A stretch of 64,000 nucleotides of DNA. Origin: an uncultured Acetatifactor sp. GTDB taxonomy: Bacteria; Bacillota; Clostridia; Lachnospirales; Lachnospiraceae. Shown one piece after another: positions 1 through 64,000 of this stretch; position 1 is the stretch's first letter, and each line of letters starts with the position of its first letter. Under the pieces are notes generated by a model. It made no database searches. It was not told where the DNA came from and was given only the letters and a program-made list of their open reading frames with translations. The stretch is taken from contig CANQWM010000005.1 of assembly GCA_947627535.1 (NCBI GenBank), positions 58,948 through 122,947 of the forward strand, given 5' to 3'. A program made the position numbers and the translations under genes.

Positions 1-832
1 TGCCGTGGATCTCATAAAATTCCTCGATCTTTTCATCTGTTTTCCAGATGGAGGACAGGCAGGTCGTCTCCGTGGTCATCACGTCCACGCCGATCCGGAA
101 ATCCGCGCTTAAGGACGCCACGCCGGGGCCTACGAACTCCATGACCTTGTTCTTCACATATCCGTTCTGAAAAACGGCGCCGATGATGGCAAGCGCCACA
201 TCCTGAGGGCCCACGCCCTTTACGGGAGCGCCCGTCAGATACACGCCTACCACGCCGGGCATGTTGATGTCATAAGTCTGGTTCAAAAGCTGCTTTACCA
301 GCTCCGGTCCGCCCTCTCCCATGGCCATGGTTCCCAGCGCGCCATAGCGGGTATGGGAATCGGAGCCCAGAATCATTCTGCCGCCTCCGGCCAGCATCTC
401 CCTTGCGAACTGGTGGATCACCGCCTGATGAGGGGGAACATAGACGCCGCCGTATCTCTTGGCGCAGGTCAGGCCGAACATGTGGTCATCCTCGTTGATG
501 GTGCCGCCCACCGCGCAAAGGGAATTGTGACAGTTTGTGAGCACATAGGGCATGGGGAACTTCTGGAGTCCCGACGCCCGTGCAGTCTGAATGATTCCCA
601 CAAAGGTAATATCATGGCTGGTCAGCTTGTCAAAGCGGATCTTCAGCTTCTTCATATTGCCGGAAGTGTTATGGCTCTTCAGAATGCCGTAAGCAATAGT
701 GTTTTCGGCCGCCTCTTCCCGGGTAATCTCCTTCCCCGTCTCTGATCTGACCGCCGCGGCCGCCTCCGGGCCGTCGGGCACGATTTTTGTCCCGTTTATC
801 AGGTAAGCGCCGCCCTGTTGTAATGTGATCAT
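1..832 (-). CDS. ybhJ: Aconitase-family hydratase (YbhJ-like), 3' end runs off the window
   Basis: Absent from the ORF track; translated by hand from ATG at 832 (RBS GAGGAGG at 841-847): [11 protein letters not shown]...[21 protein letters not shown]...[13 protein letters not shown]...[16 protein letters not shown] is an aconitase-family motif. Confidence 0.85.
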
Positions 833-885
833 ACCGAAATCCTCCTCTGGCATTTTATCCGTTCCTAATACGCCGTACAAAAGAT

Positions 886-914
886 ATTATATAAGAAAAC
901 GAAAGGTGTTGCAA
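886..914 (-). promoter_or_regulatory. SigA-type promoter of the hydratase gene
   Basis: Minus strand TTGCAA-17 nt-TATAAT. Confidence 0.7.
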
Positions 915-927
915 TGAAAAAAGAGCC

Positions 928-1740
928 TTAATCGGGATAAGTCTGAATCAAACGGGCAATATCGTCCAGATCAATCTGCAGTTCTTCTCCGAAAACAGCC
1001 AGCCCTGCCCTGCCCTGCAGGGGCAGCACATGAGCGGTGTAATCGTCGCGCCAGTCATAGGTAATCAACGTGCGGCGCTCCGGGTCAAGGATCCAGTATT
1101 CCCTTACACCCGCATCCACATATTTCTGCAGCTTCTTAATATAATCCTTACGCCGGGTAGACTCCGATACGATTTCCAGGCAGAAATCAGGAGCCCCCAT
1201 AATGCCCCACTTACAGATCTTGCTCCTGTCGCAGAGAATCAGTAGATCCGGCTGTACCACGGTCCTGTCGTCACAGTCCAGCCTTACATCCACCGGAGAC
1301 ATCATGGGAAGACAGTCACCGTTTTTGCTTTCGATAAAACTGCTGATCTGGGTGAACAGTCTGCCAAGAAGATGCTGGTGCACAAAGGAAGGCGCGGCCA
1401 TGTCGAACATAACCCCTTCTATCAGTTCTGCCCGCCTGTCCTCCGGCATCGTATAATAATCCTCCAGCGTATACTCTCCCTGTTTGCGGGGCTGGTCCGC
1501 CCTATAGACGCCAGCCTCCCTGACCGCCTGACGCCGGCCTGCCTCCGGACTTTCCCTGTCATCTCCGTCTTTTTCGGCCAATATCTGCTCCAGCGCCCGG
1601 CGGGTAGCATATCTTGGATGCTCCGTCTCTCCGGAAAAGATTTTCTGCAGAGTTCCCAGCGGCACACCGCTATATTCGGACAGCTGAGCCAGACTGTAGC
1701 CCCGCTCCTGTTTCACCCGTTTCATCTCCTCCAAAGTCAT
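928..1740 (-). CDS. XRE-family HTH fused to a Uma2/DUF820 PD-(D/E)XK endonuclease domain
   Basis: N-terminal HTH (YSLAQLSEYSGVPLGTLQKIFSG); Uma2 motifs RAELIEG, APSFVHQ, VVQPDL, PDFCLEIVS, GVREYWILDP. Confidence 0.88.
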   Translation of the reverse strand: MTLEEMKRVKQERGYSLAQLSEYSGVPLGTLQKIFSGETEHPRYATRRALEQILAEKDGDDRESPEAGRRQAVREAGVYRADQPRKQGEYTLEDYYTMPEDRRAELIEGVMFDMAAPSFVHQHLLGRLFTQISSFIESKNGDCLPMMSPVDVRLDCDDRTVVQPDLLILCDRSKICKWGIMGAPDFCLEIVSESTRRKDYIKKLQKYVDAGVREYWILDPERRTLITYDWRDDYTAHVLPLQGRAGLAVFGEELQIDLDDIARLIQTYPD

Positions 1741-1797
1741 GATTCACATCCTTTCTGCGGTGCATTTCAGAAGATTTCCCGCGATTAATCTACCCTT

Positions 1798-1826
1798 ATT
1801 ATATGGCGGATTTATCCGTTTGTCAA
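1798..1826 (-). promoter_or_regulatory. Consensus SigA promoter of the XRE-Uma2 gene with a palindrome in its spacer
   Basis: Minus strand TTGACA-17-TATAAT; CGGAT-TT-ATCCG at 1807-1818 lies between the boxes. Confidence 0.75.
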
Positions 1827-1977
1827 CCGTTTCCAAACCATTTTTGTCCGTTTTATTTCCGTATTTTATCTATATCAGGATCAGAATTCTCCGGGAATCT
1901 CGGATTACAATTCAGGGACGCAGCCGTCGCCGCGCCCCGCTATGATGCCTGATTTCATTCCACCGGAACCTGTCCGT

Positions 1978-2343
1978 TTAAACCGACTCCAGCCGGACAG
2001 CCAGCTCTTCTATCCTGTCCAGCGTAAGCCTTGCTCCCACGATATTGCTCTGTACCTCCGCCTCCGTGCTGTCCGAAACGCCGACGGCGGCTTCCTCCAT
2101 CTGCCGTTCCTTATCCGCGATCCAGCGTCGCTGCTCTATCGTGAGCTGCTCCGTCTCTTCTTCCGCAGGTGTCTCCGGCATCTGCAGGTCTTCCTCGTCC
2201 TGCGGAATCTCTTCCGTTTCCACGCGCTCGGCCTCGCTCACAAGGCTTCCCCTTTCGTCCGCATCTTCCGCCCCTCGGCAGCTGCACAGGCTGACGCAGA
2301 CAAGTCCCGCCCAGAAGGCGGTCAGTATCGCTTTTTTCTTCAT
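1978..2343 (-). CDS. Hypothetical acidic lipoprotein
   Basis: MKKK start, hydrophobic stretch, lipobox-like LCSC, Glu-rich mature part. Confidence 0.6.
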   Translation of the reverse strand: MKKKAILTAFWAGLVCVSLCSCRGAEDADERGSLVSEAERVETEEIPQDEEDLQMPETPAEEETEQLTIEQRRWIADKERQMEEAAVGVSDSTEAEVQSNIVGARLTLDRIEELAVRLESV

Positions 2344-2383
2344 ATTCTCTTCCCGTCAAAGTACATTGAAAGCTCTGACATAA

Positions 2384-3778
2384 TTATACTCTGCTGACAA
2401 TCTCCCGATAGCTCACCAACGCCACATTCCCCATCTCCTTTGCCCTGTCAACACACCCTTTGGTAAAGCCGGATTTGGCAAAGAGGTAGAAGTGCTTCTT
2501 TTGATACGGGAACAGGCCGCTGCGCTTTACCAGCGTTTCCAGTACGCTGAGACCGATCTTTTCGTTCGTCCACTTGCACTCGCCGAAAAGGGCGGTGGTT
2601 TTGTCCTGCTCGGCGAGAATGTCGATCTCCGCCTGACTCCTTTCTGCCGGATCGTTGCCCCACCAGCGGCCGAGAGAAGAAAACTCGACCGGACATTTTC
2701 CGGCAAGCAGCAGCTTCCAAAGGTATTGCCTGCAGATTTCCTCAAACACCCTGCCCATATAGTCGGGCAGAAACGGCTCGATGCGCCTGTAGGCGAGATC
2801 GGCCGCACCGCGGGCAATGATGGAGGTATTCTCCGGCACAAAGCGGTACCAGAAACGGAACAGATTGTCCTCGATGGAATAGATCGCTTTTCGGGACGCC
2901 TGTTCGCCATAGGGCGTCTCTTTTCGGATAATTCCGAGCGCGATGAGATTTTTCACATAGGCGGTGCACACATTGGTGTCCTCGCCGACCTTACCGGAAA
3001 TCTCCGACATGCGGGTGGAGCCTGTGGCAATTGCCGTGATAACGGCGTTATACAGCGCCGGTTCCCGCACCTCCTGTTTGAGCAGATTTTCCGGCTCTTC
3101 AAAGAGCGCCGAGGCGGGGTTCAAAAAGGTGTTTTTGATATTGTCCTCCACGCTGAGCCTGTCATTGATTTGCAGCAGATACTGCGGCGTGCCGCCGACA
3201 ATTCCGTAGAGCAGCGCCTTGTCCTCATCGGAAAAATTCCGAAAATACCGACAGGTCTCCTCGAAGTCAAAGGGAACAATCTTCATCTGTGCCGTCCGTC
3301 TGCCGTAAAGCGGCGCTTTGTAGGCGAGGACGTGATCCTCCATATAGGACATGGACGAGCCGCAGAGGATCAGCATCAGCTTCGAGTTATCCTTGTACTT
3401 GTCGATGAGCAGTTGAAGCGTGGACGCAAGACTTTTGGACGACCGGGCCACATAGGGGTATTCGTCGATGGCCAGAATGAGCCGCTCCTTTTCAGACAGC
3501 CTGAACACATACTCCAGAGCCGCCTGAAAGGAGAAAAAAGAGCTCTCCGTCTCGACCCCTGTGCGGTACTCCAAAATACTCCTGCTGAAGTTTTCCAGAT
3601 TTTGCTTGGCATTACTCTCGACGCCCATAAAATAAATGGCGTTCCTATCCTTGATGAACTGATTGATCAGCGCCGTTTTTCCCACACGCCGCCGCCCGTA
3701 TATGACGATAAATTCAAATTTGTTCGAGGAATACAGCCTGTTCAGCGTCTCCAGTTCCCGTTCTCTGCCGATAAACAT
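2384..3778 (-). CDS. Archaeal-type AAA ATPase with C-terminal DUF234/PD-(D/E)XK domain
   Basis: MFIGRERELETL start, Walker A GRRRVGKT, Walker B ILAIDE, DNLFRFWYRF, C-terminal EIDILAE...FGECKW; RBS GGAGG. Confidence 0.88.
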   Translation of the reverse strand: MFIGRERELETLNRLYSSNKFEFIVIYGRRRVGKTALINQFIKDRNAIYFMGVESNAKQNLENFSRSILEYRTGVETESSFFSFQAALEYVFRLSEKERLILAIDEYPYVARSSKSLASTLQLLIDKYKDNSKLMLILCGSSMSYMEDHVLAYKAPLYGRRTAQMKIVPFDFEETCRYFRNFSDEDKALLYGIVGGTPQYLLQINDRLSVEDNIKNTFLNPASALFEEPENLLKQEVREPALYNAVITAIATGSTRMSEISGKVGEDTNVCTAYVKNLIALGIIRKETPYGEQASRKAIYSIEDNLFRFWYRFVPENTSIIARGAADLAYRRIEPFLPDYMGRVFEEICRQYLWKLLLAGKCPVEFSSLGRWWGNDPAERSQAEIDILAEQDKTTALFGECKWTNEKIGLSVLETLVKRSGLFPYQKKHFYLFAKSGFTKGCVDRAKEMGNVALVSYREIVSRV

Positions 3779-3808
3779 CGCACTACCTCCGTTTCAGGGT
3801 AGCTACAG

Positions 3809-3885
3809 TATAGCTTATAAAAATAATTTAGTCAAGTACGATTCGGCAAATCATACTTGACTAAAATTTTGGTTCTTCCTATAGA
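3809..3885. promoter_or_regulatory. 16-bp inverted repeat whose arms each carry a TTGACT -35 box (symmetric promoter pair; also the likely glgP terminator)
   Basis: TTTAGTCAAGTACGAT (3827-3842) / ATCATACTTGACTAAA (3850-3865); minus strand TTGACT-17-TATACT toward the ATPase; plus strand TTGACT-17-TATAGA. Confidence 0.65.
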
Positions 3886-3935
3886 TTAGATGATTACTGA
3901 TTACGTCTATTACACCAGTTTGCTGCTTCGGCTGA

Positions 3936-6470
3936 TTAAACAGGCCTCGAGGCGGTCTCCTTCAGTTCCACTTTATCCAGATGCCAGATTTCATCCACAT
4001 ACTCCTGTATGGTTCTGTCGGAAGTGAACTTACCGGAGCCGGCCACATTGAGAATGGCGCTTTTTGCCCAGCCCGCCTTGTTTCTGTACGCCGCCTCTAC
4101 CTTCTTCTGCGCTTCCGCGTAGGAACGGAAATCCTTCAGAATAAAATAGGTATCCGCCCTGGAAGTGGAAAGCGTATTCAGCAGGGAGTTGTACAGAGGC
4201 CGGAACAGCTCCGTATCCCCGGCATAGGTTCCGTCCACCAGCTGATCCAGGACTCTTCTGATCTCTCCGTCGCTGTTGTAGATATCCATGGGATTGTAAC
4301 CGCCGTTCTGTTCGTAGCCGATGACCTCGTCGGAGCTCAGGCCGAAGATAAACGCATTCTCTTCTCCCACTTCCTCCACGATCTCCACATTGGCGCCGTC
4401 CATGGTGCCCAGCGTCAGCGCGCCGTTCAGCATGAATTTCATGTTGCCGGTGCCGGACGCCTCTTTGCTGGCAGTGGAGATCTGCTCGGATACGTCCGCC
4501 GCCGCAAAGATGATCTCCGCGTTGGAGACGTTGTAGTTCTCAATGAACACCACCTTGATCTTTCCGCCGATGGCAGGGTCGTTGTTGACCACGTCCGCCA
4601 CGGAATTGATCAGCTTGATGGTCAGCTTGGCATTCCGATAGCCTGCGGCGGCCTTTGCGCCGAAGATAAAGGTTCTGGGGAAGAAATCCCTCTCCGGATC
4701 CGCCTTCAGCTGATTGTAGAGATACATCACATGAAGAATATTCAAAAGCTGTCTCTTGTACTCGTGAAGCCGCTTTACCTGCACGTCAAAAATGGAGTCG
4801 GGATCCACGTCAATGCCGTTGTGCTCCTTGATATACTTCGCCAGTCTCAGCTTGTTTTTGCGCTTGATATCCATGAACTCCTTCTGAGCCCTGGCGTTAT
4901 CCGCAATCTCCCTAATCTTTGCGATTTTAGGGAGATCCGTGATCCAACCGTCGCCGACTTTCGCGCTCACCCAGTCCGCCAGCAGCGGGTTGCCGTGGAG
5001 CAGGAATCTTCTCTGGGTGATTCCGTTGGTCTTATTGTTGAACCGCTCGGGATACATTTCGTAAAAATCCCGCAGCTCCTGTTTCTTTAAAATTTCGGTG
5101 TGAAGTCTGGCCACGCCGTTTACGGAATATCCGGCGACAATGGCCATGTGGGCCATCTTGACCTGTCCGTCATACAGAATCGCCATCTTGCGAATCTTTT
5201 CCTGCACATCTACGCCGTAGATGTTGGAGTATTTCTGCTCGATCTCCAGCACAAATCTGCGGTTGATCTCCTCCACGATCTGGTAAATTCTGGGAAGCAG
5301 CCGGGAAAACAGATCAATGGGCCATTTTTCAAGGGCCTCCGCCATGATTGTGTGGTTGGTATAAGCGCAGGTATGGGTGGTGATATACCACGCTTCGTCC
5401 CAGGACAGATCATAATCGTCCAGCAGAATACGCATCAGCTCCGGCACAGCCACGGTGGGGTGCGTGTCGTTTAACTGAAACGTCACCTTCTCGTGGAACT
5501 TATGGATATCGTCATGCTTTTTCATGTATTTTGCCACGGCAGCCTGCACGGACGCGGAGATAAAGAAATACTGCTGCTTTAAGCGAAGCTCCTTGCCCGC
5601 ATAATGGTTGTCGTTGGGATAGAGCACTTCCACAAGGTTTCTGGCCAGGTTTTCCTGCTCCACAGCCTTTCGGTAATCGCCCTGATCGAAGGAATCCAGC
5701 TGGAACACTTCCATGGGCTCCGCGTCCCAGATACGCAGGGTGTTCACAATACCGTTTCCATAGCCTACGATGGGCAGATCGAAGGGGACGGCTCTCACGG
5801 CCTGATATCCCTCCTGAACAAAGCGGCTTCTTCCGTTCTCGTCGGTGCGCATCGCCACATAGCCGCCGAATTTTACGGTCTTTGCGTACTCCGGCCGGCG
5901 CAGCTCAAAGGGGTTGCCGTCAGCCAGCCAGTTGTCCGGCACCTCCACCTGGTAGCCGTCGCGGATTTCCTGCTTGAACATGCCGTACCGGTAGCGGATC
6001 CCGCAGCCGTAAGCGGGATATCCCAGCGTTGCCAGAGAGTCCAGAAAGCATGCGGCCAGACGTCCCAGACCGCCGTTCCCCAGAGCGGCGTCCGGCTCCT
6101 GATCCTCTACCACATTCAGATCCAGTCCCAGTTCCTCCAGCGCTTCCTGCACAGGCTTGTAAGCCTGCATGTTGATCAGGTTGTTTCCCATGGCGCGTCC
6201 CATCAGAAATTCCATGGACATGTAATACACCATCTTGGGGTCTTCCTTCTCATACGCCTTCTGGGTATTCATCCAGTTTTCGATGATCTGATCCTTGATG
6301 GCGAGAGAAGCCGCCTGGAAGATCTGCTGGGGAGTCGCATCCTCCAGCTCCTTGCGGTACTGTGTTCTGATATTGTACAGGACGCTTCTCTTGAAAAGCT
6401 CTTTGTCAAACTTCCGTTTTTCCTTTCCCTTTTCTTTTTCCACCGATTTATTAGGTGTCGCACTTTTCAT
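3936..6470 (-). CDS. glgP: Glycogen/starch phosphorylase
   Basis: LGNGGLGRLAACFLDS, QLNDTHP, QVKRLHEYKRQLLN, PLP-lysine motif EASGTGNMK. Confidence 0.97.
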   Translation of the reverse strand: MKSATPNKSVEKEKGKEKRKFDKELFKRSVLYNIRTQYRKELEDATPQQIFQAASLAIKDQIIENWMNTQKAYEKEDPKMVYYMSMEFLMGRAMGNNLINMQAYKPVQEALEELGLDLNVVEDQEPDAALGNGGLGRLAACFLDSLATLGYPAYGCGIRYRYGMFKQEIRDGYQVEVPDNWLADGNPFELRRPEYAKTVKFGGYVAMRTDENGRSRFVQEGYQAVRAVPFDLPIVGYGNGIVNTLRIWDAEPMEVFQLDSFDQGDYRKAVEQENLARNLVEVLYPNDNHYAGKELRLKQQYFFISASVQAAVAKYMKKHDDIHKFHEKVTFQLNDTHPTVAVPELMRILLDDYDLSWDEAWYITTHTCAYTNHTIMAEALEKWPIDLFSRLLPRIYQIVEEINRRFVLEIEQKYSNIYGVDVQEKIRKMAILYDGQVKMAHMAIVAGYSVNGVARLHTEILKKQELRDFYEMYPERFNNKTNGITQRRFLLHGNPLLADWVSAKVGDGWITDLPKIAKIREIADNARAQKEFMDIKRKNKLRLAKYIKEHNGIDVDPDSIFDVQVKRLHEYKRQLLNILHVMYLYNQLKADPERDFFPRTFIFGAKAAAGYRNAKLTIKLINSVADVVNNDPAIGGKIKVVFIENYNVSNAEIIFAAADVSEQISTASKEASGTGNMKFMLNGALTLGTMDGANVEIVEEVGEENAFIFGLSSDEVIGYEQNGGYNPMDIYNSDGEIRRVLDQLVDGTYAGDTELFRPLYNSLLNTLSTSRADTYFILKDFRSYAEAQKKVEAAYRNKAGWAKSAILNVAGSGKFTSDRTIQEYVDEIWHLDKVELKETASRPV

Positions 6471-6516
6471 ACAAAGATCTCCTTATCTTTTATTGCAGTA
6501 ATTTTTACAATGTATC

Positions 6517-6545
6517 ATTATACCAGAATATCCGGACGATTCCAA
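6517..6545 (-). promoter_or_regulatory. SigA-type promoter of glgP
   Basis: Minus strand TTGGAA-17-TATAAT with a TG extension. Confidence 0.6.
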
Positions 6546-6572
6546 CAGTTTTTTCATTCCCGCGGACATTGG

Positions 6573-8015
6573 TTACTGGCCCGGCGCTATGCCCGCCGGC
6601 TGGATAAATTCGAAAAGATTCAGTCCCACGCTGTGGATCATGTTCAGGACAAAATACAGGAACAAAACCGTCCTGGCCGCCTTTCCCGCTCCAGATTGCA
6701 GAAAAATCTGAACATTGCGCAGCACCACAATCAGGACAGCGGCGGAAGCGTAGATCGCCGTTCTGCCTCCCGACGTAAAAAACGTAGGCGAGAGTCCAAC
6801 GATCACTCTGGAAAGCAGCCCGGCTCCCAGAATCAGCAGCTGCAGCAGGGTTTCTCTGCTCCGGCCATGGACAAGAAAGATCGTCACAGGCAGGCAGACG
6901 CAAAGCCCCAGAAATACCGCTGCCTGAAATCCTGTCTGAAGCGAAGTGTAGGGAGAAAATCCCGGCAGCTGCGCATTGTAAACAAGTGCCCTGAGAAGTT
7001 CTATTCCTCCCAGAAGGCGGCCTCTTGCGCGAAGGTACTCCCACAGTGGTAACAGTCCCCAGTAAAAATAAGGAAAAAAACAAAACAGCGCCGGCAGAAG
7101 CATCCGGATTTTTCTGTTTTTCTCCCTTTGATACCGCGTCGCCAGCTGTGCCAGCAAAACGCCGGGCAGGAGCATGAACAGGAAGTTTCCTTCTTTCATG
7201 TAATGCTGAAAGGTCCCGATCCATCCCCAAAGCAGCTTCTGCAGGAAGCTCAGCTCTCCAAACTCCGGAAACCAATATTCGGTCTCTGCCGCCAGACGGA
7301 TGCGGTTTCCCGGGCACAGCCAGATCAGGCATAACATCAGCACGATCAGCCCCGCCTGGACACAGCAAAGCACCGACGGTTTCTTTTTTTCTGCCAGCGC
7401 GTGAACGCCGCACAGCAGGTAAACGCCTGACAAAATTGCGCACATCTGCTCCAAATCTGCCGCATAGACCAGACATAAGGGGCATATCGCACATTCCCAG
7501 CCCGCGCATTTTTCCCCGCAGAAAAAATGCTTTGCGGGGCGCATCGCCACCAGCCCCAGACTCAAAGGCCACAGATAATTGACCGTGGTCGTGATCCAGC
7601 CGGCGCTGTGCAGAGAATAAAGGGGAACCGTAAATAACAATGCAAAAAGAATCCCCATCGCGGGAAACCGCTTTCCGCCCCCGACGCCGAACAGATCCGC
7701 CGTACACCACACAAACAGAAGGATCATACCCACATTGAGAATCCGCCAGATGTTAGGAAATACCGTCAGTGGGATCAGCGCCCCCTCAATCAGAATCCGT
7801 GACGTCCAGGTATCATATCGCCATTTCAGCACCTTCCACAGCGGCCGGGTCCAGTATGTGGCAAACGCCGCGTCATCATGTGTGTCCACCGGGATCCTTG
7901 TATGGAGCAGCAGGAGCAGTCCCCCTGTCAGAAGCAAAAACAACACGCTCTTTTTTCTGTCGTCGAGACGCTTTCCCTCCCGCCTTCCTTCCATAAGATC
8001 CTGTTTTCCTTCCAT
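6573..8015 (-). CDS. Polytopic membrane protein, DUF6056-like, putative GT-C glycosyltransferase
   Basis: Many hydrophobic segments; DD after the first TM (THDDAAF); WRYDTWTSR; WITTTVNYLW; CPGNRIR. Confidence 0.65.
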   Translation of the reverse strand: MEGKQDLMEGRREGKRLDDRKKSVLFLLLTGGLLLLLHTRIPVDTHDDAAFATYWTRPLWKVLKWRYDTWTSRILIEGALIPLTVFPNIWRILNVGMILLFVWCTADLFGVGGGKRFPAMGILFALLFTVPLYSLHSAGWITTTVNYLWPLSLGLVAMRPAKHFFCGEKCAGWECAICPLCLVYAADLEQMCAILSGVYLLCGVHALAEKKKPSVLCCVQAGLIVLMLCLIWLCPGNRIRLAAETEYWFPEFGELSFLQKLLWGWIGTFQHYMKEGNFLFMLLPGVLLAQLATRYQREKNRKIRMLLPALFCFFPYFYWGLLPLWEYLRARGRLLGGIELLRALVYNAQLPGFSPYTSLQTGFQAAVFLGLCVCLPVTIFLVHGRSRETLLQLLILGAGLLSRVIVGLSPTFFTSGGRTAIYASAAVLIVVLRNVQIFLQSGAGKAARTVLFLYFVLNMIHSVGLNLFEFIQPAGIAPGQ

Positions 8016-8036
8016 AAATCTTCTTTCTGAATCCTG

Positions 8037-11000
8037 TTACCGCTTTTCCACGGAAAGCGTGACTTTTTCCTCATTCACGTCCCACTCTCTGGAAACGGCA
8101 AATTCCTTTCCGGCAGTCAGTTCGTCCGCCAGAACCTTTCCCATGATGGCACTACGGTTTCTCTCCGCCAAAGCCGCCAGTCTTTCATTGCCGTTGACGG
8201 ATACACGGATATGGTCCGTGACCTCAAAGTCGGCCTCCTTACGCATGGTCTGGATCTTGCTGATCAGTTCGAGCACAAACCCTTCCTCGATCAGCTCCTC
8301 CGTCAGATTGGCGTCCAGCACCACCGTCATGCGCCCGTTTTCCTGGGACACATAACCGGGCTTCTGCGCCATATCGATCAGCAGGTCGTCCCGTGTCAGT
8401 TCCACCGTCACGTCGTCGACGTCAAAGGTCAGCTTTCCGTTTTCATTCAGTTCGTCCATGGCCGCATTGCCGTCCAGGGACGCCAGTTTTTTCTGAATGC
8501 CGCCCAGATGTTTTCCGTATTTCGGGCCCACGGTGCGAAGCTGCGGCTTAAAGGTATAGGAGGTGAACGCTCTCACATCGTCGGTGAACACCACCTCTTT
8601 CACATTCAACTCTTCTTTGATGATATCCGTATAATACCCGTTGAGCGCAAAATCCGCTTTCAGATACATTCTGCTTAAGGGCTGGCGGGTCTTGAGAGCC
8701 GCATCCTCACGGCAGGAATGGCCGATGGTAACAGCGTTCTGCACTTCTTCCATGACCGCCTCCAGCTCCTTGTCAATGTACTGTTCCTCCACCTTGGGGA
8801 AATCGCACAGATGAATACTTTCCGGGGCATCCTTGTCCACGCTGCGCACCAGGTTCTGGTAAATATCCTCCGTCATAAAGGGAATCATGGGCGCGGCCGC
8901 CTTGCTGATCGTCACAAGCGCCTGATAGAGGGTCATGTACGCATTGATCTTATCCTGCTCCATTCCCTTTGCCCAGAAACGCTCCCTGTTTCTTCTCACA
9001 TACCAATTGCTCATCTCCTCCACAAAATCCTGCAGAGCCTTGGCTGCCTCTGGGATACGGTACTGGTCCAGATTCTCGTCCACCTGCCCCACCACGGTGT
9101 TCAGGCGGGACAGAAGCCACCTGTCAAGAACGGTCAGGCTGGCGTGGTCCATCCGGTACTTTGTGGCGTCAAAACCGTCGATCTCCGCATACAGCACAAA
9201 GAAGGCGTAGGTGTTCCATAATTTGCCCAGGAACTTGCGCTGGCCCTCCTGTACGATCTTGCCGGAAAAACGTTTGGGCAGCCAGGGAGCGGAACTGGTG
9301 TAAAAATACCAGCGGATCGCGTCCGCGCCGTAGGTCTCCAGCGCTTCAAAGGGATCCACGGCGTTGCCCTTTGACTTGCTCATCTTCTGTCCGTTCTCAT
9401 CCTGCACATGGCCCAGGACGATGACGTTCTCGTAAGGCGCTTTGTTAAAGAGAAGCGTTGATTCGGCCATCAGGGAGTGGAACCACCCTCGGGTCTGATC
9501 CACGGCCTCGGAGATAAACTGGGCCGGGAACTGCTGCTCAAAAAGTTCCTTATTCTCAAAAGGATAATGGTGCTGCGCAAAGGGCATGGCGCCGGAGTCG
9601 AACCAGCAGTCGATGACCTCCGGCACCCTGTGCATGGTCTTTCCGCACTTGGGGCAGGGAAAGGTCACTTCGTCGATATAAGGCCTGTGCAGCTCCACCT
9701 TCGCGCTTTCCGGATCCCCGGAGAGCTCCGCAAGCTCCTGCCTGCTGCCCACACACTTCTGGCACCCGCACTCACACTCCCAGATATTTAACGGCGTGCC
9801 CCAGTAGCGGTTCCGGGAGATGGCCCAGTCCTGAATGTTCTCCAGCCAGTTTCCGAACCGTCCCGTTCCGATGGATTCCGGGATCCAGTTTACCGTATTA
9901 TTGTTTCGGATCAGCTCGTCGCGCACCGCGGTCTCCCTGATGTACCAGGATTCCCGCGCATAGTAGATCAGCGGCGTATCGCACCTCCAGCAGTGCGGGT
10001 AGCTGTGCTCGAACTTCGGCGCGTCGAAGAGCAGCCCTTTTGCATCCAGATCCTTCAAGACCATGGGATCCGCCTTCTTCACAAACACGCCGGCGTAGGG
10101 CGTCTCCGCCGTCATGTTGCCGTTTCCGTCCACCAGCTGTACAAAGGGCAGGTCGTACGCCCTTCCCACCTTTGCGTCGTCCTCACCGAAAGCCGGCGCA
10201 ATATGGACCACGCCTGTGCCGTCCGTCAGCGTGACATAAGAATCACAGACCACGTAAAAAGCCTTTTTGCCCTGTTTTGCACAGATATCTACCGCGCAGT
10301 CAAAGAGAGGCTCATACTCCTTATGCTCCAGATCCTTTCCCGTGTAAGTCTCAAGGACTTCGTAAGCCGCCTTTCCCTCTTTAGAATCTCCAAGCTTTCC
10401 GAGAACCGTATCCAGCAGGGCCTGCGCCATATAATAGGTGTAGCCGTCCGCGGCCTTTACCTTCGCATAGGTCTCCGCCGGATTGACGCACAGCGCCACG
10501 TTGGAGGGCAGCGTCCAGGGCGTCGTGGTCCAGGCCAGGATGTAGGCGTCCTCTCCCTTTACCTTAAAGCGTGCGATGGCGGAGCGCTCCTTGATGTCCT
10601 TGTAGCCCTGAGCCACCTCCGCGGTGGACAGAGGGGTCCCGCAGCGGGGACAATAGGGCACGATCTTAAAGCCTTTGTATAAAAGCCCCTTGTCCCAGAT
10701 AGTCTTTAACGCCCACCATTCGGATTCAATGTAATCGTCATGATAGGTTACATAAGGGTCGTCCATATCCGCCCAGAATCCCACAGTGCCGGAGAAATCC
10801 TCCCACATGCCCTTGTATTTCCAGACGCTCTCCTTACACTGATCGATAAAGGGCTCCAGGCCGTACTGTTCGATCTGCTCCTTCCCGTTTAGGCCAAGCA
10901 GCTTTTCCACCTCGATCTCCACGGGGAGTCCGTGGGTATCCCATCCGGCCTTTCTCGGCACCATATATCCCTTCATGGTGCGGTATCTGGGGATCATATC

Positions 11001-11195
11001 CTTGATGGTACGGGTCTCCACATGACCGATATGCGGCTTGCCGTTCGCGGTGGGCGGACCGTCATAAAAGGTATACACCGGACCGTCCTTGCGGTTCTCG
11101 ATACTCTTCTGAAAAATATTGTTGTCTCTCCAGAATTTTCCGATCTGTTTTTCTCTTTCCACAAAATTCAGATCTTTCGACACTTTGCTGTACAT
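8037..11195 (-). CDS. ileS: Isoleucine--tRNA ligase, type 2 (long C-terminus)
   Basis: DGPPTANGKPHIGH, GWDTHGLPVE, TTTPWTL, DWAISRNRYWGTP, KMSKS. Start moved to MYSKVSK (ATG at 11195). Confidence 0.97.
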   Translation of the reverse strand: MYSKVSKDLNFVEREKQIGKFWRDNNIFQKSIENRKDGPVYTFYDGPPTANGKPHIGHVETRTIKDMIPRYRTMKGYMVPRKAGWDTHGLPVEIEVEKLLGLNGKEQIEQYGLEPFIDQCKESVWKYKGMWEDFSGTVGFWADMDDPYVTYHDDYIESEWWALKTIWDKGLLYKGFKIVPYCPRCGTPLSTAEVAQGYKDIKERSAIARFKVKGEDAYILAWTTTPWTLPSNVALCVNPAETYAKVKAADGYTYYMAQALLDTVLGKLGDSKEGKAAYEVLETYTGKDLEHKEYEPLFDCAVDICAKQGKKAFYVVCDSYVTLTDGTGVVHIAPAFGEDDAKVGRAYDLPFVQLVDGNGNMTAETPYAGVFVKKADPMVLKDLDAKGLLFDAPKFEHSYPHCWRCDTPLIYYARESWYIRETAVRDELIRNNNTVNWIPESIGTGRFGNWLENIQDWAISRNRYWGTPLNIWECECGCQKCVGSRQELAELSGDPESAKVELHRPYIDEVTFPCPKCGKTMHRVPEVIDCWFDSGAMPFAQHHYPFENKELFEQQFPAQFISEAVDQTRGWFHSLMAESTLLFNKAPYENVIVLGHVQDENGQKMSKSKGNAVDPFEALETYGADAIRWYFYTSSAPWLPKRFSGKIVQEGQRKFLGKLWNTYAFFVLYAEIDGFDATKYRMDHASLTVLDRWLLSRLNTVVGQVDENLDQYRIPEAAKALQDFVEEMSNWYVRRNRERFWAKGMEQDKINAYMTLYQALVTISKAAAPMIPFMTEDIYQNLVRSVDKDAPESIHLCDFPKVEEQYIDKELEAVMEEVQNAVTIGHSCREDAALKTRQPLSRMYLKADFALNGYYTDIIKEELNVKEVVFTDDVRAFTSYTFKPQLRTVGPKYGKHLGGIQKKLASLDGNAAMDELNENGKLTFDVDDVTVELTRDDLLIDMAQKPGYVSQENGRMTVVLDANLTEELIEEGFVLELISKIQTMRKEADFEVTDHIRVSVNGNERLAALAERNRSAIMGKVLADELTAGKEFAVSREWDVNEEKVTLSVEKR

Positions 11196-11233
11196 ACGCT
11201 TTTTCCTTTCCTTACCCGTCTCGATTTTCACGC

Positions 11234-11513
11234 AAAAAACCGCGTCCGTAAAAGGACGCGGTCTCATTCTGCGTTACCACCTGTTACTGCATACGTTCCC
11301 ACGGCGACGCCGCCGGAATGATATGGTTTCCCATAACGGAGGAACACCGTTCAAGACTACCGGGCCGGATCCTCTCCGCCTTTTGCCCTGACTGCTCAGA
11401 AGTGATCTTCCCTGTCCCGTTACTCGGACCGGTCTTTCACCGACACCGGCTCGCTTTGCCTTTCCCGGCACAGATACTCTCTTCGTCAATGCATTTAAGG
11501 ATCGTTTAACATT
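11234..11513 (-). ncRNA. T-box riboswitch (Ile) in the ileS leader
   Basis: Minus strand: stem I AGCGA/GGTGAAAG elements, specifier ATC in GAAG-ATC-ACTTC (plus 11404-11406), T-box AGGTGGTAACGC (plus 11271-11282), terminator ACCGCGTCC-ttttac-GGACGCGGT-TTTTT; upstream TTGACT-18-TATAAT. Confidence 0.92.
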
Positions 11514-11559
11514 TGCACTATTATAGTACGATTCAAAATAAAAAGTCAATAGCCAAAAA

Positions 11560-13221
11560 TCAGCGGGATTCGTTCACAGTGCTGCCTCTTCCTAAAAATG
11601 CCACGCACACCGGGAATAAATAAAACAGGAAAAGATAATACCTGACATCAGAAACCGGCCCTGCAAAAAAGGTAACGCAAAGAACCAGTGCCAATAAGAG
11701 ACTTTGGCTGATGCTCCTGTCCTTCTTCCACAGACCGTAAAACCAGGTAATGACCGTTACCCACATCATCGCGCCAACAGAAAAGAATATGCGGATCAGC
11801 GGATACTTTTGATAAGAGCATTCATACTTGACGGATTGATAAAAATCGTACAGCTTCGGAATATAAGGAGTTGCATACTCCTGCTGCCAGTCCGTTATAT
11901 CAAAGTATCGATACCCGTTCCTGTCCTTAGGCACGGTTCCCGGATACCATGCCTGATAAGTGTTGTCCAATAATGAATCCAAATAAACTTTCGGATATTG
12001 CAAGCCTTTTTTGATCCACAGAGCAATATATGCCCCCTTATTTTCCTTCAATGCATCCAGATGCCTCCAAAAAGCATATTTGATGCTGTCCGCTATGACA
12101 GGGTCATACACCGATAACATCTCGGGTTCAATTGCCCCATACAGCAATTCCAGTTCTTCCCTGTTAAACGCCTCTTCTCCTTTTTCCACATAAAGCCGCG
12201 CAATTTGCTGAAATGGAACGCTTAACGCTTCTGTCACAGAACCCGGAGCGGCATTCAGACCTTTGGCAAGACATGTATTGATCAGGAAATATGCAAGGAT
12301 AATACCGGCAAAAAAAGACAACTGCCCTTTGAAACTGCGTTTATGACAAACAGCTGATATAACAGCCAGCACCGCAAAGGAATACACTATGTTATTTCGC
12401 AAAAGGCATGATAAAACAAAGGGAACCGCTGTCACGATCCAGGTCTTTTTTGAGACAGCAGCATTCTCCAGCCTGTTTCTGTAAATCTGATATAGTTTCA
12501 ATATCCCGACCAGCAAAAATGCATAGCACAATACATCCTTAGTCGTGCTCATCATAAACATGATAATCGGGGTACAGCTTGCATAAAAAATAAATGCCAG
12601 CAGGGCCCAAAACCATTTTCGAGTGTATTGGTAAATAAAACGGACGGAATAGGCAAAACTCATCGCGCAGATTCCCATTTGGAAAAGGCAGTATAAAAAA
12701 ATACCAAGTGTCAGATCCGTTCCCCGTATCTTATAGCCCAGCGTGATAATTCCGCCCTCAATCAGCGTGTGCAGCAAAGGATGATGTGCATTGTACGGCA
12801 CCTCCTTGTACAGAACCTGAACGATCTGAGCTCCTCCGTCATAATTATAAAAACCAGGATAACATCCGACAAGGTAAACGGTGTAGATCACCATCAACGC
12901 CGCAGAAACGGTCAGCCAAAAAATCCGGGGCCTTTTCAGGACACGCTCCGTGGAATCAGTACGCCGTTTTTCAAGGAAAGAAAAAAGAAACCAGAACAGC
13001 ACACTATAGAATACCCATTCTATCAATCCCACAAGAATGCACTGCCAGCCCTCCATCATTCCTATTTTTTGAAACCACGCGGAAGTATGCATGCTGGTCT
13101 TGTACTTCATGCTTCTCTGCCAACCGCTTATTTGCATAAAGGTAAGCGCCAAGGCTAATACAGTCACCAGAAATATTTTTCGTTTATTTTCTTTTATCTT
13201 ACATAGTATTGTTTTTACCAC
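11560..13221 (-). CDS. Polytopic membrane protein, DUF6020-like, putative GT-C glycosyltransferase
   Basis: YPGFYNYDG, HHPLLHTL, TKDV, LLRNN motifs with many TM segments. GTG start at 13221 chosen because the ORF-track start overlaps the promoter. Confidence 0.65.
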   Translation of the reverse strand: MVKTILCKIKENKRKIFLVTVLALALTFMQISGWQRSMKYKTSMHTSAWFQKIGMMEGWQCILVGLIEWVFYSVLFWFLFSFLEKRRTDSTERVLKRPRIFWLTVSAALMVIYTVYLVGCYPGFYNYDGGAQIVQVLYKEVPYNAHHPLLHTLIEGGIITLGYKIRGTDLTLGIFLYCLFQMGICAMSFAYSVRFIYQYTRKWFWALLAFIFYASCTPIIMFMMSTTKDVLCYAFLLVGILKLYQIYRNRLENAAVSKKTWIVTAVPFVLSCLLRNNIVYSFAVLAVISAVCHKRSFKGQLSFFAGIILAYFLINTCLAKGLNAAPGSVTEALSVPFQQIARLYVEKGEEAFNREELELLYGAIEPEMLSVYDPVIADSIKYAFWRHLDALKENKGAYIALWIKKGLQYPKVYLDSLLDNTYQAWYPGTVPKDRNGYRYFDITDWQQEYATPYIPKLYDFYQSVKYECSYQKYPLIRIFFSVGAMMWVTVITWFYGLWKKDRSISQSLLLALVLCVTFFAGPVSDVRYYLFLFYLFPVCVAFLGRGSTVNESR

Positions 13222-13265
13222 CGTACACCGTCCCCTGTTCGTCTCCCCGCGGAACCAATAATGCC

Positions 13266-13294
13266 ATTTTAGCAACTAAAATAAGGCATGTCAA
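13266..13294 (-). promoter_or_regulatory. SigA promoter of the DUF6020-like gene
   Basis: Minus strand TTGACA-17-TAAAAT with a TG extension. Confidence 0.7.
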
Positions 13295-13315
13295 GAATTG
13301 GCCGGCGTTTCAGGC

Positions 13316-13352
13316 AAAAAAGGAACAGCCCCTTATGTAGCTGCTCCTTTTT
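13316..13352 (-). terminator. Intrinsic terminator after spoVT
   Basis: Minus strand AAAAAGGAGCAGC-loop-GCTGTTCCTTTTT. Confidence 0.75.
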
Positions 13353-13385
13353 GCACTTATATCCTTTTTTGAAAACACGGCTCTT

Positions 13386-13931
13386 TTACTGTTCCATCTG
13401 CCTTCCAAGAAATCCGGCAGCCGACTGCAGAAGCTTCTGTTCCACTTCGCCCATACGAACCTTGTTATCGTTCTGCAGAAGCACCACGCTGCCGATAATG
13501 TCGCCCTCGCAGAGAATGGGGGCAATTGCCTCGTGCTGATACTCTTCTCCGCCCTCGTCACAGACATTGATAAAGCTCCTGTCCCCTCTCGACGCCATCA
13601 GCGTCTCACGGTTATGAACCTTTTCGTCCAGCTGTCTGCTGACGGATTTGTTGACCAGCTGCTTATAGCCGCCCGCGGCCGCGATAAACTGATCCCTGTC
13701 CGCGATCAGCGCCGCATGCCCCGATACCTGGGCCAGACTCTCCACATACTGCTTTGCAAACGTGCTCATTTCACCGATAGGCGAATATTTTTTCAGAATG
13801 ATCTGTCCTTCACTGTCCGTGAAGATCTCAAGCGGATCTGATTCACGGATGTGCAGGGTCCTGCGGATCTCTTTCGGGATCACGATCCTGCCCAGATCAT
13901 CAATTCGTCTCACAATTCCTGTGGCTTTCAT
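13386..13931 (-). CDS. spoVT: Stage V sporulation protein T (AbrB-type DNA-binding domain + GAF)
   Basis: MKATGIVRRIDDLGRIVIPKEIRRTL...LKKYSPIGE; C-terminal FLGRQME. Confidence 0.96.
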   Translation of the reverse strand: MKATGIVRRIDDLGRIVIPKEIRRTLHIRESDPLEIFTDSEGQIILKKYSPIGEMSTFAKQYVESLAQVSGHAALIADRDQFIAAAGGYKQLVNKSVSRQLDEKVHNRETLMASRGDRSFINVCDEGGEEYQHEAIAPILCEGDIIGSVVLLQNDNKVRMGEVEQKLLQSAAGFLGRQMEQ

Positions 13932-13968
13932 GCTTTTTCCTCCATTTCGTATACAATCAGTGCTTTTC

Positions 13969-13997
13969 TAGTATTTGTAAACGAAGGATTATTATGC
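13969..13997 (-). promoter_or_regulatory. Forespore SigG/SigF-type promoter of spoVT
   Basis: Minus strand GCATA-17-AATACTA matches the SigG consensus GHATA-N17/18-MATACTA; spoVT is a known forespore-regulon gene. Confidence 0.7.
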
Positions 13998-14010
13998 ATT
14001 TTTTAACCAT

Positions 14011-14112
14011 TTACCCTCTTATATACTCTACGTAATCCTCCTCGCTGGCAAAAAGCATATATCTGCCGTCTACAAGTCCCATGTACCCGCTGTCCGTATT
14101 GTATCCCTTCAT
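14011..14112 (-). CDS. Small 33-aa protein MKGYNTDSGYMGLVDGRYMLFASEEDYVEYIRG
   Basis: Below the ORF-track cutoff; ATG preceded by an AGGAGG RBS, ends at TAA, fills the intergenic gap. Confidence 0.7.
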   Translation of the reverse strand: MKGYNTDSGYMGLVDGRYMLFASEEDYVEYIRG

Positions 14113-14220
14113 AAAAGATTACCTCCTGTTCAGAAACCGTTTTTGCGCTTTTTCTGAATAGAAGGTAACATTTTTTGAGGGTTATAAAACTCTCTCATTT
14201 CCCACTTCTGAAATTAATTT

Positions 14221-15654
14221 TTAATACTCCACCCGTATACTGCATTTATGAAAATACTGCGCAGCTTTCACATTGGTCTCATGCTGCGCATCCGACGTAA
14301 AATCCCCTACATAGAGCATGTCGGGCTTGTTTTCATAAGGCCGGAATACCACCTGCTTTATCGAATCGTCTGACAGGACCTGCAGCCGGCTCTGATACTC
14401 ACGGTCATAGGCGGCGGCTTCGCCGTCTGACAGAAGCGTTACTGCTTTACAGACAGTAAACTGCCGAAAATCCTTCTGTCCCACACATAAAACAAACAAG
14501 AAAACCCCCGCCATACAGATTGCCCAGATCCGCTTAAAGATGGGGGCATATTGCTTTTTGATTTTTCGGTGCACAAACCCAAGCAAGTATCCGTAACAGA
14601 AGAATGCGCACAATACATATCCGTAATATATGATGGCAACCGCGCGGGCAGGCCCCGTGGAGTTCATGGTATAAAAAACCGGGCAGGACATAGAGCAAAA
14701 AATTCCGTAAACGATTGCAATGACAAGTGCAGGACAGCGGAATTTAAATGAGATACCGGCATATGCCTTCCACAAAAACGGCGTTGCCACTATCAAAACC
14801 GCCGCCAGCCAAATTCCTGTCCACGCCTTCGCATACAGAAGCCCCTGAAACAGCGACTTCAGAATTGCCTTCCAGGCCGGGATCTTCCACATTCCTTCCT
14901 GTCTCATTGCGTTTCCGGGCGCCAGCGCGCTTATGACAAAGCCCAGTATCATAACGGCAAAAACAATTCCAACGCCCGCCCTCCTTTCAGAGTGCCTGAC
15001 GAACAGATAAGCAGTCAATCCTCCCAGTATAAGCATCGCTGGCAGCAGAGAAACATAATTGCCTCCCGCTATAAAAAATGCCAGAAATATCAGTGTCGGC
15101 AGCTGCCAACGCCGCGGCTTTGAAAGATATCTCAGCAGAATTCCGGCAAACACCAAAGTCACGGAGAAAAAACCGGTATAATACATGCTGCCATTATACC
15201 AGAAAAAAGTTTCTCCCTGCGACGGCACTGTTTGCACACATACCAGTATGAGGAGCGAAGCCATAACAATCCAGACACTTTTTGAGCTTTTCAGAAAAAC
15301 ACATACAATTGGCTTAGTAAGGCAGAGCACGCCGCCTGTAAAAAACAGAAGAAGCACACATGTCAGCAGACGGTATGCCCATTCTCCAAATATATTGGGC
15401 GGCAAATACATGAAAAACATGGCAGAATAGGTTCCCTGCCAGTTGTTATACTGATAGACCACCCCTCTGGCAGCTTCGATGAGCGTTGCACCGACGCTTC
15501 CCGTCTTTTCCCACACAGCCCTGGTGTCAGCTCCGTAATAATAGTCATCGCCTGTCGGATGATTATATCTCCCCAGATACATTACCGGAAGCAGACTTAA
15601 CATTAAGATACAGAGCCCTATAACCGCTGAACATTTTTCTACCCTGTGGGACAT
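14221..15654 (-). CDS. Polytopic membrane protein, DUF6056-like, putative GT-C glycosyltransferase
   Basis: PTGDDYYY after the first TM, YNNWQGTYS, FFWYNGSMYYT, LAPGNAMR; RBS AAGGAGG. Confidence 0.65.
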   Translation of the reverse strand: MSHRVEKCSAVIGLCILMLSLLPVMYLGRYNHPTGDDYYYGADTRAVWEKTGSVGATLIEAARGVVYQYNNWQGTYSAMFFMYLPPNIFGEWAYRLLTCVLLLFFTGGVLCLTKPIVCVFLKSSKSVWIVMASLLILVCVQTVPSQGETFFWYNGSMYYTGFFSVTLVFAGILLRYLSKPRRWQLPTLIFLAFFIAGGNYVSLLPAMLILGGLTAYLFVRHSERRAGVGIVFAVMILGFVISALAPGNAMRQEGMWKIPAWKAILKSLFQGLLYAKAWTGIWLAAVLIVATPFLWKAYAGISFKFRCPALVIAIVYGIFCSMSCPVFYTMNSTGPARAVAIIYYGYVLCAFFCYGYLLGFVHRKIKKQYAPIFKRIWAICMAGVFLFVLCVGQKDFRQFTVCKAVTLLSDGEAAAYDREYQSRLQVLSDDSIKQVVFRPYENKPDMLYVGDFTSDAQHETNVKAAQYFHKCSIRVEY

Positions 15655-15699
15655 CCGACGCCCTCCTTACAATCTTTCAGCCATCCAAAGCATTTTTTA

Positions 15700-15728
15700 T
15701 TGACGGCTTCCGCTGCTCCTGATATACT
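15700..15728 (+). promoter_or_regulatory. SigA promoter of the GT39-like gene
   Basis: TTGACG-17-TATACT with a TG extension. Confidence 0.65.
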
Positions 15729-15783
15729 GATACATTATCATAGTTTTTCTGTAAATGCCACTATTTTAGTGAGGGAGATTGCA

Positions 15784-17385
15784 ATGATCAGACGATTATT
15801 CCATCCGATTCGCCTTCCCGAATGGCTGCTGCCATTTTTGCTGTTGGTTCTTGGCGCCGCGCTTCGCCTTGCTTATTTAGGCGGCGTTCCCGCGGGACTG
15901 CATCAGGACGAGAGCTTCACAGCCCTGAACGCTCTCGATCTTTTCCATGAGCACCGTGACTCCGCAGGTCTGTTTCTGCCTGTCTACATGTCAGACTGGG
16001 GCGACGGCCAAAGTGCCATGTACACATGGCTGCTTACTATCCTGCTGTTCTTTACAGACGGCCGTATGTCTTCTTTTCTCTGCCGCATTCCCCAGGCGGC
16101 AGTGGGCATCTTTACCCTTTGGGCCGTTTACCGCTTAATGACGCATATGTTCAACCGCACCATGGGAATAATCAGCCTGTTCCTGTTAGCAGTATGTCCC
16201 TGGCACATCATGATGTGCCGCTGGGGATTGGATGCGAATCTGGCCCCCGGCTTTCTGATTTTTTCTCTCTATTTTTTTGTGCGTGCGCTGGAGAACAAAA
16301 AATATCTGCCTCTGGCTGCTCTTTTCTATGGCCTGAGTCTCTACTGCTATGCGGTTATCTGGCTTATCGTTCCAATCCTTCTCGTATTACAGATCCTGTA
16401 TGGCATTTATTACAAAAAACTGCGTATCAACCGGCTGAGTATACTTTCGTCCCTGCTTCTTTTGCTGGTAGCTCTGCCCCTTATCCTGTTTGTCCTGGTC
16501 AATAATGGTATTTTACCGGAAATCCGTCTTCCCTTTATGACGATTCCTAAGATGACCGGATACCGCGGTTCGGAAATTGCCTCCAGCATTTCCCAGCTAA
16601 CATATAATTTCAAAACGGCTCTCACACTGTTAGTCAGACAAAATACAGGAAGTCCTTATGACTTTCTACTCCCTTGGGGACTTTTTTATGATATTGGCCG
16701 CATTTTTATCATAATCGGTTTTATTGTTCTCCTCAAAAATGTTTGTTACAGTTTTTTCGTTCAAAAAAAATTCTGTTATGAGTATTTCCTTTTTGTTTCT
16801 CTTGTGGGCGGCGGCATCACCTGTCTGTTTGTGACCGCGCATCTTCACCAGATAAACAATCTCTTCATCCCTCTTGTACTGTGTGAAGCATACGGCGTAT
16901 ATGCCGTGCTGCGTTTCATCCGCGGAAAAAGCCGGGCCGCCGCCGTTTTAACAGCCGGTATCTTATCTGGAATTTATCTGATCTGCCTGGCATTATTCCA
17001 GAAGGACTACTATACAGGTTACAAAAAAACGGTAAACGCTTACTTTGCGGCAGGCGTGGAAGAATGCGTGGATTACGCATTAGAGCAGTGCGCCGCACGC
17101 AAGATACCCTGCATTGCGGCGGAAAAAGGTGCCCAGTGGCCCCGTATCCTGCTGTTTACGGAAACTCTGCCGTCCGAATATCTGCCCACCGTAACATACG
17201 ATGTCCCTCCCGCTCCGGCGAGCTTCCTTAAAAACGGTATCCTGATCCGCACCAGAATTGACTACGGCGCGATCAACACCGATACCATATATATCATCTA
17301 TGATGACAAAAAAGATGTTTTTAAAGAAGATTTTACACTTACAAAATTTTATGACTGGTATGTCGCTGTTCCAAAGAACAGTTGA
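15784..17385 (+). CDS. Glycosyltransferase family 39 (ArnT/PMT-like) membrane protein
   Basis: GLHQDES after the first TM, CRIPQA, PWHIMMCRWGLDANL, YCYA. Start moved to MIRRLF (ATG 15784, RBS GAGGGAG). Confidence 0.8.
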   Translation: MIRRLFHPIRLPEWLLPFLLLVLGAALRLAYLGGVPAGLHQDESFTALNALDLFHEHRDSAGLFLPVYMSDWGDGQSAMYTWLLTILLFFTDGRMSSFLCRIPQAAVGIFTLWAVYRLMTHMFNRTMGIISLFLLAVCPWHIMMCRWGLDANLAPGFLIFSLYFFVRALENKKYLPLAALFYGLSLYCYAVIWLIVPILLVLQILYGIYYKKLRINRLSILSSLLLLLVALPLILFVLVNNGILPEIRLPFMTIPKMTGYRGSEIASSISQLTYNFKTALTLLVRQNTGSPYDFLLPWGLFYDIGRIFIIIGFIVLLKNVCYSFFVQKKFCYEYFLFVSLVGGGITCLFVTAHLHQINNLFIPLVLCEAYGVYAVLRFIRGKSRAAAVLTAGILSGIYLICLALFQKDYYTGYKKTVNAYFAAGVEECVDYALEQCAARKIPCIAAEKGAQWPRILLFTETLPSEYLPTVTYDVPPAPASFLKNGILIRTRIDYGAINTDTIYIIYDDKKDVFKEDFTLTKFYDWYVAVPKNS

Positions 17386-17411
17386 TGCAGGTTTTCCCAG
17401 TCACACGCGCT

Positions 17412-20400
17412 TCACGGGATAAGCAGCTTTTCCATTATGCCCAGCAGCTCTTCCGTCTTTCCTAACAGCAGCTCCGCCTCCGTCTCCACCAGCTCTGTTT
17501 TTTTATACTTGTAGGTAAAGTAAGGAGTCCCGTAAGCGGTAAACGCAAGATCCTTCCCGCAATTTTTCAAAAGCTCCGGAATTCCGGAGGGATCCAGCCC
17601 CGCATCGGGCTTCAGGGTAAAAAGGATACGCCCGTTCTTTCCCTTGACCTCCGTCATGTACAGTCTGTGGGCCGCCACGCGGATCAGAGCGATCCGCAGC
17701 AGATTGTCCACTGATTTGGGGATCCCGCCAAAACGGTCCAGCAGCTCGTCCCGCATATCGTCCCGTTCCTTTATGCTTTCAATTTCCGCAATCCTCTTGT
17801 AAATGTCAAGCTTCTGCACTTCATTGACAATATAGGTTCCCGGGATAAAAGCATCCACATCCAGGTCAATCACCGTCGCAAAATCTTGAGAGACCGGCGC
17901 ACCCTTGAGGGTCTGTACTGCCTCGTTCAGCATCTTACAGTACAGATCGTATCCTACTGCCTCCATATGGCCGTGCTGCCTCATGCCGAGAAGGTTGCCC
18001 GCGCCGCGGATCTCAAGATCCCGCATTGCGACCTTAAAGCCGCTTCCCAGATCGGTAAACTCCCGGATGGCCGCCAGGCGCTTTTCCGCCACTTCCTTTA
18101 ACAGCTTGTCTTTTTTATACATCAGGAACGCATAAGCTGTGCGGCTGGAACGTCCCACCCGGCCTCTGAGCTGATAAAGCTGCGCAAGTCCCATGTTGTC
18201 GGAATCATGAATGATCATGGTGTTCACATTGGAAATATCCAGTCCCGTCTCAATAATGGTAGTGGATACCAGTACGTCAATCTCACCGCCGATAAATTCG
18301 TACATGATCCGCTCCAGTTCGCTCTCCTTCATCTGTCCGTGTGCGAACGCCACCTCGGCCTCCGGCACCAGTGTCCGGATCCTCGCCGTCACATCGGCGA
18401 TATTATTCACCCGGTTATACACATAGTATACCTGGCCGCCTCTGGCAAGTTCACGGGTAATAGCTTCCCGGACCATCTCCTCGTTGTACTCGCACACAAA
18501 AGTCTGAATGGGAAGCCGGTCCTCCGGCGCCTCTTCCAGTACACTCATGTCCCGTATGCCGATCAGGCTCATGTGCAGCGTCCTGGGAATAGGTGTTGCC
18601 GTGAGTGTGAGTACGTCAACATTTTCTTTCAGCTTCTTGATCTTTTCCTTATGCGCAACGCCAAAACGCTGTTCCTCATCTATGACCAGCAATCCAAGAT
18701 CTTTGAATTTTACGTCATCTGAGAGCACCCTGTGTGTGCCGATCACAATATCCACAAGCCCCTTCTGAAGATCCGCCGCCGTCTTCCTGATCTCCCCCGG
18801 AGTCCGGAAACGGCACATCAGCTCGATCCTCACCGGAAAATCCTTCATCCGCTGCACAAACGTAGTGTAGTGCTGCTGCGCCAGAATAGTGGTGGGTACT
18901 AGATAGACTACCTGTTTTCCCTCCTGCACGGCTTTAAACGCCGCGCGAATGGCAATCTCGGTCTTTCCATAGCCCACATCGCCGCAGATCAGCCGGTCCA
19001 TGATCTTCGTGCTTTCCATGTCCGCCTTTGTATCCGCGATGGCCGCCAGCTGATCCTCCGTCTCCTCAAAAGGAAACATTTCTTCAAATTCCTTCTGCCA
19101 GACCGTATCCTTTCCAAACTGGTAGCCTTCGCTCTGCTGGCGGCGGGCGTAGAGCTCCACCAGGTCCCTCGCGACCTCGTCCACCGCGCTCCGCACCTTC
19201 GTCCTGGTCCGCTCCCATTCCTTGCTTCCCAGCTTATTCAGCTTCGGCTTTTTGGCCTGTTCCGAAGCATACTTCTGGATCACATCCAGTCCGGTTGCCA
19301 GAACATAAAGGATTCCGCCGTCCCTGTACTCTATCTTGATATAGTCCTTGACGACCTTCTCCATCTCTACCTTTTCAATTCCCCGGTAGATCCCGATTCC
19401 ATGACTTTCATGGACAACGTAATCTCCTACCCTGAGTTCGTTAAAGTCCTTGATCTTCTGGCCCTGATAAAGTTTTTTCGCCTTTTTCCTTTTCTTTTTT
19501 TCCGCGCCGAAAATATCCGTCTCCGAAAGAACCACAAACTTAAGCAAGGGATATTCAAACCCCCTGTTTACATGACCATAATAAGTTACGACTTCCCCCG
19601 GCTGCACTTCCCGCATGGGATCTTCCGTGTAGACAGCCGTAAGCTCCTTGTCCCGCAGATCCTCGGCCAGCCGTTCCGCCCTTGTACGGGAACCGGAAAG
19701 CAGCAGAACCCGATAGCCGTTCTTTCCAAACTGCTTCAGATCCCTCACCAGCGTCTCAAAGCTGTTGTTATACGGCGCAACGTTCCTTGCGGATACATCC
19801 ATCCGCCGCTCGGGTCTGAAATAACCGCCCTTCAGTTCCAATGTGGTCACAGTGGCAAGGCTGCCCTGAAGCAGCCGGGCAGCAACCTGCTCTCCGCCAT
19901 AAAGGATGTCCATCTGTCCCGGCAGAATGTATCCTTTTTCCACCCGCTGCGCCATGCTCTCCCGAAATTCCGCCTCTACCGCATCCGCCTGTTCTTTTAA
20001 CCTGGCCGGTTCATCCATGATAAAAAGAGGCTTCCCAAATCCGCCTGCCTGTTCCCGCGCCATGCGTACCAGAAGCTCCGGGAGTGTCACGGTATCTTCA
20101 AAAAAATATCTGACATATCCTTCCAGATTCACCTGACCCTGCTGTTGGGTCAGCTGTTCCTTCAGCTCCTGCATCTGAGACGCGATCCGGTGAGCCTCCT
20201 CCGGTTTTTGCGACTCGCGGAAAACCTGCTCCTGCCGCGCGGCTTCCGCCTCCAGCCTTTCAATCCCTTTTCTGATACGGCCATCATCCATGACAAATTC
20301 CGTGGCAGGGTATATGGAGACGCTCTCCAGATTTTCAATGGAACGCTGGCTGAGAATATCAAAACTGCGGATGGATTCCACCTCGTCTCCCCACAGCTCG

Positions 20401-20969
20401 ATGCGGTAAGGGTTTTCCTCTGTCAGATCAAAAATATCCACGATGCCGCCCCGGACGGAAAACTGCCCGGGACCTTCCACCTGATAGCTTCTTGTATATC
20501 CAAAAGACACCAGCGTCCTGGCCAGCGTATCTTCCTGAATGACGCCGCCCCTTGCGACCTCCATGGAATCCCTCTCCCTGCTCCACATCGCCTGGGGCGT
20601 CATCAGGGCCGCATAGGTAGTCACAATAGTGACCGGTTTCCCCTCCATAAGCCTGCGCAGCGTCCTGACACGCTCCTTCACAAGCTGGTTGCCGTGAATG
20701 TCCGCCTGAAAAAAGATCAGATCCTTGGCGGGATACAGCATTACATTTCTGTCGTAAAATTTGTACTCTTCAAAAAACTCCCGCGCCTTTAAATCATTGT
20801 AGGTGACAATCAGTTTGATCCGGAATCCCTCGCTCAGCCCATAGATCAAATGCAGCTTCTGGGAGTCTACACAGCCGGTCAGAGACACGGGAGCGTCCCC
20901 CTTCTGAAGCTGCTCCTTTATTGACTTATATTCCGCCAGCTCCTCAAGCGGCGCCAGTAATGCCTGCAT
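17412..20969 (-). CDS. mfd: Transcription-repair coupling factor
   Basis: CarD-like [50 protein letters not shown]-terminal TRCF domain. Confidence 0.97.
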
Positions 20970-20992
20970 AGCCCCTCTCTTTTCCGCTGCCT

Positions 20993-21565
20993 CTATACAG
21001 CCTTCCCGTTGAACTCATTCATGGCGGCATCCGGCCCCTTCGCGATAACAGCGCGAATGGCATCGGCCGCCCTAACCGCCGCCTCATCCATGGTCTTTCG
21101 CTCACAGGCGGTAAAATGTCCCAGCACATAATCCACTAGGTCGCATTCGGGCGGCTTTTCTCCCACGCCCACCCTGATCCGGATAAAATTTTCATGTCCC
21201 AGATTTGCAATGATGTTCTTCAGACCGTTGTGCCCGCCCGCACTTCCCTTTTTTCGGATTCGGATCTGTCCCACATCCAGGCTCACATCATCGGATATTA
21301 CAATAAGCCTCTCCGTCTCATCCGCCTTGTAATAATCTAAAAGGAGGCGGATGCTTTCACCGCTCAGGTTCATAAAAGTCTGCGGCTTCGCAAGAATGCA
21401 TTTCTGCCCCTCTATCATGCCTTTTCCTATAACCGCCCTGTGCTTTATTTCCCGCACGGCAATTGCCTCCCGTTCCGCCAGTACCTCTATCACATCAAAT
21501 CCGATATTGTGCCGCGTATTTTCATACTGCCTTCCCGGATTTCCCAATCCCGCTATAATATACAT
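20993..21565 (-). CDS. pth: Peptidyl-tRNA hydrolase
   Basis: MYIIAGLGNPG, TRHNIGF, KPQTFMNLSG, GGHNGLK; start moved to 21565. Confidence 0.96.
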   Translation of the reverse strand: MYIIAGLGNPGRQYENTRHNIGFDVIEVLAEREAIAVREIKHRAVIGKGMIEGQKCILAKPQTFMNLSGESIRLLLDYYKADETERLIVISDDVSLDVGQIRIRKKGSAGGHNGLKNIIANLGHENFIRIRVGVGEKPPECDLVDYVLGHFTACERKTMDEAAVRAADAIRAVIAKGPDAAMNEFNGKAV

Positions 21566-21659
21566 TTTTGTCCTTCCCTCCGGCCAAAAAGGGCCTGATC
21601 CGGTAAATCTGTTTAATATTTTCTCACCTTTTTCCCGAAAAGACAAGACAAATCTGCAC

Positions 21660-21691
21660 CAAAAGAGAGACTGCCCTCGGGCAGTCTCTCT
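21660..21691 (-). terminator. Intrinsic terminator after spoVG
   Basis: AGAGAGACTGCC-loop-GGCAGTCTCTCT followed by TTT on the minus strand. Confidence 0.8.
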
Positions 21692-21717
21692 CATCTTCAT
21701 CGTGTCTGTCGCAGATC

Positions 21718-21996
21718 CTAGGAGACTTCCTCCCCTGTGTCTTCCGCCACCGTCTCGTATCTGTCAAGTATCATACGCTGGATCTTGTCCCGGGTGACAG
21801 AATTGATGGGATGTGCGATATCTCTGTACTCTCCGTCCGCCGTTTTCTTGCTTGGCATGGCGATAAAAAGCCCCTTCTCTCCCTCAATCACTTTGATGTC
21901 ATGCACTACAAAATCGTCATCCAAGGTGATGGAGACGACCGCTTTCATTTTACCGCCTGCGGCAATCTTTCGTACACGAATGTCTGTAATCTGCAT
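21718..21996 (-). CDS. spoVG: Septation regulator SpoVG
   Basis: [39 protein letters not shown]. Confidence 0.96.
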
Positions 21997-22051
21997 GTGT
22001 CTACCCCTTTCCTGTTTCAGTCAGCAGTACGGCTCCCCCTCCGTCTGCAGG

Positions 22052-23173
22052 CTACATGGTATACCTTTCGTTCCGCTCCACTACAATGCGGGTCCTGCCG
22101 CTCTCCCCTACATAGCGGGAGTTTGCCCGGATCGTTCCATGGCTTTCCACAATACAATTCTCAATGTATGTGTTGTCTCCAATATACACATCATTCAGGA
22201 TGATGGAATTTTTAATCACACAGTTATTTCCAATATAACTCTTTTTAAAGATCACAGAATTTTCCACCGTACCGTTGATGATACAGCCGCTGGAGATCAG
22301 GCTGTTTTTCACGCATGTCCCCACATTATACTTTGCAGGCGGAAGATCGTCCACCTTGGAATAGATATCAGGATACTGTTTAAAGAAATAATTCCGGACA
22401 TCCGCCTTCAGGAAATCCATGTTCGTGCTGTAATAGTCCTCCACAGACGCCACATTCCTCCAGTATTCCTTCATCTTATAGCCGAACACCCGTTTCACAT
22501 CTTTGTAGCGGATCAAAATATCCCTCACAAAATCATAACGGTCTTCCTCCGCACATTTCTCGATCATCTCAATAAGCTGGCGGCGGCGAAGGACATAAAT
22601 GCCACAGGATATCGTGTTGGTTTTCGCCTGCAGAGGCTTCTCCTCAAACTCTTCAATCCGGCACTCTTCGTTCATGCGGATCGTGCCAAAACGCTCCACA
22701 TTGAAGCCTTCCTCCATATCACGGCAGACCACTGTGATGTCAGCCTTTTTCTCAATGTGATACTCCAGCAGCTTGTTGTAATCCATTTTATAGACACCGT
22801 CACCGGATGCGATCACAACGTAAGGCTCATGGCTGTTCTTGAGAAAAGATAAATTCTGATAAATGGCATCCGCCGTTCCCCTGTACCAGTTGCTGTTGTC
22901 GGCCGTAACAGCGGGCGTCAGGACAAAAAGCCCTCCCTGCTTGCGTCCGAAATCCCACCACTTGGAGGAGTTCAGATGTTCATTTAGGCTTTTCGCATTG
23001 TACTGCGTCAGAACCGCGACCCTCTGGATATGGGAATTTGTCATATTGCTCAATGTAAAGTCTATGCTTCGATAGCTGCCCGCGATCGGCATCGCGCAGA
23101 TCGCTCTTTTCTGTGACAGCTCCTGCATCCTGTGGTTATTGCCGCCTGCCAAAACAATTCCGATTGCTCTCAC
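22052..23173 (-). CDS. glgD: Glucose-1-phosphate adenylyltransferase subunit GlgD
   Basis: IVLAGG, YRSIDFTLSNM, WYRGTADA, C-terminal beta-helix; overlaps the glgC stop codon. Confidence 0.93.
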   Translation of the reverse strand: MRAIGIVLAGGNNHRMQELSQKRAICAMPIAGSYRSIDFTLSNMTNSHIQRVAVLTQYNAKSLNEHLNSSKWWDFGRKQGGLFVLTPAVTADNSNWYRGTADAIYQNLSFLKNSHEPYVVIASGDGVYKMDYNKLLEYHIEKKADITVVCRDMEEGFNVERFGTIRMNEECRIEEFEEKPLQAKTNTISCGIYVLRRRQLIEMIEKCAEEDRYDFVRDILIRYKDVKRVFGYKMKEYWRNVASVEDYYSTNMDFLKADVRNYFFKQYPDIYSKVDDLPPAKYNVGTCVKNSLISSGCIINGTVENSVIFKKSYIGNNCVIKNSIILNDVYIGDNTYIENCIVESHGTIRANSRYVGESGRTRIVVERNERYTM

Positions 23174-24444
23174 TACTGTTCACCTGCCTTAATCAAAGAT
23201 TTGCCGCTTGCGAGCTGGGAATTCTCATAATCCGAAGCCTGAGTCCCGCCGAAGATCACCGTGTTCTTTCCCACCGATATGCCGTCGGGGATCACGCTCT
23301 TTTCACCAACTGTGACAAGACCGTGGTTATAAATGTGCGGTGCAGTATCGTTGGGGACCTCCTCCCCTACGCCCAGATGCACATTGTTTCCGATGGTCAC
23401 ATCCTCCGCCACAATCGCCTTGTTCAGCACACAGCCATCACCGATATGGGTGTGGTTCATAATGATAGAATCCCGTATGACCGTTCCCTTGCCGATGGTG
23501 ACGCCGCAGCCGATAACGGAATTGTAAACTTCTCCGTATACATCCGTTCCCTCGCCTACAATGCTGCGCTCCATGACACTGTTCTCACACAGATACTGGG
23601 GCGGCTGGATCTCGCTCTTTGTATAGATTTTCCAGTATTCCTCATACAGGTTAAACTCGGGAACAATGTCGATCAGCTCCATATTTGCCTCCCAATAGGA
23701 GCTTAAGGTTCCCACATCCTTCCAGTAACCGGTGAACTCGTAAGCATACAGGGGCGCACCTTTTTCATGGCAGTACGGAATCACATGCTTGCCGAAATCC
23801 AGCGCCGGCTGTTCCGCCTTCGCGATCAGCGCCTCCCGAAGGGTCTTCCAGTTAAAGATGTAGATTCCCATACTGGCCAGATTGCTTCTGGGATGTTCCG
23901 GTTTCTCTTCAAAATCCGTGATCCTTCTGTTCTCGTCAGTGATCATGATGCCAAAGCGGCTCGCTTCCTCCATAGGAACCGGCATAACGGCGATGGTCAC
24001 CTCGGCGTTGTTTGCCTTATGGAAGTCCAGCATCACCTCATAGTCCATCTTATAAATATGGTCCCCCGAAAGGATCAGCACATAGTCAGGATTGAAGCTC
24101 TCCATATACTCCAGGTTCTGATATATGGCGTTTGCCGTGCCCGTATACCATTCGCTGTTGGAGCTCTTTTCATAAGGCGGCAGAACCGTAACTCCTCCGA
24201 TATTCCGGTCCAGATCCCAGGGAATACCGATTCCGATGTGGGTATTCAGTCGGAGGGGCTGGTACTGGGTCAGGACGCCCACCGTGTCCACTCCGGAATT
24301 GATACAGTTGGAAAGAGGGAAGTCAATGATACGATATTTCCCCCCAAACGCAACGGCAGGCTTTGCGACCTTGGAAGTCAGCACTCCCAGACGGCTGCCC
24401 TGTCCGCCTGCCAACAACATGGCAATCATTTCTTTTTTAATCAT
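23173..24444 (-). CDS. glgC: Glucose-1-phosphate adenylyltransferase
   Basis: [51 protein letters not shown]; start moved to MIKKEM (24444). Confidence 0.96.
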
Positions 24445-24487
24445 GTCATCACCTCTGTCTAGCTTTCTGCCATTTACTGGTATGAAA

Positions 24488-24516
24488 ATTATATCATAAT
24501 AAAAATGCAAAGTGAA
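24488..24516 (-). promoter_or_regulatory. SigA promoter of the glgC-glgD-spoVG unit
   Basis: Minus strand TTCACT-17-TATAAT with a TG extension. Confidence 0.6.
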
Positions 24517-24827
24517 TATTAATTGATAAAAAAATTTACTTTTTTTTCATTTTTTCTATTGATTATGAACAGATTTTCGCAAATGCAAAACCTTTTTTTG
24601 TATATTTTTCCAAATGCAGGCTTGTCATGCCCTGTATGCGGTGGTCATTTTTAACACATTCCGTCTTCTTTTTGATTCCATTTGTTTTTTGAACCCTGTT
24701 CGTATATAATATAACATATCCCAGACAGAGGGTGCAGAACCGGTCTGTGCCTTGTCCTCCTTACGTTTGTTTATCATTTTGCCTATTATCTTAAATTATT
24801 TAATTATAAGGAAAGGAACCGCAGAAC

Positions 24828-26219
24828 ATGTACCAGATCGATTTCAATCACCCCGTTTCTGTTTACTTTGTGGGTATCGGAGGCAGCGGCATGAGCAGCC
24901 TGGCGGAAATACTGGCAAACGCCGGCTTCCGGGTATCCGGCTCAGACAGATCCAGAAGCGCTTATACCGATATGCTGGAGGCAAAGGGCGTCACCGTATT
25001 TTATGGACAAAGAGCCGAAAATATTACCGACACGATAGACTGCGCGGTGTTTACCAGCGCCGTTCCCAAAGACAATCCCGAACTTCTGGCTCTTCATGAA
25101 AAAAATATTCCCTGCATGACCAGAGCTGAACTGATGGGTCAGGTCATGAAGCATTACGACACTCCCATCGCCGTCAGCGGAACCCACGGGAAGACCACCA
25201 CCACTTCCATGATCGGCGAGATCCTGTTAAAAGCCGGTCTGGATCCCACCCTTTCCGTCGGCGGCATCCTGAAAACCATCGGCGGCAACTTCAGGCTGGG
25301 CCGCTCCGGCTATTTCGTTGCCGAGGCCGACGAATACACCAACAGCTTTCTGCATTTTTTCCCAAGGATCGGCATTATATTAAATATTGAAGAGGATCAT
25401 CCGGATTTCTTCAAGGATCTGGCCGATATCCGCCGCTCCTTCCGAAAATTTGCCCAGCTTCTGCCCGCCGACGGCTGCCTGATCATAAACGATGCCATCC
25501 CGAATCGGGAAGAAATCACGAACGGCCTGCCCTGCCGGGTTATCACCTATGGCACAGGTCCGGAAGCGGACTATTATTCCGGGGACATATCCTATGACGA
25601 AACAGGCTGTCCCTCCTTTACCCTCTACAGTCCCGGACACGCGCCCAGAGAACTGGCTTTGCAGGTGCGCGGGGAACACAATGTCAGCAATGCGCTGGCC
25701 GCCATGGCCCTTGCAGATCTGCTTTCCATTGACCCCAGGACCTCCGGGGAAGCGCTGCACGGGTACGGTGGCGCCGCCAGGCGCTTCGAATACAAGGGAA
25801 CAGTGGGCGGCGTAACCATCATCGACGATTTTGCCCATCACCCCACCGAGATTGCCGCAACTCTGAAGGCCGCCGCAAACTACCCCCACAAAACGCTCTG
25901 GTGCGTGTTCCAGCCCCACACCTATACCCGCACAAAGGCGCTTTTAAAGGAGTTTGCCAGGGCGCTTACTCTGGCGGATCGGATCGTGCTGGCCGATATC
26001 TATCCCTCCAGAGAACCTGTCTCTCTGGGTGTGACCCTCGGCATCAGTTCCAAGGTTCTGCAGCAGGAGATCCAGTCGCTGGGAAAGACATGCGATTATT
26101 TTTCCACCTTTGATGAAATTGAAAATTTTCTTTTGGAAAATTGCATAAAAGGAGATTTGTTGATAACTATGGGGGCAGGGGATGTGCTGAAAATCGGGGA
26201 AAACCTCCTTGGAAATTAG
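24828..26219 (+). CDS. murC: UDP-N-acetylmuramate--L-alanine ligase
   Basis: FVGIGGSGMSSLA, SGTHGKTTTT, EADEY, RRFE, DDFAHHPTEI, FQPHTYTRT. Confidence 0.96.
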   Translation: MYQIDFNHPVSVYFVGIGGSGMSSLAEILANAGFRVSGSDRSRSAYTDMLEAKGVTVFYGQRAENITDTIDCAVFTSAVPKDNPELLALHEKNIPCMTRAELMGQVMKHYDTPIAVSGTHGKTTTTSMIGEILLKAGLDPTLSVGGILKTIGGNFRLGRSGYFVAEADEYTNSFLHFFPRIGIILNIEEDHPDFFKDLADIRRSFRKFAQLLPADGCLIINDAIPNREEITNGLPCRVITYGTGPEADYYSGDISYDETGCPSFTLYSPGHAPRELALQVRGEHNVSNALAAMALADLLSIDPRTSGEALHGYGGAARRFEYKGTVGGVTIIDDFAHHPTEIAATLKAAANYPHKTLWCVFQPHTYTRTKALLKEFARALTLADRIVLADIYPSREPVSLGVTLGISSKVLQQEIQSLGKTCDYFSTFDEIENFLLENCIKGDLLITMGAGDVLKIGENLLGN

Positions 26220-26386
26220 TTGTCCACATTATCCACAGACATTGGCGGCCCACTCGGCTGCTCCGGTCTGTGGATATTTTGTTTTTTTGTGTGGATATTT
26301 CTGACAGCCGCACTGTCTGAAAAACGCTGTTTTCAGGCATGAGATTTTGGAGGGGATTTTTTTCCACATTTTTCACATTTTCCACA
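26220..26386. promoter_or_regulatory. Cluster of seven DnaA boxes upstream of dnaD
   Basis: TTGTCCACA 26220-28, TTATCCACA 26229-37, TGTGGATAT 26269-77 and 26290-98 (reverse), TTTTCCACA 26360-68, TTTTTCACA 26369-77, TTTTCCACA 26378-86. Confidence 0.8.
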
Positions 26387-26581
26387 TTTTTTCCGGTATG
26401 TTCAACTGGTTTCTCTTTCGGGATTTTGCCTATTTCTTTTTTGGAAGCCTTGTGCTATACTTTGGCTACTGTGAGGGGTTTCTCCACGGATTTAAGGCAA
26501 GGTTCCCACCTGGCCAAAGGGATGCGATTCACCAGAATCCGTCGTCACTGGGAGCTGCCGTATGAGAGAGGGAAGAGTAAA

Positions 26582-27685
26582 ATGGCACGGTTGACAATTT
26601 ATAAGGACGGGGCTGTAAACGCCACAGAGGTGTCTAATCTTTTTATTGACGAATACATGAAAGACGCCAACGACGCTCAGCTGAAGGTCTATCTCTATCT
26701 GCTCCGCATGATGAACGCCAAGCTGGCTACCAGCGTATCCGATATTGCGGACAAGTTCAACCACACGGAAAAAGATGTCATCCGCGCTTTGAAATACTGG
26801 GAGAAGCAGCATCTTCTGGATCTGGACTTTGACGAAAACAAGACCCTTGTGGGGATTCATATCCGGGATCTGGACAAATCTGTAAGCGGAAGCCGCCAGA
26901 CCGCCGGCTCCACCTTTGTGCCGCTGCCCGCATCCGCGGCGTCCGCTCCGGCCAATTCCGGTCCCGGCGTATCAGACACCGTCCCGCCGGTTCGGGAACC
27001 CGAAAGCAATCCCGCCTTTGAAAAGCCGGTTTATACCGCGGATCAGCTGAAGGAATTTAAAAACCGCCAGGACACCGCCCAGCTGCTGTTTCTTGCGGAA
27101 TCCTACATCGGCAGGCCGCTGACGCCCTCTGAAATGAAGACCATCCTCTATTTTACGGATGTTCTCCATTTTTCCGACGATCTGATCGACTACCTGCTGC
27201 AATACTGTGTAGAGCGCGGCAAAAAGGATTTCAAATACATAGAACGTGTGGCTGTAAACTGGGCCGAGGAAGGGATCACCACCCCAAAACAGGCGCAGCG
27301 TACCGCGGCTCGCTATGACAGGAACGTATACACCATTATGAACGAACTGGGGAAAAACGGTTCCCCCACCACCCGGGAACTGGAATACATCAACCGCTGG
27401 ACCAGGGAATACGGCTTCTCCACGGACATTATCCTCGAAGCGTGCCAGCGCACGGTGCTGGCGACGGATAAGCATCGCTTTGAGTATGCGGAGGGAATCC
27501 TGAATAGCTGGAAAAACCAGAATGTACACCTTAAGTCCGACATCCGCAGGATCGACGATCTCTACCAGCAGCGCCGGAAAAACGCTCCTGCGGAACGCTC
27601 CCGCCAAAACGGCAACCGCTTTAACCAGTTTACCCAGAATAACTATGACTTTGACGCTCTGGAACAGGAACTTTTAAGCAATTAA
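26582..27685 (+). CDS. dnaD: DnaD/DnaB-domain replication initiation protein
   Basis: VSNLFIDEYM...QLKVYLYLL, two DnaD-type domains (YIERVAVNWAEEGITT; YAEGILNSWKNQNV); start moved to MARLTI (26582). Confidence 0.88.
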   Translation: MARLTIYKDGAVNATEVSNLFIDEYMKDANDAQLKVYLYLLRMMNAKLATSVSDIADKFNHTEKDVIRALKYWEKQHLLDLDFDENKTLVGIHIRDLDKSVSGSRQTAGSTFVPLPASAASAPANSGPGVSDTVPPVREPESNPAFEKPVYTADQLKEFKNRQDTAQLLFLAESYIGRPLTPSEMKTILYFTDVLHFSDDLIDYLLQYCVERGKKDFKYIERVAVNWAEEGITTPKQAQRTAARYDRNVYTIMNELGKNGSPTTRELEYINRWTREYGFSTDIILEACQRTVLATDKHRFEYAEGILNSWKNQNVHLKSDIRRIDDLYQQRRKNAPAERSRQNGNRFNQFTQNNYDFDALEQELLSN

Positions 27686-27733
27686 CCGCTTTTTCGGACA
27701 GTTCCGCCAGACCGCCGGCAAAGGAGATCCGAC

Positions 27734-28723
27734 GTGGCGCTCAGCAACTCTCAATACGAAGCGATTATAAAAGAATACGAACAGACCCGGGATTACAACC
27801 GGCAGCTCGCCGATGAAAGACGCAGACAGGTTTACGCCGCCGTTCCCGGTTACCGTGAACTGGAGGAATCCGTGGGCAGCCTGAGCGCCGCGGCCGCCAG
27901 ACATATCCTGGAAGGGGATGAGACCGCGGGGGAGGGGCTGAAGACCCGGCTTGCGGAGCTTTCCGCCAGACGCGCCGCCCTTTTGGCCGAAGCCGGCTTC
28001 CCTTCCGATTATCTGGAGCCCATCTATTCCTGCCCCCTCTGCCAGGACACGGGCTATGTCTCCGACAGAAACGGGCTGAAGGAAAAATGCCGCTGCTTTC
28101 GCCAGCGGGAGCTTTCTCTCCGCTATGCCCAGTCCAATATTCAGGACATGATACAGCGGGAAAATTTTTCCGTGCTCTCTTACGAATACTATCAGGGCGA
28201 AGATCTCCAGCATTTTGGAGCCGCCGCTGCGCTTAGCAAAGATTTTGCGAAAAACTTCAAAGAAGACTACCGCAATCTCTTTTTTTATGGTACAGTAGGT
28301 ACTGGCAAGAGCTTTCTTACGGGTTGTATCGCCAACGAGCTGCTGCAGGCCGGTTTCTCCGTGATCTATTTCAGCGCGGCGGGGCTTTTTGAACGTCTGG
28401 CACGGTACACGTTCGATACCAAAGCCCGGGATCCGCTTCAGGATTTTTATGAAGATCTCTTCCAATGCGACCTGCTGATCATCGACGACCTTGGCACGGA
28501 AGTGACAAACAGTTTTGTGACCTCACAGCTCTTTGCCTGCCTGAATGAGCGCGCCCTGCGGCGCAAATCCGTGATTATCTCTACCAACCTCTCTCTGGAG
28601 GAACTTCGGGACAGATACTCGGACAGGATTTTTTCAAGGATCACAAGCAGTTTTTCGCTGTGCAAACTGACCGGACCTGATATCCGTATTTACCGCAGAC
28701 GTCAGGAAAACAACGGCGGATGA
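27734..28723 (+). CDS. dnaC: DnaC/DnaI-like helicase loader ATPase
   Basis: Zn motif CPLCQDTG...KCRC, Walker A GTVGTGKS, LLIIDDLGTE, ISTNL, RIFSRI. Confidence 0.85.
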   Translation: MALSNSQYEAIIKEYEQTRDYNRQLADERRRQVYAAVPGYRELEESVGSLSAAAARHILEGDETAGEGLKTRLAELSARRAALLAEAGFPSDYLEPIYSCPLCQDTGYVSDRNGLKEKCRCFRQRELSLRYAQSNIQDMIQRENFSVLSYEYYQGEDLQHFGAAAALSKDFAKNFKEDYRNLFFYGTVGTGKSFLTGCIANELLQAGFSVIYFSAAGLFERLARYTFDTKARDPLQDFYEDLFQCDLLIIDDLGTEVTNSFVTSQLFACLNERALRRKSVIISTNLSLEELRDRYSDRIFSRITSSFSLCKLTGPDIRIYRRRQENNGG

Positions 28724-28779
28724 CAACCGGAAACAAAAACACCCATTTACTTTCCAGCAGAAAGGATCGGAACACATTC

Positions 28780-29973
28780 ATGGGAAACCGCGAAGAAAAA
28801 AGAAACCTTGAAACAATACCCGTGGGCTCTCTTGGCATCGTTGCCCTGGAGGGCTGTAAAACACTGGGGGAGAAGGTAGACCGTTATCTGGTCAAATGGA
28901 GAGCAGAGCGGGAGAGCGAACATAAAGACTCCCTCGCATTCTCCGGCTATCAGAGAGATTCCTATCTCATCGGCGCAAAAGTTCCCCGTTTCGGTTCCGG
29001 TGAAGCCAAGGGAATGATCCTGGAGTCCGTCCGGGGAGACGACCTGTATCTGCTGGTGGATGTCTGTAACTACTCACTGACTTATTCCCTTTGCGGACAC
29101 GAGAACCACATGTCGCCGGATGATCATTATCAGGATTTAAAACGGATCATTGCCGCGCTGGGCGGAAAAGCCCGGCGGATCACCGTGATCATGCCCTACC
29201 TCTACGAGAGCCGCCAGCACAAGCGCACTTCACGGGAATCTCTGGACTGCGCCCTTGCACTTCAGGAGCTGGTGCAGATGGGCGTGGACAACATTATCAC
29301 CTTCGACGCCCATGACCCCAGAGTCCAGAACGCTATTCCCCTGCACGGCTTTGAGACGGTACAGCCGGCCTATCAGTTTATCAAGGGGCTGCTGCGCAAC
29401 GTAAAGGACCTGAAACTGGACTCCGACCACATGATGATCATCAGCCCGGACGAAGGCGGCATGAGCCGTGCCATCTACATTGCAAACGTACTGGGTCTCG
29501 ACATGGGCATGTTTTATAAGAGACGGGATTATACAAGGGTGGAAAACGGCCGCAATCCCATTGTCGCACATGAATTTCTGGGGACCAGCGTAGAAGGCAA
29601 GGATATGATCATCATCGACGACATGATCTCTTCCGGTGAAAGCGTTCTCGAGGTGGCGGCACTGTTAAAAGACCGCCGTGCAAACCGGGTCTTCGTATTC
29701 TCCACCTTCGGACTGTTTACCAACGGGCTGGACAAGTTCGACAAGGCTTACGAGGACGGCGTCATCTACAGGGTTCTTACAACCAATCTTGTCTACCAGA
29801 CACCCCAGCTTCTGGAGCGGGAATGGTATGTCAACTGCGATATGAGCAAATATATCGCATACATTATCGATACGCTGAACCACGACTCCTCTATCAGCGA
29901 CCTTCTCAACCCCAACGAAAGAATCCAGCAGATCGTGGCAAAGTATCGGATGGGAGAACTGCGGGAAGATTAA
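28780..29973 (+). CDS. prs: Ribose-phosphate pyrophosphokinase
   Basis: RFGSGE, ESVRGDDLY, MPYLYESRQ, SPDEGG, IIIDDMISSG; start moved to 28780. Confidence 0.92.
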   Translation: MGNREEKRNLETIPVGSLGIVALEGCKTLGEKVDRYLVKWRAERESEHKDSLAFSGYQRDSYLIGAKVPRFGSGEAKGMILESVRGDDLYLLVDVCNYSLTYSLCGHENHMSPDDHYQDLKRIIAALGGKARRITVIMPYLYESRQHKRTSRESLDCALALQELVQMGVDNIITFDAHDPRVQNAIPLHGFETVQPAYQFIKGLLRNVKDLKLDSDHMMIISPDEGGMSRAIYIANVLGLDMGMFYKRRDYTRVENGRNPIVAHEFLGTSVEGKDMIIIDDMISSGESVLEVAALLKDRRANRVFVFSTFGLFTNGLDKFDKAYEDGVIYRVLTTNLVYQTPQLLEREWYVNCDMSKYIAYIIDTLNHDSSISDLLNPNERIQQIVAKYRMGELRED

Positions 29974-30020
29974 GAGAAGACGCTCGTGAAAAAAAGAAAA
30001 AGCTGATCCGGGGAAGGGAT

Positions 30021-30112
30021 AATTGTAAACTTTTTAATTTTATAGTTGACAATTTGTCTCTTCCCTTGTATACTCTATAATTGTCAACCGCTCATGCAAC
30101 TGGTTTACATTA
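30021..30112 (+). promoter_or_regulatory. Two BirA operators flanking the bioY promoter
   Basis: AATTGTAAAC-N14-GTTGACAATT (30021-54) and AATTGTCAAC-N14-GTTTACATTA (30079-112) match wwTGTtAAC-N14-GTTaACAww; promoter TTGACA(30046)-17-TATACT(30069). Confidence 0.85.
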
Positions 30113-30196
30113 CATCCTGGGAAGCGGTGGACAAAGCAAAGCCGCCCGCCGGCCGATTCCATCGGCCGATACGGCCGCGGCAGAAAAGAGGATAGG

Positions 30197-30724
30197 ATGA
30201 AAATAAGACAGCTTACTCTGGTGGGCCTGATGACAGCCGTCACCTGCATTCTCGGCCCTGTCTCTTTCCCCATTCCCATAAGCCCCGTTCCCATCTCGCT
30301 TGGTACGCTGGCAATTTATTTTGTTTTGACCGTGCTGGGAATGAAATTGGGCACCCTGAGCGTTTTTATCTATCTGCTGCTGGGCTTCGTGGGGCTTCCC
30401 GTATTTACAGGTTTTACCGGCGGTGCCGGTAAACTCTTCGGACCTACCGGCGGCTACCTTATCGGCTATATCTTCATGGCCCTGACAGCCGGATTCTTTC
30501 TTGACAAATGGAGATCCAGCCTGCCTCTTTCTGTTGTGGGAATGCTGCTGGGCACCGCTGTTCTCTATCTTTTCGGAAGCATCTGGCTTGCGTATCAGGC
30601 CTCCCTTACCCTGCCCCAGGCGCTGATGGCAGGCGTTGTTCCCTACATTCCCGGCGATCTCGTAAAGCTTGCCCTGGCCATGTTTCTCGGCCTTCAGGTC
30701 AGAAAACGTCTGCCCCGATCCTGA
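30197..30724 (+). CDS. bioY: Biotin ECF transporter S component BioY
   Basis: PVPISLGTLA, IYLLLGFVGLPVF, GPTGGYLIGY, PYIPGDLVK; BirA sites upstream. Confidence 0.93.
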   Translation: MKIRQLTLVGLMTAVTCILGPVSFPIPISPVPISLGTLAIYFVLTVLGMKLGTLSVFIYLLLGFVGLPVFTGFTGGAGKLFGPTGGYLIGYIFMALTAGFFLDKWRSSLPLSVVGMLLGTAVLYLFGSIWLAYQASLTLPQALMAGVVPYIPGDLVKLALAMFLGLQVRKRLPRS

Positions 30725-30766
30725 TTTTTCCCCTTTCCCCGACAAAAGGGTCAGGATCGGAGCCTT

Positions 30767-33295
30767 TCAGTTTTTTATATAAGTGATAAAACAGTTGCCG
30801 TTTTCGGCAAACCATTCTGCGGAATCGTTCATCCCCATTTTGTGAAGCCTATTTATGGCAGGTTCCAGCAGAATGGTGTTATACTCGTCAAACCCGGTGA
30901 TCAGAACGGCTTCCCCGTCGCGCAGCAGGGCGAGTACAGGAATGTTCCGGTTCACATAATACAGCATGGCGTCTACATTACAGCCGGTCAGATCCAGGAT
31001 TCTCGCGCCCTCCAGGTTTTCCTCCAGGATTTCCGGCACCGTCTTTCCCAGCCCCAGCAGATAATCCGAATTATGCGCCAGTCCCTCATAGCTGAAAATA
31101 GCATCCAGACACACGGACAGGCTGGTTTCTCCTTCTTCCACTCCCGTTTCCCGGATAGACGATATCTGATTTCTGGGGGAACGATTTCCCCGCAGCCATA
31201 TGCACGCACCGTTTTCATCCACCACTACACCGGAAATTTCGTACGCCTGATTCACCGCACCGGCGGGAGAGGTAAAAATATTGTCAACGCCGTAGGGCCC
31301 ATATACATAGTAACGGTTCGTCCCGCCGCCTGCAGGCAGCCGCAGTTCCCTTCCGCCCTCATAGACCACTTCCTTTGGATTGAGTACCTTGATATTTTTA
31401 CTGTCAATAATCCCGGTGGTCTTAATCTGCACATATTTCTTATAGACGGCGATGTCTGCGGTGACAATGGTATTTTTCCCGGTTTCCGCCTCCATGTTAT
31501 TCATGATTTGATCGTCGTCCGCCTCCTTATATTCCCCCGACTCCAGCCGGCTCAGGCGTTTCAGCGTGATCTGATTGGCTGCCACCTGAATGTCAGTGAT
31601 ATAAAGCCCGTCCTGTTCATACTCCTTCAGAACGGCCCCCGAGGAATTACAGATGCAGATCCTATACATGGGAAAGAAGAACCGGCCAGAGTTTTCCTCC
31701 CGGATATCTTCCAGCTTGGCCACACCGAAAATAACATCCTCATCCATGAACCCCAGAGGCCGCACTGCCTCGTCAGGTCCCACCTGGATGCTGTTGCAGA
31801 CCCCTGTGCCCAGATTCCGAATATTCAGGACCCGGCTGTGATAGATATCCTCTCCTTCAGACCACACCAGAATCCTATGATCCTCTGACACATGCATACT
31901 GCCGTCCTGCGTGACCGCCAGCAGAGACGAATATGTCCGATTTTCCAGATCAATCTCATAGACGGTATTTTCCAGCTGAAGATACAGTTTCCGGTTCCTG
32001 TTCAGATACAGAAGATCATCCATTTCGGCTGACAGGACTGCAAACGTTTTTTCGTAAGGGATATACAACAATTCTTCTATGGTGTTTAGTGCACTGTTAT
32101 AGGAGTAGAGCTGGATCCCCACCTCTCCCTCATGGCGTCCCCGGTTCATGTATCCGTACAATGCAAACTGCACACTGCCGCTCTCATCCACATCCAGAAT
32201 CCGGATGGCATGCTGATCGTAAAGTGTACGCCAGTCCCCATTGTCCCGGTCATAGAAACTGAAAATCACCGTCAGCTTGTTGGAAGCCGCATTGTAGCTC
32301 AGCAGCCTGTTGGCCTCCTGAAAGACAACCGTGCTGCCGTCCTCACTTTCCATCATGGGGACCTCCTCAGATGTGATTCCAAGAAGGATCTTATCGTTGG
32401 CATACATCTCTTCCACATTGGGAATCTGGGTCATGGTGCGCTGATAATCCAGAAGGTACATTCTCTCCGGCGTATATCGGATCCGAAAATGCTCCCGCAT
32501 CCTATAATATGTCTTGCCGCCATCCTCCCCTTTTGTGGATACTACATAATCCAGCAGCAGGGACGCTGTCTGACTTGCAATCTCAGTCAGGCGTATCTGG
32601 GGCGCCATCTCCTCCTTTACCGGCAGCTCGTCCCACGTAATCTGCCGAAAGCTGCTGTGGATGTTGACATTGTGAAAAGAACTGTTGTCCTCCAGCCTGG
32701 AATTGGTCTCAAGATATTTTGTCAGCTCTCTGGCTGCCTCCCTGTCGTAAAGCTTCCGGTGGAAATCCAGTGCATACTCCAGCTTTTCCTTGACATTCAG
32801 GCTGTCGCTCCAGATGACCCTGGTGTAATAATATACGGAAGTGCTGCCGTTGAGTTCAAGCACAATGGCAAGAGAATAATCCGTGTCCCTTTCGATCAGA
32901 TCCTTCAGGGAAACAGTGCCCCTGATCCGTTCCCCTTGCGTCTGATACTCCGTCAGGGCTGTATCCTCAATGAGACGGGAACCGTCTGCGCTGCGCACCT
33001 GAACGGAGATCCCTGTCACATTCCGCCCAAAGGTTTCCACTGTAAAGCCTGTATCTCTGCCATCCCCCAGCACCGTCACGGTATCCCTCTGAAAAGCGAT
33101 ATCCATGGGAGCGCTGTAACCGTGGAGCTGATTATACGCAATACCGTCCGTCTCCATGGTAACTAACGGAAACGTTGCCCCTCCCATCTCCATGGTAAGG
33201 TTGTCATGCCCCTGGTTCATTATTCTGCCGATGACCACCAATCCCAGAAGAAAAGCAGCCGCAAAGACCAATAATTTGATAATGCTTTTTTTCAT
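30767..33295 (-). CDS. Large N-terminally anchored extracytoplasmic protein with a possible degenerate C39-peptidase-like C-terminus
   Basis: Single N-terminal TM; C-terminal SLSVCLDAIF...NIPVLALL...AVLITGFDE pattern; ATGA overlap with the upstream methyltransferase. Confidence 0.55.
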   Translation of the reverse strand: MKKSIIKLLVFAAAFLLGLVVIGRIMNQGHDNLTMEMGGATFPLVTMETDGIAYNQLHGYSAPMDIAFQRDTVTVLGDGRDTGFTVETFGRNVTGISVQVRSADGSRLIEDTALTEYQTQGERIRGTVSLKDLIERDTDYSLAIVLELNGSTSVYYYTRVIWSDSLNVKEKLEYALDFHRKLYDREAARELTKYLETNSRLEDNSSFHNVNIHSSFRQITWDELPVKEEMAPQIRLTEIASQTASLLLDYVVSTKGEDGGKTYYRMREHFRIRYTPERMYLLDYQRTMTQIPNVEEMYANDKILLGITSEEVPMMESEDGSTVVFQEANRLLSYNAASNKLTVIFSFYDRDNGDWRTLYDQHAIRILDVDESGSVQFALYGYMNRGRHEGEVGIQLYSYNSALNTIEELLYIPYEKTFAVLSAEMDDLLYLNRNRKLYLQLENTVYEIDLENRTYSSLLAVTQDGSMHVSEDHRILVWSEGEDIYHSRVLNIRNLGTGVCNSIQVGPDEAVRPLGFMDEDVIFGVAKLEDIREENSGRFFFPMYRICICNSSGAVLKEYEQDGLYITDIQVAANQITLKRLSRLESGEYKEADDDQIMNNMEAETGKNTIVTADIAVYKKYVQIKTTGIIDSKNIKVLNPKEVVYEGGRELRLPAGGGTNRYYVYGPYGVDNIFTSPAGAVNQAYEISGVVVDENGACIWLRGNRSPRNQISSIRETGVEEGETSLSVCLDAIFSYEGLAHNSDYLLGLGKTVPEILEENLEGARILDLTGCNVDAMLYYVNRNIPVLALLRDGEAVLITGFDEYNTILLEPAINRLHKMGMNDSAEWFAENGNCFITYIKN

Positions 33296-34440
33296 AACAG
33301 CTCCTTCAACACCGGCTTTACATGGAAAAATTCTGTCACCTCATCAATGGATGCGGCTCTGGGGCGGATCCCCCTGCGTTTCACGGCGCGGATCATAAGA
33401 TTCTTGGGGGTATGTTCCATATCAATAAACTCGAGAATCTGCGCGTCATACCCCTGCTGTTCCAGCAGATCCGCCCGAAGCGCATCTGTGATCAGCGCGG
33501 CCATGCGCTCCTTTATGACGCCATATTTGAAAATGGGCTTCAGCAGATCACAGCGTATCTGGCCGTTCAGCTCATGCTGGCAGCACGGCACCGCAAGGAT
33601 CACATCTGCCCCCCATTTTACCGCTTTTTCCAGAGCATAGTCCGTGGCCCTGTCGCAGGCATGCAGAGAGACCACCATGTCCACCTTCTCTGCGCCCTGA
33701 TAGCCGCTGATGTCTCCCTGTTCAAAATGCAGACCCGTATATTCCAGTTTCCGTGCCAGGTCGTTACAGCGCGCGATTACATCCGCCTTCAGATCCAGGC
33801 CGGTGACGCTGATCTCCCTTCCCTTCAGAACATGCAGATAGTAATACATGGCAAAGGTAAGATAGAACTTACCGCATCCGAAGTCCACAATGCGGATGAT
33901 CCTGTCTCCGGGCAGCTGATCCAGAATATCCTCTATAAACTCCAGATACCGATTGATCTGGCGAAACTTATCATATTTCGACTTTACGACACGCCCGTCC
34001 CGGGTCTGTACGCCAAGCTCTACCAGAAAATCCACGGGCCTTCCTTCCCCCAGAATATATTGCCGGGAGCGGTCATGGGTCATGGAGAAGGCAGGCATGT
34101 CCTGTCCCGGAGCGCATGTTTTCTGTTTCCTGCGGACGGTCACCTTTCCCTTTCTGCTCACGAGAAGGACCGTATCCGCATCACAGCTGTTTATCTGAGC
34201 CTGTCGAAAAAGGCTTCCCATATAACCGGCAAGCCTGTCCGCCAGCTCCTGCTCCGAAAAATTCGCATGAAACACCTGTGTGCCGCGAAAGACAGTCTCC
34301 TGAAACAACAGGACGCCTTTGAGCAGCACAGGGCGGACTTTCACTTTTTCCGCCCTGTCCGCATCCATCGTCCCGCTCAGCGTCATCTGTATCAGATTGC
34401 GGTTCAGCGTCTGCTGAAACAGTTTCCTGATTTCTTCCAT
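33292..34440 (-). CDS. Class I SAM-dependent methyltransferase
   Basis: KFRQINRYLE, IVDFGCGK, VTGLDLK, SLHACDRATD, VPCCQHE. Confidence 0.88.
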   Translation of the reverse strand: MEEIRKLFQQTLNRNLIQMTLSGTMDADRAEKVKVRPVLLKGVLLFQETVFRGTQVFHANFSEQELADRLAGYMGSLFRQAQINSCDADTVLLVSRKGKVTVRRKQKTCAPGQDMPAFSMTHDRSRQYILGEGRPVDFLVELGVQTRDGRVVKSKYDKFRQINRYLEFIEDILDQLPGDRIIRIVDFGCGKFYLTFAMYYYLHVLKGREISVTGLDLKADVIARCNDLARKLEYTGLHFEQGDISGYQGAEKVDMVVSLHACDRATDYALEKAVKWGADVILAVPCCQHELNGQIRCDLLKPIFKYGVIKERMAALITDALRADLLEQQGYDAQILEFIDMEHTPKNLMIRAVKRRGIRPRAASIDEVTEFFHVKPVLKELL

Positions 34441-34461
34441 CCTCTTTCCCGAATTGCACCG

Positions 34462-34860
34462 CTAAAAGATAATCGCTCTCTGACCGCCATGCCGACGTTT
34501 GTACACCTCGATAAACAAAAGCACCTGAATCAGATTCTCCTCCGGCGGTTCCCCTTCTTCCTTTTCCAATATACCACAGACTGTTTTCGCCAGGCTCTGC
34601 AGACTATACCTGTCCGGATACTCATCATAGATCATACTGCCTTCATAGTCTGTGGTGTCCAGTATTTCCGCCACCCTGCGGCGGAATCGTTTCACATCGT
34701 TGGGGTACAGCTGCTGAAAATATTCAAGGTCACTTAACACAGCAGCTTCCTGTCTGGGACTAACATATCCCGAATACGTCATATAAAAAGGAAGGGGCCC
34801 GTTCCAGCCCCTTATTCTGCCGTCCGACAGCGGCTGTGCCAATTTAGAGTGAAAATCCAT
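34462..34860 (-). CDS. Hypothetical protein, possibly sporulation-related
   Basis: Coherent ORF (DLEYFQQLYP, GSMIYDEYPD) in an operon-like position. Confidence 0.65.
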   Translation of the reverse strand: MDFHSKLAQPLSDGRIRGWNGPLPFYMTYSGYVSPRQEAAVLSDLEYFQQLYPNDVKRFRRRVAEILDTTDYEGSMIYDEYPDRYSLQSLAKTVCGILEKEEGEPPEENLIQVLLFIEVYKRRHGGQRAIIF

Positions 34861-34886
34861 ATGCGCACCTTACAATGCTTTTACAC

Positions 34887-34913
34887 AGTATATGCGCATT
34901 TCCATCCAATTGT
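34887..34913 (-). promoter_or_regulatory. Possible SigK-type promoter within a ~31-32-bp imperfect tandem repeat
   Basis: Minus strand AC-17-CATATACT (SigK consensus AC-N16/17-CATA---T); CTGTGTAA and TGCGCATAT each occur twice. Confidence 0.4.
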
Positions 34914-34944
34914 TACACAGCCGCCGGACGCTTCCTCTGTGATG

Positions 34945-35349
34945 TTATTTTAACAGTTCGATCCGGGCAACCGCTCTCAAAAGAGCCGTCTCCGCCCGGG
35001 CAATGTCTGTCTCGGGAGTTCTGCTGCGAAGCCGCTCCTCGGCCCTTTCCTTCGCCGCGTTTGCACGCTCTTGATCTATCTCGTAAGGCCATTCCACGAT
35101 CTCCGCAAGAATAGTCACCCGATCCTGCAGGATCTCCGCAAAGCCGGCGTGAAGCGCAGCGCGCTTCTCTTCCTCAGGCTCATAAATACTAAGGATCCCC
35201 GGCTTCAGAATCACGGTAAGAGGAATGTGCCCGGGCAGTACGCCGATCTCACCCTCAGTGGTGTTAAATTCCACCATCTCTGCCTGCCCTTCATAAAACA
35301 GCCGGTCCGGCGTGATAATGCGCAGAAGAAGGGTATTCTTTTCCGCCAT
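34945..35349 (-). CDS. atpC: F1 ATP synthase epsilon subunit
   Basis: LRIITPDR, GEIGVLPGHIP, ALHAGFAE, C-terminal helices. Confidence 0.95.
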   Translation of the reverse strand: MAEKNTLLLRIITPDRLFYEGQAEMVEFNTTEGEIGVLPGHIPLTVILKPGILSIYEPEEEKRAALHAGFAEILQDRVTILAEIVEWPYEIDQERANAAKERAEERLRSRTPETDIARAETALLRAVARIELLK

Positions 35350-35360
35350 ACGCTAGCCTC

Positions 35361-36791
<1,431 letters not shown>

Positions 36792-36807
36792 TTACATAAA
36801 AGTTTTT

Positions 36808-37671
36808 CTAACCCAGCGCCTCCGCTCCCGCAATGATCTCCGTGAGCTCCTGCGTGATGGAACCCTGACGGGCCCGGTTATACTTCAGCGCCAGATCATT
36901 TATCATTTCCTCCGCATTGCTGGTAGCGCTGTCCATCGCCTGCATACGGGCGCCATTTTCACTTGCCACAGATTCCACTAAAGCGCCGTAGATCAGACTG
37001 GTCATGTATTTGGGGAGGATTAGATCCAGTGCTTCCGAATCTTCCGGTTCAAAGTCCATGACTGCCTCCGCCTTCCCGGATTTCTCATCCGCCTGCGGAG
37101 CGTACTCCACCGGAAGAAGCTTCAGCAGCGTAGGAACATGGCTCACCGTATTCTTAAAGGCGGTGTAGGCAAGATAAATCTCGCCCACCTCTCCTGCCGC
37201 AAACGACTGAAGCAGCTCCCGGGAGAGCGCCATCGCATCCGCATATACAGGACTCTCTACAATGTCATTCTCACAGGGCTTTATCTGATAACCATATCGT
37301 GCAAAGGCTTCGCGTCCCTTGTTTCCCAGCGTATAGACCACAACATCCTCCCTGTTCCACTGCGGATTTCTTGTGACCAGCTTTACCACATTCGAGTTAT
37401 AGCCGCCCGCCAGACCCCTGTTGGAGGTAATAACCACAACCGCCTTTTTCCGGGACGTTCCCGGGACCAGATACTTATGCTCCAGATGCCCTACACGGCT
37501 TAAAATACTGTTCACCGTGTCGTACATACAGGTAAAATACTCTTTTGACCGTTCCGCATTTGCTCTGGCCCTCTGCAGCTTGACAGTGGAGACCAGCTTC
37601 ATGGCTTTCGTGATCTGCTGGGTCCCCTGAATACTGCTTCTGCGGCGTTTGATATCGCGCATTGATGCCAT
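36808..37671 (-). CDS. atpG: F1 ATP synthase gamma subunit
   Basis: QITKAMKLVS, ITSNRGLAGGYN, RMQAMDSAT, NRARQGSITQELTEI. Confidence 0.97.
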   Translation of the reverse strand: MASMRDIKRRRSSIQGTQQITKAMKLVSTVKLQRARANAERSKEYFTCMYDTVNSILSRVGHLEHKYLVPGTSRKKAVVVITSNRGLAGGYNSNVVKLVTRNPQWNREDVVVYTLGNKGREAFARYGYQIKPCENDIVESPVYADAMALSRELLQSFAAGEVGEIYLAYTAFKNTVSHVPTLLKLLPVEYAPQADEKSGKAEAVMDFEPEDSEALDLILPKYMTSLIYGALVESVASENGARMQAMDSATSNAEEMINDLALKYNRARQGSITQELTEIIAGAEALG

Positions 37672-37706
37672 AATATGTCCTCATTTCCCTGAACGCCTCA
37701 CGGCCT

Positions 37707-39785
<2,079 letters not shown>

Positions 39786-39798
<13 letters not shown>

Positions 39799-40301
39799 GT
39801 CTTTTCACCCATTTCCTTTAAGGTTTCGTCGATCAGCCGGTTCTGGGCGGCGGTATCGATGGAAGAGGCGACAAACTTTCCGGCCATCAGCGCGGAAACC
39901 GTAATGATCTCCCGTTTCACCTCGTCGGCCACCTTCTGTTTCTCAAGCTCTGCCTCCACGCGGGCTCTATCCAGAATACGGGCCGCTTCCTCCCTTGCCT
40001 CGGCAACGATCTGTTTTTCATTGTCAAGCGCTTTTCTGCGCGCCTCTCCAAGGATCGCCTCCGCTTCCTTGTCGATCTCTTTGATCTTTGTCTCGTACTC
40101 CTGCTTCAGACGGTCCGCTTCCTCCATATTCTGCTTTGCTGTCTCCAGCTCGCCGCGGATCTTATCCCGGCGGTCGTTCAGAAACTTTCTCGCAGGGTTG
40201 AAGAGCAGATAGCTCATCAAAAGAAACAGGACAAAAACGGCAATGATCATCAGGACAGAGTCCGCAACCAGCTGCCAATCCAAATCAAACAGTCTCGACA
40301 T
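39786..40301 (-). CDS. atpF: Fo subunit b
   Basis: N-terminal TM, FLNDRRDKI, long coiled coil; start moved to MSRLFDL (40301). Confidence 0.9.
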
Positions 40302-40424
40302 GGACTGTCCTTCTGTCAATAGTATCATTCTTCCTCTTTTCTGCTGCTTAAAAGCAGCCGGCAAACTCATTCGGGACCTGCGCTTCGGCGCAGGCTCCGG
40401 GATGGAACCCCCGCTCCGCTGCGA

Positions 40425-41469
<1,045 letters not shown>

Positions 41470-41494
41470 ATTTTCACCTCCTCCGTCTGTGATT

Positions 41495-41980
41495 TTAAGA
41501 TTGAATGTTTCCTTCGGAAAGCGCCTGCTCTTCTTCCTGGGCGCCCTCTTCCGGCAAAGGCTCCGGGACGGGATCCGTCTCATGGAACAGCCGGTTCAAT
41601 CCTTTATGGGTAAGCGGCTGCAGATACGCCGTTACTTTCATGCTCATATATCCCAGAAAAACCACCAGCGGGTTCAGCACACCGGAAACCGCAGAAACCG
41701 CTGTCACAAAAAGAATCACGGCATAGCGGAAAAAATACCCTCTGGAAATGATCTTTGCCCCGGCTTCCCCCAAAGGCAGCGCCCGGTCCAGCGTATGCGC
41801 CATGTGAAGAACACCAGCCATGGAAAACGCCACACCGATCCACAGACTCGCCGCGTACTGGGCCTGATTCCTTACGAAAAAAACGCCCGCGAACTGACAG
41901 ACAGCTCCGAAAAACAACTGTCCCAGATGCATTTCCAAAACCGTTCTGTCACTGTTTTTTAACGTCTGGATAATCTTCAC
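41495..41980 (-). CDS. atpI: ATP synthase protein I (start codon uncertain)
   Basis: Four TM-like segments; position between atpZ and atpB. Confidence 0.75.
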   Translation of the reverse strand: MKIIQTLKNSDRTVLEMHLGQLFFGAVCQFAGVFFVRNQAQYAASLWIGVAFSMAGVLHMAHTLDRALPLGEAGAKIISRGYFFRYAVILFVTAVSAVSGVLNPLVVFLGYMSMKVTAYLQPLTHKGLNRLFHETDPVPEPLPEEGAQEEEQALSEGNIQS

Positions 41981-42230
41981 CGGATGAATCCCGCTCCTTC
42001 TTCTGCTCCGGTTCATAGATCTTCCGGATCATGCGGTACGCGCTCTGGCCTCCCGCAGCCGTTCCCATCACGAACAGCACCGCCGTAATCCATGACGTAC
42101 CCAGCTTCCTGTCCAGCCAGACCCCCACAGCCGTCGCTATCCCTATAGCGGTGATCATGGTAATCCCCAGCTGGGAAACCAGAGCAAGCGTCTGAAACGT
42201 CGTTCTGTTGTCTTCCTTTTTATGCTTCAT
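41949..42230 (-). CDS. atpZ: AtpZ/AtpI-family small membrane protein
   Basis: SQLGITM...GVWLDRKLGT...MGTAAG; first gene of the operon. Confidence 0.85.
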   Translation of the reverse strand: MKHKKEDNRTTFQTLALVSQLGITMITAIGIATAVGVWLDRKLGTSWITAVLFVMGTAAGGQSAYRMIRKIYEPEQKKERDSSGEDYPDVKKQ

Positions 42231-42272
42231 AGTATGACAGGAACACCTTCTTAAATTTTAATCACTTTTACC

Positions 42273-42301
42273 ATTATACTCAAATTCCCATAAATTGTCC
42301 A
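42273..42301 (-). promoter_or_regulatory. atp operon promoter
   Basis: Minus strand TGGACA-17-TATAAT. A divergent TTGACT-17-TAGTAT for the GNAT gene lies at 42357-42385. Confidence 0.7.
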
Positions 42302-42447
42302 GTGCCACATGCGTAAAACAGCGAACGGTTTTTGTCCGCTTTCTGTCCATTTCTCATTGACTTCCCCCGCCTGTCGCTGTAGTATCTTTATAAAGAAATT
42401 TTTATATCTTGATACATATGATTTTGACATAGGAAAGGATTTTTCCC

Positions 42448-43017
42448 ATGAAGATACGCATTGTCTCACCAGAAGACGCACCGGCGCTGCTTGAGATCTA
42501 CGCGCCCTATGTGCGGGAAACCGCCGTCTCCTTTGAACACGAGGTCCCCTCCCTTGCGGAATTTAGGGACCGTATCCTGCATACTCTCAAGGATTACCCC
42601 TATCTCGCCGCAGAAGAAGACGGCCGCCTTCTGGGCTATACCTATGCTTCACGCTTTAAGTCGAGGGCAGCCTACGACTGGTCGGTGGAGACCACCATCT
42701 ATGTACGCCGGGATGAACGGCACCGCGGAACAGGAAGCGCCCTGTACCGGTCTCTGGAGGACTGCCTGCGCAGACAGAATGTCTGTAACCTCTGCGCCTG
42801 CATCGCGTATCCAAACCCTGACAGCATCGCCTTTCACAAGGCTTTCGGCTATGTCGAAGCCGCCCATTTTCATCAATCCGGCTATAAGCTTGGCGCCTGG
42901 CAGGATATGATCTGGATGGAACGCACGCTCTGTCCCCATTCCATTCCCCCGGCGCCATTTGTCCCGTTTTCGCAGCTTGATCCCGATTTTCCCGACACAC
43001 GAAAGGAGCTTTTATAA
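42448..43017 (+). CDS. GNAT N-acetyltransferase (phosphinothricin acetyltransferase-like)
   Basis: IYAPYVRETAVSFE, AYDWSVETTIYV, GTGSALY, SIAFHKAFGY, GYKLGAWQD. Confidence 0.9.
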   Translation: MKIRIVSPEDAPALLEIYAPYVRETAVSFEHEVPSLAEFRDRILHTLKDYPYLAAEEDGRLLGYTYASRFKSRAAYDWSVETTIYVRRDERHRGTGSALYRSLEDCLRRQNVCNLCACIAYPNPDSIAFHKAFGYVEAAHFHQSGYKLGAWQDMIWMERTLCPHSIPPAPFVPFSQLDPDFPDTRKELL

Positions 43018-43019
43018 GC

Positions 43020-43499
43020 ATGCATATTTCAAGCCTGTACCGCCGAAGGCTCATTCCCGCGGAGCACACCCTGCTGAAGGACGATGTCATCGTATTTCTG
43101 GATGATGAAGTTCTCATAACAAAATGGAAAACGCTGAAGCCGAAAACAGAATTTACCCACGGGTGCTCCTGTTATTTCCTGAATCGCGGAATCAAGGTCA
43201 GCAAGATCTACCGGGGGGACGGCTCCCTGCTGCACTGGTACTGCGATATTGTGGAATACTCCTATCACGAAGAGGAAGCGTCTCTCACCGTGACCGATCT
43301 TCTGGCCGACGTGATCATCTCCCCGGATGGCCGCATGAAGGTCGTGGATCTGGACGAGCTGGCGGAAGCGGCGGAACGCGGTCTCATCACAAAAGAGCAG
43401 CTGACCTCCTGCCTCCGCAATCTGAATCAGCTGCTCACACTTGTCTATCAGGGCAGATTTGACCGGCTGCAGGCCCGTCTGGACGAACTTGGGCTTTGA
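43020..43499 (+). CDS. DUF402-domain protein
   Basis: WYCDI, TDLLADVII, VVDLDEL. Confidence 0.8.
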   Translation: MHISSLYRRRLIPAEHTLLKDDVIVFLDDEVLITKWKTLKPKTEFTHGCSCYFLNRGIKVSKIYRGDGSLLHWYCDIVEYSYHEEEASLTVTDLLADVIISPDGRMKVVDLDELAEAAERGLITKEQLTSCLRNLNQLLTLVYQGRFDRLQARLDELGL

Positions 43500-43527
43500 T
43501 CCGGACTTCCGGTCTGCGGGACGTCAT

Positions 43528-44706
43528 TTAATAAAAGACGTGGCCGCCGATATTAATCCCTGTCAGCCCGGGCACAGGCGTCCGGAAAAACACACAGCTG
43601 CCCACGTTTGTAGCCCCGGACATGGCCTCGTCAGCGGCCCTGTAGCAGTCTGCCGTCGCCTTGTTGGTCTCCAGCGCCAGCTGAAACCGGCCGCTGGCCA
43701 CCGGCGAAAACTGCTTCTTCTGATAGATGACACCGACCACCGTATCCGGAAATTTCGAGCTGAGCACGCGGTTGATGACGACAGCTCCCACCGCCAGCTG
43801 GCCCGCATAAGGCTCCGAACCCGCCTCGCAGTAGATCAGGTTTGCCAGCAGATACCGGTCGCCCTCCGCAAACGTGACCTCGGAGATATCTCTCCAGGCT
43901 GCGTTGGCCGCCGCCTGGGAAAGGGCAATCTCCTCCGCCAGCTTTTTCCGAAGATATTCCAGATCTTCTTCCTTCTTCTTAATCTCCTCTTCATATTCCC
44001 GGGCCTTCTGCTCCGCATCTTCAATCTGCTCCGCAGTGGCCTTCATCGTGCTGGCCGTCTGGCCGATCAGACCGGAAACCTTGCTTTTTTCCGCTTCCGC
44101 ATCCACCTTCAGACTGTCAAGCTCTATCTTTTCCTGCTGGAGCCTGGCTTTATGCTCCTCGATCAGAATCCTGTTTTCCTTATAATCCTCCATCAGCTTC
44201 CTGTCGGCGGCGGCGACCCGCTCAATGTACCCGGCAACATTCAGGACATCGGACAGGCTGCCCGCGCTGAGCAGCTCGCTTAAAAAATTATCCTCCTGAT
44301 ACTCATACATCGCCCTGGCGCGCATTACCATACATTCGTACTGCCATTTTTCCGTGGCGACCGCCTCTTCCAGAGCAGCCTGCGTTTCCGCGATCTCCTG
44401 CTCCTTATCCCGGATCTGCTGCTCCAGCCTTTCCAGGTTCGCAACCACCTCATTCAGCTGGGCGTTCAGCTTATCCATGTCTTTCTTCAGATCACTCTGT
44501 ACGTCCTTCAGCCCCTCCAGCTCATTTTCGTTCTGCTGCTGTCTGTTTTCAAGGTCTGCCTTTTCCTGTTCCGCCTGATGGATCTGTTCCTGTGTCGTAG
44601 GTGCCGCAGCCACAAAAAGAGTGCCCGGCACGGCAAGAACCGCCCCGGTAAACAGCGCTACGGTAAGCAAAAGCGCCAGCTCTCTTTTTCTACTGACCTT
44701 CTTCAA
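43528..44706 (-). CDS. Secreted coiled-coil protein with a C-terminal Hydrolase_2 (SleB/CwlJ-like) cell wall hydrolase domain
   Basis: TTG start at 44706 with RBS AGAGGAG, signal peptide, PcsB-like coiled coil, LANLIYCEAGSE, GAVVINRV, VIYQKKQFSP, IGGHVFY. Confidence 0.88.
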   Translation of the reverse strand: MKKVSRKRELALLLTVALFTGAVLAVPGTLFVAAAPTTQEQIHQAEQEKADLENRQQQNENELEGLKDVQSDLKKDMDKLNAQLNEVVANLERLEQQIRDKEQEIAETQAALEEAVATEKWQYECMVMRARAMYEYQEDNFLSELLSAGSLSDVLNVAGYIERVAAADRKLMEDYKENRILIEEHKARLQQEKIELDSLKVDAEAEKSKVSGLIGQTASTMKATAEQIEDAEQKAREYEEEIKKKEEDLEYLRKKLAEEIALSQAAANAAWRDISEVTFAEGDRYLLANLIYCEAGSEPYAGQLAVGAVVINRVLSSKFPDTVVGVIYQKKQFSPVASGRFQLALETNKATADCYRAADEAMSGATNVGSCVFFRTPVPGLTGINIGGHVFY

Positions 44707-44722
44707 TATAAGCTCCTCTCTG

Positions 44723-45208
44723 CTACACCTGTATATGAATGCTGCGTCCCGTTCTGGAATAAGGCACATACACAACGCCCGCAGCGTCAAACATCCGTTT
44801 TGACGCTCTGTTTTCCATGGAACCGACGTACTTGTCACTGTCATACACCACAGTCTTGATACCTGACTGGATGATCGCCTTTGCACACTCATTGCAGGGG
44901 AAAAGCGACACATACAGCTTCGTTCCCTCCAGAGAGCCGCCCCGGTAATTCAATATGGCGTTCAGCTCACCGTGGGTCACAAAGGGGTACTTGGTGTCAA
45001 GCGCCTCGCCTTCCCTTGCCCAGGGAAAATCCTCATCGGAGCACCCGCTTGGGAACCCATTGTAGCCCATGGACAGAATCTTGTTGTCACTGCTGACAAT
45101 ACAAGCGCCCACCTGCGTGTTGGGATCCTTGGAACGCATACCGGACAGCTGTGCGACCCCCATAAAATACTCGTCCCAGCTGATATAGTCAGACCTCTTC
45201 CCGCTCAT
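44723..45208 (-). CDS. dCMP deaminase (ComEB-like)
   Basis: WDEYFM, SKDPNTQVGA, GYNG, HGELNAI, PCNECAK; start moved to 45208. Confidence 0.92.
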   Translation of the reverse strand: MSGKRSDYISWDEYFMGVAQLSGMRSKDPNTQVGACIVSSDNKILSMGYNGFPSGCSDEDFPWAREGEALDTKYPFVTHGELNAILNYRGGSLEGTKLYVSLFPCNECAKAIIQSGIKTVVYDSDKYVGSMENRASKRMFDAAGVVYVPYSRTGRSIHIQV

Positions 45209-45272
45209 GCTCCATCTCCTTCGTTTCCTTCGTACTTCCCCGGTTTCCCGCGCCCGCAAAAAGGGACCTCGC

Positions 45273-45704
45273 TTATTGCTCCTCCATCTGGCTGATCCGG
45301 CGGCAGTGCTTTTCTTCCCCGGAAAACGCCGTGTCAAGGAATGTATCCACAATGTCCAGAGCCAGGTTCGGTCCTACAATGCCACCGCCCAGCGCGAGTA
45401 CATTGGCGTCGTTGTGAAGCCTCGTCATTCTGGCTGTAAGGGAATCCGCGCAGACCGCGCAGCGCACACCCTTTACCTTGTTTGCCACAATACTGATCCC
45501 GATTCCGGTGGTACAGATCACAATGCCCTTCTCGCAGCGGCCTTCCGCCACAGCCCTGGCAACCGCCTTTCCATAGACCGGGTAATCACAGCTTTCCCTG
45601 CTGAAGCATCCCATATCCTCATACGCAATGCCCCTCTTCTCCAGATGGCGCATCACATGCTGCTTCAGCTCATATCCGCCGTGGTCGCTTCCGATTGCAA
45701 TCAT
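45273..45704 (-). CDS. rpiB: Ribose-5-phosphate isomerase B
   Basis: IAIGSDHGG, SCDYP, CTTGIG, RLHNDANVLALG. Confidence 0.95.
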   Translation of the reverse strand: MIAIGSDHGGYELKQHVMRHLEKRGIAYEDMGCFSRESCDYPVYGKAVARAVAEGRCEKGIVICTTGIGISIVANKVKGVRCAVCADSLTARMTRLHNDANVLALGGGIVGPNLALDIVDTFLDTAFSGEEKHCRRISQMEEQ

Positions 45705-45752
45705 CTCATCTTCCTCCTTATTTTGTGGGGTCTGGACTCTCCAACCCCCGTT

Positions 45753-46817
45753 TTATACCTTCACCACCCTGTGCCCGGCGGCCTTGAGAAGACGGTTCAT
45801 AATGGCCTGTCCCAATCCCGAGACGGAAAAGCTTTCCGCATATATTTTCGTAACCCTTTCCTCATCCATCCGCCGCAAGGCCGCGTAAAGATTCCGGGCG
45901 ATAGACGCTTCATCAAAGCGTGAGCCCAGACATTCCGCCACATCCGCCCGACATTTATCCAGAAGCTCTTCCGTCACAATGATACCTGTCCGTTCACCCT
46001 CCGCGCCGTCCTCCGCTGTCTTCCGGTTCATGTAGGCCGCCACCCGTTCAGGAGTTCCCTCCACCAGAGTCAGCTCGCCCTTCGGCGCGTAATGCCGGTA
46101 CTTCATGCCTGGGGCCCTCGGCGCCTGCCCGCTGTCGTCCGCAAGGATCGTAACATCCATGTCAACTTTTCCCAGAACGTGCTCCAGCATCTTTGCCGTC
46201 ACATACCCCGGCCGCAGGATCTGGGGCGTCTGCACGGTCAGGTCCACGATAGTAGACTCCAGGCCGATCCCCACCTTTCCGCCATCCAGAATCATGTCGA
46301 TACGGCCATCCATATCCTCCAGCACGGCCTCCGCCGTAGTGGGACTGGGCCGGCCCGAGAGATTCGCGCTGGGTGCGGCAAGATATCCCCCGCTGTATTC
46401 GATCAGCTTTCGGACTGACGCATAAGCCGGCAGCCGTACCGCCACGGTATCCAGACCACCGGTGGTCTCGGTCGGAACCAGCCCGGATTTTGGCAGGATC
46501 ATGGTCAACGGCCCCGGCCAGAAGGCTTCCGCAATACGGACGGCTTCCTCCGGAACTTTCGACACAATCCGTTCCATGTCTTCAAAACGGCTGATATGCA
46601 CAATGAGAGGATTGTCCGAAGGCCGTCCCTTCGCCGCATAAATCCGCCTGGAAGACTCCCTGTTCAAGGCATCTCCCCCAAGGCCGTAGACCGTCTCGGT
46701 GGGAAACGCTACCAGCCCCCCTGAACGTATAATGCTGCCGGCCCGGCGCAGCGTCTCTTCCTCCCTTTCGGTAAGATGCGCCGCGTCCTGCCGGATCTTT
46801 TCCGTTATGGTTTTCAT
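45753..46817 (-). CDS. sua5: L-threonylcarbamoyladenylate synthase, Sua5 type
   Basis: VAFPTETVYGLG, KGRPSDNPLIVH, FWPGPLT, APSANLSGRPSPT, PGMKYRHYAP; start moved to 46817. Confidence 0.95.
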   Translation of the reverse strand: MKTITEKIRQDAAHLTEREEETLRRAGSIIRSGGLVAFPTETVYGLGGDALNRESSRRIYAAKGRPSDNPLIVHISRFEDMERIVSKVPEEAVRIAEAFWPGPLTMILPKSGLVPTETTGGLDTVAVRLPAYASVRKLIEYSGGYLAAPSANLSGRPSPTTAEAVLEDMDGRIDMILDGGKVGIGLESTIVDLTVQTPQILRPGYVTAKMLEHVLGKVDMDVTILADDSGQAPRAPGMKYRHYAPKGELTLVEGTPERVAAYMNRKTAEDGAEGERTGIIVTEELLDKCRADVAECLGSRFDEASIARNLYAALRRMDEERVTKIYAESFSVSGLGQAIMNRLLKAAGHRVVKV

Positions 46818-46940
46818 GGCACAACCACTTTCCCTTTTCTCACAGCACGCATCCATACTCCCACTCAGATGAGTGGCAGAAATAGTATAACATATTTTTT
46901 CGGAAAGGAAAAGCCCTGCTCCCGAAAAGGTCAGAAGCGG

Positions 46941-49900
46941 TCAGTCAGAACTTTTTTCCGGTTCTCCCTTCTTTTTCTTCTTTTTCTTCCGATGCCTGAT
47001 CCATACGGCTGCCGCCGCTGCGACACATACAGCCGCCCCGGCGCCGGTCCAGACGATCCAGGCGGAATTTTCCTTTCTGGCAATACAGAAGGTCTCTGTC
47101 GGCCCGGTCATATCCACCTGCAGATACGTTCCCCGTTCCTTGCAGGCAAGCCGCACCCATTCTCCGTCAGTCCTCCCCCAGACCTCCGCCTCATCATAAG
47201 GATTCAGCAGCCGTACCGCAAACACATCCGAAGCCCCGACGCCCCCGTTTTCCAGAACAACATCATAGACGACATATTCCCTGTCTCCGATCTCTTCCGG
47301 CGGCTGCGCGTTTCCGGGACCTGCCCTCAGTACGGTATCTTCCGTAAATTTCCGTTCCACAAGCGCATACGGCTTCTCATACGCGCCGTCGTCCTCTTCC
47401 TGTTTTTCTCCGCTCTCCACTACTAGAACATTGTCCTTGTATTCGCCCCGGATCACAAGGTCTCCCTTCATGACACGGTCGGAATAATCCGGCCACGCGC
47501 CGTAACATCCCTCCTGTTCCGGGATCTCAGGATACTGCAGTACCGACAGGCTCTTCCCGTAGGCAACCTCCTGAACGCCCAGGCACGTGTCCCCGATCCA
47601 GAACGCAACCTGCAGGTGCCGGAACCGCTCCGGCACTCCCTCGATCTCAAGCAGTTCTTCATATTCCAAAGGCTCCGCAATTCCGGCATAGCTGATACCG
47701 TCAATACCATAAGGCTCTCCACCCACATAATAATTCTGGGAGATCATGGGATCCTCCGCGTCTTCCGTCTCCACGGGGACCGCGGCCCATCCCGCAATAC
47801 TTCCTTTTCTGCCGGAGGACGCCTCCACATTGACAATGGCGCAGCAGTCTTTCAGCGTACAGGCATATCCGGCGATGCCGCCCACATATCTGTTTCCTGA
47901 CACATCGCACAGCGCATAGCAGTTTTTCAGCACCGTCAGGGACTGTCCGCATACACCGCCCACATAGTTTCCCTCTGTGCTCTCCACGCTGCCGTATCCG
48001 CTGGAGTCCGCAGCGATTCCGTGTTCCATATATCCCACGATACCGCCTGCGCCGTCCTTTTTGGCGATGACACGGCCCTGATTCTCACAGTGTCCGATCA
48101 CGCATTTCATGACAAACCGGCGGCCGATCTCATAATCGATGCTCCCTGCGGCATTGTCCTCGGGATCCTCCTGATCAATGGACATGGAGCCCGATATCCC
48201 GCCCACATTGATATCACCTCTGACGGTCCCCCTGTTCGTGCAGGAATCGGTCCGCCCCGCCGTAATATCATACATCTCCTCGTAAGAGATCTCCTCATAG
48301 GCTTCTTCCACGCTGAGTCCGCTGTAGCCGGACAGATGATCCGCCAGAAGCTGAAAGACCACATTCAGCTGGTCGTTTACCGCCTTCAGATCTTCGTTCA
48401 CAAGATCGGAATAATCGGAGGCATGGGCAGTCAGGCTCTTCAGGCTTTCCGAAACGCCCTTCAGCTCAAGATTCAGGTTTTCCCGCTGCTGATCGAACTG
48501 CTCTCCCAGAGCCGTAAAATGCAGCTTTGGCTGGGCGTTTATGTAAACGGCAATGTCCTTTGCCCTGTTGCCTGCGTTTTTCAGAGACTCTGACATGCTC
48601 CGCAACGCTTCCGCAGATTCCTCAGTCAGCGCGGCACCGCCTGCTTCCGTCAGGACCTTAGAGACTGCGCTGGACCATTCGGCGGCATTTCCCGCAAGAT
48701 CCGCCAGCTCCGTCAGAACCTGTTCCCGCTGCTCAGTCGTCAGGCTGTTCCACTCTTTTACGGTGCCGTCCTCTTTTTTAATGATTCCATTGATCCTGTC
48801 CGCAGACTCCTTCACCCGGTCAGAGACTGTCTGAAGCTCCTTCAGGGCACTCTCGGTCTGCTCCGGATCCTCCTGGCCGCCGGCGGATCCGTTGCCATCG
48901 CTGACGCTTCCCGGATCCTTTACCGACAGCTTCACACTGTCGCAGAAACGGCCGAAGGCAGTCTGCGCCGCCGTCATGTTGTCCAGCACAGCCGGCAGCT
49001 GTTCCGTCACATATTCCATGCGCGCTCCCATCGCCCGGACCTGCTCCGTATTTGCGTCCACAAAATCTGTCAGCTGGTCCGCAAGCGCATGACCGGAATC
49101 CCGGGCCGCATCCCCGTGTGCAGTAAGACGGTCCACATCCCCTTTCACGACGTCCTTGCCCTCCTGCAGATGATCCAGCGTCCGGTTGATCAGATTGTGC
49201 AGTTTGTTGACGGCGTTCCGCAGTGATTCCGCCTCGTCCACTTCAATATAGGGCTCCATCTGCCCCACGATTCCGCCTACATCCTTACGGCCGAAAATGT
49301 CCCCCCTGTTTGTGCACAGCATTACCGTTCCGGCATGTCTGCCTGCAATGCCGCCGATATTATATCCCGTATGTTCATAACCGATCCGGCCATCATTGGT
49401 ACAGCTGGCGATAACGCCGTCGGAATAGCCTGCGATTCCTCCCGTATCCACGCCGCTGAACAGATCCACCTCCGAACCGGAACCGTTCATGCTCTGAAAA
49501 AGCTCCGGTCCCCGCTCGTCATCCGTTTCCACCCATTCGCTGTCATCGTTGATATTGGAATCGTTCTTACAACCGATTATCGTGCCGTGATTAAAACCAA
49601 CAATACCGCCTGTCATATTGTATCCCAATACATGACCGCGCATTGTACAGTTTTTGATCACCCCGGTCCCCTCGTTGGTTCCGGCGATACCGCCCACCGT
49701 TCTGACACCCTTTATGGTTCCATCAAAGCTGCAGTCCCGGATCGTACCGTAATTCACCCCGCAGATACCGCCCATGCATTCGTCCGTTTCGGCGCCCTGA
49801 ACGCTTCCGCTGAGCTTCAGGTTCTTTACCTCGCCCTGTACTCCCACATAGCGGAAAAAGCCCTCCACATAGCCGTCCCCCACGTTGCGAAATCCGGAGA

Positions 49901-50234
49901 CAGTATGCCCCTGTCCGTCGAAGGTCCCGCAGAAGATTGGTATCATCTCAAAATCCATTCCCGTCAGGTCGATGTCCTGCTTCAGCACCACCCATTTTCC
50001 CGCCGACCAGGAATCTATATGGCACTGATCGGCAAATGCAAGCAGTTCCTCTGCGGTACTAATCTCTATCACTTCCACCGGGGCCACGGCTTCCGTCTCA
50101 TCCACGCCCTGTTCCTTGGATGCCGTACTTTCCGCCCCTTCCGCCGCCGTTCCCATGGGAAAGGCCATACTGCACACAAGCGCAGCCGTTATTCCCAGGG
50201 AAAAGAGTTTTGTACCGATTCCCATTCTTCTCAT
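46941..50234 (-). CDS. Large surface protein with GLUG-type repeats split by a long helical insert and a C-terminal TM anchor
   Basis: Signal peptide; ISTAEEL...DIDL...GTFDGQGHTVSG; repeated (V/I)GGI(A/V)G motifs before and after a central heptad-rich region; hydrophobic C-terminus plus poly-Lys. Confidence 0.75.
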   Translation of the reverse strand: MRRMGIGTKLFSLGITAALVCSMAFPMGTAAEGAESTASKEQGVDETEAVAPVEVIEISTAEELLAFADQCHIDSWSAGKWVVLKQDIDLTGMDFEMIPIFCGTFDGQGHTVSGFRNVGDGYVEGFFRYVGVQGEVKNLKLSGSVQGAETDECMGGICGVNYGTIRDCSFDGTIKGVRTVGGIAGTNEGTGVIKNCTMRGHVLGYNMTGGIVGFNHGTIIGCKNDSNINDDSEWVETDDERGPELFQSMNGSGSEVDLFSGVDTGGIAGYSDGVIASCTNDGRIGYEHTGYNIGGIAGRHAGTVMLCTNRGDIFGRKDVGGIVGQMEPYIEVDEAESLRNAVNKLHNLINRTLDHLQEGKDVVKGDVDRLTAHGDAARDSGHALADQLTDFVDANTEQVRAMGARMEYVTEQLPAVLDNMTAAQTAFGRFCDSVKLSVKDPGSVSDGNGSAGGQEDPEQTESALKELQTVSDRVKESADRINGIIKKEDGTVKEWNSLTTEQREQVLTELADLAGNAAEWSSAVSKVLTEAGGAALTEESAEALRSMSESLKNAGNRAKDIAVYINAQPKLHFTALGEQFDQQRENLNLELKGVSESLKSLTAHASDYSDLVNEDLKAVNDQLNVVFQLLADHLSGYSGLSVEEAYEEISYEEMYDITAGRTDSCTNRGTVRGDINVGGISGSMSIDQEDPEDNAAGSIDYEIGRRFVMKCVIGHCENQGRVIAKKDGAGGIVGYMEHGIAADSSGYGSVESTEGNYVGGVCGQSLTVLKNCYALCDVSGNRYVGGIAGYACTLKDCCAIVNVEASSGRKGSIAGWAAVPVETEDAEDPMISQNYYVGGEPYGIDGISYAGIAEPLEYEELLEIEGVPERFRHLQVAFWIGDTCLGVQEVAYGKSLSVLQYPEIPEQEGCYGAWPDYSDRVMKGDLVIRGEYKDNVLVVESGEKQEEDDGAYEKPYALVERKFTEDTVLRAGPGNAQPPEEIGDREYVVYDVVLENGGVGASDVFAVRLLNPYDEAEVWGRTDGEWVRLACKERGTYLQVDMTGPTETFCIARKENSAWIVWTGAGAAVCVAAAAAVWIRHRKKKKKKKGEPEKSSD

Positions 50235-52738
50235 TTCGTCACCTCTGTCTCTTCGCCGCCGCGTTCCTTCTGCATCAGATCCGCCAGATCGCCGCCGTCA
50301 TCCTCACGCTGCTCCAGCTTCCCCATATTGACAAACAGACTCGCGTCGCCCCGCACAAGCCCGTGGACCTCGCCGATAATGGTTCCGTTGATATGTCCCT
50401 GAACCATGCCGTCCACCCGCATCAGGCCGGAGGTCCGCTCCAGCTTCAGCGGGATCGACACTGCGAACGACGTCTTATCTATGATCTTTTCTCCCAGCAG
50501 CAGGATCTGTGGCAGAACAAACATGACGATGATAATGGAAATAATCGTCCCTCTTCCCAGACACTGACCGATACCGCAGATTGCGCCGTCCGACGACATC
50601 CGGCCGATAAAGATGCCTGCCAGGGCAAGCATGGAACCGGAGGTTACGATCGTGGGAAACGCAAAGTTCATGGTCTCGATGATCGCATCCCGCTTCGACA
50701 TCTTATCCTTCAGCTCCATGAAACGGCCTGAGATCACGATGGCATAGTCTATGTTCGCACCCATCTGAATGGAGCTGACGATCAGATAGCTCATAAAGAA
50801 CAGATTCTTTTCCTGGATGGCAGGGAAGGAAAAGTTGACCCAGATAGCGCCCTGGATAATCATGATCAGCAATACAGGCATACCAGCCGACATAAAGGTA
50901 AACAGCAGCACGACCAGCACCGCCAGAATGGAGACGACGTTCACCACCGTGTTGTCCGTCTGGAACGTCTTGTACAGATCATACTGGCTGGTGGCTTCCC
51001 CTGGTATCAGCACAGTCCCTTCATAATACTTGCCTGCAATTTCATGCATCCTGTCGAGGAAGGCAAAAGTCTCGTCTCCTTCCTCCGGCAGGTTCAGATA
51101 GACCAGCATACGGCTGTACTCCTGACCCTGCAGCTGGTCCAGCGCAATCTGCATCTTAGAATGCGCATCCTCCAGAGTCTCCATCATATCGTCCTCCAGA
51201 GTCACGTACCCCTCCTGTACTTCATCATATAAGAACATGAAAATATCAATGAGAGGCACACTGTATGTGGACAGACCGTTGACAATCTTTGCGTAATTCT
51301 CATCATTTACCGCGTATGCCATATAAAGCATTTCGGCGACTTCGTAGTCCAGCTCCAGCAGTTCGGAAAAATCCCGGGCGGTCAGCTTGTCAGTGAGCAT
51401 ATACCCGTCCATAGCCTCCGTGTTGGCAAGCCCCATGGTGTAATCCACCTCCGGCAGGGCATCCAGCTCCTTCAGAAGCTGTTTTTCTTTTTCATAGCTG
51501 CCGGCAGGCACGATCAGCGCCACCATATTGGAAGATCCGAAGCTTTCCTCGATCCTCTCATCGACAATCATGGCGTCGCTCTGGACCGGCGTCTCCAGCA
51601 TCGAATACCCATAGACATAAGGACATTTGGAAGAAATCAGATAGGCTCCCACGATGAGCACCACAAACAGAGGCGGCATGACGTACCGCGTCTTGTAGGC
51701 AAACTTTCCCACAAAAGGAATCTTGGGGATAAAGCTTCTGTGGTGCGTCTTATCCATGGCGCGCCCGAACAGCATGATCAGGCCCGGCATCAGCAGGAAT
51801 ACCGCCAGCAGGCTCAGCAGAATGGCCCGGATCAGGCACAGCGCCATATCCCGTCCTATGCCAAACTGCATGAACATCATGGCGATCAGGCCGCCGATGG
51901 TCGTAAGAGAGCTGGAGGAAATCTCTGGAATTGCTTTGCTCAGCGCTACAATATCGGCTTCCCGGATGGGAAGCGTTTGATGTTCTTCTTTATAGCGGTT
52001 ACAGAAGATCACCGCATAGTCTATGGACAGCGCCAGCTGCAGCACAATGGTCACCGAATTTGACACGAAAGAGATCGTTCCCATAAAAAAGTTGGTTCCC
52101 TTCGTAATCAGCGCCGCCGCGATGAATGTCAAAAGCAGCACCGGCACTTCCGCCCATGTCTGGGACGTCAAAAGCAGCACGGATACTACCACCACCGCCA
52201 CCAGGACACTGATCACCTGCATCTCACTGGCGATCTGCTCCGCGGAAGCGTTTCCCATGGAAGTGGAAACATAAATATCATAATCCGCCAGCAGATCCTT
52301 CACCTCATCCAGGGCATCCAGCGCGCGCTCGTCGGTTTCTACATAGCGGAAGGTAATATCATAGAGAGCCGAAAAATTATTGTAATGCTCCGCCGTCTTG
52401 TCGAAGGTGAGCATCGCCACCGTGTCCAGTGCCTCCAGTTTGTCCGCGATTTTCTCCGCCTCGCTGTACGGAATGTTCGTGACCATAACCTTCGCGGTCC
52501 CATAGGTAAGAAACTGCTCTTCCATGCGGTCCAGCCCCTGTCTGGTCTCTGTTGTATCGGGAAGATACGCAGACATGGCGTTCTCTACACTTACCCAGTT
52601 CATGGATATGACGGAAAATATGATCGCGATACCGAACAGCAGGAAAAAGAGATTTCGTCTGTCCACAACAAAGGTAGCGACCTTTGTCATAAATCCGTCG
52701 TTTTTTTCACCGTTCTTTTCCTTTGCATCTTCTGCCAT
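50231..52738 (-). CDS. MMPL/RND-superfamily transporter
   Basis: Two MMPL repeats (LALSIDYAVIFCNRYKEE; GANIDYAIVISGRF), large extracytoplasmic loops; start moved to MAEDAK (52738); promoter ATGACA-17-TATAAT at 52796-52824. Confidence 0.9.
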   Translation of the reverse strand: MAEDAKEKNGEKNDGFMTKVATFVVDRRNLFFLLFGIAIIFSVISMNWVSVENAMSAYLPDTTETRQGLDRMEEQFLTYGTAKVMVTNIPYSEAEKIADKLEALDTVAMLTFDKTAEHYNNFSALYDITFRYVETDERALDALDEVKDLLADYDIYVSTSMGNASAEQIASEMQVISVLVAVVVVSVLLLTSQTWAEVPVLLLTFIAAALITKGTNFFMGTISFVSNSVTIVLQLALSIDYAVIFCNRYKEEHQTLPIREADIVALSKAIPEISSSSLTTIGGLIAMMFMQFGIGRDMALCLIRAILLSLLAVFLLMPGLIMLFGRAMDKTHHRSFIPKIPFVGKFAYKTRYVMPPLFVVLIVGAYLISSKCPYVYGYSMLETPVQSDAMIVDERIEESFGSSNMVALIVPAGSYEKEKQLLKELDALPEVDYTMGLANTEAMDGYMLTDKLTARDFSELLELDYEVAEMLYMAYAVNDENYAKIVNGLSTYSVPLIDIFMFLYDEVQEGYVTLEDDMMETLEDAHSKMQIALDQLQGQEYSRMLVYLNLPEEGDETFAFLDRMHEIAGKYYEGTVLIPGEATSQYDLYKTFQTDNTVVNVVSILAVLVVLLFTFMSAGMPVLLIMIIQGAIWVNFSFPAIQEKNLFFMSYLIVSSIQMGANIDYAIVISGRFMELKDKMSKRDAIIETMNFAFPTIVTSGSMLALAGIFIGRMSSDGAICGIGQCLGRGTIISIIIVMFVLPQILLLGEKIIDKTSFAVSIPLKLERTSGLMRVDGMVQGHINGTIIGEVHGLVRGDASLFVNMGKLEQREDDGGDLADLMQKERGGEETEVTK

Positions 52739-52891
52739 TTCCCCACCTCTTTGTACTTTTTCCTTCTTTTTTCTGTCAGCCTTTTCCGACTTAAGATTAT
52801 ACAACTCTTTTTTCGTGCTGTCATTCCCTTTCTGTAAATCTTTACTGAAGAAAACATGAAAAATATATAAATCTCAGTAAATCGATGCGCT

Positions 52892-53593
52892 TTACTGGTT
52901 CAGATACTGCAGGATCCCCATATGGATCGCCCAGGCTGCCCTGTCCTGATAATCTTCGCTGCAGAGCAGCCGGGCCTCTTCGCTGTTTGACAGAAATCCG
53001 CATTCCACGATTACGATCGGAAATTCCGTCTTCTTCAGCAGATAATAACTGTCATTGGCTTTGATCTTCCGCCTGTTTTCCGGATCTGTTTTTTCCACCA
53101 TCTGATCCTGTATGTACTGTGCCAGCTTCTCCCCCTTTACACTGCCGTCATAATAGAATACCTGGGCTCCGTGTACATACTCCTCATGATAACTGTTCTG
53201 GTGAATGCTGACCGCTGCGTCGGGAGCCGTCTGGTCGATCAATGCGACCCGGCGTTTCATGTCCTGCACCTTTTTGTTGGATGCATTGGAATCATAAAGT
53301 CCCGCATCCTCCTCCCGCGTCATCACCACCCTGACGCCTGCTGCCTCCAGATAGTCTCTGACCCGCATTGCGATCTGAAGGTTAACGTCCTTTTCATATG
53401 CGCCGTTGATTCCCACTTTTCCAGGATCAGCACCGCCGTGTCCAGCGTCAATGACCACGCATGGCCCTTCCTGGAGACTGCCCGATCCGGCGCCGTCTAC
53501 ATAAAAAACCGCCTCCCGCCCTGCGTATACCAGCGCCGCAGCCAGCAGGATTCCAAACGCAAAAAGCAGGGTCCTGTTTTGGTATTGCTTCAT
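52892..53593 (-). CDS. N-acetylmuramoyl-L-alanine amidase, Amidase_3 (CwlD-like)
   Basis: VVIDAGHGG, EKDVNL, VMTRE, SIHQN, IVECGFLSN; N-terminal TM; CATACAT -10-like element upstream. Confidence 0.88.
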   Translation of the reverse strand: MKQYQNRTLLFAFGILLAAALVYAGREAVFYVDGAGSGSLQEGPCVVIDAGHGGADPGKVGINGAYEKDVNLQIAMRVRDYLEAAGVRVVMTREEDAGLYDSNASNKKVQDMKRRVALIDQTAPDAAVSIHQNSYHEEYVHGAQVFYYDGSVKGEKLAQYIQDQMVEKTDPENRRKIKANDSYYLLKKTEFPIVIVECGFLSNSEEARLLCSEDYQDRAAWAIHMGILQYLNQ

Positions 53594-53728
53594 TTTCGCC
53601 TTCCTTAGAGATTTCTCTTAAACAATGTATGCTTCTTAATTTTTCTTTAAAACCTCCAAAACGGTTGCAAACAGCGACATATTTGATTTATAATGATATT
53701 GGTCGGAAGGGGGCTGTGTGAGATATCC

Positions 53729-54607
53729 ATGAAAAACATCAAAAAATGCCTGCCGGCGCTGTTGTTCTGTATGGGCGCCGCGCTCCTGATCGGCGCCCTG
53801 TTCCTGATCTTCAGGCAGTTTGCTGACGACAGGAGTACACGCAACACGGTACGCGAGCTCCAGGCTTCCGCGGAAGCCTCCCCCGAGTCCGTTTCCTTCA
53901 GCAGCACTCCTGCTCCCCCTGAAAACACACGCGCACCAAAACCGGAGCCTTCCGCCAGTCCGGAGCCCGATCCGGCGCCGACGGAAAATCCCTACCGCGA
54001 CAGTTTTCTGGCAAATCCCGACATGGCCGCCTGGCTGCAGATTCCGGACACGGTCATAGATTACCCTGTCATGTGGACACCGGAGGACGAAAATTACTAT
54101 CTCCGGCGCGGCTTTGACGGTTCCAAAAACCAGAATGGCTGTCTGATCCTGGACACGGACAGCTGCGTTGACCCCTTGACCACAAATTTGATCATACACG
54201 GCCACAACATGAAATCCGGAGCAATGTTCGGGACCTTGAAAAAATATGAAGACGAGGATTTCTTCCGGAATCATCGCACTGTCATATTATACACGGAAAA
54301 ATGCATGCGCAGCTATGAAGTGATCGCAGTGTTCCGTTCCCAAGTATATAAGAAATCAGAGTCCGTATTCAAATATTACAAATTTTTTCAGGCGGATACC
54401 GAAGAGGAATTTAATGACTTTTATGAAAATATCAAGGCGCTTTCCCTGTATGACACCGGAGTGACCGCCGCGTTCGGCGACCGTTTTCTCACGCTCTCTA
54501 CCTGTTCCTACCACGTGGAGCAGGGCCGCCTCGTAGTGGTGGCCAAGGAAGTGGAAAGCGGCGATTCTTATCTGCCGCTGCAGACAGCAGAGGATGGAAC
54601 GCTCTGA
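53729..54607 (+). CDS. srtB: Class B sortase
   Basis: N-terminal TM, AWLQIPDTVIDYPV, NLIIHGHNM, catalytic LTLSTC, GRLVVVA; start moved to 53729. Confidence 0.92.
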   Translation: MKNIKKCLPALLFCMGAALLIGALFLIFRQFADDRSTRNTVRELQASAEASPESVSFSSTPAPPENTRAPKPEPSASPEPDPAPTENPYRDSFLANPDMAAWLQIPDTVIDYPVMWTPEDENYYLRRGFDGSKNQNGCLILDTDSCVDPLTTNLIIHGHNMKSGAMFGTLKKYEDEDFFRNHRTVILYTEKCMRSYEVIAVFRSQVYKKSESVFKYYKFFQADTEEEFNDFYENIKALSLYDTGVTAAFGDRFLTLSTCSYHVEQGRLVVVAKEVESGDSYLPLQTAEDGTL

Positions 54608-54647
54608 CACTACATTTATTCTATACTATATTAAAGGAGGAATCACG

Positions 54648-55493
54648 ATGAAAAAAATCAGGAAACTTGCAGGCGTGCTTGCAGCTGTAACGGCTCTGGT
54701 CCTTCTGCCAAAAGCCAGTGTCCTTCCCGCAAAGGCCGCGGAGCCCGTCACCTATGCCGTAAAGTATGTGTCGGATGAACTGGGCTGGAGATTTCAGGCC
54801 AATACCTCCGTATTTGACAGCAGCAACAACGGCAGGGAAATGTATTATCTGATGCAGGACATCAAGGACGGCGATCTTGTCGTCATCTACAACGACAGCG
54901 ACAATGCCAGCGATCTGAATCTGGGGAATGTGCACCTGAGCAATGTGACATATGTACAGGGCTGCCACTTTACCATCGTATTTGCCGGGGGCGTCGATGA
55001 CTGCTATGTTTTGGGCGGAAGCAGCGGAACAATGAACTGTGACGTTAAAAATGCCTATGTGTACGATACGGTAACCTTCAATTTCAATAATAATGTAGAT
55101 AACCTTTACCTGTACGCCGCCGATAAATTCAATTCCAATCTTGGCGTGTCCGGCACAGTAGGACATCTGACAGCCTCCACCCTTCCCGGACAGGAGCCGT
55201 ACCGCGTGGCTTTCGATTATTATGATTTTCCTGCCGGTGCGCTTTACTTTAAGGACGGCGCTTTCCAGCCGACTGCCTCTGGGTACAAGACTCCCGAGGA
55301 ACATGCCCAGCAGTCGCCACAGCCCCAGCCCGAGGCTCCCCAGCCTGAAGTAACCCAAACGGATTCGCCGGATCCCTCCGACGAATATGATGAAGTGCCC
55401 AAGACCGGCCAGAACAGCCTTTATCTCTGGCTCCTGCTTGGGGCGGGGATATGCTTTACCGGCAGCTTCCTGTTGAGGCGCTCTGAGGGATAA
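54648..55493 (+). CDS. Sortase-anchored surface protein (VPKTG)
   Basis: Signal peptide, Pro/Gln linker, VPKTG + hydrophobic segment + LRR tail; RBS AAGGAGG. Confidence 0.85.
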   Translation: MKKIRKLAGVLAAVTALVLLPKASVLPAKAAEPVTYAVKYVSDELGWRFQANTSVFDSSNNGREMYYLMQDIKDGDLVVIYNDSDNASDLNLGNVHLSNVTYVQGCHFTIVFAGGVDDCYVLGGSSGTMNCDVKNAYVYDTVTFNFNNNVDNLYLYAADKFNSNLGVSGTVGHLTASTLPGQEPYRVAFDYYDFPAGALYFKDGAFQPTASGYKTPEEHAQQSPQPQPEAPQPEVTQTDSPDPSDEYDEVPKTGQNSLYLWLLLGAGICFTGSFLLRRSEG

Positions 55494-55524
55494 ATATCCC
55501 ATAAGAACCATAAGAAAAAATAAG

Positions 55525-55567
55525 AAATGCCGCCTGCCCGTTCTTCACACCAGGGCAGGCGGCATTT
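55525..55567. terminator. Bidirectional terminator between convergent genes
   Basis: AAATGCCGCCTGCCC / GGGCAGGCGGCATTT. Confidence 0.8.
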
Positions 55568-55594
55568 TTACATTGCCGAACATTTCTCTATGTC

Positions 55595-57292
55595 TCAGGA
55601 ACCGATATAATTCCTCACAAGCTCCCAGGCTCCGGCATTGCCGTAACCCAGGCACCATACCGCCGCACCTCCCAGATCCTTGGCATTCATCACATTCAGC
55701 TTGATCCGCAGGCTCTCTTCGTTTTCTATCCAGATCCGGAAAGTCGCCTCCCCTTCCTGCCATTCGGCATAATACTGGCCCAGTTCCTCATCCCATACCG
55801 CCTTATCCATATAATCGGATGCTTTTTTGAGCCTGACAGAGGCGTCCGTGACTTTAGTTCCTTCTGTCTTCCACAGAAGCATATAGAAGGGGAGCGCATT
55901 TACAACCTTCTTTGCAGGCACCTTTTCCAGCGTTCTGTCAAGACCGCCGGAGACAAATCCGATACTGGCCGTGCTGCCGGGATCACCGCTGCCGCTCCAG
56001 TGCTCGTCATATCCCATGATGATCACATAGTCCGCGATCTGTCCCTGTATATCCAGACGGTAATAATCATTATAATCGTAAGGCACATGGTTCGCCACGG
56101 ACAGAAACAATCCGTTCTCCTGGCAAAGGACCGACAATTCCCGCAAAAACTGAATAAAATGCTCTCCGCAATCCTGTGTCAGACCTTCAAAATCAATGTT
56201 GACGCCATCCATACCGTATTCCAGAGTCGTGCTTACCATGTCCGAAACCAGCTTCTGCCGGACGGATGTAGAAGAAAGGATCCCCAGCGTACTTACCTCC
56301 GCTCCCTCCACCTCCGCGGCGTAATTAAAATTATCCCAGGTGCCCCAGACCTGCAGGCCCTGGTCATGGGCCTTCTTTACATAATCCGCGTCGGCATAGG
56401 ACCGGAATCCGCCGGCGTTGTCCGACAGGCTGAACCAGACGGGCGCAAGTACATTGATGGCATAGCTTCCGTCGGAAGTCCTGCACTCCGCAAGCGCATC
56501 GCTCAGGGAGGAACTCCAGACGGGATGCCACCCCAGACTCAGCTTCCCTTCCAGGGCCAGATCCGTATGCCGGGGTTCCACATAATCCGTCACCGGAGTC
56601 TCTATCTCCGTGCTCAGTCCCCCCAGCCGCTTGTTCTCTACATAGCCGATGACCGCGTCCGAAGTCTTTACCAGGCTCCATTTATCCATCTGCTTCAGAA
56701 GCTCCACGGTCTCTCCCTTCTTCAGTTCCCGCAGGATCGGGCTCTTTATGCCGCCGCGGGTACGGACCTGGGTGTTTTTCGACACCGTCATGACTTCCTT
56801 TACCCCCCACTCCGTGTAAACCTGCAGATGCCTGTCATACCGGACATACTCATAGTTGGTAAACTGCCTGACATAATCTGCCGCCACATAAAGGGCCCCC
56901 TCTTCCAGAAAGCAGACCGTGTAGGGCGTCTGTATATCCTCGCCCGCAGCATTTTTATATCCTGTCTGCCCGAACATCGCGGCGGCGGTGCCTTCCGCGG
57001 TAGTATAGAGCAGTTTTTGTTCGTTGTAATCGGCGTAAAAGCCTTCATTCAGGTACTGATGCACCGTACCCAGGTCAAAATAGACGATATCGCCCTGCAG
57101 CAGGGCCTTTTCCTCCACCATCCCGTCCTGCAGGATGATGGCCAGTCTGCCGTCCGTCACACCGTAATATTCGTCCAGATCGGCAGTCTCTTTTCCGTAA
57201 GAATACTTGTCCAGAAGCTGTCCTCCAAAATAGACGCCGCCGATTATCACGATCAGCAGCAATGCAACAATTACAGGTATTATCCGTTTCAT
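55595..57292 (-). CDS. Glycoside hydrolase family 18 protein with an SH3b domain, membrane-anchored (spore-cortex hydrolase-like)
   Basis: N-terminal TM; SH3b (VRTRGGIKSPIL...WSLVKT...IGYVE); GH18 DGVNIDFE, DYVIIMGYDEH, GAAVWCLG. Confidence 0.88.
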   Translation of the reverse strand: MKRIIPVIVALLLIVIIGGVYFGGQLLDKYSYGKETADLDEYYGVTDGRLAIILQDGMVEEKALLQGDIVYFDLGTVHQYLNEGFYADYNEQKLLYTTAEGTAAAMFGQTGYKNAAGEDIQTPYTVCFLEEGALYVAADYVRQFTNYEYVRYDRHLQVYTEWGVKEVMTVSKNTQVRTRGGIKSPILRELKKGETVELLKQMDKWSLVKTSDAVIGYVENKRLGGLSTEIETPVTDYVEPRHTDLALEGKLSLGWHPVWSSSLSDALAECRTSDGSYAINVLAPVWFSLSDNAGGFRSYADADYVKKAHDQGLQVWGTWDNFNYAAEVEGAEVSTLGILSSTSVRQKLVSDMVSTTLEYGMDGVNIDFEGLTQDCGEHFIQFLRELSVLCQENGLFLSVANHVPYDYNDYYRLDIQGQIADYVIIMGYDEHWSGSGDPGSTASIGFVSGGLDRTLEKVPAKKVVNALPFYMLLWKTEGTKVTDASVRLKKASDYMDKAVWDEELGQYYAEWQEGEATFRIWIENEESLRIKLNVMNAKDLGGAAVWCLGYGNAGAWELVRNYIGS

Positions 57293-57531
57293 CCTGACGC
57301 ATTCCTTCCTGAATTATTATGGTATCTCCCTGCAGGCGCTGCCTGCCGGAACCCTCTTCCGGCGCGCGTCTGCGGATATGATGTAACTGCCGCAAGATGC
57401 GGTCAATTACATCATACCACACGAATCGCAAGACGTCATTACCCTTTTTTGCGCCGGCGGTTTCAGCACGAGAGGCAGCCCGATTTCTGCAGCTGCCGGC
57501 GCATTTTTCGTTTGATCGGAGGTCATCTGAC

Positions 57532-57768
57532 CTAACAGCGTGTCACCCTGTCAAAGCGCACCTGCTCAATGTTGCCTTCGTCCCCAAGCACATAGTCCGC
57601 CATATAGGGGCTGTTTTCCCGCACGGTCCTGGCCGCAGCTTCCCCGGGAAGCACGGCACGGCCGTCTACAAAGAGCTTTACTCCCCGGCCGCACAGCAGT
57701 TCCAGCTGTACGGTATACGCTTCCCTGGCAAACTCCCATTCCATTACCTTATTATACCTGTCATCCAA
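57532..57768 (-). CDS. Small hypothetical protein (78 aa)
   Basis: TTG start 6 nt after GGAGG; GVKLFVDG...YMADYVLGDEGNIEQVRFDRV. Confidence 0.6.
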   Translation of the reverse strand: MDDRYNKVMEWEFAREAYTVQLELLCGRGVKLFVDGRAVLPGEAAARTVRENSPYMADYVLGDEGNIEQVRFDRVTRC

Positions 57769-58354
57769 AACATTCCTCCGTTTTCTGTGCTCTTCCGGCC
57801 AAAAGGATCCGTGATGAATCAATTCCGGAAGTTTTCCAAAAGTTTCAAAGATATTAATATTTGCAAGTTCCTTCAGCAGTACGTCACACGCCCGCCAGGC
57901 GCCCTGCCAGACAATTACCATTCTTTGGCAGGTTTAAAATGAATTATATTGGTGATGATTAGTTGAAATACTATGACCAAGCAGATAAACGGCGAAAACC
58001 AGCCCTGACTTGTAAGACATCCTTTGGAATATATGTCAGAATCTAAGATCTGTCATATAATGTGATATAAACACTGGAAAAATAAGGATGAAAAGGAACG
58101 ATCGTTCCACAATCATTAAATCAGCTTGATATAAAATGTGACTGTTGCCTCCTTCCCCGTACAAGAGTACCGAAGGAGCTTACAAAATGTATTATAACCT
58201 ATGTTCCTAATTTTGACAAGACATAGTCTGATAAATATTAAAAAAATTTAAACTCAAATCCTGCTATTGACTAAAAGGCGGCAAGAGTATAAGATACAGG
58301 TATCCAAACAGGATATCACTCGCATGCCTGAATGCAGAAAGGAAGGTCTGTCGT

Positions 58355-59092
58355 ATGAAAATAGAGAAGGTAAATGAAAACCAGATCCGCTGTACCCTGA
58401 CGAAAGAAGACCTGATAAGCCGTGAGCTGAAAATCAGCGAGCTGGCTTACGGCACGGAAAAGGCCAAAAACCTTTTTCGGGATATGATGCGTCAGGCCAA
58501 CTTTGAATTTGGCTTTGAAGCCGAGGACATCCCTCTGATGATAGAAGCGATTCCCCTGAACGCCGAGTGCATCGTACTGATCATCACGAAAGTGGAGGAT
58601 CCGGAGGAACTGGATACCCGTTTTTCACGGTTTGCCCCCTCCGTCACCGAGGACAGCGAATATGACGAAGAAACGGAAGAATATGGCGAAACCGCCTCGG
58701 ACGGTGCCGCAGATCTTTTGCAGAATCTGCAGCCCGATGCCCGGGAAACCGTTCAGGGCGGCGGGGCTGCCGACGATAACGCCGCCGCAGACGGGCGCAT
58801 GCGGACAAGAATTTTCCGGATCCGCACCCTGCAGCTTGTGATGGAAGTATCTGCAGTCATCGCGGACCACTATCACGGTCTGAGTTCTCTGTACAAGGAT
58901 GCCTCTTCCGGCCAGTATCTGCTGCTGATGACGCAGGGAGACGAGAGCCGGGAAGGGTTTGACCGCTCCTGCAACATTATCTCCGAATACGGCACCCTCC
59001 TTCGGGCCATGTCGTCCGGAGGTACTTTTCTCGAAGAACACAGCGAAGCTCTGGTTAGGGAAAACGCCGTTCAGACTTTGGGAAAGCTGTAA
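58355..59092 (+). CDS. mecA: ClpC adaptor MecA
   Basis: MKIEKVNENQIRCTLTKEDL, LMIEAIP, C-terminal CNIISEYG; promoter TTGACT-17-TAAGAT at 58267-58295. Confidence 0.88.
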   Translation: MKIEKVNENQIRCTLTKEDLISRELKISELAYGTEKAKNLFRDMMRQANFEFGFEAEDIPLMIEAIPLNAECIVLIITKVEDPEELDTRFSRFAPSVTEDSEYDEETEEYGETASDGAADLLQNLQPDARETVQGGGAADDNAAADGRMRTRIFRIRTLQLVMEVSAVIADHYHGLSSLYKDASSGQYLLLMTQGDESREGFDRSCNIISEYGTLLRAMSSGGTFLEEHSEALVRENAVQTLGKL

Positions 59093-59110
59093 AAAATACA
59101 CCCCGGCATA

Positions 59111-59144
59111 AAAACTGCCGCTCTGTTACAGAGCGGCAATTTTT
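59111..59144. terminator. Bidirectional terminator between mecA and the DUF1858 gene
   Basis: TGCCGCTCTG-tta-CAGAGCGGCA flanked by A and T runs. Confidence 0.8.
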
Positions 59145-59317
59145 GTCATTAAATCATCGATATCCATACCGTGTACCATCGCAGCTTCCTCCAGGGTTTC
59201 TCCCTGTGCGGAAGGGCACCCGAGACAGTGCATGCCCGCCTCCATCAAAACCGGCGCCACATCCGGATTGACGCGCAGGATCTCACCGATGGTCATTTCC
59301 TTGGTGATCTTATTCAT
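59126..59317 (-). CDS. DUF1858 (hybrid-cluster-associated redox disulfide) small protein
   Basis: [14 protein letters not shown]...[23 protein letters not shown]; RBS AAGGAGG; start moved to 59317. Confidence 0.9.
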
Positions 59318-59456
59318 CGTGTCACCTCCTTTTGCATAATCAGTATAATACTTTCTCTCATGCTTGACAAGCAGTTCCATAAAAGAACAAATTATAAAAG
59401 GTTTATAAAACCGGTGCAAAATCGTCACATGTACCCGAAAAAATACACGTCTGCGC

Positions 59457-59485
59457 TTGACTCGATTTCCCGTTTTACATATAAT
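59457..59485 (+). promoter_or_regulatory. SigA promoter of the pfl locus
   Basis: TTGACT-17-TATAAT. Confidence 0.8.
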
Positions 59486-59555
59486 GAAGCTAAGGATTAG
59501 AAGCAACGTTTTTTACTACCAAACTAATTCAAATACTTATAGGAGGCTATTCAAA

Positions 59556-61595
59556 ATGAGAGCAGAATGGACAGATTTTGTAACTGGCAAGTGGGACAAA
59601 GAAATCAATGTCCGCGACTTCATCCAGAGAAACTATCATCCCTATGACGGCGATGAGAGCTTTCTGGCCGGCCCTACTCAGAACACCAAGGATCTGTGGG
59701 CACAGGTGCTTGACCTGCAGAAAAAAGAGAGAGAAGCGGGCGGCGTTCTGGACATGGACACCAAGGTGGTATCTACCATCACCTCCCACGGCCCCGGATA
59801 TCTTGACAAGAGCAAGGAAACCATCGTAGGCTTCCAGACCGACAAGCCCTTCAAGCGTTCCCTGCAGCCTTACGGCGGTATCCGCATGGCGGAGAAGGCG
59901 TGCGCAGACAACGGCTATGAAGTGGATCCTGAGATTTCCGAGTTTTTCACGGTTCACAGAAAGACTCACAACGCAGGCTGCTTTGACGCTTACAATCAGG
60001 AAATGAGAGCATGCCGTTCTTCCCATATCATCACCGGCCTTCCTGACGCTTACGGCCGCGGCCGTATCATCGGCGACTACAGACGTGTCGCTCTGTACGG
60101 CATTGACAGACTGATCGAGGATAAGCAGGCTCAGAAGGATTCCACCGGCCGCGTGATGACCGATGACGTAATCCGTCTGCGCGAGGAGATCTCCGAGCAG
60201 ATGACCGCTCTGAAGCTGATGAAGGAGATGGCTGCATCCTACGGCTGCGATATTTCCAAGCCCGCCGCAAATGTAAAAGAGGCAATCCAGTGGACCTACT
60301 TCGGATATCTGTGCGCTGTAAAGGAGCAGAACGGCGCCGCAATGTCTCTGGGACGTACCTCCACCTTCCTCGACTGCTATGCAGAGAGAGATTTAAAGAA
60401 CGGCACCTTTACCGAGGAACAGATCCAGGAGTTCGTGGATCACTTCATCATGAAGCTTCGCTGCATCAAGTTTGCACGTACTCCCGAGTACAACCAGATC
60501 TTCGCGGGCGATCCCGTTTGGGTCACCGAGTCTCTGGGCGGTGTAGGCGTTGACGGCAGACCCATGGTTACAAAGATGAGCTTCCGTTACCTGAATACCT
60601 TAACCAACCTCGGACCTTCTCCCGAGCCCAACCTTACCGTTCTCTGGTCCACAAGACTTCCCGAGAACTGGAAGAGATACTGCGCGAAGATGTCCATTCA
60701 GACCTCTTCCATCCAGTACGAGAATGACGACCTGATGAGAGTGGTTCACGGCGATGACTATGGTATCGCATGCTGCGTATCCTCCATGGTAATCGGCAAG
60801 GAGATGCAGTTCTTCGGTGCCCGCGCCAATGTCGCGAAGTGCCTGCTTTACGCTTTGAACGGCGGTGTGGACGAAGTTACCAAGAAGCAGGTCGGCCCCA
60901 AGTACCGCCCTGTTACCGGCGACGTTCTGGATTACGACGACGTTTACAGCAAGTTTATGGATATGCTGGAATGGCAGGCGGATGTGTATGTAAATACCCT
61001 GAACATCATACACTATATGCATGACAAATACTGCTATGAGAGAGCAGAGATGGCACTGCATGACAGAGACGTAAAGCGCTACTTTGCAACCGGTGTCGCA
61101 GGTCTTTCCATCGTAGCCGACTCCCTTTCCGCCATCAAGTATGCGAAGGTGGAGCCCATCCGTGACGAGGACGGCATTATCGTAGACTTTAAGACGACCG
61201 GCGACTTCCCGAAATACGGCAACGACGACGACCGTGTTGACGAGATCGCTCAGGATGTGGTACACAAGTTCATGACCGCTGTAAGAAGACATCACACCTA
61301 CAGAAACGGCATCCCTACCACCTCCATCCTGACCATTACCTCTAACGTTACCTATGGTAAGGCTACCGGTAATACACCCGACGGACGTAAGAAGGGCCAG
61401 CCTTTCGCTCCCGGTGCGAACCCCATGCACGGCCGCGATACCCACGGCGCAGTCGCTTCCCTTTCCTCCGTCTCCAAGCTGCCCTTCAATGATGCGCAGG
61501 ATGGTATCTCCAATACCTTCACCATCATTCCCGGCGCTCTGGGCAAGGAAGATAAGGTGTTCGCAGGCGACATCGAACTGGATCTGAACAAATAA
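59556..61595 (+). CDS. pflB: Pyruvate formate-lyase catalytic core (679 aa) lacking the glycyl-radical domain
   Basis: [25 protein letters not shown], active-site IACCVS (Cys406-Cys407), [13 protein letters not shown]; ends [19 protein letters not shown]-stop with no RVSGY; RBS AGGAGG. Confidence 0.93.
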
Positions 61596-61630
61596 TTCTG
61601 CTTTGAATAAAATATGTTTCAGGAGGCACT

Positions 61631-61834
61631 ATGGACGAAAAAAATATGATTGACGACCTGGTTAAAATGCTCGATTCCGGCATGGCTGACGGCGTCGGCC
61701 ATGTGAATGTGGACTATGACGGACAGGGCGAACAGTCAAAAAACGTTCAGACAATGGGCTGCACGGATTGCTCCAGAACGCCGCTGGCCTGCAGCGTGCC
61801 CACCCTTGAACAGGGACTGGACGATTATCAATGA
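61631..61834 (+). CDS. 67-aa protein: glycyl-radical-domain-like N-terminus with a Cys-rich tail and no radical Gly
   Basis: RBS AGGAGG at 61621-26; IDDLVKMLDSGMADGVGHVNV aligns without gaps to [21 protein letters not shown] of the downstream GrcA; C44xxC47 and C54. Confidence 0.8.
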   Translation: MDEKNMIDDLVKMLDSGMADGVGHVNVDYDGQGEQSKNVQTMGCTDCSRTPLACSVPTLEQGLDDYQ

Positions 61835-61858
61835 CCGGGCCCGCAAAAAAGGAACCAG

Positions 61859-61886
61859 CCGGGGAACGGGTTTCCCCGCTCCCCGG
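61859..61886 (+). other. GC-rich stem-loop without a U tract, upstream of grcA
   Basis: CCGGGGAACGGG-tttc-CCCGCTCCCCGG (11 of 12 pairs), followed by AAACAAAAC. Confidence 0.6.
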
Positions 61887-61936
61887 AAACAAAACAACTT
61901 TCATACTACCAATACTATCATAAGGAGGACAAAACT

Positions 61937-62179
61937 ATGGCAGCAAGCACAGCACAGGTTGACAACCTTGTAAACTTATTGGATGGATACGCAACAAAAG
62001 GCGGCCATCACCTGAACGTGAACGTTCTGAACAGAGACACGCTTCTGGACGCTCAGAAGCATCCGGAGAATTATCCTCAGCTTACCATCCGGGTATCCGG
62101 ATATGCAGTCAACTTCATCAAGCTGACTCCTGAACAGCAGGCTGACGTTATCTCCCGTACCTTCCATGAGTCGATCTGA
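61937..62179 (+). CDS. grcA: Stand-alone glycyl-radical domain (GrcA/YfiD-like), 80 aa
   Basis: [28 protein letters not shown] (Gly55), ISRTFH; RBS AAGGAGG. Confidence 0.95.
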
Positions 62180-62219
62180 GATACTTCGGCTTAAAAATCA
62201 GTTAGGATAACTGACACAG

Positions 62220-62248
62220 AAGGAGCACCGCCAGCCGGTGCTCCTTTT
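62220..62248 (+). terminator. Intrinsic terminator between grcA and pflA
   Basis: AAGGAGCACCG-ccagc-CGGTGCTCCTT-TT. Confidence 0.8.
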
Positions 62249-62298
62249 CAGTTCCTTGGGGAATACGATAAACAGGAAAATGAAAGGAGAAATGCGCT

Positions 62299-63051
62299 AT
62301 GCAGGGCAGGATCCACTCTTTGGAAAGTTTCGGCACAGTCGACGGCCCCGGCACCCGTTTTGTGGTATTTGTGCAGGGCTGTCCCATGCGATGCGCTTAC
62401 TGCCACAATCCCGATACCTGGGACATGAACGGCGGCACGATGATGGAGCCATCCTATATCATCGAACAGTACGAACGAAACAGCCCTTTTTATGAACACG
62501 GAGGCGGGCTGACCGTCACCGGCGGAGAACCTCTGATGCAGATTGATTTCCTGATCGATCTTTTCACCCTTGCAAAGGAAAAGGATATTCATACCTGTAT
62601 CGACACCTCCGGAATTGCCTTTAATCCTGAGAGCGACACGCAGCAGGAAAAACTGGACCGGCTCATGAAGCTGACAGATCTTGTTATGCTCGATATCAAA
62701 CACATTGACCCGGAAAAGCACAAGGACCTGACCGGACAGCCCAATAAGAATATTCTGAAATTTGCCGAATATCTGAACGAGAAAAAGGTTGACATGTGGA
62801 TCCGTCATGTAGTCGTTCCGGGCATTACAGACGATGACAAATACCTGTTTGATCTGGGATATTATATCGGCCAGTTTGAAAATCTGAAGGCTCTGGATGT
62901 TCTCCCGTATCATACCATGGGAGAGAAAAAATATCAGAGTCTGGGAATGGAATACCGGCTGAAGGGCGTTCCGCCCATGGACCAGAAAAAGCTGCTGGAG
63001 AAAAAACAGGTGATCCTGGAAGGCATCAAAAAGCGGCGGGCGCAAATTTAA
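62299..63051 (+). CDS. pflA: Pyruvate formate-lyase activating enzyme (radical SAM)
   Basis: ESFGTVDGPG, CPMRCAYCHNPDTW (CxxxCxxC), TGGEPLMQ, LDIKHID, LPYHTMG. Confidence 0.96.
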   Translation: MQGRIHSLESFGTVDGPGTRFVVFVQGCPMRCAYCHNPDTWDMNGGTMMEPSYIIEQYERNSPFYEHGGGLTVTGGEPLMQIDFLIDLFTLAKEKDIHTCIDTSGIAFNPESDTQQEKLDRLMKLTDLVMLDIKHIDPEKHKDLTGQPNKNILKFAEYLNEKKVDMWIRHVVVPGITDDDKYLFDLGYYIGQFENLKALDVLPYHTMGEKKYQSLGMEYRLKGVPPMDQKKLLEKKQVILEGIKKRRAQI

Positions 63052-63142
63052 AATAATCCTTGTAATTGCCCGAGGATTATATTACAATAAGAAAGATGAC
63101 TGACTTACATGGTTTAGTTTTAATAAAAGGAGGATTCATAGT

Positions 63143-63313
63143 ATGGCATACGTAATCAGCGATGCTTGTGTGGCCTGCGGCGCATGCGAGGCTCAGTGCC
63201 CCGTAGGTGCGATCAGCATGGGGGACGGAAAGTTCGAGATCGACCCCGAAAAGTGCATTGACTGCGGTTCCTGCGCAGGCACCTGCCCTACCGGATCTAT
63301 CTCTCAGGGTTAA
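63143..63313 (+). CDS. fdx: 2[4Fe-4S] ferredoxin, 56 aa
   Basis: Absent from the ORF track: MAYVISDACVACGACEAQCPVGAIS...CIDCGSCAGTCPTGSISQG; two CxxCxxCxxxCP motifs; RBS AAGGAGG; promoter TTGTAA-17-TACAAT at 63060-63088. Confidence 0.95.
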   Translation: MAYVISDACVACGACEAQCPVGAISMGDGKFEIDPEKCIDCGSCAGTCPTGSISQG

Positions 63314-63330
63314 TAAAAATTCTGAAAGTT

Positions 63331-63363
63331 AAGGCACCTCATTGCGAGGTGCCTTTCTTTTTT
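63331..63363. terminator. Terminator after the ferredoxin gene, at the convergence with the MerR-like gene
   Basis: AAGGCACCTC-attgc-GAGGTGCCTT plus a T tract. Confidence 0.8.
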
Positions 63364-64000
63364 TTCCCAAGACCAAACTGTCTGGATTTCGTTTTTTTCC
63401 TCAACAGCTCGTCCATCCTTTTATAATGCTCCTCATCCCGTTCCGCGAGCATCTTATCCCGGAGTTCCTCCCGTTCTTCCTGCATTCTGAACTGATAGTC
63501 CAGTTCCTTTACGACGCTTTCCTTGATCTCTTGACAGAGCTCGCCGTTATTTTCCCTGAGTGTCTCCCGTATCAGCTGCTGCAGGAGCCACTGCAGCCTT
63601 CTGGACTTGTCCTCTCTGCTCTCAGTCGTAACCCGGCGGTCTCTGCTGTCTACAATGTCTATGGCAAGGCCCGTTTCTTCCTGTTCGTATTCCGGTTCCG
63701 CATTTTTCTGTTCCTCCGTCTTTGGCATGCTTTCAGGTATGTCTGTCCCCCTGCCCTGCTCTCCGTCAGGAAGTACATCCAGCTTTCCATCGCGCAGGAT
63801 CATTTTAATCGCTTTCAACTGCAACCCTCTCTCCTTCATTCCTTTAATCTGTTTAAACCGCTCTACATCCTCCTGAGTATAGTAGCGATGGCCGAGCTCA
63901 TTGCGCTTGATCGGCAGATGCAGTTCTTCTTCCCAATAGCGCAGCACATGGCTTTCGACCTTCACTTCTTTTGCAGCGTCAGAAATAAACAGATAGTCAC
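63339..64000 (-). CDS. MerR-family HTH protein, 5' end beyond the window
   Basis: Frame stays open to the window edge (DYLFISDAAKEVKVESHVLRYWEEEL...RNELGHRYY); C-terminal coiled coil. Confidence 0.85.
   Translation of the reverse strand, partial: DYLFISDAAKEVKVESHVLRYWEEELHLPIKRNELGHRYYTQEDVERFKQIKGMKERGLQLKAIKMILRDGKLDVLPDGEQGRGTDIPESMPKTEEQKNAEPEYEQEETGLAIDIVDSRDRRVTTESREDKSRRLQWLLQQLIRETLRENNGELCQEIKESVVKELDYQFRMQEEREELRDKMLAERDEEHYKRMDELLRKKTKSRQFGLGKKKKGTSQ

Follow-up and report, generated by a model that had tools for sequence, protein, structure and literature searches.

Does the pfl locus of this uncultured Acetatifactor sp. carry a broken gene, or does it encode a pyruvate formate-lyase (PFL) that is made in separate parts? 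Within the window (the whole 64,000-nucleotide stretch of DNA that was analysed), the catalytic barrel of PFL, which catalyses a central step of fermentation and is more widespread than any other glycyl radical enzyme, is encoded apart from the glycyl-radical domain. The split is real and is neither a chance pattern nor a misassembly. The preliminary description of this DNA had proposed that barrel and radical domain as separate genes are the constitutive arrangement, and comparative genomics, purifying selection, RNA contigs and E. coli experiments now strongly support the conclusion that the core gene and grcA3 are separate, conserved and co-transcribed genes, representing the normal architecture and no lesion. 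We further consider it likely that the cluster encodes a constitutively heteromeric PFL with a dedicated third component, orf67; separate constitutive parts are therefore retained from the earlier reading, while its count of two parts is replaced by three.

The core gene, pflB (59556..61595, forward strand), has a ribosome-binding site of its own and encodes a 679-aa PFL barrel recognised by PF02901 (732.9 bits in a profile search), by TIGR01255 and by alignment with E. coli PFL. The catalytic pair Cys406-Cys407 lies within IAC406C407VSS and aligns with C418-C419 in structures of the E. coli enzyme, and core residues 3-669 align to E. coli PFL 9-681 in the PDB alignment. RVSGY is absent from the core, including its 28-residue C-terminal end, and the last helix, strand beta10, the Gly loop and the C-terminal helix are missing. 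The chain instead closes with an acidic tail of 12 residues that, together with the stop position, is kept in related loci. Profile matches place the boundary at the same point: PF01228 is matched in its first half only (profile positions 1-51 of 106), and TIGR01255 over positions 2-665 of 744, still at 1098.1 bits against a cut-off of 994.2. The core has the barrel score, the adjacent catalytic cysteines and the nearby activase gene expected of TIGR01255, while the RVSGY expected on the same polypeptide is found on a separate 80-aa product. The 90% identity cluster of the core has 4368 members, Acetatifactor muris included, and the full-length members that were read are 678-679 aa long, with one exception that has an over-extended N-terminus.

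The 80-aa product is encoded by grcA3 (61937..62179, forward strand), which has its own ATG and its own ribosome-binding site, AAGGAGG, and was identified from NF038360, PF01228 and PDB alignments. It consists of a helix, beta10, the RVSG55Y loop and the C-terminal helix, and its dN/dS is 0.032. The protein scores 161.5 bits against the 158-bit cut-off of NF038360 (GrcA3) over profile positions 2-78 (of 78) and carries RVSGY on a small autonomous protein, as this family does. It falls below the cut-off of TIGR04365 (GrcA/YfiD, spare_glycyl; 100.7 against 170 bits), which it matches at profile positions 65-126 only, the N-terminal half being absent. The two parts fit together closely. GrcA3 spans PF01228 positions 50-106 and TIGR01255 positions 665-744, such that core and GrcA3 jointly cover TIGR01255 positions 2-744 and abut at 665; GrcA3 residues 9-79 align to E. 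coli PFL 683-758 in the PDB alignment, which joins the 9-681 covered by the core. The two genes lie 341 nt apart and their products add up to 679 + 80 = 759 aa. Both open reading frames had been described in these terms, the first with its cysteine pair and without RVSGY, the second ~340 nt downstream with its AAGGAGG and RVSGY, together amounting to about one PFL, and profile and E. coli alignments bear this out.

The truncation point and the gene order, which the preliminary description proposed to look for in relatives, both recur. The order core-orf67-grcA3 was found in 59 of 80 Lachnospiraceae loci from species-representative genomes, a set seeded with GrcA3, and in 76 of 80 metagenome loci, a set seeded with remote relatives of orf67. 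Wherever a locus was read out, the core stops in the same place, up to ~20 codons past the ALGK motif, and the identical stop position occurs in more than 130 independent loci from many species of two phyla, cultured isolates included. A 425-nt metatranscriptome contig runs from the core end through orf67 into the start of grcA3; the contigs behind the RNA depth are of mixed strains, and DNA may contribute to that depth.

The surroundings of these genes are also partly conserved. A sigma-70-like promoter (TTGACT-17-TATAAT; 59457..59485, forward strand) is predicted from its consensus match ~70 nt upstream of pflB, where 11 of the 12 consensus positions agree and the region offers no better site. 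Downstream lies pflA (62299..63051, forward strand), encoding a 250-aa PFL-activating radical SAM enzyme (PF04055; TIGR02493 at 295.5 bits against a cut-off of 231.75) and following grcA3 in 51/80 and 62/80 loci of the two sets. It is followed by a gene for a 56-aa 2x[4Fe-4S] ferredoxin (63143..63313, forward strand; PF00037 and related families), which is kept after pflA in most loci and is likely the electron donor for PflA. A terminator scan placed an intrinsic terminator-like site at the close of the cluster (63331..63355, forward strand). Two further RNA hairpins were predicted on the forward strand. That in the orf67-grcA3 spacer (61859..61886; MFE -28.2 kcal/mol, z -2.6) is probably not conserved, because the length of this spacer ranges from 4 to 690 nt among loci. 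The other, with U-rich sequence after grcA3 (62218..62248; MFE -22.6 kcal/mol, z -5.6), was not called by a strict terminator scan and is predicted to be a terminator-like or attenuating element before pflA. Divergent from pflB, at 59126..59317 on the reverse strand, is the gene for a 63-aa DUF1858 / TIGR03980 'hybrid cluster protein-associated redox disulfide' protein with the motif HCLGCP (PF08984, 90.2 bits; TIGR03980, 100.9 bits). In 36 loci of set 1 and 20 of set 2 a homologue is encoded upstream of the core in divergent orientation, and the protein is a possible redox partner.

The 341-nt gap between core and grcA3 holds a third gene, which had been overlooked. Homologue alignment, dN/dS (0.073) and position identify orf67 (61631..61834, forward strand), which encodes a 67-aa protein behind the ribosome-binding site CAGGAGG. 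It has 1751 homologues, forming 186 clusters at 50% identity, and its position between core and grcA3 was the same in every locus examined. Residues 3-33 share homology with residues 4-34 of GrcA3, the docking helix and beta10 strand (hhalign probability 95.5%, E 1.4e-8). Then follow a variable acidic linker and a Cys motif, V-x-T...D-C-x(4-6)-A-C-x-V-P-T-L-x-x-G-L-D-D, in which the two cysteines are conserved in the family. RVxG[FYW] is absent, and no homology to the finger or the C-terminal helix of the radical domain was detectable; comparison of the C-terminal half with the glycyl-radical domain, with the Atopobiaceae cis tails described below and with the YfiD N-terminus, which was rejected as a relative, gave nothing significant, and against the Gly finger it yielded a low-confidence greedy alignment only. 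Sequence and profile searches of Pfam, NCBIfam and PDB gave no match beyond a weak hint of GrcA3, and AlphaFold2 of orf67 alone yielded helix 3-19 only (pLDDT 53). Another candidate relative, P0304 (1035 aa, 14 Cys-motif matches), proved to be a repetitive, unrelated sequence. orf67 represents an uncharacterised family of small proteins.

N-terminal homology and gene distribution suggest a role for orf67. Because the first 30 residues of orf67 are paralogous to the GrcA3 docking helix and strand, orf67 would bind the same slot of the core, and occupancy of that slot is the most likely arrangement. The Cys motif would stand in for the radical finger. It may be, at somewhat short of an even chance, that orf67 serves as a placeholder or loading factor until GrcA3 displaces it, perhaps redox-gated via its cysteines. 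Acting in trans, it would correspond approximately to residues 696-733 of oxygen-cleaved E. coli PFL in the recruitment of YfiD. Possible, if on the whole doubtful, is a negative regulatory role for orf67, as a decoy that would obstruct the GrcA3 slot (e.g. when oxidised) and turn PFL off. Homology to the docking element in a protein that has no radical glycine motif would suit a decoy, as would the conserved cysteines and the conserved DUF1858 redox-disulfide gene nearby, but a pure inhibitor would not usually be co-transcribed directly upstream of grcA3, as orf67 is. Nothing computational tells the decoy and loading-factor readings apart.

Copies of grcA3 that stand alone were found in 20 of 80 loci, and a single MAG has one copy in the operon and another on its own (L025, L068). 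Their upstream neighbours were Crp/Fnr-type regulators in 7 of 7 tested, and their products, as well as the Atopobiaceae small subunits, also score above the NF038360 cut-off. Such copies would fit an alternative in which GrcA3 works as a spare part of the classical kind, for a complete PFL encoded at another site, and does not complete the truncated core, which would then have a different function or be a duplicate in decay. GrcA of the E. coli type serves a full-length PFL, and a full-length pflB outside the loci at which PFL gene content was read would fit as well. However, we regard this alternative as improbable. Few genes of the locus are as conserved as the core (~95% amino-acid identity, against ~77% for pflA and ~50% for mecA; dN/dS 0.034, with synonymous sites saturated here as for grcA3 and orf67), which retains an intact Cys pair and a TIGR01255 score above cut-off and to which grcA3 and pflA are physically linked in ~135 of 140 loci holding orf67; the split point coincides with the N-terminus of GrcA3 to the residue.

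That an intron, intein, ribosomal bypass or frameshift restores a single full-length PFL is more improbable still. Phage glycyl-radical enzyme genes (T4 nrdD) carry group I introns, and the exact abutment of the two parts would agree with such a device. Against this, the RNA contig crosses the gap unspliced, the intervening orf67 is under purifying selection and has its own ribosome-binding site, spacer lengths vary among loci (12 to 175 nt for one, the range given above for the other), and grcA3 has its own start signals and is also found alone. An Rfam scan of 59000-64000 found no significant family, intron or other, even at E<=10, and a self-splicing intron or intein in pflB was rejected on these grounds together with the conserved 67-aa open reading frame between the parts. 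Faulty assembly, or a pseudogene created by a nonsense mutation in one strain, might be suspected in a metagenome-type assembly whose best DNA matches are rabbit-gut metagenomes, but is dismissed as exceedingly improbable, since DNA contigs from three independent studies cross 61499-62400 without joints, the junction is identical in independent assemblies (which refutes misassembly), the stop is shared by the loci counted above and purifying selection is strong.

The same split is found in Atopobiaceae (e.g. Fannyhessea, Olsenella) without orf67. Here, cores of 693-723 aa are followed by a GrcA3-family gene and pflA, and bear a Cys-rich tail in cis instead of orf67, which is absent exactly where the core has such a tail. 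The orf67-family HMM did not match these tails, and the idea that they are fused orf67 was set aside; what speaks for their equivalence is the complementary distribution. Two PDB entries named 'Formate acetyltransferase', 38LB and 38LA, contain the Fannyhessea vaginae core, of 718 aa and as a construct ending at ALGK. This core shares ~70% identity with that of the window over residues 1-674, has the same truncation point and likewise adjoins GrcA3 and pflA genes, but differs in its 44-residue Cys-rich cis tail (...TIENKPDCAC...) and in having no orf67. The entries post-date April 2026, and a search for a linked paper found none. AlphaFold2 of the 718-aa core with its tail gave a pLDDT of 41.6, and Foldseek on the predicted core recovered E. 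coli PFL through its sequence term only. Fannyhessea (Atopobium) vaginae, which bears the split PFL type, secretes formate, ~90% less of it with 1 mM hypophosphite, and PFL peptides assignable to a genus group including Fannyhessea have been seen in vivo (PMC12208373).

Among known systems, GrcA3 resembles E. coli GrcA/YfiD (and phage T4 Y06I), which likewise comprises a beta strand, an RVSGY finger and a C-terminal helix and, in E. coli, receives its radical from PFL activase. GrcA3 residues 20-80 align to YfiD 67-127; it lacks the 60-residue disordered N-terminus of YfiD and bears PFL helix 683-692 instead. E. coli makes a full-length PflB (760 aa) and uses YfiD for repair after damage, whereas here the core never has the domain. 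The name of the curated NCBIfam family NF038360, 'autonomous glycyl radical cofactor GrcA3', describes a spare part and gives no hint of a truncated partner PFL; literature searches for 'GrcA3' returned no papers, and those for a natural split PFL no description. In benzylsuccinate synthase (BSS; beta and gamma) and 4-hydroxyphenylacetate decarboxylase (gamma), small proteins that contain Cys are bound to the large subunit, and the BSS small subunits influence movement of the radical domain. These are unrelated to orf67 in sequence and hold [4Fe-4S] clusters with four or more Cys, whereas the orf67 family has two conserved Cys and an N-terminus shared with the radical domain.

A further close comparison is with an engineered split of the E. 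coli enzyme. YfiD restores activity to PFL deprived of its own radical domain (PMC13450708, PMC8683613), and tPFL(1-695) with truncYfiD(61-127), in which beta10 and the radical domain are supplied in trans after almost the same cut (Andorfer et al. 2021, PMC8683613), reaches a kcat,app of 204/s per radical compared with 105/s for wild type (PMC8683613). Activation relative to cPFL:YfiD was 32-fold lower for tPFL:YfiD and ~6-fold lower for tPFL:truncYfiD, and the engineered split bound YfiD too weakly for ITC (PMC8683613). A split enzyme is therefore not automatically efficient. The natural system cuts ~14 residues earlier than tPFL(1-695), keeps the acidic core tail and adds orf67, which resembles the beta10-region segment that YfiD recruitment required in that study. 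The same paper states that a structure was available for neither a PFL:YfiD nor a PFL:activase complex (PMC8683613).

According to the heteromeric model that we favour, the 679-aa large subunit would provide the barrel and the Cys406-Cys407 pair and stop at a surface loop near E. coli residue 681, to which GrcA3 would non-covalently add the last helix, beta10, the Gly55 finger and the C-terminal helix. Gly55 of GrcA3, equivalent to G734, would be the radical site. By homology to E. coli PFL, PflA reduced by the adjoining ferredoxin would place the radical on Gly55, from where it would move to Cys407/Cys406 of the core and initiate pyruvate cleavage, such that core and GrcA3 would convert pyruvate and CoA to acetyl-CoA and formate. 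More speculatively, and rather unlikely in its entirety, the system may be a three-component machine in which orf67 mimics the stump of an oxygen-cleaved PFL, fills the beta10 slot of the empty core and undergoes redox-dependent exchange for GrcA3, possibly via the DUF1858 protein, with the Atopobiaceae Cys-tail being the same device. The Cys hairpin of orf67 would here be placed where the radical finger belongs, and radical loading would occur only in a reduced cell.

After oxygen cleavage, GrcA3 alone would need replacement, and extra grcA3 copies elsewhere in such genomes would be spares. That oxygen damage costs only the small subunit is a plausible advantage, and the idea plausibly fits the stand-alone grcA3 copies beside Crp/Fnr-type regulators. 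For the study of how a radical domain exits and re-enters its barrel and how a spare part docks, the core:GrcA3 pair would offer a ready-made natural model. Cultured bacteria from gut and vagina (Acetatifactor muris, Olsenella uli, Fannyhessea vaginae and 'Eubacterium sp. CAG:274') have the split PFL, and metagenome sequences with it number in the thousands. Because annotation currently labels the core 'formate C-acetyltransferase', orf67 'hypothetical' and GrcA3 a spare part, metabolic reconstructions are blind to the need for three genes.

A preliminary description of the DNA had read pflB (59556-61595, + strand) and grcA3 (61937-62179, + strand) as the separate parts of one pyruvate formate-lyase (PFL): a 679-aa core with Cys406-Cys407 but no radical motif, and an 80-aa glycyl-radical subunit carrying the remaining segment. 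Model coverage and alignment to solved structures showed this description to be accurate. The pflB product matched PF02901 end to end and the glycine-radical Pfam model over the first half only. The two parts are exactly complementary: within the 744-position TIGR01255 model the core spans positions 2-665 and the 80-aa product 665-744, while E. coli PFL residues 9-681 align with core residues 3-669 and residues 683-758 with residues 9-79 of the small subunit, which contains RVSG55Y. Like canonical PFL, the large subunit has the catalytic pair (C406-C407) and passes the PFL model score, but it lacks a radical motif on the same chain, which is a defining PFL feature. The small subunit scored above the cut-off of the NCBI GrcA3 family; in contrast, it fell below that of the E. 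coli-type GrcA family, whose N-terminal half is missing from it.

The 341-nt spacing between the two genes was also as described, but a gene within it had been overlooked. This gene, orf67 (61631-61834, + strand), encodes 67 aa. Its family comprises 1751 homologues when clustered at 90% and 186 clusters at the 50% identity level; of the homologues listed, almost all are 40-100 residues long, and some are truncated or frameshifted fragments. The family shares an N-terminal helix (I-D-D-I/L-V-x-M-L-D) followed by G-x-G-H-x-N-V, a variable acidic linker, and a C-terminal pattern of V-x-T, D-C, 4-6 residues and A-C-x-V/I-P-T-L-x-x-G-L/I-D-D. In a profile-profile comparison, orf67 residues 3-33 matched residues 4-34 of GrcA3 (probability 95.5%, E 1.4e-8), a segment corresponding to PFL helix 683-692 and barrel strand beta10; the N-terminus of orf67 is homologous to this docking element. 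The C-terminal half matched nothing in Pfam or the PDB, nor the radical finger, the tails of Atopobiaceae cores or the YfiD N-terminus. A resemblance of the Cys motif to QCTGCSKDALIICSLPML, which recurs within a unit present in 14 copies in the repetitive protein P0304 (1035 aa), is probably due to chance. Structure prediction of orf67 as a single chain was poor, giving one helix and then disorder, which is consistent with folding upon binding to a partner.

Misassembly does not account for the split: in three gut-metagenome studies unrelated to one another, DNA contigs run across 61499-62400 without joints. In a mouse-gut RNA library, an unspliced contig of 425 nt contains the core end, orf67 and the grcA3 start, RNA contigs assembled from mixed communities cover the core deeply, and an Rfam scan detected no family, intron or otherwise.

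Both the truncation point and the gene order recur in relatives. One genome per species was scanned with the 80-aa protein, and the best 80 of >590 matching loci, almost all of which carry the label of Lachnospiraceae or of unnamed gut MAGs (Acetatifactor and its relatives), were analysed. The order core-orf67-grcA3 was found in 59 of the 80, with pflA next in 51, mostly accompanied by a ferredoxin gene, and the core stop position and acidic tail were identical in every locus containing the core end. For an independent metagenome sample of 80 loci the seeds were distant relatives of orf67, sharing 36-56% identity with the window's copy; here a truncated core lay upstream in 78, grcA3 downstream in 78 and all three in order in 76, the exceptions being loci cut by contig ends. 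Compared with related loci, synonymous sites were saturated (pS about 0.67-0.75); the core and grcA3 had dN/dS values of 0.034 and 0.032, orf67 and pflA of 0.073 and 0.071. The co-occurring PFL parts are also under selection. The 90%-identity cluster of the core has 4368 members; the 15 listed have 678-679 aa, bar one with an over-extended N-terminus, and include the cultured Acetatifactor muris. The 681-aa core of 'Eubacterium sp. CAG:274' occurs abundantly in human guts, on as many as 1000 contigs or more for a single sequence variant.

A second lineage has the split in another form. Among PDB structures, those that matched the core best are recent: 38LB, with 739 residues, and 38LA, with 687. 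Neither is in a structure library whose content was fixed on 8 April 2026, and no paper that we found describes them. Searching with a reconstructed entry sequence returned a 718-aa protein, whose 90% cluster contains a near-identical 718-aa Fannyhessea vaginae formate C-acetyltransferase, and many 693-723-aa 'formate C-acetyltransferases', those with a named source being from Olsenella and Thermophilibacter. These Atopobiaceae cores share the truncation point of the window core; unlike the Lachnospiraceae type, they continue into a Cys-rich tail (e.g. ...MFGELDLDALGVDIQIENPAPDCGCC), and immediately after them, without an intervening orf67, come a GrcA3-family gene of 80-83 aa and pflA. F. vaginae cultures secrete formate, about 90% less with 1 mM hypophosphite, and PFL peptides assignable to a 16-genus group including Fannyhessea were detected in vivo (PMC12208373), which indirectly indicates a functional split type, provided that no other PFL is present. 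Locus L165 encodes, at 3501-5966, an 821-aa 'PFL' (P0122) with an internal 140-residue duplication, a probable assembly artefact. In sequence its core is like those of the Lachnospiraceae type, yet a cis Cys tail (...LEPDCACCEP...) forms the end of the protein; GrcA3 and pflA are present and orf67 is absent. It is a candidate third arrangement, outside Atopobiaceae.

E. coli PFL cut at residue 695 and combined with YfiD 61-127 has wild-type-level activity per radical, but the two parts bind each other weakly and their activation is poor; in oxygen-cleaved PFL, residues 696-733, which hold a duplicate of the YfiD-borne strand, are required for YfiD binding and activation (PMC8683613). We infer that the active enzyme would be core plus GrcA3, with Gly55 activated by PflA using electrons from ferredoxin, and that orf67 would provide the strand-containing 'stump' in trans, promoting or gating GrcA3 loading. 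In Atopobiaceae a related job may be done by the cis Cys tail. Functional equivalence of the two is supported by their complementary distribution, since orf67 accompanies short-tailed cores in about 135 loci and Cys-tailed cores lack it in 6; sequence similarity between them gives no such support.

The cluster (59.4-63.4 kb, + strand) begins with a promoter-like site (59457-59485), continues 3' of grcA3 with pflA (62299-63051) and a 56-aa ferredoxin gene (63143-63313), and ends in a terminator-like site. Strong RNA hairpins flank grcA3, one in the orf67-grcA3 spacer (61859-61886, -28.2 kcal/mol) and one 3' of the gene (62218-62248, -22.6 kcal/mol, z -5.6, then UUUUC); through them, core, grcA3 and pflA may be expressed at different levels. 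Upstream of pflB and divergent from it lies a gene (59126-59317, - strand) for a 63-aa DUF1858/TIGR03980 'hybrid cluster protein-associated redox disulfide' protein with an HCLGCP motif, which may act as a thiol-disulfide partner for the cysteines of orf67. Homologues occupy the equivalent position in 36 genome-set and 20 metagenome-set loci; a search of four Atopobiaceae loci (L081-L084) found none. A MerR-family regulator gene (63339-63965, - strand) converges on the cluster end; in 36 loci of the genome set and about 10 of the metagenome set, a homologue comes after the ferredoxin gene. Upstream, mecA (adaptor protein; 58355-59092, + strand) has its own terminator; its synteny is kept in many related loci at only about 50% identity, and by this comparison the PFL core is far more conserved. 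A 565-aa protein at 55595-57292 (- strand), with an N-terminal membrane anchor, SH3_3 and GH18, has no connection to the split PFL.

A review on glycyl radical enzymes published in 2026 treats spare parts as repair proteins only and leaves split PFLs unmentioned (PMC13450708), and our literature search found the name 'GrcA3' in no paper. The proteins had nevertheless been noticed by others, because a curated GrcA3 HMM and the 2026 PDB entries exist; the least anticipated elements are the three-part organisation and the orf67 family.

In 20 of the 80 genome-set loci grcA3 stands alone. Upstream neighbours were Crp/Fnr-type regulators in 7/7 tested, and in L019, L029, L035, L053, L060, L064, L065, L074 and L078 the gene lies near a ~220-233-aa Crp/Fnr-family regulator gene, mostly directly downstream of it (around 5100-6250 of each locus; around 1900-2950 in L060), in several loci just 3' of groES-groEL. 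In L020, L046, L071 and L073 it adjoins genes that resemble spoIIIA-type operon genes in length and order only. Among phages, GrcA-like sequences occurred in 1586 records, mostly T4/T5-like phages of enterobacteria, and a protein with 82% identity to GrcA3 over the full length is encoded on two short 'Bacteriophage sp.' contigs of human faecal origin (e.g. MT838895.1 2055-2294; MT838692.1 5954-6178). One MAG, CAMWJC01, holds both an operon and a stand-alone grcA3 (the L025/L068 pair), which suggests at least two copies per genome, a binning error being possible. The stand-alone copies, the MAG with both kinds and the Crp/Fnr neighbours are consistent with the proposed oxygen economy, whereby oxygen damage would cost only the small replaceable subunit instead of the whole enzyme.

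Follow-up and report, generated by a model that had tools for sequence, protein, structure and literature searches.

The pyruvate formate-lyase (PFL) locus described here encodes, between a truncated catalytic core and a detached glycyl radical domain, a 67-residue protein that is probably an undescribed accessory subunit of PFL. The conservation pattern of its relatives establishes the gene as a bona fide, widespread and strongly constrained protein-coding gene with a predicted product, whose N-terminal half is homologous to the beginning of the radical domain and whose C-terminal half bears a motif of its own. PFL is the central enzyme converting pyruvate to formate and acetyl-CoA in many gut Lachnospiraceae and Ruminococcaceae, and its textbook form is one polypeptide, which a spare part (GrcA/YfiD) may supplement. 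The window, that is, the whole stretch of DNA analysed, comprises 64,000 nt of one strand from an uncultured Acetatifactor sp. (GCA_947627535.1 CANQWM010000005.1:58948-122947), and all positions given below are counted within it unless a locus of a relative is named.

Four consecutive genes on the plus strand (59556-63051) encode the PFL core, the 67-residue small protein, GrcA3 and the PFL-activating enzyme, in this order (table 1). The core matches only positions 1-51 of the 106 positions of the Pfam Gly_radical model and positions 2-665 of 744 of the NCBIfam model TIGR01255; it ends at about residue 680 of E. coli PFL and is thus without the helix 683-692, the strand beta10, the Gly loop and the C-terminal helix. 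The 80-residue protein encoded behind the small gene covers positions 50-106 of Gly_radical and scores 161.5 bits with NF038360, "autonomous glycyl radical cofactor GrcA3", above the cutoff of 158 set for this model. Its residues 9-79 align to E. coli PFL 683-758 (PDB 1H16/1CM5), and its residues 20-80 to YfiD residues 67-127 (PDB 6OWR). Taken together, core and GrcA3 therefore amount to a whole PFL, with the cut near E. coli residue 680, and the 67-residue gene is an extra element placed at the cut. The original prediction for this stretch had described an ORF of this length between the PFL core and grcA, with an AGGAGG ribosome-binding site, an intact frame, cysteines at positions 44, 47 and 54 and no RVSGY motif, and our reading of the sequence agrees with it on each of these points.

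Table 1. Features of the split PFL locus, in window coordinates
Feature	Position	Strand	Basis
Truncated pyruvate formate-lyase core, 679 aa	59556..61595	+	Pfam PFL-like 733 bits
Acidic tail of the core, 12 residues	61557..61592	+	tail alignment, about 60 distinct loci
Ribosome-binding site AGGAGG of the small gene, four nt 5' of the ATG	61621..61626	+	sequence
Small gene, 67 aa, ATG start	61631..61834	+	ORF; 1751 90%-identity clusters; dN/dS 0.08
Residues 1-33, duplicate of the helix and beta10 strand at the N-terminus of GrcA3	61631..61729	+	hhalign, NCBIfam GrcA3 2-34
Residues 31-42, acidic, polar linker that varies in length and sequence	61721..61756	+	alignment; dN/dS 0.18; pLDDT <50
Residues 43-64, motif D46-C47-x6-C54-x-V-P57-T58-L59-x-x-G62-x-D64	61757..61822	+	alignment; dN/dS 0.025
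GC-rich hairpin without U-run, spacer between small gene and grcA3	61859..61886	+	fold -29 kcal/mol, z -1.6
GrcA3, 80 aa, detached radical domain with RVSGY	61937..62179	+	NCBIfam NF038360
PFL-activating enzyme (radical SAM)	62299..63051	+	NCBIfam TIGR02493 295.5 bits, cutoff 231.75; Pfam Radical_SAM, Fer4_12

Several further features surround the cut. An acidic tail, VFxGD(L/I)(D/E)(L/I/V)(D/E)L.., is common to all split cores, those of a divergent Ruminococcaceae branch included (core ends L081-L170), whereas the unsplit E. coli PFL has no counterpart to it and reads EVRKTNLAGLMDGY at the same position; the small protein or GrcA3 may use this tail for docking. The hairpin in the spacer before grcA3 is probably not a conserved element, because the length of this spacer ranges from 2 to 397 nt among relatives; one RNA contig of a related strain skips positions 61832-61922, which contain the hairpin. 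A search of 59000-63400 against Rfam gave no match at E <= 1, and an intron or RNA element is therefore not the cause of the PFL split. We likewise rejected a mobile element, given the variable spacers and an ORF that evolves as a protein. Directly 3' of the activase gene lies a gene for a 56-residue 2x[4Fe-4S] ferredoxin (63143-63313, plus strand), which could be the electron donor for the activase (PFL-AE), and a protein of the redox-disulfide DUF1858 type is encoded divergently upstream of the core (59126-59320, minus strand). The order MecA, DUF1858, PFL trio, activase, ferredoxin, MerR, DnaB is also kept in Kineothrix (L083).

Relatives of the 67-residue ORF form 1751 clusters at 90% identity, and 134 representatives remain at 50% identity. 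They occur in at least 498 species-level genomes, with identities down to about 33%, and nearly all are about 60-90 residues long. The ATG is kept, and a GGAGG-like ribosome-binding site precedes the ORF in nearly all of them. Among 81 close orthologues, dN/dS was 0.078 for the small gene, compared with 0.046 for GrcA3, 0.062 for the activase and 0.042 for the core, and synonymous change was near saturation (dS about 1.5). Within the small gene, dN/dS was 0.068 in the N-terminal part, 0.18 in the linker and 0.025 in the C-terminal motif, so that constraint is strongest in the half without resemblance to GrcA. The spacers on either side of the gene vary freely, their length ranging from -1 to about 160 nt on one side and, on the grcA3 side, over the range given above. 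These values bear on the alternative that the original prediction had itself raised, a decaying duplicate of the PFL C-terminus. A functionless remnant of this kind, or a chance ORF, would account for an N-terminal half that duplicates PFL/GrcA sequence without the radical glycine, but the purifying selection, strongest in the half that is not GrcA-like, and the retention of a length of 64-89 residues and of a ribosome-binding site across so many divergent species refute it, and we give it practically no credence. The saturated synonymous change and the lack of an Rfam match also speak against an overlapping RNA or DNA element as the source of the conservation. Transcription of the small gene with its neighbours is supported by one metatranscriptome contig that spans the end of the core, the small ORF and the start of grcA3 in one piece; a comparison of RNA depth along the operon is confounded, in these metatranscriptome contigs, by cross-mapping of the conserved pfl gene.

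We next consider the N-terminal half. A profile-profile comparison (hhalign) of 212 small-family sequences with 109 GrcA3 sequences aligned residues 1-33 of the small protein to residues 2-34 of GrcA3 over 33 columns, with a probability of 97% and an E-value of 1.1e-10. Distant members of the family also match the NCBIfam GrcA3 model at positions 2-34, with E-values down to 1.5e-6, far under its cutoff. The homologous stretch corresponds to about residues 683-709 of E. coli PFL, that is, to the helix TNLAGLMDGY (683-692) and the barrel strand beta10 (GGQHLNVNV). The resemblance reported initially, an ungapped match of residues 7-29 of the small protein to GrcA3 residues 8-30 with 9 of 23 positions identical, was reproduced and proved to be part of this true homology. 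Over a 22-residue segment, 133 distinct small protein/GrcA3 pairs showed a mean ungapped identity of 42% (range 27-50%), compared with 9% +/- 6% (maximum 32%) for shuffled sequences, and the match is thus far beyond chance.

A similarity at the DNA level had also been pointed out, and ttgacgacctggttaa and ttgacaaccttgtaaa are indeed identical at 13 of 16 positions. Protein identity was however the same in cognate and non-cognate small protein/GrcA3 pairs (0.416 vs 0.415, p 0.39), which excludes gene conversion between the small gene and grcA3 and indicates that the duplication is old. Nucleotide identity was 0.530 in cognate and 0.518 in non-cognate pairs, an excess expected from shared codon usage, and the DNA resemblance is only a reflection of the protein similarity.

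The residues that are strongly conserved in this half are, with one exception, the same as those at the aligned GrcA3/PFL positions: D15, G21, H24, N26 and the hydrophobic helix face I7/L10/V11/L14. The exception is G23, which aligns with H24 of GrcA3 and Q703 of PFL. These shared residues suggest that the copy sits in a closely similar packing environment. The resemblance stops short of the radical site. Neither RVSGY nor an equivalent is present in the 67-residue protein or anywhere in the family alignment; a Pfam search with this protein gave no match at E <= 1, and its score against the NCBIfam GrcA3 model was 13.4 bits (28.2 bits for the best family member), below the cutoff of 158. Since it lacks RVSGY and falls outside both the Gly_radical and the GrcA3 models, the small protein cannot carry the radical and is not a GrcA.

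The family consensus reads M..(I/V)DD(L/I)V.MLD..M..G.GH.NV.V in the N-terminal part and, after the variable acidic linker, K.V.T...DC.....AC.VPTL..G.D, followed by an acidic tail. In the alignment of 212 sequences, G23 and P57 are invariant (100%), followed by C54 (99%), D15 and H24 (98%), N26 (96%), C47 and T58 (95%) and A53 (94%); a separate alignment of 137 sequences agrees with these figures. The original prediction had taken a CxxC...C pattern as the signature of the protein. This holds for C47 and C54 and not for C44, which is Cys in only 56% of the sequences and Ser in 32%. The conserved pair is therefore C47-x6-C54, and the family as such does not have a classical CxxC site for redox chemistry or metal binding. 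With hhalign, the C-terminal half showed no detectable homology either to the rest of GrcA3 (E 0.18) or to the core (E 0.55). The segment L-A-C-S-V-P-T-L of the small protein (61787-61810) resembles the catalytic cysteine loop of the core, I-A-C-C-V-S-S-M (60768-60791); common descent of the two was considered and rejected, as the best hhalign point, C54 opposite the catalytic C406, is that of the non-significant core comparison. A sequence search of the PDB with the family profile returned chance matches only. Modelled alone with AF2 (137 sequences), the small protein is predicted to form a helix (residues 3-19) and a short hairpin (25-27/39-41) at a pLDDT of 58, with no confident tertiary fold, as would be expected of a protein that folds on a partner. 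An AF2 model of a core-small protein fusion, computed from a single sequence without alignment, had a pLDDT of 33 and was uninformative.

To place the family in its genomic context, we examined 170 loci, made up of 80 genome loci, 80 metagenome loci and ten places for seven individually looked-up distant members. In all 170, every one of which was found through the small gene, a truncated core lies directly upstream of it wherever the flank is readable, and the gene co-occurs exclusively with split PFL among the loci examined, a point that the original prediction had proposed to check. GrcA follows the small gene in all loci that extend that far, except in two metagenome contigs. In one of these (L143, 1915-3565), an ORF for a MATE-like transporter stands downstream of the small gene in place of GrcA3; the other is L144, and in both contigs core and small gene are present while matches to GrcA3 and activase are missing downstream. 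Sister contigs with an identical small protein do carry GrcA3, and the two exceptions are probably rearrangements or chimeric assemblies. The core frame is interrupted in two further metagenome contigs (L140, with a frameshift near core residue 493 at 2862-2875, and L141), in which the small gene and grcA3 are intact; these interruptions are assembly errors or pseudogenised cores. The activase gene usually comes next after GrcA; it is 1-1.8 kb off or locally absent in some loci, and it is not adjacent in L167 and L170. An insert of 1-1.8 kb separates grcA3 from the activase gene in about ten genomes (L004, L019, L027, L029, L034, L046, L049, L072, L078, L024), and in the first of these it encodes a multi-pass membrane protein of 481 residues on the opposite strand (4570-6015, minus).

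Carriers among the Lachnospiraceae are Acetatifactor, Kineothrix, Lachnoclostridium phytofermentans and Anaeromicropila. A divergent branch, about 35-45% identical, comprises Ruminococcaceae bacterium FB2012, Ruminococcus sp. and other Clostridia MAGs; it keeps the order core-small-GrcA and has GACAQPTEL in place of ACSVPTL. Stop and start codons overlap or abut in this branch (L167, L168, L169, L170): the core stop overlaps the start of the small gene in L167 (5001), and in L169 the small gene and grcA share 11 nt (5197-5207). Such junctions suggest translational coupling and hence an equimolar, 1:1:1 synthesis of the three chains, which would fit a constitutive subunit better than a conditional inhibitor.

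What such a subunit might do is best discussed with reference to E. coli PFL. After cleavage by oxygen, this enzyme keeps residues 696-733, which duplicate the beta-strand of YfiD (Andorfer et al. 2021, PMC8683613). When it is truncated at residue 695 (tPFL), YfiD binding is undetectable and installation of the glycyl radical is lower, and residues 696-733 were accordingly proposed to be a recognition element for YfiD, which moves aside and is not cut off (PMC8683613). The account that we place first, while holding it only tentatively, is that the small protein is the third polypeptide of the split PFL, docking on the core by mimicry of beta10 and recruiting, or handing over to, GrcA3. We infer core binding, the slot occupied, the hand-over and any cysteine chemistry from the N-terminal homology, the genomic linkage and one experimental precedent, that of E. 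coli tPFL. The small protein would have originated as a paralogous copy of about the first 30 residues of the detached radical domain (the amphipathic helix and beta10, E. coli PFL 683-709), and would then have gained a new C-terminal module, marked by an invariant proline and by two cysteines that are almost always present (C47-x6-C54-x-V-P57-T-L).

Synthesised along with the core, the protein would dock on it through its beta10-like helix and strand, so that the open ten-stranded barrel would never have an empty strand slot. The docked protein would keep the core competent and recruit, or hand over to, GrcA3, which the activase would load with the radical. The C-terminal module, tethered just after the strand, would be placed about where the glycine finger comes in, facing the catalytic Cys-Cys loop, and might there act as a cap, make a thiol or metal contact, or touch GrcA3 or the activase. 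We thus propose that the small protein takes over, as a separately encoded chain, the part that residues 696-733 play in oxygen-cleaved E. coli PFL: the split core would be a natural tPFL, cut even further upstream, to which the small protein supplies the missing duplicate strand in trans. Two points weigh against this mechanism. If the chains are made 1:1:1, the small protein and GrcA3 cannot share one beta10 slot per protomer, and either occupancy is sequential or the small protein binds elsewhere. In addition, the most constrained part of the protein, its C-terminal motif, is left unexplained by docking.

The original prediction had put forward a protective plug, a competitive inhibitor or a redox or metal switch, and the constraint on the C-terminal motif speaks for a conditional inhibitor or switch of this kind, which would block the slot of GrcA3, be released or locked through cysteine oxidation or a metal, and so gate the docking of the radical cartridge. 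Such a role can draw on the same homology and linkage as the docking mechanism, and on the redox-disulfide DUF1858 protein and the ferredoxin that flank the operon. The two nearly invariant cysteines and the nearly invariant His24 would also be in keeping with it, although the histidine is conserved in GrcA3 and PFL as well, for reasons of fold, and two such cysteines, with C44 so often replaced, are too few for a self-contained Cys4 site. As the overlapping stop and start codons moreover suggest constitutive equimolar synthesis and not regulated expression, we consider a switch unlikely.

A role on free GrcA3 or on the activase instead of the core, as a strand-pairing chaperone or safety catch or by presenting GrcA3 to PFL-AE, seems to us similarly doubtful. 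The strand of YfiD itself has been proposed to hinder the activation of free YfiD, with a need for a recognition element (PMC8683613). The position of the small gene directly before grcA3, in loci extending that far and apart from the two exceptional contigs, and the poor order of the small protein when modelled alone would both suit a factor of this type. However, one would sooner expect a copied strand to imitate its original than to pair with it, the N-termini of cognate small proteins and GrcA3 showed no covariation, and the activase gene is not always adjacent, as the inserts and the two divergent loci described above show.

A reading that we hold to be rather improbable sees the small protein as a stoichiometric "dummy cartridge", whose beta10 copy fills the slot and whose two cysteines take the place of the glycine finger, facing the catalytic Cys-Cys loop, and form a reversible disulfide or a shared metal site, leaving a radical-free, oxygen-proof resting core into which activated GrcA3 swaps and out of which it swaps again once damaged. 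Were it true, PFL oxygen tolerance in gut Clostridia would involve a built-in exchange of cartridges, and the protein would represent a new class of glycyl radical enzyme (GRE) accessory subunits, derived from the enzyme's own radical domain. Finally, although a small cysteine-containing peptide encoded near a radical SAM gene recalls a RiPP-like precursor or another substrate modified at its Cys motif, this is very improbable here, since the radical SAM enzyme matches the PFL activase at equivalog level, has no SPASM or extra domains and is missing from some loci, genes for a protease or an exporter are lacking, the neighbours being unrelated housekeeping genes, and the N-terminal half copies a structural element of a GRE and is no leader peptide.

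Whichever role applies, the genes of a three-polypeptide PFL, consisting of a truncated core, GrcA3 and a radical-less protein that links a copy of the putative docking helix and strand with a new Cys motif, are widespread. Our literature searches found no description of a split PFL (Lachnospiraceae included), of GrcA3 or of the small protein; the latter has no qualifying Pfam or NCBIfam family and no PDB entry, and the sources that name it call it "hypothetical protein". In E. coli, it is a puzzle why a duplicate beta10 strand should be needed for the docking and activation of the spare part, and here this element is isolated as a 67-residue protein, which makes the question testable. The same protein may account for the way in which strict anaerobes deal with oxygen damage to PFL, and could be of use in engineering modular, repairable glycyl radical enzymes.

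Three groups of known systems offer themselves for comparison. The small subunits of other GREs (HPAD gamma, BSS beta/gamma, MASS beta/gamma/delta) are thought to modulate the dynamics, stability or activation of the radical domain, and resemble HiPIP or rubredoxin, using Cys4 or Cys3His sites to bind [4Fe-4S] or Fe (PMC13450708). A 2026 review of GREs lists accessory subunits in these three enzymes only and names PFL for spare-part proteins only (PMC13450708). The protein described here is, like them, a short cysteine-containing polypeptide encoded beside the catalytic subunit. It differs from them in having only two nearly invariant cysteines in place of four conserved metal ligands, in lacking any similarity to HiPIP or rubredoxin that sequence searches of Pfam and the PDB could detect, and in deriving from the GRE itself.

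GrcA/YfiD, GrcA2, GrcA3 and phage T4 Y06I are closer in descent. They too are small and derived from the PFL C-terminus, and the homology of helix and strand links GrcA3 directly to the small protein. Their role is to complement a PFL that lacks a working radical domain, whereas the small protein has neither RVSGY nor the glycine loop nor the C-terminal helix.

The third comparison is with the segment 696-733 that E. coli PFL keeps after cleavage by oxygen. In both cases a second, radical-less copy of beta10 exists beside that of the spare-part protein. The small protein is however a separate gene product and has the preceding helix in addition; in place of the helix 711-725 and the half Gly loop of the cleaved enzyme (cPFL), it carries an unrelated Cys motif. 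Moreover, the E. coli situation arises from damage by O2, whereas the arrangement encoded in these Clostridia is constitutive.
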